NCBI GenBank assembly: GCA_965205675.1
Contig: OZ242186.1
Span: forward strand, 544,001-608,000
Length of the DNA: 64,000 nucleotides
Direction: 5' to 3'
Source of the DNA: Nitrosopumilus sp.
GTDB taxonomy: Archaea; Thermoproteota; Nitrososphaeria; Nitrososphaerales; Nitrosopumilaceae
The notes under the pieces are model-generated. The model saw only the letters and a program-made list of their open reading frames with translations. It was not told where the DNA came from and ran no database searches. Shown here piece by piece: positions 1 through 64,000 of this stretch (position 1 is the first letter of the stretch; the number at the start of each line of letters is the position of its first letter). The translations under genes and the position numbers were made by a program.

Positions 1-515
1 CTAAATCCCAATCTCTTGTAGAATATCACGTTCCTTCAAAGAATCCAAACTGGGGTGATTGTGATCCTGGTACTGGTGTGATGCTTGCAGATTGTGGTGT
101 TGCCCAAATTTTTGATTTTACAGTTGATGGTGAAAAAATTTGGTTTACTGAATGGGTTGAAAACAATATTGGAGTAGTTGACACTTCTCTGCCTTTACCT
201 GTTGAAATTCAATTAGAATCAAATGAATTGAATTTGTCTCCTGGAGCCTCTCAGCACTTTAACTTTATTGTGTATCCTTTATCTGACAATGATTTAGATG
301 TTGATTTAATTTTATCTCCAACTCATGATTTCTTGAAAGTTGATCTTGATCATGATAATCCTACTTCATTTCAATTAGACTTTGATGCTCCTAGACCTAT
401 TCACAGTACTATCTCTGCTTCTGAAGGTGCATTATCTGGTACTTACAAAATTCTAGTTGGTGCACAATCTCCGGATGTTGCAATTAGTAAATACATTACA
501 GTGACAATAGAGTGA
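1..515 (+). CDS. Virginiamycin B lyase (Vgb)-like beta-propeller protein, 5'-truncated by window edge
   Basis: Frame open from window start (KSQSLVEYHVPSKNPNWGDC...); 'IWFTEWVENNIGVVD' Vgb-type repeat followed by an Ig-like C-terminus. Confidence 0.7.
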   Translation, partial: KSQSLVEYHVPSKNPNWGDCDPGTGVMLADCGVAQIFDFTVDGEKIWFTEWVENNIGVVDTSLPLPVEIQLESNELNLSPGASQHFNFIVYPLSDNDLDVDLILSPTHDFLKVDLDHDNPTSFQLDFDAPRPIHSTISASEGALSGTYKILVGAQSPDVAISKYITVTIE

Positions 516-1708
516 TACCTGACTTAGACTCTCAAATTGGGATTTCTATATACAGTACAAATTTTGATGGCATTGGAGGTAAAATTCGAGTTACGCCTGA
601 AGATTTTCAAGTAAATGAATTAATTTCTGAAAAAGCTACAAAGTCAATTAATGATCAAAATGGTTATGCTGTGTATAAATTAAAAAAGAAAAAAATTGAT
701 ACTAATCATGCACTATCTGGAATTTTTAAACAAAAAGGTATACGCCTAAAGTCTCTTGGCTTAAAAGATGCCTCAGCTATAACTGAACAATTTGTATGCT
801 CTGTAAACAAAGGTAGGCCCATAGAGAATTTCTCAAGTGACAAATACTCTCTTGAACATTTGGGTTTTGTAAAAAAACCTTTATCCAAAAAAGATATGAT
901 TGGCAATCATTTCAAATTAAAAATTTCTAACTCTCAAAACCCTCTGAAATCTTTTACAGATTATGATAAGGTTCTTAATTTTTATGGTTATCAGCGATTT
1001 GGATCACAAAGACCCGTCACCCATCTCATTGGTAAGGCTATCTTGCAGCGTGATTTTGATAAATCCATTGATTTGATTTTGTCTTTTACTTCTTCTTATG
1101 ATTCTAAAGAAAATACTGAAATTCGTGAAAAGCTCTCTGATAAGGCAAATTATGAACAATACTTTGACAAAGTTCCATTTCAGATGGATATTGAAAGAAT
1201 TGTTCTAAAAGAAATGATTGAACATGGAGATTCTATACGTGCTATTCGTGCAATACCTGTCTCGTTAAGGCGATTCTATGTCCAATCTTATCAGTCTTTT
1301 ATTTTTAATCAGTCTCTAAGTAGTGCATTTTTAGATGGTGAAAGCCTCTTTGAAGCACGTTCTGGAGATGTTTGTTTTGATCATCATGGGATTATTGGCA
1401 AGTATGTCAAAGGACTGGATCAAAATTTAGCATTGCCTTTTGTTGGTTATTCGTATTACAAAAAAACACGATTCGATTTTCAAATCTCAAAAATTTTAGA
1501 ACAAGAAGAAATTTCTCCAAAAGATTTCTTTATCAAAGAAATGCAAGAAGTTAGCAGTGAAGGGGGGTTCAGACAAGCTGCAATACATTGTTCTAATTAT
1601 TTTGTATGTGATGATGTGGTTGAATTTTCATTATCTAGAGGCTCTTTTGCTACAATTTTGTTACGAGAAATAATGAAGCCTCAAAATCCTATAATTGCTG
1701 GTTTTTAA
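512..1708 (+). CDS. truD: tRNA pseudouridine(13) synthase TruD
   Basis: PEDFQV, GLKD..AITEQ, GNHF, NFYGYQRFG and LSRGSFAT..LREIMK motifs. Confidence 0.95.
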   Translation: MIPDLDSQIGISIYSTNFDGIGGKIRVTPEDFQVNELISEKATKSINDQNGYAVYKLKKKKIDTNHALSGIFKQKGIRLKSLGLKDASAITEQFVCSVNKGRPIENFSSDKYSLEHLGFVKKPLSKKDMIGNHFKLKISNSQNPLKSFTDYDKVLNFYGYQRFGSQRPVTHLIGKAILQRDFDKSIDLILSFTSSYDSKENTEIREKLSDKANYEQYFDKVPFQMDIERIVLKEMIEHGDSIRAIRAIPVSLRRFYVQSYQSFIFNQSLSSAFLDGESLFEARSGDVCFDHHGIIGKYVKGLDQNLALPFVGYSYYKKTRFDFQISKILEQEEISPKDFFIKEMQEVSSEGGFRQAAIHCSNYFVCDDVVEFSLSRGSFATILLREIMKPQNPIIAGF

Positions 1709-1777
1709 GATCTATTTTACCAGAATAACTCTCCAGATGTCTTCAAGTTGGCTTGTTTTTAAGAAAATATGTTCTCA

Positions 1778-1985
1778 ATAGAAAAAGCATACATGCTAAT
1801 TAGTTCTGAGATTAGGAAAGAACAAATCTTTATTCACAATTAAAAGAAATCCGTGAGGTCAAAAATTGTCTGATTATTTGTAAGTAGATACGATGTTGTA
1901 GCTGAATTTGTGACATGCTCTCCTTTCATAAATTAATGAAATAATCTCCTCTAAAATTAGAAATATGATTATTCTTCATATTACA
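1778..1985 (+). pseudogene. Decayed Lrp/AsnC ligand-binding-domain gene
   Basis: Fragments in shifting frames: (I)EKAYMLISSE / SQLKEIREVKNCLI / YDVVAEFVT / NEIISSKIR; start mutated to ATA; resembles the intact paralog at 21754. Confidence 0.7.
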
Positions 1986-1987
1986 AA

Positions 1988-2191
1988 TTAATTTTTTCTA
2001 AAAACTAGAAATCCTACACTTGAAATGATAATTGATGCAATGATCATCAAGAATCCATAATCTGTCCATTTAGGATTTGAGTACATAAATGATGATTCTG
2101 GTCCAACTATAGATTGTCCTTGAAGATGAAAAATCAGCCCAAATATTCCTGTGGCGAGACCTATGATGATTAGTGTTGTTCCTCTCTGCAT
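1988..2191 (-). CDS. Small membrane protein (2 TM)
   Basis: 67 aa ORF with two hydrophobic helices around QGQSIVGPESSFMYSNP. Confidence 0.7.
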   Translation of the reverse strand: MQRGTTLIIIGLATGIFGLIFHLQGQSIVGPESSFMYSNPKWTDYGFLMIIASIIISSVGFLVFRKN

Positions 2192-2294
2192 GATTTTTTT
2201 TCTTAATTCTACTAAAAAAGGGTAAACAGAATTGATAATTTGACCAAATGATTTTTGGATTTAGTTTTTAATTATTTTATTCCAAGTTCATAAA

Positions 2295-2981
2295 GTGTCT
2301 AATTGGAATGATTACAAAGAATCCCATATTCGTAGCCATCTTGGATTGATTCTATTCTCTGCTTCCGCATCTCTTGCTGTTATTTTATATATGATTTTCT
2401 ATCCTCAAATAGAGATCATTAATCGAGAATCTCCAATTCTAATTAACATCATGTTTATTCCTGCCATGGCTGTAGGATTTCTTTATGGTATTAGAATCAC
2501 TGAAAGGGCGGTTAATCCATCAGAAATCCGTAGTCCAATTAAAAGATCAATTGTTAAAATTTTCTTGTTCTTTTTTGTTATCGGTGGTATGTTTAGTTCT
2601 GTGAATTTTGCAATTAATGGCGGTAGTATAATGCCTGATGTTACATTATTAGAGGATGGATTGTTGTATTGGATAAATAATTTCATTACTGCAAATGGCG
2701 GTGCGACCTTTTTAATTATTACAAGTATTGGATTGATGGCAGCTGCTACAAAAAGAATTGTTGGTATGAGTTCTGGATTTGTAAATAGAATTGTAACCTT
2801 TGTCGGAACATTTGTGTTCTTTACAATGCTTGTTTTGAGTTTTACAAAATCTGATCCAACCTCATCTGGCGTATTCTTATATACTTTTTATCAAGCTGGA
2901 ATTGTAGGTGGTGCATTCTTTGCTATGAATCGTCTTACTAAAAAGCAAAATATGATCGAAGATTTTACACATGGGTTCTAA
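2295..2981 (+). CDS. Hypothetical multi-pass membrane protein
   Basis: 228 aa, about 6 hydrophobic segments. Confidence 0.75.
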   Translation: MSNWNDYKESHIRSHLGLILFSASASLAVILYMIFYPQIEIINRESPILINIMFIPAMAVGFLYGIRITERAVNPSEIRSPIKRSIVKIFLFFFVIGGMFSSVNFAINGGSIMPDVTLLEDGLLYWINNFITANGGATFLIITSIGLMAAATKRIVGMSSGFVNRIVTFVGTFVFFTMLVLSFTKSDPTSSGVFLYTFYQAGIVGGAFFAMNRLTKKQNMIEDFTHGF

Positions 2982-2982
2982 T

Positions 2983-3231
2983 CTACTTTTCTAAATCTAC
3001 AAAAATCCCTGAGACCTTGTTGTTGATTCTATCCCAATATTTTTCACATCCATCTGTTTTGAAGTCATTTATCTTACATTCGTTAAAATGAGCAGTTTTC
3101 TCTCTTGATAAATCATCTGATAATAACACATCATCTGCTGTAAATAATGCTATAATCCCTATTGTTGCTAAACTGCTTGCAACTAAAATCATTGAATATC
3201 CTACTTTAGCATAGTTGTGTGGGTCTTTCAT
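2983..3231 (-). CDS. Hypothetical membrane-anchored protein
   Basis: 82 aa, N-terminal TM helix, two Cys; fits gene packing. Confidence 0.65.
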   Translation of the reverse strand: MKDPHNYAKVGYSMILVASSLATIGIIALFTADDVLLSDDLSREKTAHFNECKINDFKTDGCEKYWDRINNKVSGIFVDLEK

Positions 3232-3279
3232 TTATCTGAAATCTATAACTCTTGAATTTAATCTTTTCAAGTTAAGATT

Positions 3280-3840
3280 TTGCGATCTAATTGGGAAATT
3301 GTTTGCGAAAAGATGAAAAGACAGTACTTGAAAATACCTTCATTGAGTATTCAAATTCTCCAATATGAATTTCTTGGGCCTATTCCCCTTGTCGATTGGG
3401 GTCCTCCCATGGAGAAATTAGTTTATTTGATTTTATCTAAAAATGAGGACAAATTCAATATTGTTTATGTGGGTGAATGTGAAAAAACTGATGATGAGTC
3501 CTTTTTTGTCCAACATTCACAATACAAGTGCTGGATTGAACATTCAAAATCAGAACAATCATTACATCTGGCCATACTGCCTCTTTTTGACTCTAGTGTT
3601 GAGCATAGACAAAATATTCTATACAAAATAATTGCTCAGTACAAACCTTTATGCAATTCTAAGGATATTGTAGAAGAAAAGCCTTCATACATTGTTAGAA
3701 AATCTGAAGATGCTTCTGATGATCAGAAATTTTCTTGTCCTTGTTGTGGGGATGAAATGAAATTTGAAAAAGCTTTAGGAAAATCTACTTTGTATAGATG
3801 CACAAGTTGTAAACTAAGTGATACAAAACTTAATTCTTGA
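3280..3840 (+). CDS. GIY-YIG-like domain protein with C-terminal Zn ribbon (true start may be downstream)
   Basis: LVYLIL...IVYVGE motif, YKPLCN, C-terminal CPCC..CTSC. Confidence 0.6.
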   Translation: MRSNWEIVCEKMKRQYLKIPSLSIQILQYEFLGPIPLVDWGPPMEKLVYLILSKNEDKFNIVYVGECEKTDDESFFVQHSQYKCWIEHSKSEQSLHLAILPLFDSSVEHRQNILYKIIAQYKPLCNSKDIVEEKPSYIVRKSEDASDDQKFSCPCCGDEMKFEKALGKSTLYRCTSCKLSDTKLNS

Positions 3841-4063
3841 CCTTGTTTTGAACCTTAAACAATTGTAACGTTAACAAATCTAATGCTTTTTTCATGTGTT
3901 GAAATTCATTGATTGAATGCATTTGACCTTCTATTAGTGCTCTTTGTATTTTAATTGATTTTTTTTGAAATTCATCTGTTGCAACAATTTCCATAGCATT
4001 TAGTTTTGATAGTAAATTATCTAAATCCTTGATCATTTCATCTGATGGTTTATGTTTGTCCAT
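3830..4063 (-). CDS. Hypothetical coiled-coil protein
   Basis: 77 aa helical ORF. Confidence 0.65.
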   Translation of the reverse strand: MDKHKPSDEMIKDLDNLLSKLNAMEIVATDEFQKKSIKIQRALIEGQMHSINEFQHMKKALDLLTLQLFKVQNKVKN

Positions 4064-4095
4064 GATTATATGAAATGATTTTGATATATGAATTA

Positions 4096-4248
4096 TTACA
4101 AAAGTTCTTCGTCAATTTCTTGAATTGGATCTAAATATTGTTGGCATGTGCACATTGGAATTTGACATTTGCCTGCTTTCATAAGTGAATTACTATTTTC
4201 ATTTTTACTATGTGCTTCATTGGTGTGATGACATCTATTGCAATTCAT
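4096..4248 (-). CDS. Small Cys/His-rich putative metal-binding protein (50 aa, absent from ORF track)
   Basis: Manual translation MNCNRCHHTNEAH...GKCQIPMCTCQQYLDPIQEIDEELL*. Confidence 0.65.
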   Translation of the reverse strand: MNCNRCHHTNEAHSKNENSNSLMKAGKCQIPMCTCQQYLDPIQEIDEELL

Positions 4249-4299
4249 ATCCAAAATTCTGTATCCTAATATTTAAGCCCAAAATTATGTATATATCAA

Positions 4300-5110
4300 G
4301 CACTTTAGATGTATTTTGCCATCTCAGAAAACATATTCAATTTCCTTATTCTCCATGTCTCAAAGCACGTAAGAAATACAGATGGCATCCATCATTCCTT
4401 GATTATTTTTCATCTGTCCACGAACATTTCTTTGTATGATGCACTTTCGAATCGAATTCTCAGCATCATTGTTAGTTGATGGAACGTTACAATACATTAC
4501 AAATGTAAACAAACTGTTTCTTGCAGTTTTTAGTTTCTTGCCAAACTGAATCATTTTTTCATCATCTCCTACCATATATTGCTGTACGATACAATCTGTC
4601 TGGTTTAGCAAATCCCTTGCATGTCTTTTGTGTTGTTTCTCTAAATGTTCTTCTACACTCCAAACTCTTGCACAATATGGCACATCTGGGAACTCTCCAT
4701 AAAGAATTCTGACCTGCTTGTGTTTTGATTTTCTTGCCAGATGTTTTGCTTCACGTTGTAGTTGTGCAGTACATCTCTGTTTTACATTATCAGAAAATAC
4801 AGTTCTATATGGAGCGTATCCATCAGATACTAGAATTCCTGTAAATTCTTTCCAGTACTTTTTTAATATTTTAGAGCCCCTACTGCATTCCAAAACATAA
4901 TGAGCTTCTGGTTCTGTCCTTGCAACTTTGTTTTCTCCATTCAGGAGAATTGCTAGATGGCGGAGAATGTGGATTCTCATAGTAAGATAATCTTTTTTGC
5001 AAATCTTTGTTTGATTTTACTAATTCCCCTATGATTGCTTTGAGTTGTCGTATCTTCTCATGTAGTTGTAAGATAATTTTCTCATGACCACAATTTGACA
5101 TGTGCTGTCT
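4300..5110 (-). mobile_element. IS66-family transposase remnant with internal deletion (ends approximate)
   Basis: N-terminal coiled coil + YENPHSPPSS (4880-5101) joined out of frame to C-terminal SRG..GILVSDGYAPY..QRCTAQLQRE..TNNDAENSIR (4360-4925); central part missing. Confidence 0.85.
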
Positions 5111-5310
5111 AACAAATATTCATGACTCAAAATCTTCCAAATTATGCTAATTCCTGAAATTTAAACTTGAATCTACAATGTACGTAAATCGAGTTCAAAA
5201 TAGGGTGACGAATTTTTGTTATTGAGTATGTGTTGTAGAATGATTTAGTTGATCTTAGATTTTTTTGTGTAATGGTATTGATTTATGTGTGAAGCTTGAT
5301 ACATACAAAA

Positions 5311-6348
5311 TTATGGTATTAACACTGCTCTAGCTTCAATTTCTGAATATTTTAATTTTTTCAATACCTCATTTGCTTTTTCTAATGGAAAAACTTGTGA
5401 TATGACCTCGATATTTTTTTCCTGACATATTTTGATAACTTGCTCCATGTCTTTTGTTGAACCTATCAATGTGCCTCTAATTGTTTTTTCTTCAAATGCC
5501 ATAAATTGTGGGTTTTCCCCGACTGTGGCAATTACAATCAATCCTCCTTTTTTTACTGATTTTATGGCAGTATCTGTTACAATGTCTGCTGGTGCAAATA
5601 CAATTGCTGCATCAAGTAATCCGTGTTTTTCTTTTAATTTCTCTAGAAATTCCCGTTGATTTTCAGAAAATGTTATTGCGTCACTTGCTCCTAATCTTTT
5701 TGCTACTTTGAGATGGTTTTGTGATCTAGAAAATGCAATAATGTCACAATCTTCTATTTTGGCAAACTGTATTGCCATGTGACCAACTCCTCCAATTCCA
5801 AAAATCCCTATTTTTTTATTTGGTTTTGGTTCTGCAGCTTTTACTGCTTTGTATGCTGTAATCCCTGCACAAAATAATGGTGCAGCATATTCTGCTTTCA
5901 TATCTTCTGGAATTTTTGTTGCAAAGTCTTCTACAACTGTAATATATTCTGCATATCCTCCTTTGAAAGATTCTCCTGTGATTATTGATGATTCACAAAG
6001 GTATTCTTTTCCTTCTTCACAATATTGACATTCCTTACATGCTTCTAATAATGGAGTAATGCCTACTCTATCTCCGATTTTAAATTTTGTTACTTTATCT
6101 CCTACTTGGGTTATTTTACCTACTACTTCATGTCCTGGAACTGTTGGCAATGTTGGTGGAATTCCAATATCTTTCCAATCTCCTTCAATTCCGTGAAGTT
6201 GTGAATGACAGACTCCACAAGCTTCTATTTTTATTAGAATTTCATTTGATCTTTTTATTTCATGTTTGTCTATTTCAGTAAGTTTTAACGGACTTGTTTC
6301 TATTTTTGCACATTCAGAAAGTATCATTGCTCGCATTTTATTCATCAT
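5311..6348 (-). CDS. Zinc-dependent alcohol dehydrogenase (MDR family)
   Basis: CGVCHS, GHEVVG, CKECQYC..C, GIGGVG motifs. Confidence 0.92.
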   Translation of the reverse strand: MMNKMRAMILSECAKIETSPLKLTEIDKHEIKRSNEILIKIEACGVCHSQLHGIEGDWKDIGIPPTLPTVPGHEVVGKITQVGDKVTKFKIGDRVGITPLLEACKECQYCEEGKEYLCESSIITGESFKGGYAEYITVVEDFATKIPEDMKAEYAAPLFCAGITAYKAVKAAEPKPNKKIGIFGIGGVGHMAIQFAKIEDCDIIAFSRSQNHLKVAKRLGASDAITFSENQREFLEKLKEKHGLLDAAIVFAPADIVTDTAIKSVKKGGLIVIATVGENPQFMAFEEKTIRGTLIGSTKDMEQVIKICQEKNIEVISQVFPLEKANEVLKKLKYSEIEARAVLIP

Positions 6349-6738
6349 TTTAGAGATTTATCATGCTTGTTTTAACTTTTAAGACACTTGACAAATGTTA
6401 TTAATTTTATGTTTGATATTGGTGGGATTATATGCCCTCCTGGCATCATCCATACTCTCCCTACTGAGAATTATTGAATATGAGCATATTCACATTGTCT
6501 GTTAAATATCCTGCCTCTGAAACACTGTGCTCCACTGTTATTTTCAATACGTGATATACTCTTATTTCATCAATTTGTCCTAGTTCCCCAACAAACTCTT
6601 GAATTGTTTTCCGAGGATTAATTGAGGAGATGTCGGCTACTGTAGACATGACTGCCTTTACTAGTTGATAATTTCTAAATCTTGCATTGTCCTGTTATTA
6701 CACTAAGATTTATTTGCAAAATTAACAAAACATTGACT

Positions 6739-6972
6739 ATGAGTAAAATCACTGATGAGGATCGTGAACGTGTTAAATTATTACAATTAGTCACTAGTTC
6801 TAAACATGAATTCAAAAAACTTACTTTGGAGCAATTAAAACGACTTCAAGAGTTAGTTGAAAAAAAGGATTATAGCTATGATAAAAAAGCCCATAAATCC
6901 AAAGTAAAGTTGCTAGGAAAAATTAATGTTAGAATTTATGAATTAACTGAAGGTAAGGGTATATGGAACTAA
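6739..6972 (+). CDS. Hypothetical basic protein
   Basis: ORF 6682-6972; likely start at MSKITDEDRER. Confidence 0.65.
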   Translation: MSKITDEDRERVKLLQLVTSSKHEFKKLTLEQLKRLQELVEKKDYSYDKKAHKSKVKLLGKINVRIYELTEGKGIWN

Positions 6973-7013
6973 CATCCAATTAAGTACAAATATTCAAACA
7001 AATCTGATAAACT

Positions 7014-9041
7014 ATGGTAGAAAATAATCTTATTCATGAAAGTAGTCCGTATTTACTTCAACATGCGCATAATCCTGTTGATTGGTATGGATGGAATGAT
7101 ATTGCATTACAAAAAGCTAAAGAAGAAAACAAACCCATTTTCCTAAGTATCGGATATAGTTCTTGTCATTGGTGCCATGTAATGGCACATGAATCATTTG
7201 AAAATAAAGAAGTTGCTAAATTTATGAATGAAAATTTTATCAACATAAAAGTTGACAGAGAAGAAAGACCTGACATTGATGATATTTATCAAAAAGTTTG
7301 TCAGATAGCTACTGGTCAAGGTGGATGGCCGTTAAGCATTTTTCTAACTCCTGATCAAAAACCATTCTATGTTGGAACTTATTTTCCTGTTTTAGATTCC
7401 TATGGACGTTCTGGATTTGGAAGTATTTGTAGACAACTCTCACAAGCATGGAGTGAAAAACCAAAAGATATTGAATATTCTGCTGAACGATTCATTGGTG
7501 CATTAAACAAAACTGAAAAAATTCAAATTCCTTCAAAATTAGAACGAACAATTCTAGATGAAGCAGCTATGAATTTGTTTCAATTAGGTGATGCAACATA
7601 TGGTGGGTTTGGCTCTGCTCCTAAATTCCCTAACGCTGCCAATATTTCATTTCTATTTAGATATGCAAAACTCTCTGGGTTAAGCAAATTCAATGAATTT
7701 GCGCTCAAAACCCTCAAAAAAATGGCTAATGGAGGCATCTTTGATCAAATCGGTGGGGGTTTTTCTAGATATTCTACAGATGCAAAATGGCTGGTTCCAC
7801 ACTTTGAGAAAATGCTTTATGATAATGCGTTAATCTCTGTAAACTATGCAGAAGCATACCAAATCACTAAAGATCCTTTTTACTTGGATGTTTTAAGAAA
7901 AACTCTTGATTTTGTTTTACATGAAATGACTTCTTCTGAAGGTGGGTTTTATTCTGCATATGATGCTGATTCTGAAGGAATCGAGGGAAAGTATTATGTG
8001 TGGAAAAAAAATGAAATCAAAGAAATTCTTGAAAGTGATGCTGATTTATTTTGTTTATACTATGATGTAACTGATGGTGGTAATTGGGAAGGAAATAATA
8101 TTCTATGTAATAATCTTAATATTTCCACGGTCGCTTTTAATTTTGGAATATCTGAATCTGAAGTTGCCAAAGTTTTAAAATCTTGTTCAGAAAAACTACT
8201 TAAAGTTCGCTCTACTAGAATTCCTCCTGGATTAGATGACAAAGTACTTGTTTCATGGAATTCATTGATGATTACGGCTTTTGCCAAAGGTTATCGTGTT
8301 ACAGGTGATGTTAAATATCTTGATGTTGCAAAAAATTGCATTTCTTTTATAGAAAAAAACCTTTTTGTAGATGGCAAACTTTTGCGAACTTATAAAAATA
8401 AAACTGCAAAAATTGATGGCTATCTAGAAGATCATTCTTATTTTATCAATGCACTACTTGATATTTTTGAAATTGAACCTGATGAAAAATATCTTAAATT
8501 GTCTTTGAAATTGGGCCATCATTTAGTAAATCATTTTTGGGATGCTGAAAATAACAATTTCTTTATGACTTCTGATGATCACGAAAAATTAATTATTCGT
8601 CCAAAAAGCAATTATGATTTATCTTTGCCTTCTGGTAATTCTGTATCTGCTTTTGTAATGCTCAGACTGTATCATCTTTCCCAAGAACAAATTTTTCTTG
8701 AAATTACTACAAAAATAATGGAATCTCAGGCACAAATGGCTGCTGAAAATCCCTTTGGATTTGGGTATTTGCTAAATACGATTTCAATGTATATTCAAAA
8801 ACCTGTAGAACTTACAATCATTAATCCTGAAAATTCTGAAATATGCCAATCTCTTCTTTCAGATTATCTACCTAATTCTCTTTTAATCACAATTCAAAAT
8901 TCTTCACAATTAGAAAACTTGTCTAAATATCCTTTCTTTGCAGGCAAGTCATTTGAAGATAAAACAACTGTATTTGTTTGTAAAGATTTTACTTGTTCTT
9001 TACCTCTACACACACTTGATGAAATAAAATCCCTTCTTTAG
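7014..9041 (+). CDS. Thioredoxin-domain protein, YyaL/SSP411 (DUF255) family
   Basis: [37 protein letters not shown]. Confidence 0.93.
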
Positions 9042-9358
9042 ATTTTCTTTAAATCTGTTGCAATAATATTTCCAACTTGTGGTTTGCCCATGCTGTCATA
9101 TCTTGATTTTGGCATTGTAATTGTCATTTGAGTTTGTTGATATGATTTGATATTTACTTTTGGTTGTGCTTGTAAAATAGCTTCTAATAATGGCATTACT
9201 TGCTCTTTAGTGTCTGAATCTAAGTTTTTTGCAACATTTTCAATGATCATTTGTTGTTGTGATACTGGCTCAGTTGAAATATTCTCAATTAAAGTTAATT
9301 GAATTATCTGCCCATTATCTATTATTTGTGTAATTTTAAATTCATTTGTAGCTGACAT
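9038..9358 (-). CDS. Hypothetical protein
   Basis: 106 aa ORF convergent with the YyaL-like gene. Confidence 0.7.
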
Positions 9359-9388
9359 AATTATGCTTATTTTGACAATGATTTATCT

Positions 9389-9481
9389 TTAACGTATTGA
9401 AAAATATAATGCTATTACTGCTGTTGCCACTGCTGATGATACTCCTAACCCAAAAATAATTTTACTCCCATCAATATTCAT
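9389..9481 (-). CDS. Putative 30-aa single-TM microprotein
   Basis: MNIDGSKIIFGLGVSSAVATAVIALYFSIR*; co-oriented just upstream of the 9358 ORF. Confidence 0.4.
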   Translation of the reverse strand: MNIDGSKIIFGLGVSSAVATAVIALYFSIR

Positions 9482-9662
9482 GATTACTTGTTCATAATAA
9501 TCACAATTAAACTGTAGTGGTTTTAAAAATAATACTAATGATCTCCATGCAATGTTTTAATAGCAATTTACCTTTGTCTATTACCCTACACTAGGTATAT
9601 TTTGTGCATATGTGATGGCCCAACTAAAAAGGAGTCACAAGAATGTTCCCTTTGGGGGTTTC

Positions 9663-10013
9663 TTAATTATCGTCTTTCTCTAAATCTATATTTTTAAGCT
9701 TACCTTCAGTTTTGTTATTTACTATGCCTTGTTTTGATGGGCCCAGAATGGCTTTTTTGATTATCGCTGCTCTTTCTTTTATAATTTGATTGAATTCTTT
9801 TATATCTTCTAAACCTGGTGTTTGTTGTTGATTTTGATATGCTTGTAAAAACCCAGAATATACACATCCTGTAATAATTCCAAATGCTGTGTCTGGTATT
9901 GATTCTATCTCAGGAACAAAATTCTCTGCAATTTGTTTGTATGATTTTGATTCACTAATGTAATAGTCGATTAAACTATCTATGAATTCTTTATTTTCTT
10001 TTGAAATCGTCAT
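9663..10013 (-). CDS. Hypothetical protein
   Basis: 116 aa ORF, DTAFGIITGCVYSGF motif. Confidence 0.7.
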   Translation of the reverse strand: MTISKENKEFIDSLIDYYISESKSYKQIAENFVPEIESIPDTAFGIITGCVYSGFLQAYQNQQQTPGLEDIKEFNQIIKERAAIIKKAILGPSKQGIVNNKTEGKLKNIDLEKDDN

Positions 10014-10311
10014 ATCTCTACACTTCTTGATTTTCTAGTTTATTTAATTGTCTTTTTTGAGATTACAATTGGATATTAGAATATTTAAGCAATAAAATCA
10101 TAGTTTCTGTTAAGTAATCGAAACTTTTCATAAAATCTTTTTGCAGTGTTGCCAACATGTGGATTTTATCTTTAGTATTAAAGAATTAACTTGATGTTTT
10201 GTTTTTAGAACTTCATTTTGTTACATGTATTTGATATTTTTCATATCTTTCTCTGATTAATTCATAAATTTTGATTAATCATTTATTTATTAATAAATTA
10301 CTTTCAAATTA

Positions 10312-10767
10312 TTGTGGAAACTAGAGTCTGATGAAGATTTTTTTCGAATATATGATTCCAAAAAACTCATTGCAGGCTATTTTGATCCTGATTATGGAGA
10401 TATTTTCCCAAAAGATAATTCTGAAGAAATTATTTCATCTATGTTGAAAAATCATGATAAAATTTTGGGTGGAGTAATTATGGTGCCTTTAGTAAAATTT
10501 GGTTTATTTGATACTGATTTGGACACAAATATCACTGATGTCCAAAAAAACGTTTCTCGTGTATCTGAACATTTAAAAAAATGGCAAAATTTTCTATCTT
10601 GCACAAATAGAACTATTCATTCTATCCGAATATCTCATACTGATCAGGATATGTTGACAATTGCATTCCAAACAAAGTTTTCAAAACCCATTTCTCTTGA
10701 AAAAACAGCTTTAATGGATGAACTTTTTCCTATTTTGGATTTATTACAAAAATCTAATTTATTGTAA
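10312..10767 (+). CDS. Hypothetical protein
   Basis: 151 aa ORF. Confidence 0.7.
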   Translation: MWKLESDEDFFRIYDSKKLIAGYFDPDYGDIFPKDNSEEIISSMLKNHDKILGGVIMVPLVKFGLFDTDLDTNITDVQKNVSRVSEHLKKWQNFLSCTNRTIHSIRISHTDQDMLTIAFQTKFSKPISLEKTALMDELFPILDLLQKSNLL

Positions 10768-10773
10768 TTTTAT

Positions 10774-11463
10774 TTATGGTAAATGATCTTGTTTCCATTT
10801 TTCAGCCTCATTAACACAATTAAACCATTCGACTTCAATTTCATTTGAATCAAATGCATCTTTTTCATTTTTAAATTCTAATTCGCATTTATTTTTCATA
10901 TTATCTGAGATTTGAATTACTTTTTGTTTAATCACATTATCTGGTGGTGAAAATTTATTCTCATCATTAAATTCTATTATTCCTGCTTTGGCTAGTTGAA
11001 ATTCTACTAATCCTAAATTTTCATATTCATATGCTTCTTGAATTTGTGCATCTGATCTTATTTTTGCATATTCGTCTCCTGTTGTAATCCATTTGACGTA
11101 TTCTATATCACTTCTTAATTGAGTTTCAGATGATATTTTGAATAATTCCACTGAGCTTTCAAATAACTCCGGAGTTGACAGTTTATCATATTTAGAAACA
11201 ACATTTCTAAATTTATCTACATGTTTTTCATAGAATCTCAATAACTCTTCTTTTGTTATGTCTCCTTCATCCCATTTTATTTTTTCAGAATAAAATTCTC
11301 TTTGTAACTTTGCTACTTCATCTTGAATTTGTGCAAGTTCATTTCCAAATTGAAATCCTTTTTGTTTGATCTGATCTGCTGAATAATTATACGCAATTAT
11401 TGCTCCTATGAGTACAATGCCTATTATAACAATAGTGACATTTTGAATTTTATTTTTTTTCAA
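10774..11463 (-). CDS. Hypothetical membrane-anchored helical protein
   Basis: N-terminal TM helix, 229 aa. Confidence 0.75.
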   Translation of the reverse strand: MKKNKIQNVTIVIIGIVLIGAIIAYNYSADQIKQKGFQFGNELAQIQDEVAKLQREFYSEKIKWDEGDITKEELLRFYEKHVDKFRNVVSKYDKLSTPELFESSVELFKISSETQLRSDIEYVKWITTGDEYAKIRSDAQIQEAYEYENLGLVEFQLAKAGIIEFNDENKFSPPDNVIKQKVIQISDNMKNKCELEFKNEKDAFDSNEIEVEWFNCVNEAEKWKQDHLP

Positions 11464-11750
11464 AGATAATCTATGTAATTTCCTTCTTCATCTAATTTTA
11501 ATTCAATTGTAAATTCAGTACCGCTAATAAAAGAATCATTTCGTGTAGTTCTAACTCTCCCAATTACTAATTCATATGGCCAAATCTCTACTACAATTGA
11601 GCCTACACTTGCAATTGGTGTTTCAGTAATCTCCATATCCTCTCGTTTTACTCCGTGTCTTTCTAGCATGTGTATAGCATGATCTAATAATGGTGCCGGA
11701 TTGTTGTAATTTAATACCCAAACTTTTCCTTCATAATCAATTTTTTGCAA
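11460..11750 (-). CDS. Hypothetical protein
   Basis: 96 aa, 4-nt overlap with downstream gene. Confidence 0.7.
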   Translation of the reverse strand: MQKIDYEGKVWVLNYNNPAPLLDHAIHMLERHGVKREDMEITETPIASVGSIVVEIWPYELVIGRVRTTRNDSFISGTEFTIELKLDEEGNYIDYL

Positions 11751-11893
11751 TTTGAAACAATCCTAATGTTACTCATATAACAATTATTCTAAAGGCTAGA
11801 TATAATCTAACTTTCAAGATTTTTATTAAATTTAAGAAAACAAAATTATTTCACAGAATTCATATATTGAATATCTAAATGAAGAGCTAGAAA

Positions 11894-12433
11894 ATGAGCA
11901 AGAATTTTTGGCATGATATAGAATCAGGCAATGATGTCCCAGAAATCATCAATGCTATTGTAGAGATTCCAAAAGGATCTATGAACAAATACGAATATGA
12001 TAAAAAACACAACATGATAAAATTAGACAGAGTTTTATTTTCACCATTTCATTATCCTGGAGATTACGGTCTCATACCACAAACACTATCCGATGATGGG
12101 GATCCTCTTGATGCTCTAGTTTTAGTGACAAATCCAACATATCCTGGAATCTTAATAGAGGCAAGACCAATAGGACTACTTCAAATGAAAGATGATGGAA
12201 AACTAGATGACAAAATTATTTGTGTGGCAACAAATGATCCTAGATATCTACACACTGCAGATATTTCAGACATCGAAGATCATTATCGTTCAGAGATTGC
12301 CCATTTTTTCCAAGTGTATAAGGATTTGGAAGGGAAAAAAGTAGAAATTTTGGGATGGAAGTCATCTAAAGAAGCAAAAGTCGTAATCATAGAATCAATA
12401 AAAAGATACAAAGATACTTTGAAAAAATATTAG
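11894..12433 (+). CDS. ppa: Inorganic pyrophosphatase (family I)
   Basis: VEIPKGS.NKYEYDK, YPGDYGLIPQTLSDDGDPLD. Confidence 0.96.
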   Translation: MSKNFWHDIESGNDVPEIINAIVEIPKGSMNKYEYDKKHNMIKLDRVLFSPFHYPGDYGLIPQTLSDDGDPLDALVLVTNPTYPGILIEARPIGLLQMKDDGKLDDKIICVATNDPRYLHTADISDIEDHYRSEIAHFFQVYKDLEGKKVEILGWKSSKEAKVVIIESIKRYKDTLKKY

Positions 12434-12434
12434 C

Positions 12435-12689
12435 ATGTCAAAAGAATGTGAGCATTTCATACAAGGGAAAAAAGTATCACAAAATACACAAGGTTGTGAA
12501 GAATGTAAAAAAGAGCATCTTCCAACTGTTGCACTTAGAATGTGTTTAACATGTGGACATGTAGGTTGTTGTGATTCTTCGATAGGAAGACATGCAACAA
12601 AGCATTTTGAGGATACCGGTCATCCAGTAATGAAAGCAGTTCCAGAAAATATTTGGAAGTGGTGCTATATTCATGAAAAATATTATTAA
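12435..12689 (+). CDS. UBP-type zinc finger protein
   Basis: CEEC..LRMCLTCGHVGCCDSS..HATKHF..TGHPV..WKWCY. Confidence 0.9.
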   Translation: MSKECEHFIQGKKVSQNTQGCEECKKEHLPTVALRMCLTCGHVGCCDSSIGRHATKHFEDTGHPVMKAVPENIWKWCYIHEKYY

Positions 12690-12713
12690 TTTTATAAATT
12701 CTGTAACACTAGT

Positions 12714-13274
12714 TTAATCGTAAACCATTAATCCTTTTTCTTCAAGTAAAGCGTGGATTTGATTTACAGAACGATGAACATCTTTTTCTAATTTAGCGCC
12801 AACACATACTAATTTACCAGATGCAAAAATCAGAATTACAGTTTTTGGATCAAGCATTCTGTGGATTAATCCTGGAAATTGTTCAGGCTCATACATACTT
12901 CTAGGTAATGTTCGAGCCGCTTGCTCCAAGTTTACTTTACCTCCGAGATTAATTGAGGATACAATATTTTGAATTGATACTATGGGGTCATTTTTGATTT
13001 TAATTTTACCTTTACGCAATATCTTTACGACTTCAAATACAGCAGTTTCTGCCAATTCTTGAGATTTTGCACCAGTACATACCATCTTACCTGAACCAAA
13101 TAAAAGAGTGGCCGTCTTTGGACTTTTAAGTCTGAAAACAGCACCCGGGAACTGTTCTGGATGGTATTCAACTGCAGGAAATTTTTTAGTTATATCTACA
13201 AGATCTAATTTTTGTTCTATAGTTGCAGAGGCTACAACATTAACTATTGCTATAATGGGTTTTGTTTGAGTCAT
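12714..13274 (-). CDS. tbp: TATA-box-binding protein
   Basis: Two repeats NVVAS..YHPEQFPG..FGSGKMVCTGAK. Confidence 0.97.
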   Translation of the reverse strand: MTQTKPIIAIVNVVASATIEQKLDLVDITKKFPAVEYHPEQFPGAVFRLKSPKTATLLFGSGKMVCTGAKSQELAETAVFEVVKILRKGKIKIKNDPIVSIQNIVSSINLGGKVNLEQAARTLPRSMYEPEQFPGLIHRMLDPKTVILIFASGKLVCVGAKLEKDVHRSVNQIHALLEEKGLMVYD

Positions 13275-13278
13275 TTTC

Positions 13279-14211
13279 TTATTTTCCTTCTACCATGTCC
13301 ATATTTTGATCTAATCTTAATCCTTTGTATCTATTTCTAATTGTTACCTCCGTAACATTAGCAGCTTCTGCAATATCCCGTTGAGTTTTATCTTCACCAT
13401 TTTTAACACAAGACAAGTATAATGCAGCAGCAGCTAATCCCATTGGATCTTTTCCGGCTGACTCTTCATGAGCTTGTGCATCTTTGAGTACTTTAACTGC
13501 ATAACGTTTTGTTCTTTCAGTAATTCCAATAGAGCTTGCAATTCTTGCAACACATTGAACAGGATCCACTACGGGCATTTTTAGTTCTAATTCTTGGTGG
13601 AGAATTCTATAACATCTGGAAATATCTTTTTTCTTAATATTGCCTGCATCAGCAACATCTTTTAGAGTCCTTGGAGTTTCTGTATCTCTACATGCAGCAT
13701 ACAGAGATGCTGCAATTAATGCAGAGATGGAGCGACCTTTTACAAGACCTTTTTCCAAAGCTTTTCTATAAATATAAGATGCTTTCTCAATAACTGCATC
13801 AGATAATGAAAGTTTGTCTTTTAATGTAGATAATTCACTTAATGCTTGTCTGAGGTTTTTATCCGACGAAGCATTAACTTTGCTTCTACTATCCCAAGTT
13901 CTTAATCGTTCAATAGTACTTTTCATAGTGGATGTAAGAGGTTTTCCAGAAGAGTCTTTGTTAACAGGGCTGATAATTGTTGCAAGTCCTCTATCATGCA
14001 TTGCTAAGGATGTAGGAGCTCCGGTTCTAGTGGGATCTGCGTTGCCTTCTTTTGAGAAAGATCTCCATTCGGGTCCAGAATCTTGTAATGTTTCAGTAAT
14101 CACATAACCACATTTTCCACAGAATCTTTCACCAGTAACATTATCCGTCAGCATAGAATTCTTCCCACAACGACCGCATGTAGAATCTGCATTAATAATT
14201 TCTAAAACCAA
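13279..14211 (-). CDS. tfb: Transcription initiation factor IIB
   Basis: Zn ribbon CGRC..CGKCG, GPEWRSF, cyclin folds, VTEVTIRNRYK. Confidence 0.97.
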   Translation of the reverse strand: MVLEIINADSTCGRCGKNSMLTDNVTGERFCGKCGYVITETLQDSGPEWRSFSKEGNADPTRTGAPTSLAMHDRGLATIISPVNKDSSGKPLTSTMKSTIERLRTWDSRSKVNASSDKNLRQALSELSTLKDKLSLSDAVIEKASYIYRKALEKGLVKGRSISALIAASLYAACRDTETPRTLKDVADAGNIKKKDISRCYRILHQELELKMPVVDPVQCVARIASSIGITERTKRYAVKVLKDAQAHEESAGKDPMGLAAAALYLSCVKNGEDKTQRDIAEAANVTEVTIRNRYKGLRLDQNMDMVEGK

Positions 14212-14425
14212 AGGATATCAAATTTTGCAGTGATGATTTCCTATATGAACCGATTTATTTACAGATTTTTCAATGAAAAATGAGCCTAAAAATCTAGGCA
14301 TATCTGGTAAAAAATGGCTTGAGAACGAGAATTTTACAACAAATTCGATATTAAGAAATAAGAAAAATAAGACATATCCATATTGTCACATTCATTTTTT
14401 AATAGTCATTTCATAGAAAATTCAA

Positions 14426-16198
14426 ATGTCGTCATATCAATTAGGTAAATGGGATCTGACAGAATTAGCAAAAAATCCTAAAAGTCCTGCACTTCAAAAA
14501 CAAATTCAGGAATTAAAAAAACAAGCAAAAAAATTTGAAAAAGTAAAATCAAAATTAAATCCAAACATGTCGTCAAAACAATTTATGACTATTCTACATC
14601 AAGTTGAAAAAATTTCAGAAGATATGAATAAAGTTGGAGGATATGCATCACTGTCATATTCTTCAGATACACAATCAGATGAAGCAACATCCCTAATGAC
14701 AAAGATGTCAAAATTAGGTTCTGAAATTTCAAATAAAATTTTATTTTTTGATTTATGGTGGAAAACACAAGTTGATGAAAAAAATGCAAAGAGACTCATG
14801 AAAGATGCAGGAGAAATTACAGAATATTTATCACATAAAAGATTATTTGCAAAATATGCACTAAGTGAACCTGAAGAGAAAATCATAAACACATTAGACG
14901 TAACAGGAATATCTGCACTAGTAAAATTGTATGATAAGATAACTAATTCTTTTGAATATAAAATGAAAATTGGAAATAAATTAAAAATAATGACAAGAGA
15001 AGAATTAACAAATTATGTTAGACATCCAAATTCAAAAATTCGCGAAATTGCCTATAAAACAATTTTAACAAAATATTCTGAAAACAAAGGAGTTGTAGGA
15101 GAAATATATCAAAACATTGCTCTTAATTGGAAGGCTGAGGGTATTGACATTAGAGGATACAAATCACCGATTTCTATGAGAAATATTGGAAATGACGTAG
15201 ATGATAAAACAATAGAATCCTTACTTGCAACGTGTAAAAAAAATTCACCTGTTTTTCAGAAATTCTTCCTTCAAAAAGCAAAGATGCTAAAAATTAAAAA
15301 ACTCCAAAGATATGATCTATATGCACCTGCTACTGCAAGTATCAAAGAGAAGAATTATTCATATGATAAATCAGTAAAGCTAGTTTTTGAATCTCTGGGA
15401 AAATTTAGTAGTACGCTAGAAGAATATGCAAGAAAAGTATTCAATGAAAATCATATTGATTCAGAAATAAGACGAGGAAAAAGAGATGGTGCTTTTTGTA
15501 GTACTCTTACACCAAAGATTACGCCATATGTACTGGTAAATTTTACAGGTAAATCAAGAGATGTTTTCACTTTAGCACACGAATTAGGACATGCAGTTCA
15601 CAGTCAAGCAGCACAAGATAGATCAATTCTTGTTCAAGATGCACCATTACCATTAGCTGAAACAGCATCGACTTTTTCAGAACTATTATTGTATGATAAC
15701 TTATCAGATACAATTTCTGATGATGAAAAAAAGATAATGTTATCAGAGAAAATAGATGATCTGTATGCAACAATCCTAAGACAGTCCTTTTTTACACTTT
15801 TTGAAGTTGATGCACATAAACAAATTGGAGAAGGCACAACAATAGATGAAATATCAAAAATATATTTACAAAATCTCAAGGTACAATTTGGAAATTCAGT
15901 TAACGTATCAGAAGATTTTGCAATAGAGTGGAGCTGTATTCCACATTTTTATCATACGCCGTTTTATTGTTATGCCTATTCCTTTGGCAATTTACTAGCT
16001 TTATCGTTATTTCAAAGATACAAAAAAGAAGGAAAAGATTTTGTTCCAGCATACATCAACATTCTTGCAGCCGGAGGATCTCAAAAACCCGAGAAATTAC
16101 TCTCAGAATATGGATTTGATATTAGAAACCTCAAATTCTGGCAAGAAGGATTTGATTATGTAAAAAAACAAGTTACTGCACTATCATCATTGAATTAG
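14426..16198 (+). CDS. pepF: M3B oligoendopeptidase F
   Basis: TLAHELGHAVH, AETASTFSE, IPHFY..FYCYAY. Confidence 0.92.
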   Translation: MSSYQLGKWDLTELAKNPKSPALQKQIQELKKQAKKFEKVKSKLNPNMSSKQFMTILHQVEKISEDMNKVGGYASLSYSSDTQSDEATSLMTKMSKLGSEISNKILFFDLWWKTQVDEKNAKRLMKDAGEITEYLSHKRLFAKYALSEPEEKIINTLDVTGISALVKLYDKITNSFEYKMKIGNKLKIMTREELTNYVRHPNSKIREIAYKTILTKYSENKGVVGEIYQNIALNWKAEGIDIRGYKSPISMRNIGNDVDDKTIESLLATCKKNSPVFQKFFLQKAKMLKIKKLQRYDLYAPATASIKEKNYSYDKSVKLVFESLGKFSSTLEEYARKVFNENHIDSEIRRGKRDGAFCSTLTPKITPYVLVNFTGKSRDVFTLAHELGHAVHSQAAQDRSILVQDAPLPLAETASTFSELLLYDNLSDTISDDEKKIMLSEKIDDLYATILRQSFFTLFEVDAHKQIGEGTTIDEISKIYLQNLKVQFGNSVNVSEDFAIEWSCIPHFYHTPFYCYAYSFGNLLALSLFQRYKKEGKDFVPAYINILAAGGSQKPEKLLSEYGFDIRNLKFWQEGFDYVKKQVTALSSLN

Positions 16199-16204
16199 AA
16201 TAAA

Positions 16205-16280
16205 TGGGACTGACAGTCCAACGCATGGACTGCCAGCTTGTTCCCCGAACGGTTTGAATTCGATGTCATTGTCAAGTCAA
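16205..16280 (-). ncRNA. Candidate structured RNA (GC-rich long hairpin) between convergent genes; strand tentative
   Basis: ctgacagtcca-acgca-tggactgccag stem extended by ggga/tccc; GC content far above surroundings. Confidence 0.35.
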
Positions 16281-16306
16281 AGATGATCTGATTTAAACGT
16301 TTGAAA

Positions 16307-16879
16307 TTATTTCCAATTTAATTTTTTAGGTCTGATTTTTCTAATAGTTCCAAATAAAATTCCAATAGATATGCCCAATTGATAAAGCAAATACAACAGT
16401 ACTTCAAATGAACTTGGAGTAGATTCAGTGAATCTACTAATACCAGTCAATATTAGAATAAATAAACTGAATAAGAAAACAAAAACCTTTGTTACACTAC
16501 TAAGATTTGTGAATTTCAATAAAACAAAACTCATCACAGTGACAGAAATTGTCAATACTGTTAGAAATCCTGTGTTCATTCCAAAAATTAAGAAAAGAGA
16601 GGAAATAACTTCACTGGGACTACTTACAGAGATATTAGATAAACTGATTTGCTCTGGAGAAGCGAAACGCGGAACACTCAAAATAGCATTTATCAAAAAC
16701 AAGACAAACATTGAGATAGATGCTGTTTTTACATGATTTTGTAATCTGGGAAATCTAACAAGAATTGCCCTGCCAAGAATAATTCCTTGGAATAACCCAA
16801 TCCCAAAAGCACTCAAAACTGCAATTAATTGGATTATAGGGTTCAAAAAAAGATCAGAGAGAATGGGAATTAAAGCCAT
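16307..16879 (-). CDS. Hypothetical multi-pass membrane protein
   Basis: 190 aa, about 5 TM segments. Confidence 0.75.
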   Translation of the reverse strand: MALIPILSDLFLNPIIQLIAVLSAFGIGLFQGIILGRAILVRFPRLQNHVKTASISMFVLFLINAILSVPRFASPEQISLSNISVSSPSEVISSLFLIFGMNTGFLTVLTISVTVMSFVLLKFTNLSSVTKVFVFLFSLFILILTGISRFTESTPSSFEVLLYLLYQLGISIGILFGTIRKIRPKKLNWK

Positions 16880-17195
16880 AATGTTTAGAGATATGAATTA
16901 ATTAGAATATTAGTTACATGATGATCTGTTTTAGTAAAAAACAAAATAAAATTATCCAACTAAAGAATATGAAGAACAACACAAGAATAAATTTAACATT
17001 TGCATATTGATATTTAGATTAGAACTAGCTTTTCCATGGTTGTAATTCTCTTCTCTCTTCCAAACGTATCTTGACTTTAATCTGGAAATGATGGGGTTAG
17101 ATACTTTGAGGATAATGGAGATTTTAAATGCATGATTTAATTTTAAAACGAAATTCATTGTAAAACTTAATAATTTCATCTCAAAATGTTAAATT

Positions 17196-18344
17196 ATGCA
17201 GAGAAAAATAATTTATTTAACATTAATTCTAGCTATGGGGATTTCTACAAATCAAGCTTATTCACAAGAAATAGGTCTTTCAACATTTCAAGAAACAGCA
17301 CAGATTATTATTGATAAAAGCATATCTCAAAATGTCACAGCTTCAATCACTTTGCAAAGTACAAGCATACAAGAAATTAAAATTCCAATAGAATTAGAAC
17401 AAAAAATTAGAGAAGATAGAAGAGTTACAGCTGTGGTTCTTACAAATCAAGAACAATGCGTGTTAGGAGTTTCTAATGAATCATGTATAATGATTAACGT
17501 TGCATCCAACCCCGAGAATAAAGGGATTTTGGCAATTCAGAATTACACAAAACATGTTGCAGAATTACACATTGATGAAATTAATGAAGCATTAGACACA
17601 AATGCAGAATTTCACTCGGTTTTCATACATACTGTCGATGAGTCAAATAAGGCACTAGATACATCCGGTACAATTTCAGGCAGAGGATCTATTTCAGCAG
17701 TATATACATTGCCGATGGAAGACACATATTCCATGTATGAAAAAATATCATCTACCTTAATTCCAAAATTAATAAGAGAGAAAGGTGGATTTTATGATGT
17801 TGCAAGAGAATTATCGTCAGAAGAAAATGCAAAAATAACATTTTCAATCATCCCAACAAACACAAAATCGTTGTTACAATTGAAATTATCAGTAGATTAT
17901 CCAAATATAGCATCCACAATTTCAGAAATCAATCCATTAGAATTTCTACAAGTTGAGAATATCAAAAGATCAAGTTATTTTGATTCTGGATTTTATCCCT
18001 TAAATTCAATCATCCAAATAGTCATATTATCACCAGAAGATATCAAAATTTCAGATGTGAATGGAAATATAGTTCCAACGCAGATAGTAGATAACGAAAA
18101 AATCCCAATTGACATTACAGAGGCCGGATGGGTTTTTGATCCTCAAGAAGGACAATTAATTCAAGGCAAGTATATTTTTGGAGAAGAGACGACAATAAGT
18201 AACAACAAATTAAAATTTTCGTTAGGTGGAGAAAGTATTCAAACCCAAAAACCCGGAATTGATGAATCAATAATAGTAGTAATCATAATCACAATAATAG
18301 CTGTATCTGCTGCAATATTTTATCTTAAAGGCTATAAAAAATAA
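17196..18344 (+). CDS. Exported/surface protein with signal peptide and C-terminal TM anchor
   Basis: N-terminal signal (AYS|Q), C-terminal hydrophobic helix + KGYKK. Confidence 0.75.
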   Translation: MQRKIIYLTLILAMGISTNQAYSQEIGLSTFQETAQIIIDKSISQNVTASITLQSTSIQEIKIPIELEQKIREDRRVTAVVLTNQEQCVLGVSNESCIMINVASNPENKGILAIQNYTKHVAELHIDEINEALDTNAEFHSVFIHTVDESNKALDTSGTISGRGSISAVYTLPMEDTYSMYEKISSTLIPKLIREKGGFYDVARELSSEENAKITFSIIPTNTKSLLQLKLSVDYPNIASTISEINPLEFLQVENIKRSSYFDSGFYPLNSIIQIVILSPEDIKISDVNGNIVPTQIVDNEKIPIDITEAGWVFDPQEGQLIQGKYIFGEETTISNNKLKFSLGGESIQTQKPGIDESIIVVIIITIIAVSAAIFYLKGYKK

Positions 18345-18908
18345 TTACAATAAAAGAACAGCAGCTGCAAAAACTGTAGTCCATTTTCCATCTTTGTCCC
18401 CCTTAACCGTTTGAGTAATATTGTGAGTTTTGTAAATCTCTCCAGAAATTGACCATTGTTGTCTCTTTTCATTCCAGGCTTTATCTGCATCAAATGGAAT
18501 ACCTAAAGAAGATGCAAGCATTTGAGCTGCAATATCTTCAGCATAATCGCCAGCTTGAACTTCATTCTGTCCAAAAGATTCATATTCAGAAAGATAACCA
18601 TATCTGGAAGAATCCTTGGGTTGAGCTAGTCCCACAGATGCAGCACATACTCGATGAGGTTCATTTGTTTGATTCTTGGAATAAATAGTAAATAGAATTT
18701 GGCCAGGTGAAATTTTTTTCAAGCCTTCTTTTCTGGTGATTAATTTTGCTTTAGGAGGGAAAATACTTGAAATTAAGACAAGATTTGTTCCTGCAATTCC
18801 CGCATCACGAAGTGCGTATTCAAAGCTTGTAAGTCTATCTTCATGTACACCTTTACCTTTTGTAAGAAACAAATTTTTTGCAACTAAATCTAGCATTTCT
18901 GAATTCAT
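18345..18908 (-). CDS. pdaD: Pyruvoyl-dependent arginine decarboxylase
   Basis: SFEYALRDAGI..NLV.ISSIFPP (SS self-cleavage site), YGYLSE, WTTVFAAAV. Confidence 0.92.
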   Translation of the reverse strand: MNSEMLDLVAKNLFLTKGKGVHEDRLTSFEYALRDAGIAGTNLVLISSIFPPKAKLITRKEGLKKISPGQILFTIYSKNQTNEPHRVCAASVGLAQPKDSSRYGYLSEYESFGQNEVQAGDYAEDIAAQMLASSLGIPFDADKAWNEKRQQWSISGEIYKTHNITQTVKGDKDGKWTTVFAAAVLLL

Positions 18909-18977
18909 GAAAGGGAATTATTATTTATATTTTAGTTGAAAGTGAAAACTTTGCAAGAATTTTAAAATTATCAATAA

Positions 18978-19205
18978 TCAATCCGTTCTTCTTTTCTTCT
19001 TTCTTTTATCTGGCTCTTTTTGGATCTGTGTCAAAAATATAAATGTGAAAAATGCACCTAAGCCAATATTAATCACCCCCATGAAAGTTATCATTATAGT
19101 CATAGATGGAGGGGCCATCGTCAATCCAATGACAAGTCCCATAACTCCAGTTGCAAAAAACATCATCATCAAAACCTTCACTCTGGTGGGCTCGATGTAT
19201 CTCAT
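18978..19205 (-). CDS. Small membrane protein
   Basis: Two TM helices and a basic tail. Confidence 0.7.
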   Translation of the reverse strand: MRYIEPTRVKVLMMMFFATGVMGLVIGLTMAPPSMTIMITFMGVINIGLGAFFTFIFLTQIQKEPDKRKKKRRTD

Positions 19206-19328
19206 TACAGGTATCAGAATATCGCAATATTATAAACTGATGGTGTTCTCAATAATTTTAGAATAATATCATTTTCAAATAGATCGTGGGTAACACTTTA
19301 AATCGTCAAAAATTTTATGATACATCGT

Positions 19329-19406
19329 GCCAATGTAGCTCAGCCTGGTTAGAGCGGCTGATTTGTAATCAGCAGGTCGTGGGTTCGGATCCCGTCATTG
19401 GCTCCA
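19329..19406 (+). tRNA. tRNA-Thr(TGT), encoded CCA
   Basis: Cloverleaf: GCCAATG/CATTGGC acceptor, GCTGA-TTTGTAA-TCAGC anticodon arm, GGTTCGGATCC T arm. Confidence 0.96.
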
Positions 19407-19475
19407 TCCATTTTATATTCATAATACAACATTTAGCAATACGAATAAGTATTGCTAAATTTGGAATTAATTAAA

Positions 19476-20282
19476 ATGAGTTCAGACGAAATAGAAATTA
19501 AACAAAACATGGATGAAAAAATTTCAGTAAAAAAATCAACGTTTAATGGATTAGTCATAGGAATAATCATATCTGTTGGAATTGCAGCATTCTTTGTAGG
19601 ATCATACACATCAAGTCTAAATTCAGAACAAATTTCAGTAGAAGATCTTGATGAAGCAATAGCAAAATTAGAATTAAAGCTGTTACAAAATCAGTTACCT
19701 ACAAAACAGGCAATAGAACCCGTCAAAGTATCCATAGACAATGATCCTATCATAGGAAATCCTGATGCACCAATTACAATAGTAGAGTTTTCAGATTTTC
19801 AATGTCCATTCTGTGCGAGATTTAACACTCAGACATTGCCATTAATTCTTGAAGAATATATCGAACAAGGAAAAGTAAAATTAGTTTTTAGAGATTTCCC
19901 TATCCAAAGCATACATCCAAATGCATTGCCAGCATCAATTGCTGCTGAATGTGCAAATGATCAAAACAAGTTTAAAGAAATGCATGACATATTATTTGAA
20001 AAACAAAATGAGTGGAATAGAACAGAAGCAGTTGATGCATTATCTATGTTTAGTCAATATGCATCAGAGATGCAATTAGATCAAGGAATATTTGATGCGT
20101 GTCTTACTAGTGGAGACCATATTTCAGAAATTAAAAAAGATCTTGATGACGGAAGAGAATATGGAATCACAGGAACCCCTGGATTTTTTATAGGAAATGA
20201 TGAAATAGGATATGTGGAGTTAAAAGGTGCCCAACCATTTGAGAGTTTCAAAAAAATTATTGATGCTCAATTAGATGCATAG
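19476..20282 (+). CDS. DsbA/BdbD-family thioredoxin-fold protein
   Basis: TM anchor, EFSDFQCPFC, GITGTPGFF; start at MSSDE or upstream TTG 19452. Confidence 0.9.
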   Translation: MSSDEIEIKQNMDEKISVKKSTFNGLVIGIIISVGIAAFFVGSYTSSLNSEQISVEDLDEAIAKLELKLLQNQLPTKQAIEPVKVSIDNDPIIGNPDAPITIVEFSDFQCPFCARFNTQTLPLILEEYIEQGKVKLVFRDFPIQSIHPNALPASIAAECANDQNKFKEMHDILFEKQNEWNRTEAVDALSMFSQYASEMQLDQGIFDACLTSGDHISEIKKDLDDGREYGITGTPGFFIGNDEIGYVELKGAQPFESFKKIIDAQLDA

Positions 20283-20383
20283 AAAATAACAAGCGTTTAT
20301 TAGACCAGAATTAAGATGTAGCATCAGAATAATGACGAGTAGGCAATTAGCTTTTTCGTCATTGCCAAAGAGAAAAAAATAAA

Positions 20384-21703
20384 ATGACAAAATTTCAAGA
20401 TTTAGGATTAAACGACAAAGTACTGAAAGGTATTTCGGAGCAAGGTTTTGAAGAAGCGTTCCCAATACAAGAAGCAGTTATTCCCGTGTTACTTTCAGGT
20501 AGGGATGTTGTAGGACAAGCACATACAGGTTCTGGAAAAACAGCAGCATTTGCATTATCTATGTTACAAGAAATTCAACCAAAACAAGGAATTCAAGGAT
20601 TAATCATGGCTCCAACAAGAGAACTTGCCATGCAAATTAGCGATGAGATCAAAAAATTTGGAAAACATACTGGGATTAGAATTGCAACCGTTTATGGGGG
20701 ACAAGGAATGGGAATACAATTAGATGCACTACACAGAGGTGTAGAAATTGTTGTAGCTACTCCTGGAAGATTGATAGATCATCTCAAAAGAGGATCAATA
20801 GACCTAAGAGATATTTCCCACATTGTTCTTGATGAAGCAGACACCATGTTAGATATGGGATTTGTCGATGACATTCAATTTATTTTAGATTTAGCACCCG
20901 AAGACAGAGTAATGTCATTGTTTTCAGCAACAATGCCAACTGAAATTTTAAGACTGTCTGAAGATTATCTTACTAATCCAAAACAATTCTTGTTAGATGC
21001 AGATGATCTAAGTGGGGAAGGGATAGATCAATCATATTTGGTAATTAAGGATAGAGACAAATTCAAGTATCTGATTGATTTTATCAAACAAACAAAAAGA
21101 CAATCAATTGTTTTCTGTTCTACAAAATACAGAACTAGAGATGTTGCAAAGTTTTTGCATCAAGAAAAATTCAATGCAGTAGCTATAGAAGGAGACATGT
21201 CCCAACATAGAAGGGAGCAATCCATGGGTAAATTTAGAAGTGGTAAAGCAGATATTCTTGTAGCAACAGATGTGGCATCCAGAGGAATTGATGTTCCAAG
21301 AGTAGAATTAGTGGTGAATTACGATGTTCCAAACCAAGAGATGGCATATTTTCACAGAATTGGAAGAACCGCAAGAGCAGGTGCAAAAGGTAAAGCAGTA
21401 ACATTTGTTTCATATTCATCTGTAGGAGATTGGAATCTAATCAAAAGACAAATCAAAGTACCACTTACAGACTTAAATCAAGAAATGGGAATTCAAATTT
21501 CAATCCCAGATCCTCTAAAAAGGCAAACTCCATCAAGAAGATATGGTGGACAATCAAGATCTAATTATTCCAGAGGAGGGCGTTCTGGAGGATATGGCGG
21601 ATCACATAGAGGAGGAAATCCTAGAGACGATCGAGGGGGAAGAAGAAGAACTAGTAATAGAGACGGAAATAAAAATAGCTACGGCGGACGTAGTAGATGG
21701 TAA
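20384..21703 (+). CDS. DEAD-box RNA helicase with RGG-rich tail
   Basis: TGSGKT, PTRELA, DEAD, SAT, HRIGRTAR. Confidence 0.96.
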   Translation: MTKFQDLGLNDKVLKGISEQGFEEAFPIQEAVIPVLLSGRDVVGQAHTGSGKTAAFALSMLQEIQPKQGIQGLIMAPTRELAMQISDEIKKFGKHTGIRIATVYGGQGMGIQLDALHRGVEIVVATPGRLIDHLKRGSIDLRDISHIVLDEADTMLDMGFVDDIQFILDLAPEDRVMSLFSATMPTEILRLSEDYLTNPKQFLLDADDLSGEGIDQSYLVIKDRDKFKYLIDFIKQTKRQSIVFCSTKYRTRDVAKFLHQEKFNAVAIEGDMSQHRREQSMGKFRSGKADILVATDVASRGIDVPRVELVVNYDVPNQEMAYFHRIGRTARAGAKGKAVTFVSYSSVGDWNLIKRQIKVPLTDLNQEMGIQISIPDPLKRQTPSRRYGGQSRSNYSRGGRSGGYGGSHRGGNPRDDRGGRRRTSNRDGNKNSYGGRSRW

Positions 21704-21753
21704 GACTGTAAAACTTAAAGACTTGAACTTTATGATTAATTTAAGGTAAACAA

Positions 21754-21987
21754 ATGCACAAAGGATTCATTTTATTAAATTGTGATCTAGGGGCAGAAGA
21801 ATACATTGTAGATAAGTTAAAACAAATGGAGAATATTAGTAATGCATATCTTACTTTTGGTGCATATGATGTAATTGCAGAAATTCAAACAGAAAACCAA
21901 GAAGGATTTGAAAAAGTAATTGCAATGATTAGAAAACTTTCTAGGGTGGTAAGTACAATGACCCTAAATGTCATAAATCCAGAATAA
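21754..21987 (+). CDS. Lrp/AsnC ligand-binding domain protein
   Basis: FILLNC..G.E, TFGAYDVIAEI, IRKL..V.STMTL. Confidence 0.88.
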   Translation: MHKGFILLNCDLGAEEYIVDKLKQMENISNAYLTFGAYDVIAEIQTENQEGFEKVIAMIRKLSRVVSTMTLNVINPE

Positions 21988-22141
21988 TAATTCAAGATAG
22001 TGATTTCAGACGATCAATTCATCATTATGATCTTAAAAAATTAAATAGAATAAAGAAATGGCTCAGATCAAAGCCCTCTCATCATGAGTTGACTTTCAAA
22101 CAAAACGCTTCTTAACGTTGAGCCTTTATTTTTCATAACTA

Positions 22142-23262
22142 TAACCATAACCATATGTGCCAAAATCAGCTAGGAAATTAGATGGTACTTGCATTCGTGC
22201 CAAAACTCACAAGAAGACTAGAACTGCCAACAAACACATTACCTTACCTACCTGAAAGAAAATATTTGATGTTTGTAGGATTGGATGGTCACAAAAACTC
22301 TGTATAGGTTGCAGCAATAGATAATATTGGCAAATTATTATTTAACAAAAAGATTTCCAGTGATTTTTTTGCTATTGATAAAATCGCGGCCGAAATTCCA
22401 AAGAATGCAAAATATGTCCTAGAGTCAATTATCTGTCTGGTATGGTTTGTACAGACACATGACAGGCAAATTACATCGTGATGTTGTATTATCAAATCCA
22501 TACAACACAAAGATAATTGCTGCATCCCTCAAAAAGACCGATAACATTGATGTGTATCAACTTGCAAATCTGTTACGAGGAGGGTATTGCAGAATTATTT
22601 GTATCAGATCATACTATTGTGTAATACAGACAGCTTGTAAGACATCGACACAAGATTATACGCGTTATTGTAAAGATGAAGAATTCCATACATGGCATTA
22701 CACTACAGAAGGGAATCCATATTAAAGCGACACCCTTCTTCTCAACACATACGAGCCACTTGGAAATCTGAAAAGTTACAGAGTAGACTCGTATCTGCAA
22801 AGCATAGGATTTCACAAAAAAGAGGTTGCAAAAATAGATTCCATGATACGCCGTATGGTGATTGGAAATCATGATGTGCATATTTTGACATCAATGCTTG
22901 ATGTTGGACCCTATACTGCATTGACCATATTTTCAGAGATTGCAGACATTGAGAGATTTGCTGATTCCCACAAACTGTGCGCATATGCAGGAGTTGTTCC
23001 ATCAGGCGTGAAATTCTGCAGATACAATACACCATGGCAGTATAACAAAACGAGGAAGCATGACATTGAGATAGGTTCTAACAGAATGCATTCACATTCA
23101 TGCAATCCATGCTAAAAACAACGACATTACAAAATTTTATAATCGCATAAAAAAGAAGAGAGGGACATCAAAGGCTGCCGTAGCTTGTGCATCAAAGATA
23201 CTGCGAATCATATACTGGATGTTAAAGGAGAGAAGAGAGTTTGTGGAACATTATAGTTAGGA
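22142..23262 (+). mobile_element. IS110-family element, pseudogenised (copy A)
   Basis: FVGLDGHKNSV*VAA, KTDNID, GPYTAL..SEIADIERF..KLCAYAGVVPS; multiple stops and frameshifts; homologous to 26784-27888. Confidence 0.9.
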
Positions 23263-23371
23263 CTGCTTGTTCTATATTGATAATAAGGATCTTGTTTAGA
23301 ATTGATACAAAAGCTTACAGTTCCTATTTGGCTATTATTTCATATTATTATACTAAGATAAAGTAATCTGA

Positions 23372-23794
23372 TTATACTAGATGGTTAGAATTTGGAATTA
23401 CTTTGTAGATTTTTACAATATATTCTCCTTCAAAAATATTTACAAACTCTCCTGTATTGGAATCTAGGTTTCTTACTCTGAATTTGTATTCGTAAGATCC
23501 ATCTCCTTTTACATCTACTTGGGCAAAGTGTACTGGGTCTTCTCCTTTGTAAAATTGGATGACTACTGGATATCTTTCAGCATATTCTGATGCCTCTCCT
23601 CTTACAGTTCCCCATGGGAGTGTATTTTCTTTAGGTATTGTCATTACAGTTGTTGTTTTTTCCAAACTAATCTCCTCATCAATTGGAGTAACTGCAACTT
23701 GATTTGATTCTGCAACAATATCTTCTGGTACCATCATCATTCCTACTACTGCCATAATTGATACTACTAATAGAACACTTGATTTTGTATGCAT
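23372..23794 (-). CDS. Hypothetical exported protein
   Basis: Signal peptide; beta-rich domain (DGSYEYKFRV..GEY.VK). Confidence 0.75.
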   Translation of the reverse strand: MHTKSSVLLVVSIMAVVGMMMVPEDIVAESNQVAVTPIDEEISLEKTTTVMTIPKENTLPWGTVRGEASEYAERYPVVIQFYKGEDPVHFAQVDVKGDGSYEYKFRVRNLDSNTGEFVNIFEGEYIVKIYKVIPNSNHLV

Positions 23795-24400
23795 ATATCA
23801 TTACTTTCCAAAGCTACTTAAAAAATTTGTTACTAATTTGTTCTATTTTCATTCCTAGTTATGATGATTCTTCTTCTAAATCACAACATATTTTGTATAT
23901 CCGTTGATCTTTGGAATTTTTCAATATTTCTTTCCTGTTTTGATCGCATCTCCATATTTCTCGTCAAATCTGGCTTTCATGAATTGATTATGCTTTTCAT
24001 TAATTTTAATCAGGCTTTATTTTCTCTTTGAATTATTTTTCTTTTGATTACATATGTATAATTCTCCCTCAAAATTAATCCTTTGAAATCCAATCCAAAA
24101 TTTTCTCTTTCTACCTGTCATATTTTTTATGATTTTTTACAAAATCTTTGATGGTGTTCGATATTGAATCAGATTCAGATTTTTCCTATTTTTGAGAATT
24201 ATTTGGAGTAGGATTTTTCTAGATATTTCTCCCTCAAATTTTCTTTGAAATACGTCCATAGGGTTGGTTGGTTCTTCAGATTTTAATGGTCACTATGGTC
24301 TTACTCTCTTTGAAATTTGTATAATTGAGATGTTTTTTTATATTATTTTGTCTATTTTGAATATTTTTTTTCAGTTAGTATTTAATGATGTATATCTCTA

Positions 24401-25105
24401 ATGGATAGCATCATGGATGACTCTGCTGATGTTGTAGATGAAGTTAATGCATTACTCAAGCTTGGCGTGGGTGACTCGTATAGATTAGAGCATATCAAAC
24501 AGGCTTTTGTTCAAAACAAGATTATTTGGGTTACTGATGAGAATTATCTAAAACGCCTGAGAGAAAAATATCTTGTAAAACAAACCTCTGATATAGAATC
24601 TGATGGTGAAATTGTTTTTGAAAATGAACCTGAAGAAAAAGAAACCATCCATTGCTGGAAATGTGGTAAAAAAGGTCCGTTAAATGCTAATTTCTGTATG
24701 ACTTGTGGTACTTCAATATTTGAAATTGATGCCCCTTCTCATCTTATATCTAAATCAAATAGTTCTGGTCTTGTAAAGTCTATTCCATTAAAAATCCCCA
24801 TACTTGTAGGTATTCCGATTTTAATTTTAATAATTATTGGTGTAGGATATACTCAAGGTTATCTTGATAATGTTCTTGAGCGTTCATCCTCTAATGTAGT
24901 TCCCATTCCGACAGTTGTTGTAAATGATGGTGTTTCTTCTAGTAATGCTGATTCCCCATGTGGTCCTGGAACTGTGTTTGATTCTGTAACTAATTCTTGT
25001 GTCTTAGGAACTGCATCTACGTCTACTTCTAGTAATGCTGATTCCCCATGTGGTCTTGGAACTGTGTTTGATTCTGTAACTAATTCTTGTGTTTTAGATA
25101 ATTAA
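24401..25105 (+). CDS. Zinc-ribbon membrane protein with two extracellular Cys repeats
   Basis: CWKCG..NFCMTCG, TM helix, 2x SSNADSPCG(P/L)GTVFDSVTNSCVL. Confidence 0.8.
   Translation: MDSIMDDSADVVDEVNALLKLGVGDSYRLEHIKQAFVQNKIIWVTDENYLKRLREKYLVKQTSDIESDGEIVFENEPEEKETIHCWKCGKKGPLNANFCMTCGTSIFEIDAPSHLISKSNSSGLVKSIPLKIPILVGIPILILIIIGVGYTQGYLDNVLERSSSNVVPIPTVVVNDGVSSSNADSPCGPGTVFDSVTNSCVLGTASTSTSSNADSPCGLGTVFDSVTNSCVLDN
24936..25097 (+). repeat. Near-perfect ~72 bp direct repeat, period 90 bp, intragenic
   Basis: cttctagtaatgctgattccccatgtggtc(c/t)tggaactgtgtttgattctgtaactaattcttgtgt occurs twice. Confidence 0.9.
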
Positions 25106-25192
25106 CAATTATTAAAACAAATTCCACAGATTGGAGTGGACTCCTGTTTTTAGTACCACTTTTTGCATAATCTTACATACAGTCTGATTCAT

Positions 25193-26014
25193 TTATGTTT
25201 TCATCTCCCACAACTCCATAAACTCATCAGGTATAAGATATCCCAATGCAGAATGAATCCTGGAACCATTGTAATCGATTCGTGCTTTCTCTAGAGCAAC
25301 TTCGGCTTCCTGATAGTTTGCAAACTCGTACCTCCACAAGTATTCCTTCTTGAGTGTCTTGTGGAATGATTCGACATGTCCGTTTTGTTCTGGCGTGTGG
25401 TGCCAGATGAATTCGTGTCTTATTCCAAGTAGAACAACTGCTTTTCTGAAATCTCGGCTGTTGTATTGCGAACCGTTGTCAGTTCTGAGAATCAGTTTTG
25501 TGCAATCAGGCTTTGCAGTAGCTACTGCATTAATGATGCTGTCAATTGCAGTGCTCTTTGGAGCTGCCACATCAAATGAATGCCAAATCCATTTCCTGCT
25601 AAATGCATCAATCACGTTAAAGCAGTAGCACCATCTGTCAACCCCACACCAGACATATGTGATGTCTGTCTGCCACAACTGGTTTGGTGCATCAGGCTTG
25701 AATAATGTTCTGGCAGATTTGATGATGTCATTTTTGGTCTTTTTAGGCTCAATCCAGCCCAATTTGTGAAATATTCTTCTGATTTGTTTTCTGTTTACAG
25801 GCTTGTTCAGTTCCCTTGAGACTTGGGATGCCATGCGTCTGGTTCCATAAGTTGGCCTTTGTTTTCCAATCTTTTGAACTACATCAGTTACTGCAGGATC
25901 TGTCTGAATCCTTCTTGGTGACTTTGAGTAATACCATTTGGATTTTGAGACTCCAATTAATAACAATGACTTGTTCAAACTGATGTGTTTGTTCAGTTGA
26001 TTCACTGCAGTCAT
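25193..26014 (-). CDS. IS3-family transposase OrfB (DDE/rve)
   Basis: YGTRR, WQTDITY, RTDNGSQY, QNGHVESFHKTLKKE, RIHSALGY. Confidence 0.95.
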   Translation of the reverse strand: MTAVNQLNKHISLNKSLLLIGVSKSKWYYSKSPRRIQTDPAVTDVVQKIGKQRPTYGTRRMASQVSRELNKPVNRKQIRRIFHKLGWIEPKKTKNDIIKSARTLFKPDAPNQLWQTDITYVWCGVDRWCYCFNVIDAFSRKWIWHSFDVAAPKSTAIDSIINAVATAKPDCTKLILRTDNGSQYNSRDFRKAVVLLGIRHEFIWHHTPEQNGHVESFHKTLKKEYLWRYEFANYQEAEVALEKARIDYNGSRIHSALGYLIPDEFMELWEMKT

Positions 26015-26301
26015 CTTTTCTGGTTCTCCAACGTTTTTTTTAAAATGTCATTGGCAATTGTGATCTCGCCGATTAGTTTTTTGAGGGAATCATTTTCCTT
26101 TTGCAGATTCTTGCAGACATCTCCGTTTGGTGTGCCATTTAATGATGCCTTGCCACCTTCTACAAATCGTTCCCTCCATTGGTAGAATGTCTGTGGATGA
26201 ATATTGTACTTTCTGCACAACTCTGCAGTTGCAATGTTTGTGTTTAGTGACTCTAAAACCACTCTTGACTTTTCTGCTGATGTGAATTTGCTCTTTACCA
26301 T
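26011..26301 (-). CDS. IS3-family transposase OrfA (HTH)
   Basis: FTSAEKSRVV..AELCRKYNIHPQTFYQWR, leucine-zipper LQKENDSLKKLIGE. Confidence 0.93.
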   Translation of the reverse strand: MVKSKFTSAEKSRVVLESLNTNIATAELCRKYNIHPQTFYQWRERFVEGGKASLNGTPNGDVCKNLQKENDSLKKLIGEITIANDILKKTLENQKR

Positions 26302-26373
26302 GAGGGTAAGCCTCCCAAGTTATCTGAAAAGTGTATGTATGCTACCGGTCCTACTCTAGAGGGGACCAGACCA

Positions 26374-26593
26374 CATCCATTATTGCTACTTGAAGAAACT
26401 TCTTGTGCAGGTCAATACCCACAAACATGCCTTTCTTTGGATTTTTTCTAATCTGTTTGTTTGTAATCTTTTTTGGAGCCGAGTATTTACGAACCTTGGA
26501 ACTAGATTCATTTTTTATGCTATCTGATTTCCTTGCTTTCTTATTCACATATCCATGTGAATCCCTTTTAACTATTGTCGGTATTTTTGCCAT
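26374..26593 (-). pseudogene. 5' stub of a further IS110 transposase (copy C), cut by the IS3 element
   Basis: Basic N-terminal extension then MFVGIDLHKKFLQVAIMD, ending exactly at the IS3 end. Confidence 0.85.
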
Positions 26594-26629
26594 ATTAATT
26601 ACAGCTTACGCTAATACACTCATACTTTC

Positions 26630-26770
26630 AATCACAGATGAAACCAGACACATATCCATTCGGGGTTCTCCCCCAGTACCATCTTCATCCATTTATTAGG
26701 TGAAACCGCGGTTATAGTTTCGAGGTATTATGCATCCTCAATGTGAAAACGCGGCCAAACTCCTAACTGT
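26630..26770 (-). ncRNA. Candidate IS110 bridge/seek-type guide RNA
   Basis: Two consecutive stem-loops with large internal loops; G-U pairs favour the minus strand; lies directly 3' of an IS110 transposase. Confidence 0.55.
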
Positions 26771-26783
26771 AATGTTTTACAAA

Positions 26784-27873
26784 TTATTGATGACATTGAA
26801 TAAATTCTCTCCTCTCTTTTAGCATCCAATAAATGACACGCAATAACTTTGATGCAGCAGCAACTGCTGCCTTTGAGGTCCCTCTCTTTTTCTTAATGCG
26901 ATTATAAAATTTTGTAATGTCGCTATCTAGTGCGTATCTAACATGTGCATGAATTGCCTCCACTAGCAACCATCTTAGCATGGTGCTTCCTCTCTTTGTA
27001 ATTCTTCCGTGATGTATTGTATCTGCAGAATTTCTCACCGATGGAACAATCCCTGCATATGCACATAACTTGTGAGAATTTGAAAATCTACTAATCTCTG
27101 CAATTTCTGAGAATATGCTCAATGCAGTGTATGGTCCAACTCCAGGTGTGGATATCAAAATACACACATCAGGATTATCATTTACCATGCGACGTATCAT
27201 GGAATCTATCTTTGCAACCTCCTTTTTGTGAAATTTTATGCTTTGTAGGTACGAATCTATTCTACAACTCTCCAATTTTCCAAGTGCACGTATGTGTTCT
27301 GAGGAAAATGGTGTTGCTTTGATATGGATTCCCTCCTGTAGTGTAATACCATGTATGGAATTCTTCATCTTTACAATGATGCGCACAATCTTGTGTCGAT
27401 GTCTTACAAGCTGTCTGTATTGCACAATTGTGTGATCTGGCACAAATGATTCTGCAATACCCTCCTCGTAGCAAATTTGCAAGATGGTACGCATCAATTT
27501 TATCAGTCTTTTTGAGTGATGATGCTATTATCTTTGTGTTGTATGGATTAGATAGTATAACATCAAGATGTAATTTGTCTGTCATGTGTCTATAAAGGCC
27601 ATACCCGACAGATGATGACTCTAAAACATATTTTGCGTTCTTTGGAATTTTAGATGTAATTTTGCTAATAGCAGAAAAATCACTGGAAATCTTTTTGTTA
27701 AATAATAATTTGCCAATCTCATCTACTGCTGCCACCTGTACAGAGTTCTTGTGAACATCCAATCCTACAAACATCAAATACTTTTTTTCAGGAAGGGTAG
27801 TGTGTTTGTTTGCATTTCTTACTTTCTTGATACGAATGCAAGTACCTTCTAATTTCCTAGATGATTTTGGCAC
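26784..27873 (-). mobile_element. IS110-family transposase (copy B), split into two overlapping frames by a single frameshift near 27455
   Basis: DEDD RuvC-like: VGLDVHK, VLES, KTDKIDA; Tnp domain: PGVGP, AYAGIVPSVRNSA, ITKRGS..LR..LVEA, VAAASKL. Confidence 0.92.
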
Positions 27874-28018
27874 ATATGGTTATGGTTACCAGTACCTCTC
27901 TTGTCAATAGTTTTCATTTATCTATTAATTATGACTAATTGCTATTAGTTGTAATTAGTCAGCATGGTTCCACTTCCTCCTGCAAGATGCGGTGGGCTGT
28001 GCTGACTTTAAGAAATAA

Positions 28019-28243
28019 TCAAGGTTTCAAATAACATTGCAGAAAATCATCATACACCAAATCATCAACTGAACCAAACCCCATTGCCTCATAGTCACTA
28101 GGCCAGACACAGGGTCCTGCTGCAATACCGTAAATCAAAATGAAAATTAACCATTTGAAATAATACAATAACAGAATAGATACAATGATCAAAAAAGAAA
28201 AAAAGAGGATGCGTCTAGTAGTTATCATGCCAGGGTGTGCCAT
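28019..28243 (-). CDS. Small membrane protein
   Basis: 74 aa, hydrophobic N-half, two Cys. Confidence 0.5.
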   Translation of the reverse strand: MAHPGMITTRRILFFSFLIIVSILLLYYFKWLIFILIYGIAAGPCVWPSDYEAMGFGSVDDLVYDDFLQCYLKP

Positions 28244-28340
28244 TTTTTATATAGATTTAACACATCATCATTGTAAATAGATACATTGTTACGTTTGAAT
28301 CGATTTAATTTTTCAAATATCGAACTTTCCAAAACTGATC

Positions 28341-28493
28341 TCATCTTTTCATTGGTTTTACCAATCGTGGCTTGTTCCAGTACGGACTGTTGCATCCCCT
28401 GCAATTCTGCGGGATCTCCTTCGGAGTTGTCCATTTATGACCGCATCTCTCACACTTGTGATTCCATACTGTTATTTTCGTCTTCGTATTCAT
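28341..28493 (-). CDS. Small zinc-ribbon protein of mobile-element type (50 aa, absent from ORF track)
   Basis: MNTKTKITVWNHKCERCGHKW..PQNCRGCNSPYWNKPR. Confidence 0.75.
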   Translation of the reverse strand: MNTKTKITVWNHKCERCGHKWTTPKEIPQNCRGCNSPYWNKPRLVKPMKR

Positions 28494-28513
28494 GTTTTTT
28501 GATATAGTAGACG

Positions 28514-28670
28514 TCTTGCGTAATTACAAACAAAATCTTATCTTTCATTGAATTTAATTTCAAATAATCTCTGACATTCTTTAGAATTACATCAAACTAC
28601 TGTCTAGTCACTCCGGTGTATGCGAGAAATACCTTTTGGTTTTTTTGAGAGTTGCTTGTGTGTTGACATG
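28514..28670 (-). repeat. ~155 bp dispersed repeat, copy 1 (inverted copy at 31105-31259); probable IS5/ISL2-like transposase 5' remnant
   Basis: Shares tcttgcgtaattaca(a/g)acaaaatcttatctttcattgaatttaatttcaaataat; translates to LSKNQKVFLAYTGVTRQ*FDVIL. Confidence 0.7.
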
Positions 28671-28759
28671 AAATGAAGTAGATTATTCTTAGCTTTGGAT
28701 CTTGTTGTGAAGGAATCTGTGCTATATGGTAAAATATGTCTAATTGTGCAAGAGGTCTA

Positions 28760-29083
28760 TTAATTAGGGAAATTTGCATAAATATACAAAAATGATAAAC
28801 CTGTTATAACTAACAATACAACAAAACATCCAATAATAGACAAGCTAACCTTTACCCACATATGCATATGAGTTCGGAATCTCTCAGTTGCAACAAATAT
28901 CATAATGAGAGGTATGATAACTAACAATGCCCCTACAGGTAGTACAAACACACTCATAGGATAAAACACATCATCAGCCACCAGTGGTTCATGATCTATG
29001 AGGCTATCTTGAATGAAAATAAACAAAAATATAAAATAAAGAGACAAGAATATCAGAAAAACAGTTATTGTTGTAATTTTCAA
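28760..29083 (-). CDS. Hypothetical membrane protein (3 TM)
   Basis: 107 aa hydrophobic ORF. Confidence 0.6.
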   Translation of the reverse strand: MKITTITVFLIFLSLYFIFLFIFIQDSLIDHEPLVADDVFYPMSVFVLPVGALLVIIPLIMIFVATERFRTHMHMWVKVSLSIIGCFVVLLVITGLSFLYIYANFPN

Positions 29084-29091
29084 AAGTATTA

Positions 29092-29649
29092 TTATCTAGT
29101 TGATGATGCTCGTTGTTCTTTCACAGAATTTATTATAACATCAAGCATTTTTTCTGGTATATTTTTGTCAGAATCAACATTAACATACATACCATTTTCT
29201 AAAATATATTTACCATGCTGTAACCCAGCAACATAGTAATTATTACCGTAAATGCTATTAGGTTCTTTTTCACTAACAAAGATAAAAATTTCATCTCCAA
29301 CTACAAATGAAGGTGAATTCTTATACACCATATTATAATCATTATTTAATCCACCCAAAACCCTAACAGTTATTGTATCTTGTTTATATTTTCCATTGAA
29401 ATCACCAGGATGATTTGTATAATGTCTCATTGCAGATTGAAACTCACTTTTAACAATTGAAAAATTACCTGTAGAACCATCGACATTTAATTGATTTAGA
29501 CTTGTATAATGGAAATAAAAATCAGCTCTGCCATTTTCAAGAGTTCCACCTTCAGCAGGGGTAGCTGCAAAAGAATCTGCTGGAACAAAAATCAAACTTA
29601 ATAATGTAATGATTGAAATTGATAAGATTATAGAAGTTATATTTTTCAA
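29092..29649 (-). CDS. Hypothetical exported protein
   Basis: Signal peptide; C-terminal ITVRVLGG..PSFVVGDEIFIFV..GLQHGKY. Confidence 0.65.
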   Translation of the reverse strand: MKNITSIILSISIITLLSLIFVPADSFAATPAEGGTLENGRADFYFHYTSLNQLNVDGSTGNFSIVKSEFQSAMRHYTNHPGDFNGKYKQDTITVRVLGGLNNDYNMVYKNSPSFVVGDEIFIFVSEKEPNSIYGNNYYVAGLQHGKYILENGMYVNVDSDKNIPEKMLDVIINSVKEQRASSTR

Positions 29650-30414
29650 TAATATAGGAAAAAAAATACACTATTAAAATATTGAGATCATACTCAAATT
29701 GGGCTAATTGTACGACTCATCTAGTGAACCTCAATTGAGATACTCAAATGGTTCTTTAGATTATTTGTAATACAAATGAAAAGCAAAATTATTTTCTAGA
29801 GTATGTCAGGTAGGCACTTTCCCATCTACTGAGAATTGAATAATTCTTTGGGGTTGAAAATGAATTATAAACTGTGAACTATCCAAGTCAAATGTAAAGA
29901 ATCTTATTTTTGCTTGATACATATTTGACGTATGTATTCTTGAAGATCTGGGGATATAGAAATCTTCTTTCCATCTAGTATGACGTCGTTTTCTCGCATG
30001 TGTGCTATCCTTTTTTGGAGATATGTTTTGGAGATTTTTGTGTGTGCACTAATCTGAGATGTAGTGTGAATTGCATCGTGTACGGTACAGCACAAAGCAG
30101 ACACATCGTATCTGTTTACCTTTAGATTATACGTACATTTTATTTTATCTTGTATTTTTTTCCAACAGTCTACATCTTTATGATTTCTAGAACATATATG
30201 CAAAAGTATTGCATTTCTAATCATCGCAAATCCTGAGAATATGAAAAACATCTGTGCAAGTATTAAAAACAAAAGTATCGTATACGAATTCCAAAAATAA
30301 ACTCTGAGATCAAAGGATTCAGGATATGATTTGACTGATCGGTCATCTGATAAAATTATTGCAGATACTATGTTATTATCAGTGGAATCTATCGCATTAA
30401 AAACACACTTGATT

Positions 30415-30670
30415 CCAGGAGACATTCGTAAAAATTCCAGATGGAAAAGACTTAAGATCTGGTTCAGGTAATAAAAAACCAGATGTTGATAACGATATGG
30501 AAACAATAGCATTTGATAAATATCAAATAGTGTTGCCAAAAGGAGACCTACAAAAGGAATGGGACAAATTGAAAAAATACATGGACATCAAGCTTGAGGA
30601 TTACAAGTATGAAGAACCACAATCAAGTTTAGGTGAAATAGAAAGTATTGAAGAATCCCTAGAAGAATAA
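30415..30670 (+). pseudogene. 3' remnant of an unknown gene
   Basis: Startless open frame ETFVKIPDGK...EESLEE* ending 4 nt before the next ATG. Confidence 0.4.
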
Positions 30671-30674
30671 TCTA

Positions 30675-31102
30675 ATGTCAAAGAATAATTTTGTAGGTGC
30701 AACAGGAGCTTACTTTGTAGCAGGTGAACTATCCCGATTAGGGTATATTGCATTACTCGCAAATAGAAATGCTGTTGGAATCGGCATAATCGTTACAAAC
30801 CCTACTACATACAAATCAACAAACATTCAGGTCAAAACTACAGAAAAAAACCCATACTGGTTATTGAGTAAGAAAGACGAGGAGATACACGAAGACAATT
30901 TATTTTATGTGTTTGTGAAATTGGGTGAAAAATAGAATGCCATGTAATTCCAAATAATGTAGTTTCAAACAGAATAAAGAAAAACCATCAAGAATATCTC
31001 AATGCAAAGGATTCACGTGATAAGACTGCAACTCTTAGAAAGTTTGTTCTGTTAGAATCAGACAACTACCTTGACAAGTGGGAAAATCTGAAATTAGATT
31101 GA
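30675..31102 (+). pseudogene. PD-(D/E)XK restriction-endonuclease-like gene, frameshifted
   Basis: GATGAYFVAGELSRLG..IQVKT; frameshift in the A-run near 30930, continuing CHVIP..YLDKWENLKLD*. Confidence 0.65.
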
Positions 31103-31104
31103 TT

Positions 31105-31259
31105 GATTCACCGACACGCAACACCTCAAAAGTCAGCTAAAATCACTTCTCTCTTTTACTGGAGTGGCTAGGCAACAGTTTGATGTGATTCCATAATCTC
31201 AGAAATTATTTGAAATTAAATTCAATGAAAGATAAGATTTTGTCTGTAATTACGCAAGA
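31105..31259 (+). repeat. ~155 bp dispersed repeat, copy 2
   Basis: Inverted homolog of 28514-28670; translates to SFTGVARQQFDVI. Confidence 0.7.
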
Positions 31260-31385
31260 GGCCTAATCTAGGTGATTATCAACTATTTATCCTCAACATA
31301 TAATCAAGCAATAATGAGAAAGTATCTTCCATCTCTGTTGTTGTATCTCCATTCCATCTCTTTGATGTACAACAAGAATTAGGCA
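31260..31385 (-). mobile_element. IS1595-family right-end remnant
   Basis: FLLYIKEMEWRYNNRD (IS1595 C-terminal E..R.N.R motif) followed by a GGCC-terminated end. Confidence 0.7.
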
Positions 31386-31389
31386 CAAA

Positions 31390-32059
31390 CTATCACAATT
31401 CTATAAAATGAAAATTACTGAAACCACATATTAAATTTCTATTTTAGTGGGTTCTCCCATACGAAATTGTCTCTTATCCTACTGTGGACTCTTCTTAGTG
31501 TGCTTTGCTGAATCAGGACATCTGTGATTTGTCTTGCATTCTCTTATACTTTCTCTGCGTTAGTTCATGATTTTGTGTACGATACTTTTCAGAGTTTATT
31601 GGCATGAATCAAATTATTTCAAGCATTTGTCTTGCAGCTGCTACCTCTGCTTTTTGTTTTCCTCTTCTTTTTGCAATTCTGCTGTAAAATGATCCATTCT
31701 TGGATCAAATTGTATCGTAGTATTTGCAGCCTCTATCATTGCATTACGCAACCATGTAGAACCTCTTTTTGTTATACTTCCTCCTCTATGTATATCTGCA
31801 CTATCTCTATGTGATGGTGTGCACGTCCTGCATATGAGACTAATTTTTCTGCAGTTGATTCACATACTGCTTGCATGTCTTTACCATATGTCTTTTTGAT
31901 GTGTCTGATAAAACCCACTATTCCACTTGTTGTATTATCAAAACTTGACTGTTCTAGTTTCTTTCTGGATTCATTTTTTATTGTTGCAACACATTTTATT
32001 TTGTAAACGTCTAGCTCATTTACACAAACATGACTAGATGCTGTCATTTTATAATTCAA
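31390..32059 (-). mobile_element. IS110-family remnant (copy D) with internal deletion, directly downstream of tRNA-Val
   Basis: LDVYK..C.ATI..AVCESTA fused to EKLVSYAG, then ITKRGSTWLRNAMIEAA..KAEVAAARQMLEII; CDS remnant 31513-32059 plus non-coding tail. Confidence 0.82.
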
Positions 32060-32065
32060 ATGAAA

Positions 32066-32163
32066 TGGTGGACCGAATGGGATTTGAACCCACGACCTTT
32101 GCGGGATGTTAACTCCTTACGCAGTGTGAGTGCGTCATCCAAACCAAACTAGACGACCGGTCC
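32066..32163 (-). tRNA. tRNA-Val(CAC) with 20-nt non-canonical intron at position 44/45, encoded CCA
   Basis: GGACCGG/TCGGTCC acceptor, ACGCA-CTCACAC-TGCGT anticodon arm, GGTTCAAATCC; removing AGGAGTTAACATCCCGCAAA restores a 5-nt variable loop AGGTC. Confidence 0.92.
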
Positions 32164-32257
32164 AACTCCTTTAATGAAAAAGGAGTTTTTTTGTCTTTGC
32201 TATATGGATATGTCACAATTACCTTGATCTTTATTACTAATTTTCAAAATAATCTTC

Positions 32258-32506
32258 ATGGCTTTACAAGAATTTGATGCATTAATTGACAGAATGAGGT
32301 TGGCATTTGAATATGCTTATAATTTAGGTCAATATGTGGAGGCTGCCCGAGTTTTATTTCAGATGAATGCCCAACTACCTGAAAACTTACAATTATCTTT
32401 TGAAGAATTGGAAAGTCCAGAAGCTGCAAAATCTTTTGTCAAAGAATACAATGCTGAATTAAAGTCTATAATTGTAAGTTATCGGCAAAGATTAATGATT
32501 TCTTGA
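32258..32506 (+). CDS. Hypothetical protein
   Basis: 82 aa helical ORF. Confidence 0.7.
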   Translation: MALQEFDALIDRMRLAFEYAYNLGQYVEAARVLFQMNAQLPENLQLSFEELESPEAAKSFVKEYNAELKSIIVSYRQRLMIS

Positions 32507-32508
32507 TT

Positions 32509-32676
32509 CTATTTCTTAACGCCAAGATTCCTATTCTTTAATCTCAAGTATGGGTTTCTACATTTTCTACATCTTGTAGCGCCAATATCATTTCTACATC
32601 CACATTTGAAGCAAATTTTCATTACAAGACGTGCTTGTTGTGCAATTCGTTTCTTTTCTGGGTCTGTTATGGGCAT
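32509..32676 (-). CDS. rpl40e: 50S ribosomal protein L40e (absent from ORF track)
   Basis: MPITDPEKKRIAQQARLVMKICFKCGCRNDIGATRCRKCRNPYLRLKNRNLGVKK*. Confidence 0.93.
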   Translation of the reverse strand: MPITDPEKKRIAQQARLVMKICFKCGCRNDIGATRCRKCRNPYLRLKNRNLGVKK

Positions 32677-32707
32677 TTAGTTTTATCTTTTATCTCTCTC
32701 TTTTATT

Positions 32708-33625
32708 CTAATCGGATTTTTCCATTTTTCCTGCTAATAATACTGGTACTTCTGCAGGTCTTTTTGCTACTGGGATGTTTGCTTTGTTAAACATTGATAC
32801 TTTGGATTCTGCTGAACCATATGTTCCCATGACAATTGCTCCTGCATGACCCATTCTTTTTTCTTTAGGTGCTGCCCTTCCTGCAATATATGCCACAGTT
32901 GGTTTTTTAAATCCGCTATCAATAATCCCTTGCGCTAAAATCTCTTCAGAATCTCCTCCGATCTCTCCTACTACTACCAACCCTTCTAAATCTGGAATAT
33001 CTTTTATCATTTCAAATGCATCAATTAATCTCGTACCATTTACTGGGTCTCCTCCAATTCCTATGGTGATTGACTGTCCAAATCCGGAGTTTGTAAGAGC
33101 GTCTGAAATCTCATAAAGTAGCGTTCCACTTTTTGATAACACTGCAATCTTTCCTGCTGTAAATGGCATTGATGGCATAATCCCAATTTTAATTAATTTT
33201 GGAATCATGATTCCTGGAGTATTTGGTCCTATGATCACTGCTCCTTTTTTCTTTGCTAAATCTAATGCTTCCATGGTATCTCTAATTGGAACATGTTCTG
33301 GAATTGCAACTAGTAGTTTGATTCCTGATTCTAATGCATCTTTGGCTGCTGATAAGAAGAATTTTGCTGGAACAAACACTATTGAAATTTTTGCATTTGT
33401 TGCATCTACTGCTTCTTGCATTGTGTTGTAAACTGGAATTGTATCTTCAAATTTTTGACCTCCTTTACCTGGAGTTACTCCTGCAACAACATTAGTTCCA
33501 TATGATATCATTTGTTTTGCATGTAGTGAACCATAAGATCCGGTAATTCCTTGAATAATAACTCCTTTGTTTTCATAATCTGAGTCCTCTGGCCTTCCTT
33601 TTAGTAATTCAAAGATATCTGTCAT
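32708..33625 (-). CDS. sucD: Succinyl-CoA ligase alpha subunit
   Basis: IQGITG, GVTPGKGG, IGPNTPG, GIGGD, RMGHAGA. Confidence 0.95.
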   Translation of the reverse strand: MTDIFELLKGRPEDSDYENKGVIIQGITGSYGSLHAKQMISYGTNVVAGVTPGKGGQKFEDTIPVYNTMQEAVDATNAKISIVFVPAKFFLSAAKDALESGIKLLVAIPEHVPIRDTMEALDLAKKKGAVIIGPNTPGIMIPKLIKIGIMPSMPFTAGKIAVLSKSGTLLYEISDALTNSGFGQSITIGIGGDPVNGTRLIDAFEMIKDIPDLEGLVVVGEIGGDSEEILAQGIIDSGFKKPTVAYIAGRAAPKEKRMGHAGAIVMGTYGSAESKVSMFNKANIPVAKRPAEVPVLLAGKMEKSD

Positions 33626-34728
33626 TTTTTTATCCCCATAACTGCTGCATTAATTGCTTCTTCTACAGAATTAAATATCTTGGTCCTAGATCCTTGAAGC
33701 ATCTCTTTTGCCTTTTCTGATTCTGTACCTTTTAGTCTTGAAAATACTGGTAAATCAATTAAATTATTTTCATATGCTTTAAGAAATGCTTCTGCAACTA
33801 CTGTAGTCTTGACGATTCCTCCATAAAGATTTACTAGAATTCCCTTTATCCTGTCTATCTTGCTAATCAAGGTCAATGCTTCATACACTGATTCTGTTGT
33901 TGCACCTCCCCCTACATCTAGAAAACATGCTGGCTTTCCACCATTATCTGCTAACATATCTAATGTTGACATTACAAGTCCTGCACCATTTCCAACTACT
34001 GCAATATCTCCGTCAAGTTCTACTAGGGAGAATCCGCTTTTTTCAGCTTGTTCTTCTATTGCCGTTTTCTCTTGATATTTCTGCAATTCATCATGTCTGA
34101 AATTACTATTGTCATCTGTTACAAATTTTCCATCAAGTGCCATGATTGAATCATCTTGCATAATAGCTAATGGATTAATTTCTACCAGTTCAGCTTCTTT
34201 TTCAATTGTAAGTTTTGATAATTTTTTTAGCGTATCTACAAATTGATCTGCCGTTTTTCCTTCCAATTTCATCTCTTGTGCAACTTTCCTTGCAAGTTCA
34301 TCTGAAACCTCTCCTAATCCTACTTCTTTGATTATCTGATTTTTGACTGATTCAATTTCAACTCCTCCTTCCGATGATGCAATAATGGTGTAACATCTTT
34401 TTGAGCGATTCAAAAATAATGAAAGATACAATTCTTTTTTAATATCTGCCATTTTTTCTAGCAAAATCGCTCTTGCCTTTTCTCCTTTGATTACCAAATC
34501 CATGACTTGAGGATATTTTATCTCAAATTCATCATCGTTTTGACATTTCTGGATTCCTCCTGCTTTTCCTCTACCTCCTACTGGAACTTGGATTTTAATT
34601 ACAAATGGATATCCTAACTCTTTTGCATGTTTACGTCCATCCTCAATATTCGTAGATGAAATGCTCTCAAGTAAGTTGATTCCATATTCTCGAAATAATT
34701 CCTTGGCCTGAAATTCTAATAATTGCAT
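33622..34728 (-). CDS. sucC: Succinyl-CoA ligase beta subunit
   Basis: LLEFQAK, GGRGKAGG, EINPL, NGAGLVMST.D, FLDVGGG. Confidence 0.95.
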   Translation of the reverse strand: MQLLEFQAKELFREYGINLLESISSTNIEDGRKHAKELGYPFVIKIQVPVGGRGKAGGIQKCQNDDEFEIKYPQVMDLVIKGEKARAILLEKMADIKKELYLSLFLNRSKRCYTIIASSEGGVEIESVKNQIIKEVGLGEVSDELARKVAQEMKLEGKTADQFVDTLKKLSKLTIEKEAELVEINPLAIMQDDSIMALDGKFVTDDNSNFRHDELQKYQEKTAIEEQAEKSGFSLVELDGDIAVVGNGAGLVMSTLDMLADNGGKPACFLDVGGGATTESVYEALTLISKIDRIKGILVNLYGGIVKTTVVAEAFLKAYENNLIDLPVFSRLKGTESEKAKEMLQGSRTKIFNSVEEAINAAVMGIKK

Positions 34729-34768
34729 GCAAGAATCATGAACTTTACGGTCTTTATTAACTATGATA

Positions 34769-35098
34769 CTATTTTAATTGCTCATCTAAAAAATCAATCA
34801 TTTCTAAAAAGCGATCTTTACTTTTTCGTAATAGTCCTTGCGGATATTCTTCAATTGTAAATACAAACTGTTGATGAAAACTTGGAACTATAATTCCTCC
34901 CGATGTGATTATTTGTTCAATGACGTATCCTTTGGTAAGTGTACATACAATTTCTTCATATGATCCTTCTTCTTCTTCTAGAGTCTGACGGTATAGAATG
35001 ATGGGTTTGTTTGTTTTTGCAACAATGTTTGAACCTTTCTCTAGTAGATCTGATAAATGCTGAATTTGCCATGTATCGAGATTAATTTGTTTTACCAT
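34769..35098 (-). CDS. Hypothetical protein
   Basis: 109 aa ORF upstream of sucC. Confidence 0.7.
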   Translation of the reverse strand: MVKQINLDTWQIQHLSDLLEKGSNIVAKTNKPIILYRQTLEEEEGSYEEIVCTLTKGYVIEQIITSGGIIVPSFHQQFVFTIEEYPQGLLRKSKDRFLEMIDFLDEQLK

Positions 35099-35212
35099 AT
35101 TACTGATACGTGATTTTTCTATTTAACCGTAATAAAACAATGCATATTCACAACTTGTCGTCTATAAAATCACTTTAATTTTGAATTTAAAATAAAGAAA
35201 ATAATGTGACAC

Positions 35213-35797
35213 TTAGGCCATGTCTAATGCTCTAGAATGTTTTCTTGTATGTGGTCTTTCTCCTGCATACTTTCTTCTCATATGTCCTGATGGTCTTCCA
35301 TAGATTATCTCCAAGAACCAAGACTCATGTTCGATCTCCTCAGCTAGAATATCTTTTGCAATATCATATGTGGCAGGATCTTTTCCTAATGTCATCTGAC
35401 AAATTTTATTCCAGTTGACTATTGCACCTTGTTCTGCTTTGAGACACTTTTCTAGAATCGCTTTATGATCTGTTGGATTTGTTGGAAGTTGTAAGAATTC
35501 ACAGCCAGAAATTTTGATAAATTCTGTTGCATCATTTGGAAGGGTGCCTCCTAATTGATAGATTCTCTCAAGACATGATTCAAAATGACTAAGATCTTCT
35601 AGTCTTGCATCTTCAATAATTCCCTTCAATCCTTCACCTTCCATGCCTGTACAATGTGCTCTGAGATTGGTAAAGTAATAGTACGCAGTAAATTCGACTG
35701 CTGCATTTTTGATTAGTTCTTTTACCAACTCATCTACATCTAGGCCATTTTGTTTTAGAACGTTAATTCCAACAACATTTGGGGTTGATTCTGACAT
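35213..35797 (-). CDS. dps: DPS-like (DPSL) ferritin-family protein
   Basis: EFTAYYY, EDARLED..HFE..RIYQLGG, AEQGAI, ILAEEIEHE.WF..GHMRR. Confidence 0.9.
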   Translation of the reverse strand: MSESTPNVVGINVLKQNGLDVDELVKELIKNAAVEFTAYYYFTNLRAHCTGMEGEGLKGIIEDARLEDLSHFESCLERIYQLGGTLPNDATEFIKISGCEFLQLPTNPTDHKAILEKCLKAEQGAIVNWNKICQMTLGKDPATYDIAKDILAEEIEHESWFLEIIYGRPSGHMRRKYAGERPHTRKHSRALDMA

Positions 35798-35849
35798 TTG
35801 ATTATGATGTTTTTAATTGTAATAAAAATATTACATTGATTCTTGAAAA

Positions 35850-38800
35850 TTATTCTACTGATATTTTGATTTTTTGGCCATCAATGTCTACTTCCTTGTA
35901 TTCTTTACAAGTTTCAGTAAAGTTAACTTGTTTAACTCTGACCAAAAATGCCAATTCTTTAGCTTTTTCTTTCATCATTTCAAGTGATTCTTCATCTAAT
36001 TCTAAAATTGATGCAATCTCTAAAACGTCAGTTGGAGTATATCCTCTCTCTTTTCTAAGAGTCTGCATTCTTCTTGCAATATCTCTTACTAGCCCTTTGG
36101 ACATCATCTCTTTATTTCTTGATGTTGAAATTATTACTGTGTAATTGTCTCTTCTAGCTGCAGCGAAATTTTCACTTGCATCAAAATCAATAATAAAATC
36201 TTCATTATCTAATGATATTACCTCTCCATCAATATTAAAATCACATTTTGAATTTCTCTCTAATGATGAAATAATTTCATCTGGGTCTGTTTCATTAAAT
36301 GTTGATACTAGTTTTCCCATGCGTTGTTTTGCTTTTGGCCCTATTCGTTTTCTTTCTAATTCTACTACTCCTTTAACTGGTAATCCTAACTGTTTTAATT
36401 CTGAAATCTGCTCTAACCCTGATTCTTTTTCTGTTTCGATAATGCTAAATTTTTCTACATTGAGTTGTGATTGTAATAATTTTGACAGTGATTCCAGTTT
36501 ACTTTTTTGGCCTTTTCTAACACAAATCTGTGCTTCATTTAATGGCCATCGTCTCTTTAATTTTCCTTTCATTCTTGCTGCAGATGAAATGGACACGATA
36601 TCTTTCATAATATCAAATGATTCTTCAATCTCTTTATTGACTAGAGATTCTTGATATGTAGGCCATTTGTCCAGTAGAATACTTTGTTTTTCTGGGAATA
36701 TTGCTTGGTAAAGATACTCACTGATAAATGGACAAAATGGATGAATCAAAATATCTAGTGTTTTGAGAATTTTACTTAGAATTGCATATATTGATAATCT
36801 TCTGTTTTTCTTTTCTTCATCTTCATTCCATAACTCTCCTCTGGTGATTGGAATGTAGATTTTACTAAGGCTGTTAATTATGAAATCATCGATTGCTTTT
36901 GCACCTTCATGAAATTTACATGATTCATTCTTCTCAGTCAATGTTTGGATTAATTTTTGGAGTTTTGATAATAGCCAAATATCTGAAGATGTTAGTAAAT
37001 TGTTTTGTTTTGCCCATTCTATTGTATGTGTTTTCTCAAAATTATCATACTGACTATTTTGTTGAAAGTATAAGTGGAGATTGAATAATGTGTTAATTAT
37101 TTGGTATGGTCTTGACATCAATTCATCTGTGCTGAAACTGAGTGGTTCAATTGGACTTGCTTTCCACATGAAATAGAATCTAACTGAATCTATTGGATAT
37201 TTTTCAAGCAATTCTGCACCTTCTAAGACATTTCCTTTACTTTTACTCATTTTGCCCCCTTTTTCATCTAATACATGTCCTTGAAACAAAAATGCCTTGT
37301 ATGGTGATGTTGCAGCGTTATTCAAAATTACATTTTCAATTAATAAAGTGTATGCCCACCCTCTGGTCTGATCAATTCCTTCTGTAAAGAACGGTGCGGG
37401 AATTTCATTGGAATATTCTTCATCCGTTAGTGATGAATATGGGGCAGAGCCACTGTTGTGCCAAGTATCTAAAACATACTCTTCTCTTTTTGTGTTGACA
37501 CTATTGCATTTTTTACATTTTATTGTGATATTGTCAATCCACGGTCTGTGTAATTCAAAGTTTGGACCATCAGGTAATCTGTCTGCAGATTCTACAATGT
37601 CTTTTCTTGTAAAGAACCAATTCTTTTCTCCGCAGTCTTCACATTTCCATACTGGTAGGGGGCATCCCCAAATTCTTTCTCTGGAAATACACCACGGATG
37701 TCTTTCTTTGATAATTCCAAGAAACCTGTTTTTTGGCTGTTCAAAAAAGTATTCTACGCTCTCTGCAGCATCTATTGCTTTGTTATCTAATCTGTCTAGT
37801 TTGTAAAACCATCCTCTTCTAGCAAGCCAAACAATTGGATGATGTGATCTCCAGCATAATGGGTACTTGTGTTTAATTTTGCTTATTTTTACTAGAGCCT
37901 TGCGTTCTTTTAGATCCTCTACAATGGGTCTGTCTGCATCTCTGACAAACATTCCTTGGTATTTCCCTGCTTTGCCTGTGAATTTTACTTCGTCATTGAT
38001 GGGGCTGAAAATCTTGACTTTGCGTTTGTTTGCAATTTTGATATCTTCCTCACCATTTGCAGGTGACAAATGAACTAATCCACTACCTGTACTGGCATCC
38101 ACAAATGCTTCTGACACTGCAATGTGATAATTGTCTTCTTTTGAAATCTCTTTTAATTCTGGAATCAAATCTAGTAGTGGGTGGATGTATTTTTTTCCTT
38201 CAAATTTTGAACCTTTTATTGTTTTTGTGATTTGATATTCTTCAATTTTTACATCTGTCATGAATTCTTCCAATCTTGTTTTTCCAATAACCCATGTTTC
38301 ATTTTCAACTTTGACGTATGCATAGTCTTCTTCTGGCTGCAGTCCTACCATTGCATCTGTAACAAGTGTAAATGGCATAGTAGTCCAAACTATCAAAAAT
38401 ACATCTTCATCTACTAGTTTGGCTTTGTAGTATAGTGATGGATCTTTGACTTCTTCATATCCTTGATTTACTTCTGCATGACTGAGTGATGTTTGACAAC
38501 TTGGACAGTATGCAATTACTGTAAAGTCTTCTTCTAAAATTTTACTTTCATATGCTTTTTTGAGTACTTGCCATTCTCTTTCGATAAATTCATCTCTAAA
38601 AGTCCAATATGCTTTTTCATGATTAAATGACATTCCAAGCAAATCATCTACTTTTGTCCATGTTTTGTTAAATTTTTCTACAATTTTTTTACATTCAGCA
38701 ACAATTCTTTCAACTCCAAATTCCTTGATAGCTTCACTTTTTCCTCCGGTTACTCCTAATTCTTTTTCAACTTGTAGTTCCACTGGAAGTCCTTGCGTGT

Positions 38801-39047
38801 CCCATCCTCCATTGAATTCAATTTTTTTCCCCTGCAGTGTATTGAATCTATACCACAAATCTTTGATTACTCTGCCTCTAAGATGCCCTGCATGCGGAAT
38901 TCCATTCATCGTTGGTGGTCCTTCAATGAATCTAATCTTTTCAGGTTTATCTGATGCAAAAATTTGTTTTTCTAAATCTATGGATTTGATGTATTCTTTA
39001 ACTTGAGATTCGATTGCTTTGGCATCAAATTTTGTAGCAAGTTCCAT
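35850..39047 (-). CDS. ileS: Isoleucine--tRNA ligase
   Basis: GPPTMNGIPHAGH, WTTMPFTL, EGIDQTRGW, KMSKS. Confidence 0.97.
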   Translation of the reverse strand: MELATKFDAKAIESQVKEYIKSIDLEKQIFASDKPEKIRFIEGPPTMNGIPHAGHLRGRVIKDLWYRFNTLQGKKIEFNGGWDTQGLPVELQVEKELGVTGGKSEAIKEFGVERIVAECKKIVEKFNKTWTKVDDLLGMSFNHEKAYWTFRDEFIEREWQVLKKAYESKILEEDFTVIAYCPSCQTSLSHAEVNQGYEEVKDPSLYYKAKLVDEDVFLIVWTTMPFTLVTDAMVGLQPEEDYAYVKVENETWVIGKTRLEEFMTDVKIEEYQITKTIKGSKFEGKKYIHPLLDLIPELKEISKEDNYHIAVSEAFVDASTGSGLVHLSPANGEEDIKIANKRKVKIFSPINDEVKFTGKAGKYQGMFVRDADRPIVEDLKERKALVKISKIKHKYPLCWRSHHPIVWLARRGWFYKLDRLDNKAIDAAESVEYFFEQPKNRFLGIIKERHPWCISRERIWGCPLPVWKCEDCGEKNWFFTRKDIVESADRLPDGPNFELHRPWIDNITIKCKKCNSVNTKREEYVLDTWHNSGSAPYSSLTDEEYSNEIPAPFFTEGIDQTRGWAYTLLIENVILNNAATSPYKAFLFQGHVLDEKGGKMSKSKGNVLEGAELLEKYPIDSVRFYFMWKASPIEPLSFSTDELMSRPYQIINTLFNLHLYFQQNSQYDNFEKTHTIEWAKQNNLLTSSDIWLLSKLQKLIQTLTEKNESCKFHEGAKAIDDFIINSLSKIYIPITRGELWNEDEEKKNRRLSIYAILSKILKTLDILIHPFCPFISEYLYQAIFPEKQSILLDKWPTYQESLVNKEIEESFDIMKDIVSISSAARMKGKLKRRWPLNEAQICVRKGQKSKLESLSKLLQSQLNVEKFSIIETEKESGLEQISELKQLGLPVKGVVELERKRIGPKAKQRMGKLVSTFNETDPDEIISSLERNSKCDFNIDGEVISLDNEDFIIDFDASENFAAARRDNYTVIISTSRNKEMMSKGLVRDIARRMQTLRKERGYTPTDVLEIASILELDEESLEMMKEKAKELAFLVRVKQVNFTETCKEYKEVDIDGQKIKISVE

Positions 39048-39133
39048 CTAAATTTTGATATGTTGGTGGCATTATAAAGCTAAATTGATTTGTTGAGACT
39101 TGGATTATATAATTGAAAAAAAGATAACTTTTG

Positions 39134-40351
39134 TTGGTTAATGTCTTAGTGATTGGTTCTAGTTGACACAAATATGCTCTATCTTGGAAGTTATCTCAAA
39201 GTGATAAAGTTGAAACTGTTTTCATTACTCCTGTAAATGGAGGCACTAAAAACAATATTCCGATAAATGTCAATGATTTAGATGGCCTAGCTGATTTTGC
39301 ATAAAAAAATAATTGTTTTACTGTAGTTGGATCTGAAGATCCTTTGGTTGCTGGAATTGTTGATAAATTTAGCAAATTAAATCTCAAAGTTTTTGGACCT
39401 GCTCAAAAGGCTGCTCATCTTAAATCAAGTAAGATTTGGACAAAAGATTTCATGAAACAAAATTCCTACTGCTAGATTCGAAATATTTAATCATGCTCAA
39501 AAAGCTCAAGAGTATTTACAATCCCTCAATTACAATGTAGTTGTAAATGCTGATGGTCTTGCAGCAGGAAAAGATGTAATTGTTTGTAATAGTAATGATG
39601 AGGCAATATCATCCATCCAAACAATTCTGATAAAAAAGATATTTGGTAATGCAGGTAACAGATTCATAATTGAAGATGAGAATTGATGGCGTTGAATCCT
39701 CATACATTGCCCTCTCTGATAGCGATGTTGCTATCCCTATGACATCAAGTCAAGATCACAAGCGAATTTTTGATAATGATGAGGGTCTCAATACCGGTGG
39801 GGTGCGTATTCTCCAATTCCTATCATTGATGATAGTTTAACAAAAATTATCCAACAAGAAATAATTGAGAAAACCATTAATGCAATGAAAAAAGAAGGCA
39901 TTTTGTTTAAGGGATTTTTGTATGCTGACATTATAATTCGAGATGGCAAACCTTTTGTTTTAGAGTATAATGTACGAATGGGGGAGATCCTGAATGTCAC
40001 CCAATCACATTGTGTATGGATTCTGATTTGTATGATTATTTTGTTGTCCGTGTTGAATGCAATTTGTCTGCATCATCTTCTGCATCTTGGAAACCCCAAT
40101 CCGCAGTATGTGTGATATTGGTGTCAAAAGAATACCCTGAATCTTATTCAAAAAATGATGAAATTATTGGATTTGATTCTGTTTTGATGGTGTTATAGTT
40201 TTTCATGCAGGTACAAAAAAATCTGATGAGAGAACTCTTTCAAATGGTGGACGTGTGTTGGGAATAGCTGCATTAGAGTCTGCAGTTACTAGCATATGAA
40301 GCAACTAAAAAAATCACTTGGTCTCAGAAATACCATCAAAATGATATGTAG
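39134..40351 (+). pseudogene. purD: Phosphoribosylamine--glycine ligase, heavily degraded
   Basis: Fragments VNVLVIGSS*HKYALSWKLSQS, VVGSEDPLVAGIVD, ADGLAAGKDV, SQDHKRIFDNDEGLNTG, LEYNVRMG, FHAGT..SNGGRVL with many stops and frameshifts. Confidence 0.93.
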
Positions 40352-40367
40352 GTCAAAAAGATCTTTC

Positions 40368-40931
40368 TTATTTTTGAGTTTGAATTATTTCATCTTCTGT
40401 AACAATCCAATCAATTAGTATATCATGTTCTGATCTTGGAATTTTTTTGATAATTTGTTTTTTTAATGTCAATGAAATCGTTATAGTTTTGTTATTTGCC
40501 AAAAATTTATCATAAAATCCTTGGCCATATCCCAATCTAACTCCGTCTGGAGATATTCCTACTGTTGGTACTAGAATGACATCTAGGTTGTTATCTACAG
40601 GGCAATTCTCTTTTGGTTCCATAATGTCAAAATTACCTCGTTCTAGGCTCGAAAAGTCCTCAATTTTTCTAAATTCTATCTTATCTTTTACTATTTTTGG
40701 TAAAAAAACTTCCTTGCCTTGACTGAGTAATTCCTGAATGATGTCCTGTGTGAGTATTTCATTTCTTATTGGATAGTATGCTCCAATTTTTTGAGCATTT
40801 TTGAATGAAAAAATCTTTTTTAATTTTTTCTGAATTTTCTGACTTGCTATCTTCATCAAATCAAATGATGTGTTGTCTCTTGTTTCTAAAAGACGATTTC
40901 TAAGTGATCTTTTTTCTGGATTATTGTCCAA
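40368..40931 (-). CDS. 5-formyltetrahydrofolate cyclo-ligase
   Basis: LDVILVP, RLGYGQGFYDK, HDILID.IVTE. Confidence 0.93.
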   Translation of the reverse strand: MDNNPEKRSLRNRLLETRDNTSFDLMKIASQKIQKKLKKIFSFKNAQKIGAYYPIRNEILTQDIIQELLSQGKEVFLPKIVKDKIEFRKIEDFSSLERGNFDIMEPKENCPVDNNLDVILVPTVGISPDGVRLGYGQGFYDKFLANNKTITISLTLKKQIIKKIPRSEHDILIDWIVTEDEIIQTQK

Positions 40932-41784
40932 TTTTACTACCCGGCGATGCTGCTGTAATTGTATTTTTTAATAACATTGCAACTGTCATGGGCCCAACTC
41001 CTCCTGGAACCGGAGTTGCAAAAGATGCTTTTTGAATTATTTTTTCATAATCTGAATCTCCTACTAATTTTTCTTGAAATCTTGAAATTGCAACGTCAAT
41101 CACAATTGCTCCTTCTTTGATCATTTCTGGGGATAGTGTGAATCTATTTCTGTCTCCAACTGCGGTAATCACAACATCTGCTTCTTGACATAGTTTAGTT
41201 AGGTTTTTGGTTTTAGAATGACATGTCATAACTGTTGCATTTTTTTCTAATAATAAATGATATAGTGGTTTTCCTACAAGATTACTTCTGTTAATTAGTA
41301 CAATATTCTTCCCTTCTAAATTGATATCATGGTAATCAAACATTTCCATTACTCCTGATGGTGTACATGCAACTAGATCTGCTTTTTTCATCGCAAGTAA
41401 TCCTGCATTATGCGGAGTTAAGCCATCCACATCTTTTAGTGATGATATTCTTGATGTTGTTGTAAATTCATCTAGTTGTTCTGGCAGTGGTAGTTGAATT
41501 AGAATCCCATGAACAGAATTATCTGCATTTAGCTCATCAATAATTTTTGTTAATTCTGGCTGTGTGATATTTGCATCAAGCTTGTAGTCTTTGGTGGCAA
41601 TATCTACTTCTTCACATGCTTTGTGTTTGTTTCTGACATATGTGGCAGATACTGGACTGTCTCCAACCAAAACTGTGGCTAGACAAGGCACTATTCCCTG
41701 ATTTTTTAACTCTTTGGTGGCTTTCTTGACTCTATCTTTGACTGATTGGGCGATAACTTTGCCATCAATTTTGACTCCTGTCAT
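40921..41784 (-). CDS. folD: Methylenetetrahydrofolate dehydrogenase/cyclohydrolase
   Basis: YVRNK, GILIQLPLP, KDVDG, RSNLVGKP, TPVPGGVGPMTVAML. Confidence 0.96.
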   Translation of the reverse strand: MTGVKIDGKVIAQSVKDRVKKATKELKNQGIVPCLATVLVGDSPVSATYVRNKHKACEEVDIATKDYKLDANITQPELTKIIDELNADNSVHGILIQLPLPEQLDEFTTTSRISSLKDVDGLTPHNAGLLAMKKADLVACTPSGVMEMFDYHDINLEGKNIVLINRSNLVGKPLYHLLLEKNATVMTCHSKTKNLTKLCQEADVVITAVGDRNRFTLSPEMIKEGAIVIDVAISRFQEKLVGDSDYEKIIQKASFATPVPGGVGPMTVAMLLKNTITAASPGSKIGQ

Positions 41785-41876
41785 GTCTTGTTTTTGATTT
41801 GTAGATATTTAATTCTTGGAATTATCCTTTGAAAATCTTAGAAAAGAAATTAAATGGTTATCTTTCTAGTCTTATC

Positions 41877-42161
41877 ATGTTTGTAATGATTGCAGATATT
41901 CAACTCAAAGAAGGCGTTGAAGAAGATTTCAAAAAATGGTTTGTAGAATCAAATAAATCCCTGTGTAATTTTCCTGGATTCATCTCTAGAAAATTCTTAA
42001 AATCCTCTGATGGTAACTACCGAATTCTTGTAGAGCATGAAAGTAAAGAGACATTTATTAAAATGCATCAAAGTCCAGAACATGAAAAAGTTCATCCAAT
42101 TGGACATTCTTTTATGAGTGCAGATCCTCAAAGAAAAACCTACACTGTAGCTGCTGAATAG
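41877..42161 (+). CDS. Antibiotic biosynthesis monooxygenase (ABM) domain protein
   Basis: G.EEDFKKWF..FPGFISR..SPEH pattern; likely start MFVMIAD. Confidence 0.75.
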   Translation: MFVMIADIQLKEGVEEDFKKWFVESNKSLCNFPGFISRKFLKSSDGNYRILVEHESKETFIKMHQSPEHEKVHPIGHSFMSADPQRKTYTVAAE

Positions 42162-42163
42162 AA

Positions 42164-42484
42164 TTGAAGCTAGAGTACGATCTGAATGCATACGTTGAAA
42201 AAATAAAAAATAAAACTTCTTATTTTCATACTTTTATCAATAAATCTAACCTAGCTGCAGGTATTTTAATTCTAAAACCAGGTGAAGAAGACATTCAATT
42301 TCCTCATGATAGTGATGAGGTATATTATATTATTTCTGGTAATGGCTATTTGAAAATAAAAGATAAAGACTATAAAGTTTCAAAAGACAAATTATTTTTT
42401 ATTGCAAAAGATGTTGAGCATTTCTTTCATGGTAATACTAAAGAGCTCAAAGTTTTGTATTTTTTTGGCGGTCCTGATTCTTAA
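42164..42484 (+). CDS. Cupin-domain protein
   Basis: PHDSDEVYYIISGNG..VEHFF. Confidence 0.85.
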   Translation: MKLEYDLNAYVEKIKNKTSYFHTFINKSNLAAGILILKPGEEDIQFPHDSDEVYYIISGNGYLKIKDKDYKVSKDKLFFIAKDVEHFFHGNTKELKVLYFFGGPDS

Positions 42485-43098
42485 CTAATTCTTGTTCTTC
42501 TTCCTGATATTTTGATTTTTTTTCTAGCAAATAGATTGACTGCTTCAGGATAAATTATGTGTTCTTCTTTTAGAATTTTTCTTGATAGTGATTTTTCTGT
42601 GTCTTTCTCATTAACTTTGACTATTGCTTGAATGATTACGGGTCCTGTATCCATTCCTGCATCCACAAAATGCACCGAACATCCTGAAACTTTGGCTCCA
42701 TAATCTAATGCTTGTTTTTGTGAGTTTAGTCCTGGAAATGCAGGCAACAAAGCTGGATGGATGTTGATTATTCTATTTTTGTATTTTTTTACAAATTCTG
42801 GACTAACAATTCTCATAAATCCTGCAAGACATACCAATCCGTTTTTTGGGGTAACTTTGTATTTTGTTAGAATGGCAATTATTTTTTTATCATATTCTGC
42901 TCTGCTTCCTTTGAATCCTTTACTCTCTACTACCTCTATATTTACTCCTAATTTTTTGGCAATTCTAAGACCTTTGGCATCTTGCTTGCTTGAGATTACC
43001 ACTGCTGGATTAATTGGGATCCTTTTTTTCTTAATTGCCTTTAAGATGGATTCCATGTTGCTCCCGCGACCTGAGATTAGAATTCCTAGATTTAGCAA
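42481..43098 (-). CDS. purN: Phosphoribosylglycinamide formyltransferase
   Basis: ISGRGSN, LAGFMRI, INIHPALLPAFPG, DTGPVI. Confidence 0.96.
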   Translation of the reverse strand: MLNLGILISGRGSNMESILKAIKKKRIPINPAVVISSKQDAKGLRIAKKLGVNIEVVESKGFKGSRAEYDKKIIAILTKYKVTPKNGLVCLAGFMRIVSPEFVKKYKNRIINIHPALLPAFPGLNSQKQALDYGAKVSGCSVHFVDAGMDTGPVIIQAIVKVNEKDTEKSLSRKILKEEHIIYPEAVNLFARKKIKISGRRTRIS

Positions 43099-43155
43099 CT
43101 AGTCAACACTAAATCAAACCTGTAATTTATATCAAATTCAAATAACTTTTTTTCG

Positions 43156-44139
43156 TTGTCTAGGAAAGTCAGGATGATTAAAAACGGAATTTTATGTGAG
43201 GCTGATGACAAACGAGTACACTTAGATCCAAAAAATGGTGATTCTTCTGGAATTAATTTTGTTTCTCATGCACATTCTGATCACCTCCCATCAAAAAATG
43301 GTGGAACTATTTTGTCTTCTATTGAAACAAATGAAATTGCTAGTTTACGTGGATTTCAAATGGAAAATCATGTGGATTCTTTAGATGATTTTTCTCTAAT
43401 TAACAGTGGTCATATCTTGGGAGCCAAGGGATTACTTTTTGATGATATCTTCTATACTGGGGATATTTGTACTAGAGATAGAGGATTTCTCAAAGGTGCA
43501 AAAATCCCAAAATGTAAAACTTTGATCACCGAATGTACATTTGGGTTGCCTGAATTTATATTTCCTAAACTTGAGGATACTTTGAAACAAGTCAATGAAC
43601 TAATTTCTGAACTTTATGGTAAGGGGATACCTGTTATTCTGATGGGATATCAATTAGGTAAGGCTCAAACAATAACTCAATTCTTTGGTCATTGGGGCCC
43701 ATTATATCTTCATGATTCTGTTAAAGACATGAATCTGCTACATCAAAAATTTGGTGTACCTTTACATGATGGTATTGGACATACAGAGGCTGAAAATAAC
43801 GGTTTACTAGATAAGAAACCTTGGATCATGGTTGCACCTATGTTATCTAGCAAAAACAAGTTTGTTCAAAATATGAAATCAAAATATGGCGCAGTTACAA
43901 TTGGATTCAGTGGATGGGCACAATCTACAAACTTTTCATTTGGACGACGTACTGATTATTCAATTCCTATGAGTGATCATTGTGATTACAATGAACTAAT
44001 TGATATGGTGATAAAATCTGGAGCAGAACAAGTCTACACTATACATGGTTTTGTAGATGAGTTTGCTGAAGATTTGAGACGACGAGGTATAAGTGCACAA
44101 CCATTACTTGAAAATTCTTTAGATGATTTTACTTGGTAA
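43156..44139 (+). CDS. Metallo-beta-lactamase/beta-CASP family nuclease
   Basis: SHAHSDH, GHILG, YTGD, ECTFG, SDHCD, HG. Confidence 0.85.
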   Translation: MSRKVRMIKNGILCEADDKRVHLDPKNGDSSGINFVSHAHSDHLPSKNGGTILSSIETNEIASLRGFQMENHVDSLDDFSLINSGHILGAKGLLFDDIFYTGDICTRDRGFLKGAKIPKCKTLITECTFGLPEFIFPKLEDTLKQVNELISELYGKGIPVILMGYQLGKAQTITQFFGHWGPLYLHDSVKDMNLLHQKFGVPLHDGIGHTEAENNGLLDKKPWIMVAPMLSSKNKFVQNMKSKYGAVTIGFSGWAQSTNFSFGRRTDYSIPMSDHCDYNELIDMVIKSGAEQVYTIHGFVDEFAEDLRRRGISAQPLLENSLDDFTW

Positions 44140-44365
44140 ATTCTAGACAATCACAATTTTCCATCAAGCAAGTTTCTGTGTTTCTGATGTGATCATGTGA
44201 AAAATGTTCACAATTTTCATTTTTACATATTCTCCTCTGAGTTTCTTTTTGAACTACTAATTGAGCTATCTGATTTGCTTTGTCTTTTGAATATTTCTTT
44301 TTATCAATATAGAAATGAACTATTCTGTTGTACAATGTCTCTGGATTGAATTGTTTTTCTAACAA
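44129..44365 (-). CDS. Hypothetical Cys/His-rich protein
   Basis: C..C.H..H..C..C.C tail. Confidence 0.65.
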   Translation of the reverse strand: MLEKQFNPETLYNRIVHFYIDKKKYSKDKANQIAQLVVQKETQRRICKNENCEHFSHDHIRNTETCLMENCDCLEFTK

Positions 44366-44570
44366 TACTGTCTTCTCCTATTACCTCTTCTAAAACTTGT
44401 TCCATCATGGCAGTCGCATTTACAAGATTCATCATTACAAAATCCATAATTGTTTTTTATCATATTCTAACTAGTCATTTATGATATTTGAAGGGCTCTT
44501 CTTTTTGAATAATCATTTGTTTAATTTACATCAAAAAATTAGATATCTTTTAATCACTGTTTGTGAGGAA

Positions 44571-45860
44571 TTATCTCAAAATTACGCCTATATCCATTAG
44601 ATTTGTGTGAGTGGCATTTGTAATGATATTTCCTTTTTGTTTTTGAAAGAATCTCCCTGAATCACTATTCTTAAGAAATTCTTTCATTATATTCAAATCT
44701 ATTTTGATATTTTCTGTAATTGCACCTGCAAATATTGAATTCCCATCAATTCCATCAGTTCCAATTGAAGCAATAGTCATTTTTTTCAATTTTTGAGTAT
44801 TTTTTAGTAATCTTAAAACTAACTCTTGATTTCTACCTCCCATCCCTTTTCCTAGAACTTTGACTGTGGTTTCTCCTCCAAAAATTATACATGTTTTTTC
44901 ATCTTTAGAAATTTTTTCAAGGATTTTACTTACTACTTCTTTGATATCTCCAAAAAGATGCATGGTACTTACAGTATATCCAATCTTCTTAGCTTTTTCT
45001 TGCATAGCTTGTAGGCAGTCATTATTATTTGCAATTACAAAATTTTCAATTTTTGATTTTTTTACCGTTTCTGTAATCTCATTTTTTCTATTCTCTAAAA
45101 GATCTAAAACTTCTTGTGGCATCTTCCAACGAATTTTATATTTGTCTATAATTTCTAAAGCATCTAAATATGTAGTATCATCTATGTATGTAGTTCCTGA
45201 TGCAATGGATGAAAGATCATCTCCTTCCACATCTGACATCACCAAACTTACTCCTTCACACTTCATATTTTCTACTAGTTTTCCTCCTTTGATTTTTGAG
45301 AGATGTTTTCGTATGCAGTTAAATTCTTGAATTGTAGCTCCTGACTTGAGCAATACATCTGTCACATGAACTTTATCTTCTAATGTGATGTCATCAGGCA
45401 TTGCAAGTAATGATGATCCACCTCCCGATACTAGAAAAATTATCAATTCGTCATTTCGTTTATTTTGAACAAATTTCATAACTTCTTTTGCTGCCTTTAC
45501 ACTGGTTTTGTCGGGTCTGGGATGTTTGGAATTGAAAATTTGGAATTTTTTACCTTTGATTATGGATTTTGAGCCTTTGGGTATGACTATGATTCCACTT
45601 TTGATTGGAATAATTGCATTTAGTGTTCTAGTCATGGAATCTCCTGCTTTTCCAAAAGCAACTGTATAGATGCTTGAAAATTTTGAAATATCTAAGGTTT
45701 TATCATTGATTTTGATTTCATTAGGTGTCACAAATTTTGGAATAATATTTTCAGGATTTGCAGCTTGCAATCCTGCCTCTAAAATTTCTAAGCACTCTTT
45801 TTTCTTATCTGTGGTTGCTAAATCCTTAAAATTTTGTATAATCATACTGTCCTTCAACAA
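44571..45860 (-). CDS. Glycerate 2-kinase (MOFRL family)
   Basis: GKA, SGGGSSL, RKHLS.IKGG, GGETTV, GGRNQE, TDGIDG, TNLMD. Confidence 0.92.
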   Translation of the reverse strand: MLKDSMIIQNFKDLATTDKKKECLEILEAGLQAANPENIIPKFVTPNEIKINDKTLDISKFSSIYTVAFGKAGDSMTRTLNAIIPIKSGIIVIPKGSKSIIKGKKFQIFNSKHPRPDKTSVKAAKEVMKFVQNKRNDELIIFLVSGGGSSLLAMPDDITLEDKVHVTDVLLKSGATIQEFNCIRKHLSKIKGGKLVENMKCEGVSLVMSDVEGDDLSSIASGTTYIDDTTYLDALEIIDKYKIRWKMPQEVLDLLENRKNEITETVKKSKIENFVIANNNDCLQAMQEKAKKIGYTVSTMHLFGDIKEVVSKILEKISKDEKTCIIFGGETTVKVLGKGMGGRNQELVLRLLKNTQKLKKMTIASIGTDGIDGNSIFAGAITENIKIDLNIMKEFLKNSDSGRFFQKQKGNIITNATHTNLMDIGVILR

Positions 45861-45914
45861 TGCAAGATATAATAATAATCATGGTCAAAACATGTAATTT
45901 TATATCTCTAATGC

Positions 45915-47009
45915 GTGTCAATATTGATGAGAAAATCCAGGGATGATTTTTTTGAACATATTGATAACAAGGATATTAAAACAATACGTGCATATAATAT
46001 TAGAATAAATGACTTTGAAAATTATTGTTTAGAAAAATATGGAAAAAAGGATATTTTAGATGATTTTCTAGAAAAAGATGATCAGATAGATCTTTTTCAG
46101 AAATGGGTAAATTACAATACAAAAAAGCGAGCTCCTTCAGCAGTTTGGAATTTTGCATCTTCTCTTAGAAAATATACCTATTATAGAGGATGGAAACTAG
46201 CTCGTGGAGATCTTAGCGATCTAATTGAACTTCCTACCAAACCTGAGAAAGAACTGTATGGTTTGACTATCAAAAATATCCACGATATTTTTAGTCAATT
46301 ATCCTTTTCAGATAAATTACTTCATTGTTTTGATGCTGTATCTGGAACAAGGATTGGTGAATCAATGCAGCTTAGAAAAAAACATTTTTTGTTAGATTAT
46401 GATAGAATTGTAGTACGGATTCCGTCACATATTGCAAAATTCAAAAGAGCTAGAACTTCTTTTGTAACAAAAGAGATAGGAACAATACTGTATCCAAAAT
46501 TACGTAGTTTATCTGATGATGATCTAGTGTTTGGTACTAGGCAATTTCATGTTCAAGATAGTCGTGAAACCATAGCTGATGCTGTGCATGTTTCTACAAG
46601 TGTTAAAGAAGACAATCTTAGACGAAAGTTAGAACCTGTAGGTCTTGATATGAGACATGAAGATACAGGAAGGTATTGGATTAATACACATTCATTTAGA
46701 GTCTGGTTCATTACCCAAATGTCCAGACATGATCCTAATCTTGCAAAATTGTTTGCTGGTGAAAAGGGGTACTTGTTACAATACGATAGATTATCCCTTG
46801 AAGAAAAATTAGAAAATTATATAGAGTATGAACCTTCATTATACATTTTTGATCAAACAAAGAATTTAGAAAAAATCCGCAAATTAAAAGATGCAAATAC
46901 AAAACTATCTGATCAGGCAGAAGAAATCAAAGAACTTGCAAAAAGAATAAGACTAGTTGAAGAGGATAAAACAAGACAAGATATTCCAACTTGGAAGAAA
47001 CAGTTTTAA
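45915..47009 (+). CDS. Tyrosine recombinase/integrase
   Basis: SGTRIGE (R), AKFKRAR (K), HSFR (HxxR), downstream Tyr (GYLLQY), C-terminal coiled coil. Confidence 0.88.
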   Translation: MSILMRKSRDDFFEHIDNKDIKTIRAYNIRINDFENYCLEKYGKKDILDDFLEKDDQIDLFQKWVNYNTKKRAPSAVWNFASSLRKYTYYRGWKLARGDLSDLIELPTKPEKELYGLTIKNIHDIFSQLSFSDKLLHCFDAVSGTRIGESMQLRKKHFLLDYDRIVVRIPSHIAKFKRARTSFVTKEIGTILYPKLRSLSDDDLVFGTRQFHVQDSRETIADAVHVSTSVKEDNLRRKLEPVGLDMRHEDTGRYWINTHSFRVWFITQMSRHDPNLAKLFAGEKGYLLQYDRLSLEEKLENYIEYEPSLYIFDQTKNLEKIRKLKDANTKLSDQAEEIKELAKRIRLVEEDKTRQDIPTWKKQF

Positions 47010-47248
47010 TTAATTTTATCAAAAATATTCTCAATAACATCAACTATTATCTTCAAAAGAAAAATGAGCAGTTTTCAGATAATGAAGTTTCAAGATTGAT
47101 TGGTATAGTGAAAGGCGATATTACAAAATAGATTCTAAATTCTTGAAAATTTGTCTGTTAATTTGGTAATGAAGTATGTATTATCCAGACTGTGCAACGA
47201 GTCCAAACAAGTAAGATTTTAACTGGTCTAAATATCTGTCTAGATACT

Positions 47249-47305
47249 TTGAAGGTATCAAAAAAAGTAGTTGGAGTCGAATATGCTATTAGGGATATTG
47301 TTCTA
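47249..47305 (+). pseudogene. 5' stub of a class I/II (alanine-type) aminotransferase cut by IS630
   Basis: TTG-start MKVSKKVVGVEYAIRDIVL, ending at a TA next to the IS end. Confidence 0.65.
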
Positions 47306-47663
47306 TAGCGACGATCAAAAGTTCGTGAACATTTTTGCGGGATTTCTAAAGATATAATTTGCAACATCAAGCTTGAACTTTGTTACTCTAAAATATTTTG
47401 ACACTGCATCATTCATCATTGCAAACATTGCATAATATTCTGAAACCAACAACGCATACTTGCTTATCTTCCAGCATTGTTCTATCATGTTCAAGTACGG
47501 TGATCCTTTTGGTAGCCATATTAGTTTGACATCTCTATTGTTTGCAAGATATTCTTTTACTTTTTTTGATTTGTGAACTGATGCTCGGTCTAGCATGATT
47601 GCAATCTTGCCATATTTCCAGTGTAACTCTTTTAGATATTCTACAAATGTTACAGCATTGAAT
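47306..47663 (-). mobile_element. IS630-family transposase 3' remnant
   Basis: FNAVTFVEYL..IAIMLDRASVHKS..LPKGSPYLNMIEQCW; abuts a TA dinucleotide; cut by IS3. Confidence 0.88.
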
Positions 47664-47838
47664 TGGTCTGGACCCCTCTAGAGTAGGACCGGTAGCATAC
47701 ATACACTTTTCAGATAACTTGGGAGGCTTACCCTCATGGTAAAGAGCAAGTTCACATCAGCAGAAAAGTCAAGAGTGGTTTTAGAGTCACTAAACACAAA
47801 CATTGCAACTGCAGAGTTGTGCAGAAAGTACAATATTC

Positions 47839-49249
47839 GTAACTGTCTAGAGTTTTGAAGTACTTTCTTTAATATTTTTTATCTATATCTTTTCTGATCA
47901 GTGACAAATTACAATATACAATTGTCAGTATATGATGAGCTGGAATATTATCGTAACAGATGTCACTCGCTGGAGCAAGAAAACCGTCAGTTACGCAAAG
48001 ATATTGAATCACTACACAGAGAAATTGCAGAACTAAAACAAACAGTGTCTACACTTGTTGCAAGAAATATCAAAGCAAAACCAAACAAGACTGAAACTGC
48101 AAAAAAGAAGAAAACATCAAGACATCCTAGAAAAAGCAGAAGCAGACGGGCACACATTGATGATGCCATTACAGTTGACCAAAAAGAGTGCAACACATGT
48201 GGCAAATCACTCTCAGAACCAACTGATTCATACACCAGAATAGTAGAAGACATCATTCCTGCAAAAGCAGTTGTGACAAAATATACGATAGTTAGACGAT
48301 ACTGCACAAACTGCAAAAAACAAATCTCGGGTAACATTCACACTGTACTGTCAAATGAAAGGTTTGGAATTAGGCTCATGGTGCTAATCACATCACTAAA
48401 AACTATCGGATTATCGTATGGTAAAATATCTCATCTTTTGCAGATGCTCTTCTCACTGCACATTACAGAATCTGCAATTAATCATGCAGTATCAATAGTA
48501 TCAAAAGCATTTGGGAGCAGATATGATACAATGATTGTGGAGTTAAAAGAAGATCTAAACATACATGGTGATGAGACAAGTTGGAGGGTAGATGGCCAGA
48601 ACCACTGGTTGTGGGCATTTGTGAGTAAATGGACTGTAATTTACGAGATTGACAAATCACGTTCAATGGATGTTCCCAAGAGAATTCTCAAGGGATATGA
48701 TGGCAACATTACAAGTGATTCGTACCCTGCATGGAACCATGTTGGAAGCACTCACCAGAAATGTCACATCCATTATCTCAGAGAGGTTAATGATACCATT
48801 AATCACAAGAATCCCGGACCAGAATTTGCACCATTTGCCAAGAATCTCAAGAAAATAATTTATGATTCTCATGGTGTGGCAAAAATAAAATCAGAATCAG
48901 AAAGAATCCATGCAAAAAAGAATCTTGAAAGGAGAATTAATCACATCATATCAAAAAAATACACAGAGAAAAACTGTATCAGGTTTGTAAAAAGATTGAA
49001 ACGTGAGAGAAAAATGCTTTTTACATTCCTAATTACTGGAACTGATTCACACAATAACACAGCAGAGAGGGCAATCAGACCAAATGTGATAATTCGTAAA
49101 ATTACAAACGGTCATAGAACCATTCATGGTGCTGATTCTCATAAGATACTGATGAGTATAAAGGAGACATGCAGATTACGAGGATTAAACTTTCATGATT
49201 ATTCTTTAGAATATCTTGGAGATTTTACTTCAAAACTCTAGACAGTTAC
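47839..49249 (+). mobile_element. Complete single-ORF IS66-family element (ISBst12-like), 1411 bp
   Basis: Perfect 24-bp TIR GTAACTGTCTAGAGTTTTGAAGTA; 8-bp TSD CAATATTC at 47831-47838 and 49250-49257. Confidence 0.96.
47901..49241 (+). CDS. IS66-family transposase
   Basis: Coiled coil, CNTCG..CTNC, HGDETSW, TSDSY, QKCHIHYLRE, HNNTAERAIRP. Confidence 0.95.
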   Translation: MTNYNIQLSVYDELEYYRNRCHSLEQENRQLRKDIESLHREIAELKQTVSTLVARNIKAKPNKTETAKKKKTSRHPRKSRSRRAHIDDAITVDQKECNTCGKSLSEPTDSYTRIVEDIIPAKAVVTKYTIVRRYCTNCKKQISGNIHTVLSNERFGIRLMVLITSLKTIGLSYGKISHLLQMLFSLHITESAINHAVSIVSKAFGSRYDTMIVELKEDLNIHGDETSWRVDGQNHWLWAFVSKWTVIYEIDKSRSMDVPKRILKGYDGNITSDSYPAWNHVGSTHQKCHIHYLREVNDTINHKNPGPEFAPFAKNLKKIIYDSHGVAKIKSESERIHAKKNLERRINHIISKKYTEKNCIRFVKRLKRERKMLFTFLITGTDSHNNTAERAIRPNVIIRKITNGHRTIHGADSHKILMSIKETCRLRGLNFHDYSLEYLGDFTSKL

Positions 49250-50526
49250 CAATATTCATCCACAGACATTCTGCCAATGGAGGGAACGATTTGTAGAAGG
49301 TGGCAAGGCATCATTAAATGGCACACCAAACGGAGATGTCTGCAAGAATCTGCAAAAGGAAAATGATTCCCTCAAAAAACTAATCGGCGAGATCACAATT
49401 GCCAATGACATTTTAAAAAAAACGTTGGAGAACCAGAAAAGATGACTGCAGTGAATCAACTGAACAAACACATCAGTTTGAACAAGTCATTGTTATTAAT
49501 TGGAGTCTCAAAATGCAAATGGTATTACTCAAAGTCACCAAGAAGGATTCAGACAGATCCTGCAGTAACTGATGTAGTTCAAAAGATTGGAAAACAAAGG
49601 CCAACTTATGGAACCAGACGCATGGCATCCCAAGTCTCAAGAGAACTTGGATTGTCTGTAAATAGAAAGCAAATTCACAGAATTTTCCACAAACTAGGCT
49701 GGATTGAGCCTAAAAAGACCAAAAACGATATCATAAAATCTGCCAGAGAGCTCTTCAAAGCATCCAATCCAAATCAGTTGTGACCGACATTACATATGTC
49801 TGGTGCGGAGTAGATGGCTGGTGCTACTGCTTTAACGTGATTGATGCATTTAGCAGAAAATGGATTTGGCATTCATTTGATGTGGCAGCTCCCAAAAATA
49901 CTGCATTTGACAATGTGGTTAATGCAGTAGCTACTGCAAAGCCTGACTGTTCCAAACTGATTCTCAGAACTGACAACGGTTCGCAATACAACAGCCGAGA
50001 TTTCAGAAAAGCAGTTGTTCTACTTGGAATAAGACACGAATTCATCTGGGCACCACACACCAGAACAAAACGGCCATGTCGAATCATTCCATAAAACGCT
50101 CAAGAAGGAATATGTCTGGCCACACGAGTTTGCAAACTATCAGGAAGCTGAAGTTGCTCTAGAAAAAGCACGAATAAATTACAATGGTTCCAGGACTCAT
50201 TCTGCATTGGGATATCTTACACCTGATGAGTTTATGGAGTTGTGGGAGATGAAAACATGAATGAATCAGACTGTATGTAAGATTATGCAAAAAGTGGTAC
50301 TAAAAACAGGGGTCCACTCCAACAATGTTCAAAGAAACATGAAGATTGTAGGATACCACATACGAGAAGATGGTTCAATACAAGAGATCATAGCGCCAGA
50401 CCATGGTAGAACTTTCCGTTAGATCCTCTGAAGAGAAGATAGAGATTAGGCGTAAAAGTCACAAATCCGTTAAATAAAAAATGTGAAACCCCGAGATTAA
50501 ATAGGGGTTTACATGCCTGATTTCCA

Positions 50527-51585
50527 ATGATGAAAAATAACAAAATAATGACTTTAAGAAACGCAAAGACTATTTTGTTTGCAGGAATAATTGGTATGAT
50601 GATTCTGCCATTTAGTACGATTGATTTTGCAGATGCTCAGAATGTCCCAGGAGAGGAAGATTTTACAGATGAGATTGGACCAGTTGGAAAAGTAAATGAA
50701 ATACATCCTAGATCATGGGCAAATACTACAGAAATGATAGAAAACCATGAAAACTATGTGCGATTTATGACACATGAAATGCAGGATAACTTCTTTAACA
50801 ATGAACAAAAAGAAGCCAGTATTATTGCATATAATATTGAGACAGAGATCGGTAAAGATGTTAACGCATATGAACTTGTTTCATTAAATGCAAAACTGCA
50901 AATCATAAATGATACATACAATCCAACAGAATCTGAACGAAAACTACATGAATGGATATTTGTATTGTATGATCTTCCAGAAAAAAAATCAGAAATTAAA
51001 CAAAGAATAGTGTTCATAACAAACAACGCTGATTCAAAAACTGTAAATGAATTGATGTCGGCCATAAACAGATTAATCAATATTGGCGCAGTTACTTATG
51101 AAATATCAGATATGGATCCTGATTACTGGTTTGGACTTGGTGCAAAAGCCACCTGTGAACATGATCCAAACTGCGATATGTCAATATTACAAGGATTTAA
51201 TGAATGGGAGGAACCTCAATTAGTTCCCGTAACAAACTATGGGTTTCATTGGGGATATATTTCAGTCGATTATAGATCATGCCAAGGAGATATGGATCAA
51301 TGTAGAAAATCTCATCACCAATCTGGTACAGGTATTATCTCTGAAAATTTTAATAGTCCTGAACATGTAATTAGTAGAAATATTCACTTGTACATGAATG
51401 CATCTGGAATGTCCGACTCAATTGCAGTTGTAACTGGCCAAGTAATAGAACCATTAGAAGGAAATCCACTTACTGGTTATGATACAGATAGCTATGTTAT
51501 AAAACAGGGATATGTTTCTAATCCAAATGCACGCGCCGCAACATATATCGAGGTAGGTTTTACAAGTTATGCTTACACTCGTTAA
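50527..51585 (+). CDS. Hypothetical secreted protein
   Basis: Signal-like KTILFAGIIGMMILPFS..ADA|Q; 352 aa. Confidence 0.75.
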   Translation: MMKNNKIMTLRNAKTILFAGIIGMMILPFSTIDFADAQNVPGEEDFTDEIGPVGKVNEIHPRSWANTTEMIENHENYVRFMTHEMQDNFFNNEQKEASIIAYNIETEIGKDVNAYELVSLNAKLQIINDTYNPTESERKLHEWIFVLYDLPEKKSEIKQRIVFITNNADSKTVNELMSAINRLINIGAVTYEISDMDPDYWFGLGAKATCEHDPNCDMSILQGFNEWEEPQLVPVTNYGFHWGYISVDYRSCQGDMDQCRKSHHQSGTGIISENFNSPEHVISRNIHLYMNASGMSDSIAVVTGQVIEPLEGNPLTGYDTDSYVIKQGYVSNPNARAATYIEVGFTSYAYTR

Positions 51586-51773
51586 TTTTTTTATTAAAAT
51601 GAGATTTATACTAGACACTGAAAAATATACTGTCAACTTATCCTAAAATCCTACAATACATCAAAAACGATGCAATGTTGAGTTATCCAAAATAGTTTCA
51701 GATAAATCAGTACTTGGGAAAGTAACTCAATTGTGTGTGTTTAGGTCGTGCCTAGATATATCGAATAGTATCT

Positions 51774-51968
51774 GATGAAAAAGAATTTTTGCAATCCCCT
51801 GAAGAAGTAGAACAATACATTCAGTTTGCAAATTGTATCAAATGTGGATTATGTAACTCTGCATGTCCTACCATGGCTACTGATTCTTCATTTGTTGGCC
51901 CTCAAGCACTGGCTCAAGCATATCGATATGTTGCTGATAGTAGAGATAAAGGAAAAGATTCTAGATGA
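51774..51968 (+). pseudogene. sdhB: Orphan internal fragment of succinate dehydrogenase Fe-S subunit
   Basis: DEKEFLQSPEEVEQYIQFANCIKCGLCNSACPTMATDSSFVGPQALAQAYRYVADSRD; no start, no 2Fe-2S domain. Confidence 0.85.
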
Positions 51969-52117
51969 TGGATTCAGAGATAATAAGTTTAAATGAACAC
52001 AAAAATTTGTTTTTAGCCCTTTAATTCTATTAAATGTTGTAATCTGATGATTCTTTTAAAAAATAACCAAGGTTTTGACGTTATACATATAATAATAATC
52101 GATGATGTTGTTGATTT

Positions 52118-53062
52118 ATGCAAACAGTACGCATTCCAAAAGTTATCAACTTTGGAGAAAATGCACTTGGTAAAACAGAGTATCCAAAAAATGCCCTAGT
52201 TGTCACAACCGTTCCTCCAGCGTTGTCTGACAAATGGTTGGCAAGAATGGGCATTCAGGACTACATGTTGTATGATCAAGTAAAACCTGAACCATCAATT
52301 GATGATGTCAATACTGTTATTTCACAATTCAAAGACAAAGATCCCTCCTGTCTTATTGGACTTGGTGGTGGAAGCTCGATGGATGTAGTAAAATACGCTG
52401 CACCTGAGATGAAAAAAGAAAAGATCTTAATTCCAACAACCTTTGGTACTGGAGCTGAAATGACTACCTATTGTGTTCTCAAGTTTGATGGTAAAAAGAA
52501 ATTGTTACATGAAGACAAATTTTTAGCAGACATGGCTGTAGTGGATTCATATTTTATGGATGGGACTCCAGAACAAGTTCTAAAAAATTCTGTCTGTGAT
52601 GCATGTGCTCAAGCTACTGAAGGTTACGATAGTAAACTTGGTAATGACTTGACAAGAACTCTCTGTAAACAAGCATTTGAGATTCTTTATGATGCAATTA
52701 TGAATGACAAGCCCGAAAAATACCCTTACGGTTCAATGTTATCTGGAATGGGATTCGGTAATTGTTCTACAACTCTAGGACATGCATTGTCATATGTGTT
52801 CTCAAATGAAGGTGTACCTCATGGATATTCATTATCTTCCTGTACTACCGTTGCACACAAGCATAACAATTCCATCTTCTATGATAGATTCAAGGAGGCT
52901 ATGGCAAAATTAGGCTTTGACAAACTAGAACTCAAAGCTGATGTTTCAGAAGCTGCAGATACCGTAATGACTGATAAAGGACATTTGGATCCAAATCCAA
53001 ATCCAATATCCAAAGACGATGTTGTAAAGTGTCTTGAAGATATCAAATCAGGCAATTTGTAA
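52118..53062 (+). CDS. Iron-containing alcohol dehydrogenase family; probable malonic/succinic semialdehyde reductase of the 3HP/4HB cycle
   Basis: GLGGGSSMDVVK, IPTTFGTGAEMT, GHALS..PHG; the functional call is recalled similarity to Nitrosopumilus enzymes. Confidence 0.8.
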   Translation: MQTVRIPKVINFGENALGKTEYPKNALVVTTVPPALSDKWLARMGIQDYMLYDQVKPEPSIDDVNTVISQFKDKDPSCLIGLGGGSSMDVVKYAAPEMKKEKILIPTTFGTGAEMTTYCVLKFDGKKKLLHEDKFLADMAVVDSYFMDGTPEQVLKNSVCDACAQATEGYDSKLGNDLTRTLCKQAFEILYDAIMNDKPEKYPYGSMLSGMGFGNCSTTLGHALSYVFSNEGVPHGYSLSSCTTVAHKHNNSIFYDRFKEAMAKLGFDKLELKADVSEAADTVMTDKGHLDPNPNPISKDDVVKCLEDIKSGNL

Positions 53063-53154
53063 AAAATTCAATATTTTTTACTTTTTTTCTATTTTTTTAT
53101 AAACTGCGAAATTGGTAGCTTGACTAAACTTTTTATTGTAATAATCCATCATAA

Positions 53155-54261
53155 ATGTACTTGGTTGATAAAAAATTAAAGTTTGGTATTCAAAATGGCT
53201 TAAATGTTGCAAGGGCCGGTTATACTGAAGATCAGATTTTGACAGCATGTATGCTAGCTGATAAAACCGGATATGATTCAATTTTCTATATGGACCATAC
53301 AAATGTGCCTCAGTGGAAAAATGCCACTGTCCTTGATCCTTGGGTTATGTTATCTGCAATTGCGGCTGTAACAAATAATGTTGAACTAGGAACATGTGTT
53401 ACTGATGCAATCAGGCGACATCCTTCTAATATTGCACTTGCTGCAATTACTTTGGATAGAGTTTCAAAAGGTAGGGCAATACTTGGAATTGGTGCAGGTG
53501 AAGCACAGAATCTAAAAGAATTTTGCATTCCATTTGAAAAACCTGTTTCAAAATGGGAAGAGCAGATTGAAACTATTCATACGTTATACAAATCAACTCC
53601 TGATAACACTGTTGATTACAAAGGAAAATATTATCAACTTGAAGGTGCATGCTTACAAGCCCCACCTATTAGAAAACCACATCCACCAACTTACATGGCA
53701 TCTGGTGGTAAACGCACCCTTGCATTAACTGGCAAACTGGGAGATGGTTGGCTGCCAATTGGATATACTCCTGAATTATTTGCAGATCACAAAAAGCAAA
53801 TTGAAGTTTCAATGGATGCCAATAACCGCACTCAAGAAGAAAAAGATAATTTTGAATTTGCTTTAGATATTGATGTTTATTTCTCTGAAGATGCAGAGGC
53901 GTCTTGGGCTAAAATGAAAGAGGCTGTAAAAGTTAGTCTATTCAAGCCTGAAGTCTTACGTGTTCATGGACTAAAAGAGATTGAAGGATTTGATTTTGTA
54001 AAATACTTTACAGAGTATTCAATGTCTGATCAAAGCTGGATTGTAAAAATGAGAGAGGCTGCAACTAAAATTCCAGATGCTATTGCACGTTCATCTACTG
54101 CAGTTGGCACTCCTGAAGATATCATTCCTACATTTGAAAGATTTATGGATGTTGGCGTGAATCACTTTGTGATTAGATTCTGGGGTAAGAATTACTTTGG
54201 TTCTATTGACAAGTTTGCAAGTCATGTAATGCCTGCCTTGCGTGAAAAAGCTAAACAATAG
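53155..54261 (+). CDS. LLM-class (probably F420-dependent) oxidoreductase
   Basis: GYDSIFYMDH, LDPWVMLSAIAA, LGTCVT, TLDRVSKGRAILGIGAG, GDGW. Confidence 0.9.
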   Translation: MYLVDKKLKFGIQNGLNVARAGYTEDQILTACMLADKTGYDSIFYMDHTNVPQWKNATVLDPWVMLSAIAAVTNNVELGTCVTDAIRRHPSNIALAAITLDRVSKGRAILGIGAGEAQNLKEFCIPFEKPVSKWEEQIETIHTLYKSTPDNTVDYKGKYYQLEGACLQAPPIRKPHPPTYMASGGKRTLALTGKLGDGWLPIGYTPELFADHKKQIEVSMDANNRTQEEKDNFEFALDIDVYFSEDAEASWAKMKEAVKVSLFKPEVLRVHGLKEIEGFDFVKYFTEYSMSDQSWIVKMREAATKIPDAIARSSTAVGTPEDIIPTFERFMDVGVNHFVIRFWGKNYFGSIDKFASHVMPALREKAKQ

Positions 54262-54316
54262 ACATTCTTTACTATAACATACAGCAAATCCTTTAGTTTA
54301 CCTTATTCTATGTATT

Positions 54317-54550
54317 ATGATGGATGACGATCTCACTGAATCAGTAAAAAAATGTCTTGATATTTTAGAAGAAAATGTGGACATTTTAGCTAATCTTGAA
54401 TATGATTTAGATGATAAAAAAGAAGATGAATTGATTGCTGATATGGAATTGCATGATCTCTATGATATGACTGAAGATGTTGCAGAATCTTCTAAATTAA
54501 AACGTGCAGAATCGAATTTTGCAAGACGACAAGCTGAAGATTCTTTATGA
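54317..54550 (+). CDS. Small acidic hypothetical protein
   Basis: 77 aa, D/E-rich. Confidence 0.55.
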   Translation: MMDDDLTESVKKCLDILEENVDILANLEYDLDDKKEDELIADMELHDLYDMTEDVAESSKLKRAESNFARRQAEDSL

Positions 54551-54967
54551 TTTATGCGGTCTTTTCTTTTTTGTAAATGATTTAGCTCTGCGTTTATTTT
54601 TTTGTTTTTCTAATCTTTTTCTTGTTCTTTCTGTTGCGTTAGTTGCACCTTGGATGATTTTTGTTTTACTTCCGTCTTTTAGCATTATCTGTTTGCCTTT
54701 AAATCTAAATTCAACATCTCTGCATTTGATATAGTATTTTTTAAGACAAAAAAAGATTCTATTATTTGTCCCATGCATTTCTTTGACTTCTTTTGATTTT
54801 TTTAATTCATTGAGAATGTTTCGTAATAGCCCCTTGTCGATATCTGTAATTCTATGTAATTCTCTAAACCAGATAAATTTTGATTTTGAACCCCATTCTT
54901 CTAAAAGATCTAATGTTATCTTGATGGCTTTTTCTCTTTCTTCGTCTATTTCAGACATCATTTCCAT
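54545..54967 (-). CDS. Putative winged-helix DNA-binding protein with basic tail
   Basis: IWFRELHRITDIDKGLLRNILNELKKSKEV pattern. Confidence 0.55.
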   Translation of the reverse strand: MEMMSEIDEEREKAIKITLDLLEEWGSKSKFIWFRELHRITDIDKGLLRNILNELKKSKEVKEMHGTNNRIFFCLKKYYIKCRDVEFRFKGKQIMLKDGSKTKIIQGATNATERTRKRLEKQKNKRRAKSFTKKKRPHKS

Positions 54968-55161
54968 TAAATTAATCCTAAATTTAGTAATTTACATTAA
55001 TAAAGAATTTGGATGATAAAAGTCAAATTTTAGAATGTTATTTACTTTTGATTATTTTTGTAACTATGATACATGGACACTGAATTTAAAACTGAATGTA
55101 ATGAATTAGAATGTAGAATATTGGAAATTAAGGCTATGGCTAAAGAATTAGATGAAGATGA

Positions 55162-55392
55162 CTAGAATTGTTTCTTTGTCTTTGATTTGAATTCTTTGAT
55201 TCTAGATTTTATCACTTTTATTGATTGCTTTTGATTATTTTCCATTTTGTTTGCGATTGAATCTATTTGTTTGATTATTTTTGTTTGTGATTCAGAAGAA
55301 TTTGTTTTTAGTAATTTTTTTTTCAATTTTTTTAGCTGATTTGAATACCCTTGAAAATCATTCCTTAACTCATTAAGATAAGGATCATCCAT
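55162..55392 (-). CDS. Hypothetical basic coiled-coil protein
   Basis: 76 aa ORF. Confidence 0.65.
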   Translation of the reverse strand: MDDPYLNELRNDFQGYSNQLKKLKKKLLKTNSSESQTKIIKQIDSIANKMENNQKQSIKVIKSRIKEFKSKTKKQF

Positions 55393-55468
55393 AATGATTT
55401 TTCATTTATCTCCTATTTTAGCGATTTCTATACTCTGGATTTATAATATTATTTTACTCAGTTAACTC

Positions 55469-56101
55469 ATGCAATTGACTGGAATTCTTCAAATTAAATC
55501 CTACGAGAAAATTAAAGAATTTTTACATAAAGAACACGTTGGTCGTGTAGCTAGCATTGATGAACGTGGTTTTCCTCAAATAATTCCAATGAATTTTGTA
55601 TTTCTTGATGATGCAGTTTACATGCATTCTCATGTAAAGGGTGAGAAGTTAGATAATATCTCCAGAAATAATCATGTGGGATTTGAGACAGACCGCGAAC
55701 TTGAATTTCTCCCATCCTATTTTCAAGATCCACATAATGCATCATTAGCTGATACGTTATACATCAGTGTAGTAATCAAAGGACTTGCCTCACTTGTATC
55801 TGATAGGGAAGAAAAAACACTTGCACTAAATGGCTTGATGAAAAAATATCAGCCTGAGGGACAATATGATCCGCTTTTATCTCATATGGGAGTTTTAGAT
55901 GCTGTAAGTGTGATCAAAATAACTCCTACATCACTTTATGGCAAATACAAAATTGGTCAGCACATGAGTTCTAATGATCGACTAAATTTAGCACAAAAAA
56001 TTTTCAAAAAAAATTCCCCATCTGCACATAATACATTAAAAATTATGGGTTTTGAAATAACTGAAACTGGTTTGAAAATGATAGACGAACCTACTTGGTA
56101 G
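55469..56101 (+). CDS. Pyridoxamine 5'-phosphate oxidase-like flavin-binding protein
   Basis: GRVASID..PQIIPMNFV, VYMHS..GEK, YISVVIKG, KYKIGQ. Confidence 0.85.
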   Translation: MQLTGILQIKSYEKIKEFLHKEHVGRVASIDERGFPQIIPMNFVFLDDAVYMHSHVKGEKLDNISRNNHVGFETDRELEFLPSYFQDPHNASLADTLYISVVIKGLASLVSDREEKTLALNGLMKKYQPEGQYDPLLSHMGVLDAVSVIKITPTSLYGKYKIGQHMSSNDRLNLAQKIFKKNSPSAHNTLKIMGFEITETGLKMIDEPTW

Positions 56102-56387
56102 GTTTATGAATTATCATTCGTTAATTTCTTGCCACATTCAAACTTTATTTTTTTTAGTTTTTTTCAATTTTTTTAAAATCTCATTTGTTTTTAACTTCAA
56201 CTCTATCCCTATTTTTTGTTGCATTTCTTTGAGTTCTTTTTTGGCCCCTTTGTCTATAATTACCACTATGACAGCGTGGTAATTTTACATCTAAAGTTAT
56301 ACTCAAATTCCCAAATTTGATACTTTATTGACTCGTTGTTTTTGTTTTGTAAACGTTAGCTATAAGTTCAGTTTTTTAGAATTGTTT

Positions 56388-58343
56388 ATGTTGGAACCTT
56401 TGTTAAAATTTGAACTAGTCTCTGACTATCTGCCTACTGGAGATCAACCCGAAGCTATAGATTCTTTGGTCAAAGGCGTCCAGAAAGGATCTGTTCAAAC
56501 ATTACTTGGTGTGACTGGAAGTGGTAAGACATTTTCTGTGGCAAATGTTATTGCAAGAACCGGCAAAAATACTCTGGTCATTTCTCATAACAAAACTCTT
56601 GCAGCACAACTGTATTCTGAACTCAAGCAGTTTTTCCCCAAAAATAATGTTGGATATTTTGTATCCTACTATGATTATTATCAACCTGAAAGTTATCTTC
56701 CACAAACAGATACCTATATTGAAAAAGATACTCAAATCAATGAAAAAATTGAAAAGTTAAGATTAGAAGCTACTGCAATGTTGCTTTCAGGAGAACCTAC
56801 AATTATTGTATCTACTGTATCTTGTATCTATTCTCTTGGTAATCCTCAAGATTGGGAGGATTTGGCAATTATTATCAACACTGGTGATGAAATTAAAAGA
56901 GATGAAATTATTCGAAGCTTTGTAGATGCTAGGTATGAAAGAAATGATACTGAAATAGCTCCTGGAAATTTTAGAGTCAAAGGCGACACCATTGATGTCA
57001 CTCCTGCGTATTCTGAAGATTTGATAAGAATTTCTATGTTTGGAGATGAAATAGAACAAATCATTGTTTTAGATCATGTTTCTTTAAAAGAAAAAAAGAA
57101 AATATTACAACTAAAAATTTTTCCTGCAAAACATTATCTTATTGCAAAAGATGTTCGTAAAAAAGCAGTCAAATCCATTCGTGATGAACTAAAAAAGCGA
57201 TTACCTGAATTAAATGAATTAGAAAAACAAAGACTTGAGATGAGAACAAAATATGATTTAGAAATGATTGAAGAATTGGGCTATTGTTCTGGAATTGAAA
57301 ATTATTCCAGACATTTTGATGGACGACAAGCTGGTGAGAAAGCATTCTGTTTGATGGATTTTTTTGGCGATGATTATATCTTAGTTATAGATGAGTCTCA
57401 TGTAACTTTGCCACAGCTTCATGGGATGTACAAAGGTGACTATTCCCGGAAAAATGAATTAGTTACATATGGATTTAGATTGCCAAGCGCATTTGATAAC
57501 CGTCCTCTAAAATTTGAAGAATTTGAACAATACATCAAAAATACTATTTTTGTATCTGCAACTCCTTCTGAATATGAGAAAAAAATTTCTTCACAAATTG
57601 CTGAACAACTGGTAAGACCTACTGGTTTACTTGATCCTCTAGTAGAGATTAGGTCTACAAAAGATCAAATGGATAATTTAATCCAAGAAATTAACAAAAG
57701 ATCTGCTAATTCTGAGCGTGTTTTAGTCACGACCTTGACCAAACGAATGGCTGAAGATCTTGCTGAATATCTTTCAAAAAAGCAAGTCAGAGTTAGGTAT
57801 ATGCATTCAGAAATAGATGGATTGCAGCGAACTGAGATTATTCGACAATTACGCTTAGGAGAATTTGATGTTCTTGTAGGGATTAATCTTTTGAGAGAGG
57901 GTCTTGATATTCCTGAAGTTTCTCTAGTTGCAATTTTAGATGCAGATAAGGAAGGCTTTTTAAGGAATTTTACTAGTTTGATTCAAACATGTGGCCGTGC
58001 TGCAAGAAATGTAAATGGCACTGTCATAATGTATGCTGATAACAACACTCAGTCAATGAAAAATGCCGTGAATGAAACTAAGCGTCGTAGAAGAAAACAA
58101 ATTAAGTATAATCAAGATCATGATATTATTCCAAAGACAATTATTAAATCAGTTCCTGATCAAGAAGTTGCATTAGATGATTCAAAACTAAAATCTACTC
58201 ATGATCTCACTACTGAAGTAATAGACTTGGAAGCACAAATGAAAAAATATTCTGAAGATTTAGATTTTGAATGTGCAATTGAATGTAGGGATAAAATAAA
58301 GAGAATAGAAAGGGAGATTAAATTTAAAAATGATCGAAAATAA
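56388..58343 (+). CDS. uvrB: Excinuclease ABC subunit B
   Basis: PTGDQP, GVTGSGKT, YYDYYQPE, DESH, GRAARN; likely start MLEPLL. Confidence 0.97.
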   Translation: MLEPLLKFELVSDYLPTGDQPEAIDSLVKGVQKGSVQTLLGVTGSGKTFSVANVIARTGKNTLVISHNKTLAAQLYSELKQFFPKNNVGYFVSYYDYYQPESYLPQTDTYIEKDTQINEKIEKLRLEATAMLLSGEPTIIVSTVSCIYSLGNPQDWEDLAIIINTGDEIKRDEIIRSFVDARYERNDTEIAPGNFRVKGDTIDVTPAYSEDLIRISMFGDEIEQIIVLDHVSLKEKKKILQLKIFPAKHYLIAKDVRKKAVKSIRDELKKRLPELNELEKQRLEMRTKYDLEMIEELGYCSGIENYSRHFDGRQAGEKAFCLMDFFGDDYILVIDESHVTLPQLHGMYKGDYSRKNELVTYGFRLPSAFDNRPLKFEEFEQYIKNTIFVSATPSEYEKKISSQIAEQLVRPTGLLDPLVEIRSTKDQMDNLIQEINKRSANSERVLVTTLTKRMAEDLAEYLSKKQVRVRYMHSEIDGLQRTEIIRQLRLGEFDVLVGINLLREGLDIPEVSLVAILDADKEGFLRNFTSLIQTCGRAARNVNGTVIMYADNNTQSMKNAVNETKRRRRKQIKYNQDHDIIPKTIIKSVPDQEVALDDSKLKSTHDLTTEVIDLEAQMKKYSEDLDFECAIECRDKIKRIEREIKFKNDRK

Positions 58344-61149
58344 GTTAAAAATTCGTGGAGCAAGACATCATAATCTAAAAAATTTAGATATCGACATTCC
58401 AAAAAATAAATTAATTGTTATTAGTGGATTATCTGGATCTGGTAAATCCACATTGGCATTTGATACAATATATGCAGAAGGTCAGAGACGTTACGTTGAA
58501 TCTCTTTCTGCTTATGCTCGTCAATTTTTAGAGATGATGGATAAACCTGATGTTGATTCTATCGAAGGTTTATCTCCTGCAATTTCAATCCAACAAAAAA
58601 CCACCAACAAAAATCCTCGTTCTACTGTGGGTACTACTACTGAAATTTATGATTACATGCGATTATTATTTGCTAGAATTGGAATTCCTTATTGTACTAA
58701 CTGTGGGCGTAAAGTTTCCACTCAGTCTATTGAACGAATATGTGATTCTGTACTCAAAGATTTTTCAGGGAAAAAAATCCTCATTTTATCTCCTATTGTT
58801 CAGAGAAAAAAAGGAACATATGAAAAATTATTTGAACAAATCAAAAAGGATGGGTATTCTAGAATACGCCTAAATGGTGAAATTTTGAGCCTAGATGATG
58901 AGATTTCTCCCCTTGATAGGCAAAAATGGCATAATATTGAGATTGTAGTTGATAGGATCACAACTGAAAAATCCGAAAGATCTCGACTCTTTGAAGCTGT
59001 GCAAACTGCAATCAAAGCATCCAAAGGAGATGTTATGATTGCTACTGAAAAATCCGAAAAAATTTTCTCACAAAATAATGCTTGTCCATATTGTGGATTG
59101 ACTGTAGGTGATTTAGAGCCTAGATCCTTTTCATTCAATTCTCCCTTTGGAATGTGTAAAACATGTAATGGTTTAGGGGTAAAGCTAGAATTTGATGCTG
59201 ATTTAGTAGTACCTGACAAAACAAAATCTATTTTGGATGGTGCTATTGTTCCATGGAGTGGTAGATTTTCTGCTTTTAGACGTCAGGCATTAAGAGCAGT
59301 TGGGAAAAAATTTGGTTTTGATTTAATGACTCCGTTTGATAAGATTAAATCAAAACATCTTCAAATAATTTTACATGGTACAGATGCCTTGATTGATTTT
59401 ACATACCGTTCAAAATCTGGTGACTCTTCTTGGAAATCTACTAATACATTTGAAGGCGTGTTAGTTAATTTACAGCGTACTTTTATGGAAACTGATTCTG
59501 AATCTAAAAGAGAATGGTTAAAGCAATTCATGAGAGATACTCCTTGTAATACATGTGATGGCAAAAAACTAAAACCAGAGTCACTTGCAGTTAAAATCCA
59601 TGAAAAAGGAATAATGGATGTTTGTGATATGTCTATTGATAATTGTTATGATTTTTTTTCTTCATTGAAATTAACTACTAATGAACAATACATTGCAAGG
59701 GATGTTTTAAAAGAAATTAAAGAACGTCTTGAATTTTTAATGAATGTTGGACTAAATTATCTTACACTAAATAGACTAAGTTCAACATTGTCTGGTGGAG
59801 AATCTCAAAGAATTCGACTGGCAACTCAGATTGGCTCTAATCTAACTGGTGTCTTGTATGTTCTTGATGAACCTACTATTGGATTGCATCAACGAGACAA
59901 CACTCGACTCATTAAAACGCTAAATAAGCTACGAAATCTTGGGAATACTGTCATAGTTGTAGAGCATGACGAAGAGGTTATCCTAAATTCGGATTGGATG
60001 GTGGATTTAGGACCTGGTGCGGGTGTTCATGGAGGAAATGTTGTTTTTGAAGGTACTGTGAATCAAATTCTTAAAGATACTAAATCTGTAACCGGAACAT
60101 ATCTGAAAAATAATTCTTTGATTAATTTAGATGACAAAATTCGTAAACGTTCTGGTTCTTTAACTATCAAGAAAGCTTCTGAAAATAATCTCAAAAATAT
60201 TGATGTTGAAATTCCTTTAGGTCTTTTTGTTTCTATAACTGGCGTATCTGGCTCTGGAAAGTCTACTTTGATTAACGATATTTTATTAAAATCATTAGAA
60301 AATCACTTTTACAAATCTAATGTTCGTCCTGGAATGCATAAGGATGTAATTGGATTAGAAAATATAGATAAGGTAATAGCAATTGATCAATCTCCTATTG
60401 GCAGAACTCCTCGCTCAAATCCTGCTACATATATTGGTGCTTTTACTCCTATTAGAGAACTTTATGCAAATACTGCATTATCAAAAGAACGTGGATATGC
60501 ACCTGGACAGTTTTCATTTAATGTAGCTGATGGCAGATGTTTTGCATGTGATGGTGATGGTGTTAAACAAATTGAAATGCAGTTTTTATCTGATGTTTAT
60601 GTAAAATGTGATGAGTGTAAAGGAAAGAGATACAATACTCAAACTTTATCTGTATTGTACAAGGGAAAAAATATTTCTGATATTTTAGATATGACTGTAT
60701 ATGAAGCACTAAATTTCTTTGAGAATGTTCCTGCAATTCAACGTAAATTACAAACAGTCTATGATGTTGGTTTAGGTTATATCAAACTCGGTCAATCATC
60801 TACCACTCTTTCTGGGGGTGAAGCTCAAAGAGTAAAACTTGCCTCTGAATTATCAAAACGAGGCACTGGAAAAACTCTATACATATTAGATGAACCTACT
60901 ACAGGCTTGCATTTTGCTGATGTTCAAAAATTACTTGATGTTCTTAATCGACTGGTAAATTTAGGAAATACTGTAGTTGTAATTGAGCATAATATGGATG
61001 TGATTAAAAATTCTGATTGGTTAATTGATCTTGGTCCTGAAGGTGGGGATGAAGGAGGCAAAGTGGTATCTATTGGAACTCCTAAAGATATAGCAAAAGC
61101 TCCTGGAAGTTATACCGGAAAATATCTGAAAAAATTACTGAAAAAATGA
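58330..61149 (+). CDS. uvrA: Excinuclease ABC subunit A
   Basis: Two ABC modules (GLSGSGKS, LSGGE, LDEPT) and Zn fingers. Confidence 0.97.
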   Translation: MIENKLKIRGARHHNLKNLDIDIPKNKLIVISGLSGSGKSTLAFDTIYAEGQRRYVESLSAYARQFLEMMDKPDVDSIEGLSPAISIQQKTTNKNPRSTVGTTTEIYDYMRLLFARIGIPYCTNCGRKVSTQSIERICDSVLKDFSGKKILILSPIVQRKKGTYEKLFEQIKKDGYSRIRLNGEILSLDDEISPLDRQKWHNIEIVVDRITTEKSERSRLFEAVQTAIKASKGDVMIATEKSEKIFSQNNACPYCGLTVGDLEPRSFSFNSPFGMCKTCNGLGVKLEFDADLVVPDKTKSILDGAIVPWSGRFSAFRRQALRAVGKKFGFDLMTPFDKIKSKHLQIILHGTDALIDFTYRSKSGDSSWKSTNTFEGVLVNLQRTFMETDSESKREWLKQFMRDTPCNTCDGKKLKPESLAVKIHEKGIMDVCDMSIDNCYDFFSSLKLTTNEQYIARDVLKEIKERLEFLMNVGLNYLTLNRLSSTLSGGESQRIRLATQIGSNLTGVLYVLDEPTIGLHQRDNTRLIKTLNKLRNLGNTVIVVEHDEEVILNSDWMVDLGPGAGVHGGNVVFEGTVNQILKDTKSVTGTYLKNNSLINLDDKIRKRSGSLTIKKASENNLKNIDVEIPLGLFVSITGVSGSGKSTLINDILLKSLENHFYKSNVRPGMHKDVIGLENIDKVIAIDQSPIGRTPRSNPATYIGAFTPIRELYANTALSKERGYAPGQFSFNVADGRCFACDGDGVKQIEMQFLSDVYVKCDECKGKRYNTQTLSVLYKGKNISDILDMTVYEALNFFENVPAIQRKLQTVYDVGLGYIKLGQSSTTLSGGEAQRVKLASELSKRGTGKTLYILDEPTTGLHFADVQKLLDVLNRLVNLGNTVVVIEHNMDVIKNSDWLIDLGPEGGDEGGKVVSIGTPKDIAKAPGSYTGKYLKKLLKK

Positions 61150-62732
61150 CTCTTAATATTTCAAAAATTACCATTCCTACTGATCCTGGAATTTATCTGA
61201 TGAAAGATGATGAAGGAATAATTATCTACATTGGAAAAGCCAAAAATCTAAAGAATCGCGTCAGAACATATTTCAATAAAAATCAGAATTACAAAACACA
61301 AAAACTTGTAGAAAATATCTCTGATATTGAATTTGTTCTAACTGATAATGAAAGTGAAGCTTTTCTTTTAGAATCAAATATGATCAAAAAACATCGTCCT
61401 AGATTTAATATCGAATTAAAAGATCAACAACGATATACATATCTTAGAATTTCTGATGAAAAATATCCCCGTTTATTGGTTTCAAGACGTACTAGAGATG
61501 GAAAATTTTTAGGCAAAGGAAAAACATTTGGTCCTTTCACACAAGGTAGTTCTAAACTACTCACTATTGGAACACTTCGTAAAGCATTCCAAATCAGAAT
61601 TTGTAAAACTTTACCAAAGAAGGTTTGTTTGGAATACCACCTTGGAAATTGTGAGGGTCCATGTGAATTCAAAGATGCACAAGATAGATACTCTAAACAT
61701 ATTGTATCATTACAAGATGTTCTAAAGGGAAAAAATCAGACCAAAGTTTTTACAAAAAAATTAGAAGAAGAAATGCAACAAGCTGCAGAATTACAACAAT
61801 TTGAGCGTGCAAAAGACATTCGTGATACTTTGACTCGGTTGGGAAGTCTTCAAACTAAACAAAAAATGGAATATGTTGAAAATTCTAATGAAGAATATTT
61901 TGGTATGGGCATTAAAGAGCAATCTGCCATTGTTATGAATTTTAGAATGATTAATGGTGTGATTAGAGATAGTGATAAATTCTTTTTTGATTTGGTAGGT
62001 GATAACTCTTTTTCAAATTTCTTATATCAATATTATTCCACACATAAAATTCCGAAATTTGTTCTAGTTAGTAAGCTTCCTGAAAATCACAAACTATTGG
62101 AATCTTTGTTTTCTGAACAGTCTGGACTTAATGTAAAGATTTTAGTTCCCACTAGAGGTAAGAAAAAAGATATCATTAATTTAATTTTAAAAAATATTGC
62201 ATTAATTCATTCAAAAGGAGGAGATCCTGGATTGGTAGAATTAAAAGAAATTCTAAATCTACCTGTTATCCCCAACATCATTGAATGTTTTGATATATCT
62301 AACCATGGTGAAGATTTTGCTGTGGGTTCAATGTCTAGATTTGTTGGAGGTATTCCTAATCGATCTGGCTATCGAAAATTCAAAATCAAAACAATTTCTG
62401 GAAGAGATGATTTTGCAATGATTGGAGAAATAATTAAGAGAAGGTATTACAGATTATTAGAAGAAAACTCTACGCTTCCTGATTTGATTGTAATTGATGG
62501 TGGTAAAGGACAACTCAGTGCTGCTATGTCTTCTTTAGAATCTTTGGGATTGGACTTGTCTTGTATTTCATTGGCAAAAGAAAATGAAGAAGTATATCTT
62601 CCAAAAAATAAAAATCCTATAATCATTTCAAAATACAAACCTTCTTTAAAAATTCTACAGTATGCTAGAGATGAAACTCATCGGTTTGGTGTTGCGTATA
62701 ATCGTACTATACAAAAAAACAAAATAGAATAA
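61146..62732 (+). CDS. uvrC: Excinuclease ABC subunit C (ends without the C-terminal HhH domain)
   Basis: PGIY..IYIGKAKNLKNRV, ECFDISN, IDGGKGQL, RDETHRF. Confidence 0.95.
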   Translation: MTLNISKITIPTDPGIYLMKDDEGIIIYIGKAKNLKNRVRTYFNKNQNYKTQKLVENISDIEFVLTDNESEAFLLESNMIKKHRPRFNIELKDQQRYTYLRISDEKYPRLLVSRRTRDGKFLGKGKTFGPFTQGSSKLLTIGTLRKAFQIRICKTLPKKVCLEYHLGNCEGPCEFKDAQDRYSKHIVSLQDVLKGKNQTKVFTKKLEEEMQQAAELQQFERAKDIRDTLTRLGSLQTKQKMEYVENSNEEYFGMGIKEQSAIVMNFRMINGVIRDSDKFFFDLVGDNSFSNFLYQYYSTHKIPKFVLVSKLPENHKLLESLFSEQSGLNVKILVPTRGKKKDIINLILKNIALIHSKGGDPGLVELKEILNLPVIPNIIECFDISNHGEDFAVGSMSRFVGGIPNRSGYRKFKIKTISGRDDFAMIGEIIKRRYYRLLEENSTLPDLIVIDGGKGQLSAAMSSLESLGLDLSCISLAKENEEVYLPKNKNPIIISKYKPSLKILQYARDETHRFGVAYNRTIQKNKIE

Positions 62733-62752
62733 GAAAAAAGGAAAAATTTTGG

Positions 62753-63394
62753 TTAGTTTACTGTGACACTACCGGCCATCCATGGGTGAACTATACAGAA
62801 GTAATTGTGGTTACCTACGTCATTAAAGGTAAATGCAAAAGATGCATCTGCCAGGACTAGGCTACTATCAAATACGCCTGATGGGCCATTAGCTGGACTA
62901 CCGCTTGTAACTGTATGTGCTGCTGTGTCTATGTTCATCCATTCTACTGTATCTCCAGCATTGATTGTGATATCTGCTGGTAAGTAGCATGTATTACTTT
63001 CTTCACATCCTGGAACTGAAGTTCCTGTTGGAATATCAACAACATGTGTCGTTGGTTCTGATGGTTCATCCATCATGGTCTCATCCATCATGGTCTCATC
63101 CATCATGGTCTCATCCATCATGGTCTCATCCATCATGGTCTCATCCATCATGGTCTCATCCATCATGGTCTCATCCATCATGGTCTCATCCATCATGGTC
63201 TCATCCATCATGGTCTCATCCATGTGCATTTCTTCTTCAAGTCCATCAGATGAAACTGTTGGAGTTGAGATTGCTGGAGAATTGTCAACAGAATTTCCTG
63301 CAACTGCAATTCCTACGCCTATTAGCGCAATTGCAATTGAGAATACTATTGCTGCTTTGTCTATATCTGCCATAATTGATCCATGACTTGTCAT
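62753..63394 (-). CDS. Membrane-anchored plastocyanin-like blue copper protein with Met-rich repeat (start uncertain: 63373/63394/63448)
   Basis: TM helix; HTVTSG...YFCIVHPWM type-1 Cu ligands; (TMMDE)10. Confidence 0.9.
   Translation of the reverse strand: MTSHGSIMADIDKAAIVFSIAIALIGVGIAVAGNSVDNSPAISTPTVSSDGLEEEMHMDETMMDETMMDETMMDETMMDETMMDETMMDETMMDETMMDETMMDETMMDEPSEPTTHVVDIPTGTSVPGCEESNTCYLPADITINAGDTVEWMNIDTAAHTVTSGSPANGPSGVFDSSLVLADASFAFTFNDVGNHNYFCIVHPWMAGSVTVN
63066..63223. repeat. Perfect 15-bp tandem repeat x10 plus partial unit
   Basis: Unit tcatccatcatggtc. Confidence 0.97.
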
Positions 63395-63489
63395 ATGGTA
63401 AATAAATCTAATTAATCTCCTCCAATTGTTTATGCCTAAGTTGTACATGTATTGATCCGATCAGACTGGCAAATAGTGTGATTAAAGGT

Positions 63490-63775
63490 AGGCATGGCAA
63501 ATGGAAATGCCATAACGTTTCCAGTATCTGACAGAAAGTATGATGTTCTCATGGAATTAATCACAAAACACACCAGAAAAGATTCGCTATATTATACAGA
63601 TGATTGGATTGTGTATGTATATTTGATAGTGTAAGGAAAGCACAAGGCCATATCTCATGGAATAGATGCAAGTATGTTAGAGGTGATGCTTAGATTAATG
63701 GAATGGAAGTATTTTGAAGTTATGCTAAAACTTGGATGTGTCATTACAGCGGAGGTTCCCAGACAATATTCTGAT
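63490..63775 (+). mobile_element. IS1595-family transposase remnant
   Basis: ITFPVSDRK..YYTDDW..Y..HKAISH..YVRGDA*INGMEVF*SYAK with stops. Confidence 0.75.
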
Positions 63776-63857
63776 CTGTTACAATTTCGAAAAAGTGACT
63801 CTTTTGTCTATATATTTTGAATACTCTATTTATGATCATAGATTGAAAGATGTAGAT

Positions 63858-64000
63858 ATGCTTGAATCTCATGCATTCTTTTCAAAAATAGTAGATGAAT
63901 TAGTTGAATTCTCAGAATATGATCCTGAATTAGCAGATGGGATAAAATGGCTTGATGATCAAGCTCAGAAAAAGGGCATTACCTTCTATGATATGGTTTT
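63858..64000 (+). CDS. Hypothetical protein, 3'-truncated by window edge
   Basis: Open frame MLESHAFFSKIVDELVEFSEYDPELADGIKWLD... Confidence 0.6.
   Translation, partial: MLESHAFFSKIVDELVEFSEYDPELADGIKWLDDQAQKKGITFYDMV

Follow-up and report, generated by a model that had tools for sequence, protein, structure and literature searches.

The shared frame break of IS110-family elements in a Nitrosopumilus genome is most likely a mutation rather than a recoding signal

Two diverged copies of an IS110-family transposase gene, lying on opposite strands of a 64,000-nucleotide stretch of Nitrosopumilus sp. DNA (OZ242186.1:544001-608000; hereafter the window), leave their reading frame at the same codons. 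The question that this locus raises is whether the break marks programmed recoding or a defect that both copies share. The identity of the break was confirmed, as the 18-mer CGAGGAGGGTATTGCAGA occurs at 22576-22593 (+) in copy A and at 27451-27468 (-) in copy B; the initial annotation had pointed to the right two sites, with positions one to two bases off. The chance expectation of a given 18-mer in the window is 3e-7, a null that is hardly informative here since copies A and B are homologous insertion sequence copies with 82% identity. The features concerned are, in order of position:

22150..23262, plus strand: copy A, degraded, of a diverged 'A-type' lineage that is 82% identical to the B-type; ATG at 22269
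22576..22593, plus strand: frame-break site of copy A, the same 18-mer as in copy B
25193..26373, minus strand: IS3-family element that interrupts the C-type element (Pfam HTH_Tnp_1 and rve/rve_3; boundary set on the 26373 side)
26374..26549, minus strand: left end plus the opening 18 codons (MFVGIDLHKKFLQVAIMD) of a 'C-type' IS110-family element, adjoining the right end of copy B; the remainder is cut off by the IS3-family insertion
26550..27880, minus strand: copy B, a complete 'B-type' IS110-family element of 1331 bp, delimited by alignment of 9-11 genomic copies with their flanks and by motif positions
26784..27458, minus strand: homologous part of copy B ORF2, from IAESFVPD... to the stop, with the end of the DEDD domain and Transposase_20; frame open from 27497
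27451..27468, minus strand: frame-break site of copy B, CGA GGA GGG TAT TGC AGA; the +1 frame resumes at ATT 27458
27460..27774, minus strand: homologous part of copy B ORF1, M1-G105, DEDD/RuvC-like (PF01548); ATG at 27774

Copies A and B and their surroundings

Copy B starts with ACCATATGTGCC... and closes with ...CACATGGATA, and its non-coding ends measure ~105 nt on the left and ~230 nt on the right. ORF1 encodes 170 aa from the ATG and, past G105, continues out of frame for 65 codons before stopping at 27262; ORF2, in the +1 frame, is lesion-free over the 228 codons that follow the site and has its stop at 26784. As first noted from the sequence, copy B has no further lesion: there is a single 0-to-+1 break and no other stop or indel. 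ORF1 matches PF01548 (DEDD_Tnp_IS110; E = 1e-14, 55 bits, cut-off 29) over model positions 1-123 of 155, the rest of that domain is encoded by ORF2, and ORF2 also matches PF02371 (Transposase_20; E = 2.1e-21, 76.5 bits, cut-off 21.3). The break had been placed just after the DEDD domain; it actually falls within the Pfam DEDD_Tnp_IS110 envelope, at model position 123/155. It is located 3' of the KTDKIDA stretch, though still inside the envelope. Copy B thus has both domains by which the IS110 family is recognized, DEDD and Transposase_20, a single uninterrupted transposase ORF is present in 0/9 full-length B-type copies of the source genome, and by sequence the window copies are classed as broken members of the IS110 family.

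Read in the frames of copy B, copy A has three stops, plus several extra indels. Its DNA distance to the B-type (82%) and to L098 (80%) is about equal, and tblastn matches between relatives and copy A crossed wrong frames, giving no interpretable placement of its lineage. The protein expected at the site of both copies, RGGYIAE, is indeed encoded by relatives, but the allele of copies A and B has no Tyr codon in the +1 frame, and a +1 shift on it would yield RGG-IAE.

The IS3-family element next to copy B carries overlapping orfA (26011-26301) and orfB (25193-26014), and its junction with the C-type element, TGGTCTGGTCCCC, lies at 26361-26373. Insertion of the B-type element is sequence-specific, as the 5' flank TAACYATA(ACCATA) precedes the left end in 11/11 copies. 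At the right end, the adjoining sequence is always the start of a further IS110-type element, TGTGAATAA, with TAACTATA/TGTGAATAA as the presumed target. The right end also contains AACTATAACC, an exact match to the flank that precedes the left end, which by sequence is only a lead toward a candidate bridge or guide RNA. An Rfam scan of 26300-28000 returned two sub-threshold matches (lncRNA, E = 0.17; U6, E = 0.26), taken as chance, and no long terminal inverted repeats were noticed on inspection of the B-type element.

The site in other copies and other genomes

None of the nine full-length B-type copies of the source genome keeps its frame at this site, and none has a stop or indel elsewhere. 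Seven of the nine read GGAGGGATACATT; by allele they comprise GGGATAC (seven copies), GGAATAC (one) and GGGTATT (copy B), the last being found otherwise only in copy A and, in a variant form, in one partial copy elsewhere. Fifteen paralog sites of the same genome, 11 of the C-type and 4 of a third type, are in frame and read GGAGGATACATT, so the break comes down to one extra G: the paralog sites match [CA]GAGGAGGATACAT, to which the majority allele of the B-type adds a single G. A tenth B-type copy has the in-frame allele and is split by a 1.1-kb IS630-like element (GGAGGA-TA-[element]-TA-CATTGC), its two halves being open apart from that insertion. Excision footprints of this IS630-like element were considered as the source of the site alleles and rejected, given that its eight copies show 2-nt YA duplications with no target consensus; nor is the extra G a TA-type footprint.

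Apart from two that have a repeated flank in common, the seven copies with the extra G (+G copies) differ in their 5' flanks, and at their ends they are identical to in-frame copies. A parallel is seen in the C-type, where 9/14 copies carry one frameshift allele that is 2 nt shorter and 2/14 are intact; the source genome has two intact ORFs of the C-type and three of the third type. Defective alleles dominate in two sub-families, and one element is inserted exactly ahead of the next. In the alignment of genomic copies the B-type copies are lineage mosaics, so gene conversion is frequent, and in copy B itself the A-type patch is surrounded by B-type markers within 22 nt.

Outside the source genome, a DNA search across the family, with the complete element as query (301 genomes, two candidates scored per genome), gave at most 73% identity, and a metagenome pattern scan for all site alleles gave 0 matches. 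The in-frame relatives came from protein and pattern searches that followed the whole-element search. Among 151 genomes of the genus the site was in frame at 11/11 loci of G397, 1/1 of G408 and 0/9 of G000, and among 401 genomes of the family at 1/1 of G394 and 1/1 of G408. In three other genomes, related sites were therefore in frame in 13/13 cases; that most relatives carry the in-frame sequence is one of two observations that the initial annotation had set against recoding, the other being relaxed selection in the split copies. In another genome of the genus, nine full-length loci read GGAGGATACATT, with intact 330-aa ORFs and ~99% DNA identity, and two further truncated loci are also in frame at the site. 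The in-frame relative proteins, seven full-length (330-366 aa, 94-98% identity) and five truncated, all read LLRGGYIAESFVPD. A +1 allele was inferred from one protein of another assembly, P0055.

The in-frame allele was also found in 3/4 public sequencing runs examined. The first G of GGG was absent throughout in runs X1 (81.4/81.4 depth; 340-nt contig) and X2 (39.8/39.8 depth; 520-nt contig), with no further difference in either contig, and in part of run X3 (9125/42946 depth); in run X6 it was never absent (0/28.6).

Origin of the break and competing explanations

The break is most likely a mutation in an IS110-family transposase gene that is normally uninterrupted, with no recoding signal, and judging from the sequences compared it is probably a derived frameshift lesion whose spread took place in trans, through gene conversion or inside tandem units. 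The ancestral site would have read CGA GGA GGA TAC ATT (R-G-G-Y-I); one extra G in most source-genome copies (GGAGGGATAC) puts the C-terminal two thirds in the +1 frame, and copies A and B carry a related allele 3 nt shorter (GGAGGGTATT). We infer that the extra G arose once in the source lineage. It may then have spread by one or more of three routes: through an IS110 recombinase and guide RNA acting in trans, supplied by a formerly intact copy or by intact paralogs, through gene conversion among copies, or by being carried in tandem units with a second IS110-type element. Copy B may have acquired the A-type allele through a short gene conversion patch from copy A, 4.9 kb away and inverted. 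For the A-type allele itself, loss of TA from TATATT is a possible origin on the sequence, since one related genome reads in-frame GGAGGATATATT.

Of the readings first put forward, the best supported is that of a lesion inherited within a lineage that is mobilised in trans. An unbroken 330-aa gene at ~99% DNA identity exists in other genomes and public runs. Bridge RNA is reported to work when expressed in trans (PMC11208160). C-type or third-type recombinases would be candidate helpers if they can act on B-type ends. Several observations count against the lesion or bear on its spread. The source genome retains no intact B-type copy as a source of transposase. Both frames are open in all nine broken copies, although this is weak evidence, fewer than one stop being expected among ~17 changes. 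Finally, +G, GGAATAC, GGGTATT and the +1 allele of P0055 cluster within ~8 nt and keep the same +1 relation, a clustering that could reflect a hotspot, a single lesion altered in successive 3-nt steps, or selection.

Programmed recoding, as proposed at the outset, was not supported: a frame break conserved among relatives was not found, every related site in the three other genomes being in frame, and in-frame proteins of 94-98% identity exist. We consider it improbable that a leaky or programmed +1 shift operates here, in which tRNA-Gly on GGG in the P site skips the A that follows (U in copies A and B), with ribosomes only occasionally slipping +1 at GGG-A. Trace full-length transposase would in that case leave the +G copies autonomous yet self-throttled. 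All nine broken copies do keep both frames open, at eight loci or more, and the derived site alleles differ by 3 nt with the frame relation kept. GGG is the rarest Gly codon (5.2 per 1000), but the cognate tRNA-Gly(CCC) exists, tRNA-Gly CCC, UCC and GCC all being present in the genome, and the next 0-frame codon, AUA, is common (23.1 per 1000). Omega is ~0.2 on both sides of the break in the divergence between the A and B lineages, which is accounted for if both lineages were still in frame when they diverged. Relatives as a rule carry in-frame copies, and the extra G is recent, since the in-frame contigs are otherwise identical across 340-520 nt. The GAGGAGG that directly precedes the shift site had been suggested as a stimulator; it stands equally in the 15 in-frame paralog sites, so the 'SD-like' stretch is just Arg-Gly-Gly codons. 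No slippery motif, rare codon or downstream structure was found at the site, whose codons are GGA GGG AUA (or GGG UAU) with no stop codon among them; the 0 frame continues for ~65 codons, with no stop near the site, and the fold of the 120 nt from the site is no better than that of shuffles (z = -0.21). A literature search found no paper combining IS110 with programmed frameshifting. The peptide joining both frames in a shifted product would span GGYIAESFVPDHTIVQYR. If such a low-rate slip did occur, it would explain how the +G copies spread to at least eight loci with both frames intact, as well as the later -GGG/-ATA changes in threes; it would be the first translational recoding reported for the IS110 family, in an ammonia-oxidising archaeon, and would extend programmed frameshifting to RNA-guided IS110 recombinases, with a bearing on their regulation.

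Substitution counts give no decisive difference that would indicate relaxed selection in the split copies. Private point changes, counted outside the site and outside clustered differences at codons 265-330 (C-type conversion tracts), number 9 non-synonymous to 8 synonymous in the source genome, a count that gene conversion confounds; for the in-frame genome the numbers are 4 and 9 (Fisher p = 0.28). Compared with a naive 3:1 neutral ratio, 9 to 8 represents fewer non-synonymous changes (binomial p = 0.04), which counts against the lesion reading, with p = 0.21 when weighted for transitions.

It is very unlikely that truncation itself was selected, the ORF1 product (the DEDD part plus an out-of-frame tail) inhibiting or regulating the family recombinases so that breaks were favoured. 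Truncated-transposase repressors occur in other elements, several alleles cluster just after the catalytic Asp stretch, and two of the genome's IS110-type families consist mostly of broken alleles, but the C-type break, at codon 15, leaves an ORF1 of only 17 aa, so there is no common truncated product, and the out-of-frame tail is unconserved as protein in relatives, which are in frame.

That ORF1 and ORF2 act as two polypeptides of a split enzyme, with ORF2 starting in the +1 frame from an ATG that lies 11 codons before the Tyr, is harder still to credit, as the break cuts the Pfam DEDD domain at 123/155. This ATG opens the +1 frame just upstream, with proteins P0001 and P0121 called from it, and by eye the four acidic residues that we take to be catalytic all lie in ORF1; the same ATG is, however, present out of frame in in-frame relatives, hence not a new feature, and a two-gene arrangement is seen in no relative, the remaining short forms being truncations or fragments with the exception of P0055, which also opens in +1.

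Least credible of all is an assembly or sequencing artefact in which GG was overcalled as GGG and polished into every copy: the difference is one of homopolymer length and run X3 is mixed, with 21% of depth lacking the G, but contigs assembled from two runs, each of a different study, contain the GGG allele (X6, 28.6/28.6; X3, ~79%), the same assembly calls GG at 11 C-type sites with the 17-nt context CGAGGAGGATACATTGC and at the 4 third-type sites sharing GAGGAGGATACAT, and the remaining site alleles do not differ in homopolymer length.

Comparison with known systems

In the programmed -1 frameshifts of IS1 and IS3 and the +1 frameshift of prfB, as in the B-type element, two partly overlapping ORFs are fused to give the full enzyme, and in prfB a purine-rich SD-like stretch lies just upstream. 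The B-type site differs in having no slippery heptamer, in-frame stop or rare codon; its SD-like stretch recurs in in-frame paralogs, and the break is absent from all 13 related sites. One survey lists IS110 elements with one ORF and members of IS1, IS3 and IS5 with two (PMC3196728).

IS110 members of the IS1111 group, such as IS4321/IS5075, likewise combine DEDD_Tnp_IS110 with Transposase_20, and they reportedly insert into the ends of other transposons. The B-type element similarly inserts next to a fixed sequence, always just before the left end of a further IS110-type element, and copy B has the short left (~105 nt) and longer right (~230 nt) non-coding ends described for the group (PMC11208160). 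It differs in its archaeal host and in that all full-length source-genome copies are frame-broken.

The B-type copies resemble, in the lesion reading preferred here, non-autonomous insertion sequences mobilised by an autonomous relative: they have the same ends and a shared lesion at many loci, and the in-frame allele is present in the population and, disrupted, in the source genome. They differ in being full length with a single-base lesion instead of internally deleted, and in having no same-type helper left. The comparison documents a very active, uncharacterised IS110-type family in Nitrosopumilus-like archaea, and it makes the identical break in two diverged copies a cautionary case, in which a young lesion probably spread among copies.

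Break-site alleles in one genome

Both IS110-family copies in the window carry an identical frame break, as the initial annotation had described, with CGAGGAGGGTATTGCAGA at 22576-22593 in copy A and 27451-27468 in copy B.

22150 to about 23262, plus strand: copy A, an IS110-family copy (A-type) with 82% identity to copy B
26550-27880, minus strand: copy B, a complete IS110-family element (B-type) of 1331 bp

In copy B, the 0-frame part before the break (ORF1) matches DEDD_Tnp_IS110 (PF01548, E = 1e-14, model positions 1-123 of 155) and the +1-frame part after it (ORF2) matches Transposase_20 (PF02371, E = 2e-21); the break falls within the Pfam envelope of the DEDD domain, not just after the domain as had been claimed. 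Copy B indeed has no other lesion, with 105 homologous codons ahead of the break and 228 past it; copy A has further indels and three stops if read in copy B's frames. The break is real, but shifting this allele by +1 would produce RGG-IAE, which lacks the tyrosine of the RGGYIAE that had been expected.

The genome containing the window (G000, a single contig, C1, of 2.01 Mb with 33.7% G+C) holds nine full-length copies with 97-100% identity to copy B, along with partial copies. All nine are out of frame at the identical spot, and none carries any other stop or indel. Seven read CGA GGA GGG ATA CAT T, one reads CGA GGA ATA CAT T, and only copy B has the allele described initially; a partial chimeric copy reads GGAAGGTATT. 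Since 15 sites of the genome's two other IS110-type families read [CA]GA GGA GGA TAC AT in frame, the majority B-type allele is the ancestral sequence plus one G (GGGATAC, the +G allele). A run of A residues located 6 nt before the transposase start codon, ATG (window equivalent about 27785), is 9 nt long in the G000:C1 copies at 39439 and 62512 and 8 nt elsewhere.

A tenth B-type copy, the sole one in the genome with the in-frame allele, is split exactly at the frame-break site by an IS630-like element (...CGAGGAGGA-TA, the element, TA-CATTGCAGAA...), which lies at the TA of GGA-TA-C with the TA duplicated.

442698-443797 of G000:C1, outside the window: IS630-like element in the split copy, 1.1 kb, two ORFs

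With open reading frames of 105 and 225 codons in its two halves, this copy shows that an autonomous copy once existed in the lineage and was knocked out at the break spot. The eight full copies of the IS630-like element, 99-100% identical, show 2-nt YA duplications, and their targets have no evident consensus. We rejected the idea that the break alleles are its excision footprints, and do not count the positional coincidence as evidence for it.

Close relatives and public sequencing runs

A protein search recovered in-frame full-length relatives at 94-98% identity (P0002 and P0126, 330 aa; P0003, P0135 and P0139, 363 aa; P0123 and P0124, 366 aa) and five truncated ones, all of which, full-length and truncated, read LLRGGYIAESFVPD. 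At the DNA level, CGAGGAGGATACATT is found at nine full-length and two truncated loci of a Nitrosopumilus sp. MAG, and all nine full-length loci encode intact 330-aa ORFs. A pattern search allowing any 0-6 nt between the flanks found in-frame sites in 0/9 cases in G000, 11/11 in G397 and 1/1 in G408 (GGAGGATATATT) among 151 genomes of the genus, and in 1/1 in each of G394 and G408 among 401 genomes of the family; the G397 sites are the fetched MAG loci, by matching contig number and coordinates, and are entered once in the totals. Programmed recoding would predict a conserved break, yet all 13 sites in the three genomes besides G000 are in frame. One relative from another assembly, P0055, has a +1-frame start as in this genome ('...ICYEEDYIAESF') and a second lesion near the protein end; at the protein level, its gene putatively carries a +1 allele. 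The B-type copy at G000:C1:754596-755701 occupies a locus orthologous to that of an in-frame copy in another genome (L066), where the flanks are 85-90% identical and the elements much more similar, which may reflect either independent insertion into one target or recent homogenisation or transfer.

Contigs from four public runs of four studies were aligned to one +G copy and scored at the first G of GGG. Among these runs, which are not all independent (this assembly may derive from one of them, and some may also underlie the other genomes), one base is missing in 81.4 of 81.4 depth in X1 and 39.8 of 39.8 in X2, on otherwise identical contigs of 340 and 520 nt, respectively, in 9125 of 42946 in X3, a minority that could come from the split copy of this genome, and in 0 of 28.6 in X6. 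Thus, there is an in-frame allele otherwise identical to the +G copy; at least two runs confirm the GGG allele as real, and one run contains both. In X3, a run of 430 million letters, word depth over the element (L002:1501-2700) is 10,000-56,000, far exceeding expectation for a genomic repeat of about ten copies in an ordinary shotgun run.

Collectively, these sequence comparisons indicate that the break is real but ordinary, a young one-base insertion with its derivatives in an IS110-family transposase gene, and that close relatives lack the broken state, which in this genome has become fixed among the copies.

Origin and spread of the broken alleles

Copy B is B-type at all diagnostic positions, among them markers lying 4 nt before and 8 nt after the break-site patch, to which its A-type sequence is confined. 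In this genome and in the in-frame genome alike, copies combine B-, A- and C-type segments in a mosaic, so gene conversion is common; the simplest account of the allele common to copies A and B would be a short conversion between them (4.9 kb apart, inverted). The A-type allele itself may derive either from the +G allele by loss of ATA or from in-frame GGATATATT by loss of TA and one substitution; loss of TA from TATATT, as first proposed, is a possible origin of this allele.

The nine full-length B-type copies occupy distinct loci, though one repeated flank is common to two. Genome-wide, every B-type copy directly precedes a C-type or third-type element, abutting its left end (TGTGAATAA...) and forming the junction ATTCACAT-GGAT-ATGTGAAT (in the window, 26531-26565), and solo C-type copies have AATAACTATA at the corresponding junction. 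This pattern suggests that the IS targets the left junction of related elements, or else that tandem units are mobilised as one.

26408-26428: start of a C-type copy in the window
25193-26373: IS3-family element, HTH_Tnp_1 orfA overlapping rve orfB
24401-25105: 234-aa ORF with a zinc-ribbon-like CxxC...CxxC, a hydrophobic segment and a C-terminal repeat
1109278 and 617033 of G000:C1: intact C-type copies
202650 and 815182 of G000:C1: two of the broken C-type copies

The IS3-family element is inserted after codon 18 of the C-type transposase gene, and the remainder of the interrupted copy is absent downstream of it. A stretch of about 25 residues, SSSNADSPCG[PL]GTVFDSVTNSCVL, is directly repeated at the C-terminus of the 234-aa ORF.

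Five B-type copies are in tandem with a C-type copy bearing its own frameshift allele, 2 nt shorter at codon 15 (CAAGTAATAAATGG, as against in-frame CAAGTAGCAATAATGG). This allele is present in 9/14 C-type copies, and 2/14 have intact 331-aa ORFs, so dominance by one defective allele is a pattern in this genome, also where recoding is implausible. On its right side, the B-type element ends in approximately 230 nt of non-coding sequence (26550-26783) that contains AACTATAACC, identical to the flank of its left end; C-type-like copies differ in the homologous stretch in a manner that looks compensatory. This right end, for which there was no Rfam match, is a candidate for a guide (bridge) RNA of the kind found in IS1111-group elements. 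The IS621 bridge RNA works when expressed in trans (PMC11208160), a precedent that makes it mechanistically reasonable that broken copies could be complemented in trans.

Recoding, selection and known systems

Programmed recoding, raised initially as a possibility, is not supported, and a one-base lesion is the most likely reading. Besides the in-frame sites elsewhere, the GAGGAGG put forward as a Shine-Dalgarno-like stimulator is simply Arg-Gly-Gly codons, found in broken and unbroken genes alike; the 120 nt starting at the site show no stronger folding than shuffled sequences (z = -0.21); and although GGG is rare (5.2 per 1000), it is followed in the 0 frame by AUA, a common codon (23.1 per 1000). 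Gly tRNA genes with anticodons CCC, UCC and GCC are all in the genome. The 0 frame continues for about 65 codons beyond the site, and the +1 frame upstream of it is open for just 18.

We assign a small probability to leaky +1 recoding, or selection, at the break site, for which it speaks that the broken copies are all otherwise intact and that several alleles within 8 nt have one frame relation. Omega between the A and B lineages is 0.22 in the part ahead of the break and 0.19 in the part past it, which shows no more than that the lineages diverged as working genes. Private point changes outside conversion tracts number 9 non-synonymous to 8 synonymous here and, in the in-frame genome, 4 non-synonymous to 9 synonymous (Fisher p = 0.28), a trend rather than a result towards relaxed selection in the broken copies.

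Familiar comparison cases are the prfB and IS3 motifs, truncated-transposase repressors and Tc1-type footprints. Within the literature searched, no paper combined 'IS110' with 'programmed frameshift', and the main text of PMC11208160 does not contain 'frameshift'. A table in PMC3196728 gives its two IS110 elements with one ORF, and members of IS1 and IS5 with two, joined by -1 or +1 shifts.

Follow-up and report, generated by a model that had tools for sequence, protein, structure and literature searches.

Organization of the locus

The window, that is, the whole stretch of 64,000 nt analysed here, carries on its minus strand an IS110-family insertion sequence with an IS1111-like layout, element B, whose transposase gene is followed by a non-coding right end (Table 1). 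Behind this right end stands the left end of another IS110 element, C. A preliminary description, made from the letters of this DNA, had placed about 190 nt of the region between two IS110 copies, B and C. Both parts of that view had to be revised: the 190 nt belong to the right end of B, whose last base is 26553, and what had been called copy C is the left end of another IS110 type, which starts at 26550 and is cut at 26373. The cutting element is IS3-like, with rve and HTH_Tnp_1 domains, and is no part of the B system. Copy A, a decayed B-like element, has lost its RNA region, of which the first bases of helix P1 are left. At least four IS110 types are present in the genome, and dozens of related elements were seen in sister genomes.

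Table 1. Features of element B and its surroundings, in window positions
Feature	Position	Strand	Remark
IS110-family element B, IS1111-like layout	26553..27881	minus	1329 bp
AT core copies flanking B	27883-27882 and 26552-26551		one per side
Left target flank of window B	27884..27896	minus	GGTACTGG then TAACC
B transposase gene	26784..27873	minus	GTG start in left end
B gene pieces, two frames	27873..27262 and 27497..26784	minus	split at codons LRGG / (Y)IAESF
B 3' non-coding end: proposed bridge/seek RNA gene and right end	26553..26783	minus
Covariance-model match, five helices P1-P5	26626..26770	minus
SL1, putative target-binding loop	26696..26766	minus	5' strand UUUUCACAUU, 3' strand GAAACUAUAAC
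SL2, putative donor-side loop	26634..26692	minus	5' strand AGAUGGUACU; 3' strand has AUGGAU
SL3 hairpin AGC-GUAA-GCU, downstream of SL2	26603..26612	minus	read from anchored listing
A/T-rich box	26566..26571	minus	putative archaeal TATA box of a junction promoter
C left end, different IS110 type, right-hand target of B	26374..26550	minus	80-codon piece
IS3-like element cutting copy C	25133..26373	minus	orfA 26301..26011, orfB 26014..25193
Copy A, decayed B-like	22142..23262	plus	82% identity to B, several frame breaks

The boundaries of B were set from 17 left ends and nine right ends in the genome, a single contig of 2.01 Mb. This genome holds nine copies of the 190-nt block, all 100% identical, and four more partial matches (64 nt at 89%). 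A B-type transposase gene precedes the block in all nine full copies, and the left end of another IS110 type adjoins each of them, namely C in eight cases and D in one (b5). Where C stands alone, it starts with ATATGTG (window 26552), with unrelated DNA and no block upstream, in eight of the nine listed copies; the ninth, c9, is diverged. Since the block is always found behind B and is absent before the alignable copies of C alone, it is the right end of B and not a leader of C. The left boundary is fixed by two sets of sites. Sites b8 (B and C) and c3 (C alone) have a common left flank and differ by exactly B plus AT, and in the chimera b9 the left flank agrees with the element's own guide at 10/10 positions, ending in TAAC-T-AT directly before AACCATATGTG. 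The b8/c3 flank and the b9 register also ruled out a left end starting with ATGTGCC and a target of the form TAACYATAACC.

With these boundaries, AT is found at both junctions of B, and its left flanks end in TAAC-Y. The string TAACY occurs at 16 of the 17 left ends, and at b9 too once a coordinate offset of one base is allowed; TAAC and the next pyrimidine are all that the left flank of the window copy shares with the other copies. The element thus has the traits of the IS110 family, in which a short core is repeated at the junctions and insertion is sequence-specific, without long terminal inverted repeats. The copies of B are 98-100% alike, and none of the 36 variable columns in the alignment of eight of them falls in the last 231 nt. 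The A/T-rich box of the right end lies at a fixed distance from the terminus and was kept in 36 distinct right ends, including those that are rich in G+C.

The transposase gene and its reading frame

The left end reaches only 8-14 nt ahead of the GTG start codon, and the right end extends to about 230 nt past the stop codon. In B, the first of the two gene pieces carries the DEDD_Tnp_IS110 domain (PF01548) and the second the Transposase_20 domain (PF02371); for type D, the corresponding E values were 2.7e-28 and 2.7e-23. The NCBIfam model NF033542, "IS110 family RNA-guided transposase", was matched at 229-250 bits (cut-off 140), and the structures matched in the PDB were the IS621 and ISCro4 transposases (8wt6 and 9t56; E 4e-12 and 6.5e-12). 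The closest relatives of the transposases come from Nitrosopumilus and Nitrosopumilaceae assemblies.

The genes of types C (L014:411-1526) and D (L013:1643-2752) are intact, 371 and 369 codons long, and their GTG lies among the very first bases of the left end. In the assembly, every B copy that was examined can be read through only with a +1 shift, always at the same GGG, so B may be non-autonomous in this genome. The frame break may also be an assembly error or a strain difference. An error is suggested by an in-frame version at 27457-27460 in contigs of the public runs X1, X2 and X4 and in part of X3, as well as by an intact B-like homologue of 362-365 aa in a sister genome (L045:1175-2263). 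The contigs of runs X1-X4 are broken at the repeat and showed no joints, circle junction or empty site; among these runs, the unique left flank of B was covered by X4 only. A look-up of sequencing runs for the stretch listed no RNA run.

Conservation of an RNA fold

The minimum free energy fold of 26594-26790 on the minus strand gave two stem-loops with internal loops, as drawn in the preliminary description. As a single sequence, the region folds no better than chance on the minus strand (z = -1.0, with 35/200 shuffles folding as well), and likewise on the plus strand (z = -0.24); the argument for a structure is therefore drawn only from comparison with relatives. A search of 21500-29000 against Rfam with E up to 10 matched no insertion-sequence or bridge RNA family. 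Three matches below threshold concerned unrelated RNA families of eukaryotes; one of these, at 26752-26953, reaches over the region's 5' edge.

The 3' ends of B, C, D and three further variants in the genome are homologous and have a common layout. MAFFT misplaced SL1 of B and shifted D by one column, so the covariance model R1 was built from four sequences that aligned well and a structure with five helices written by hand, and the remaining sequences were aligned with Infernal. In the window, the model matched 26770..26626 with 55.4 bits (E 1e-10), the region of the two stem-loops. Relatives were fetched for 80 of the 370 seen. In 45 sources, 40 matches were obtained at E up to 0.02, of which 39 lie directly 3' of a transposase gene, and the fortieth is a partial solo copy. 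The proteins of the matched elements are 38-98% identical to that of C.

In the set of 39 elements, 96.0% of the cells pair and 17 of the 26 pairs have changes on both sides, values that are biased in favour of the structure by an alignment fitted to the model; none of 500 shuffles reached any of the measures, and pairing in slid controls was 40-51%. Another 17 model matches that were fetched, 13 from other genomes of the family and four from this genome, were aligned with the same bias and gave 94.0% pairing with changes on both sides in 21/26 pairs; here the shuffles reached four measures in 0/500 cases and the fifth in 2/500. RNAalifold alone, run on the same alignment, recovered P1, P2, P3 and P5. 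It picked a different pairing for the base of SL2, where compensatory changes in L056 fit the hand-written version better. In the relatives' alignments, the frequent G-U pairs fit only the strand of the transposase. The TAGCG...GC motif of SL3 was kept in nearly all relatives. Judged from these alignments, the fold is conserved with compensatory changes.

SL1 follows the DNA on both sides of the element

The stems are conserved, and nothing else in the region varies as much as the two internal-loop strands of SL1. The 5' strand of B (UUUUCACAUU) is complementary to the right-side sequence AT-ATGTGAA, and the 3' strand (GAAACUAUAAC) matches, in the same sense, left targets with AACTATAAC at their end. 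Such relations recur across the elements: the reverse complement of the 5' strand reproduces what follows the right end (CACAT-G/A-G) and the AT core, and the 3' strand reads like the left flank, matching the sequence ahead of TAAC-Y-AT. On the right, exact runs of 10 nt, counting the AT core, were found in L016, L026, L044 and L093 (8-10 nt after the core), runs of 9 nt in L049 and both L081 elements (one at 4073, the other B-like), and a run of 8 nt in L092. On the left, the run is 9 nt in L016, L085, L056, L062, L064, L067, L084 and also L100, and 10 nt in L015.

The longest exact runs were summed and compared with sums obtained after the flanks were permuted among the elements. For the right flank, 36 distinct pairs gave 220 against a permuted value of 126.7 ± 6.9 (0/20000); for the left flank without the shared TAAC, 30 pairs gave 102 against 67.5 ± 4.6 (0/20000). 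With one pair per distinct guide, the sums were 166 against 96.4 on the right (n=28) and 71 against 43.8 on the left (n=19), each with 0/5000. The counts cover neither the partial solo copy L044:523 and identical pairs nor elements with an unrecognised right end (L015, L085) or left end. In 13 of the 36 right-flank pairs the run is only 2-4 nt long; such elements may have decayed, or their ends may have been misread. For the window copy of B, the left flank agrees in TAAC only, with 3 nt elsewhere, and the right-flank run is 7 nt, followed by a mismatch. The guide segment complementary to the top strand precedes, in the 5' to 3' direction, the one complementary to the bottom strand. The covariation with both flanks supports SL1 as the predicted target-binding loop.

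The sequence strings quoted in the preliminary description are all present in the window, but most of the junction matches that it built on them are coincidental. The string GGTACTGG beside the left end of B is indeed there, as the reverse complement of 27889-27896; it flanks one of the 17 B-type left ends, and its resemblance to a loop strand is a coincidence. At the left junction of copy A (22133-22141), AACTATAAC is a real 9-nt same-sense match to the 3' strand of SL1 and a true left-target match; the adjacent TTTTCAT is unaccounted for. The 6/7 match of TATCCAT to TAACCAT does not enter the reading given here. The same-sense orientation, which had been noted there as a difficulty, is the correct geometry for a left-target guide in B's family.

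The target of B can be read from these guides. Types C and D have AT-ATGTGAA as their left terminus, and the guide of B runs into it for 7 nt here and for 9 nt in the B-like element of L081. As the right guide of B matches the left terminus of C and D, B lands directly in front of them, which is the arrangement of the nine full copies here and also of those in genomes L045 and L081. On the left side, flanks ending in AACTATAAC were found at copy A, where the flank matches the left-target guide of B, and at b2; in the remaining copies the agreement is limited to TAAC. By its predicted guides, B is programmed for TAAC-Y-AT-ATGTGAA, the left junction of its siblings C and D. The opposite order of events, with C inserting behind B, was rejected: the left-target guide of C mismatches the right end of B, while the right-target guide of B matches the left end of C.

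SL2 follows the ends of the element

The loop roles in the preliminary description were mostly wrong: SL1 is the loop that follows the target, and SL2, to which flanking DNA had been matched, follows the element's own ends. Its 3' strand AUGGAU equals CATGG of the right end plus the AT core. When the right end CAT(G/A)GAT was compared with AT-G/A-GAT of the 3' strand, the G/A state was equal in 35 of 37 elements, with one discordant and one unreadable; the agreement extends to the B-like element L045:2277, which has a D-like SL2 together with a D-like right end.

The 5' strand AGAUGGUACU repeats, in the same sense, a left-end motif, which in the window reads AGAAGGTACT (about 27850-27841) with one mismatch. 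Across elements, this strand copies a motif of 7-10 nt that lies 24-37 nt inside the left end, and the variant letters change together. A test made without knowledge of the motif gave 99 for the same-sense relation of the 5' strand to the left end, against 81.2 ± 3.5, and 0/3000 permutations reached this value. The antisense relation stayed at chance level (reached by 423/3000 permutations), and SL2 yielded no guide antisense to the left end where it begins beside the core. The same-sense relation is not predicted by the IS621 model. The string AGATGGTACT, whose presence inside copy A had been recorded as a caution, is present there, and it proved to be the left-end motif, which is conserved and is copied in every clade by the 5' strand of SL2. 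These comparisons indicate that SL2 tracks the element's own ends.

Comparison with known systems

The bridge RNAs of the IS110 family and the 3' seekRNAs of IS1111-type elements were described in 2024. The elements studied here are called IS1111-like from their layout. As in the IS1111 group, the left end is short, a long non-coding region lies downstream of the gene, and each element type has its own target. The use of the ends of other mobile elements as a target is also known from some IS1111 members; IS4321 and IS5075 reportedly target the inverted repeats of the Tn21 family. Both the present elements and the IS1111 seekRNA elements treated in the relevant passages of Siddiquee et al. 2024 (ISEc11, ISPa11 and ISKpn4; PMC11187229) have a DEDD transposase with PF01548 and PF02371. 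The SL1 guides also come in the same order: in those passages, complementarity to the top strand is on the 5' segment and complementarity to the bottom strand on the 3' one (PMC11187229). Subterminal inverted repeats, which measure 7-17 bp in IS1111, are 8 bp long in C and D (ATGTGAAT on the left; ATTCACAT on the right, two bases away from the terminus); that of B is weaker, consisting of ATGTG/CACAT only, six bases in from the left end.

Several features set these elements apart from IS1111. The host is an archaeon (Nitrosopumilaceae), the transposase is lengthened by a lysine-rich stretch of about 40 aa whose GTG start lies right at the end of the element, the AT core is preceded by a conserved TAAC-Y, and there is a second internal loop with a 5' strand same-sense to an internal left-end motif. 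In addition, the IS1111 motif G-L-x-P-x4-S/T-G corresponds here to G-(I/V)-V-P-S-V-R-N-S-A, in which SA replaces SG/TG.

IS621 and ISCro4, in the parts of Durrant et al. 2024 (PMC11208160) that deal with their bridge RNAs, share with the present elements two internal loops for target and donor, one loop-strand guide that is same-sense and another that is antisense, a core dinucleotide within the right-target guide, and homologous transposases. Unlike IS621, where the RNA is in the left end, 5' of the gene, the region studied here is 3' of the gene. The order of the SL1 guides is reversed, given that the 5' strand of each IS621 loop pairs with the bottom strand according to those parts (PMC11208160), and no guide antisense to the start of the left end was found in SL2.

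According to the pertinent section of a review (PMC13604230), a junction promoter drives the guide RNA in IS110/IS1111 elements. The right-end A/T box at a fixed distance and a left end that begins with a start codon resemble the junction promoters of circular and tandem insertion sequences, so a right-end/AT/left-end junction would assemble a promoter-gene unit. In contrast to known junction promoters, this one would be of the archaeal TATA type and give a nearly leaderless transcript.

Archaeal IS110 recombinases have already been catalogued, as stated in part of a preprint (bioRxiv 10.1101/2024.06.21.599552). A literature search on the RNA of thaumarchaeal IS110 elements found no paper; the supplementary tables of Durrant and Siddiquee, which were outside the search, may include archaeal or related entries. 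The passages treated of a paper on Nitrosopumilus (PMC13343696) make no mention of the RNA of IS110 elements. The system is one of a known kind, in a lineage for which this search gave no earlier description.

Interpretation and significance

We consider it probable, at roughly 0.85, that 26783..26553 on the minus strand is the right non-coding end of an IS1111-like IS110 element and encodes a predicted bridge or seek RNA. The central proposal of the preliminary description, an archaeal IS110-family recombinase with a 3'-encoded guide RNA, is borne out by the NF033542 protein, the compensatory fold and the covariation of SL1 with the flanks; on these sequence comparisons, a guide RNA is very probably encoded by the non-coding end of B. 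The RNA would be transcribed at a length of roughly 150-230 nt, with SL1 as target-binding loop and SL2 as donor-side loop. Bound to this RNA, the DEDD transposase would join a circular right-end/AT/left-end junction to the target at the AT core.

Other explanations of the block were weighed against this reading. It lies directly upstream of the reading frame of C on the same strand, and an 80-aa ORF starting with the ATG at 26593 continues into C, so it could be regarded as a 5' non-coding leader of C that holds a bridge RNA of C, as in the IS110 group proper. This is refuted by the context of the copies and by the RNA region of C itself: the eight alignable copies of C alone begin at their own terminus (c9 being the diverged ninth), the block travels with the B transposase in 9/9 cases, even at b5, where the left end of D follows, and C has a homologous RNA region 3' of its own gene, an intact copy of the element being found at L014:411-1526. 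The chance that the block is a leader of C is negligible. A role for the conserved structure in protein binding or at transcript ends (as terminator, stabiliser or transposase-binding site), with no guide function and with the target chosen by the protein, is also very improbable, though less so. Stems and apical loops, like the A/T box and the GUCCG and TAGCG motifs, are indeed conserved in the way of protein- or polymerase-binding sites. However, the loop strands of SL1 vary more than any other part of the region and change with outside DNA on both sides, in the strand geometry of seekRNAs, which a protein-only model does not predict.

A third explanation accepts a real bridge RNA gene of the family but takes it to be dead here, with the B copies as relics, or moved in trans by the transposases of C or D, and with the window copy idle. 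The +1 break common to all examined B copies, the decay of copy A and of several fragments, and the chimera b9, which shows B genes and C-like RNAs to be exchangeable, are in line with it. Against it, the near identity of the copies and their invariant RNA region suggest recent activity, the in-frame sequence exists in contigs of runs X1, X2 and X4, and the B-like gene of the sister genome is intact. We regard it as possible, although the balance is clearly on the other side. Within the preferred reading of a functional guide RNA gene, the observations on both loops may be combined further. The donor loop may read the right end beside the core as well as the bottom strand 24-37 bp inside the left end, at a pairing site that would fall within the first codons of the transposase gene. 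A circle junction with its TATA-like box and start codon would then switch the transposase on, and B, homing to its siblings and parked before C or D, would form a permanent junction mimic that activates or hijacks these relatives. This combined scheme is speculative and, on balance, unlikely to hold in all its parts. If the donor-loop relation is functional, however, the known geometries of bridge recombination would be widened.

RNA-guided IS110/IS1111 recombinases are under development as programmable genome-writing tools. To our knowledge, only bacterial IS110/IS1111 members have so far been studied at the bench. The present set adds closely related archaeal elements from mesophilic marine ammonia oxidisers, in which natural variation already displays a guide code for both target halves. 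It also adds an RNA family that is absent from Rfam and a case of one insertion sequence apparently programmed for the junction of its relatives. Some Nitrosopumilus genomes carry a very high load of insertion sequences, as reported in passages of PMC13343696, and the system may help to explain this load. Across the sample of the family, matches to the model were found in 14 of 151 genomes and seven of 27 genera, and some genomes held at least 20 copies.

The chimeric element and the B transposase

One element of the genome, b9, is a chimera: its left end and its transposase (97% identical) are of B type, whereas its 3' RNA region is C-like. The C-like guides of b9 agree with its flanks (10/10 on the left side), and the 5' strand of SL2, the donor-side loop of the proposed RNA, mismatches the element's own B-type left-end motif.

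In this assembly, all B-type transposase genes require a +1 shift at one common run of G. The run has one G fewer, and the gene is in frame, both in an intact homologue (L045:1175-2263) and in contigs of the public sequencing runs X1, X2, and X4. The break could come from an error made systematically in the assembly, from a difference between strains, or from programmed frameshifting.

Coordinates of features in the window and of the chimeric element
Feature	Position	Strand	Remark
IS3-like element, orfA/orfB	window 25133-26373		truncates C-type IS110 copy
B-C tandem junction	window 26575-26540
A/T-rich box in B right end	window 26566-26571		conserved in right ends of 36 related elements
Small hairpin AGC-GUAA-GCU, GNRA-like loop	window 26603-26612		between SL2 and right end
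Frame break of B transposase	window 27455-27470	minus	codons LRGG/YIAESF
IS110-type transposase C-terminal domain, further fragment	window 31603-31820		tblastn matches, genome 575603-575820
Chimeric element b9	genome 754452-755691 (L015)		single copy

The 3' region and the element ends

A third hairpin, which the covariance model of the SL1 and SL2 helices leaves out, is conserved across the family and reads TAGCGAAAGC in most relatives. Closer to the end of the element, the A/T-rich box is set back from the right end by about 14 nt, and among the 36 related elements it is kept in G+C-rich ones as well. In types B, C, and D, the longest transposase ORF begins at a GTG that sits in the left end, among its first bases. 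A junction of right end, AT, and left end, whether in a circle or in the B-C tandem, could form a TATA promoter of the archaeal kind, whose transcript would be nearly leaderless.

Insertion-sequence load

The Nitrosopumilus genome of the window is rich in insertion sequences. At least four IS110 types occur together (B, C, and D, with variants at 61022, 78081, 505713, 1517004, and 1720512), and more than 30 IS110 copies or fragments are found in 2.0 Mb, alongside about 20 near-identical copies (98-99%) of the IS3-like element. A remark in PMC13343696 ascribes the highest IS content among archaea to a Nitrosopumilus genome of a different assembly; the IS110 and IS3-like load observed here is consistent with that remark. 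In the window, the C-type IS110 copy is truncated by the IS3-like element, whose orfA and orfB meet at 26011-26014 in a probable frameshift overlap.
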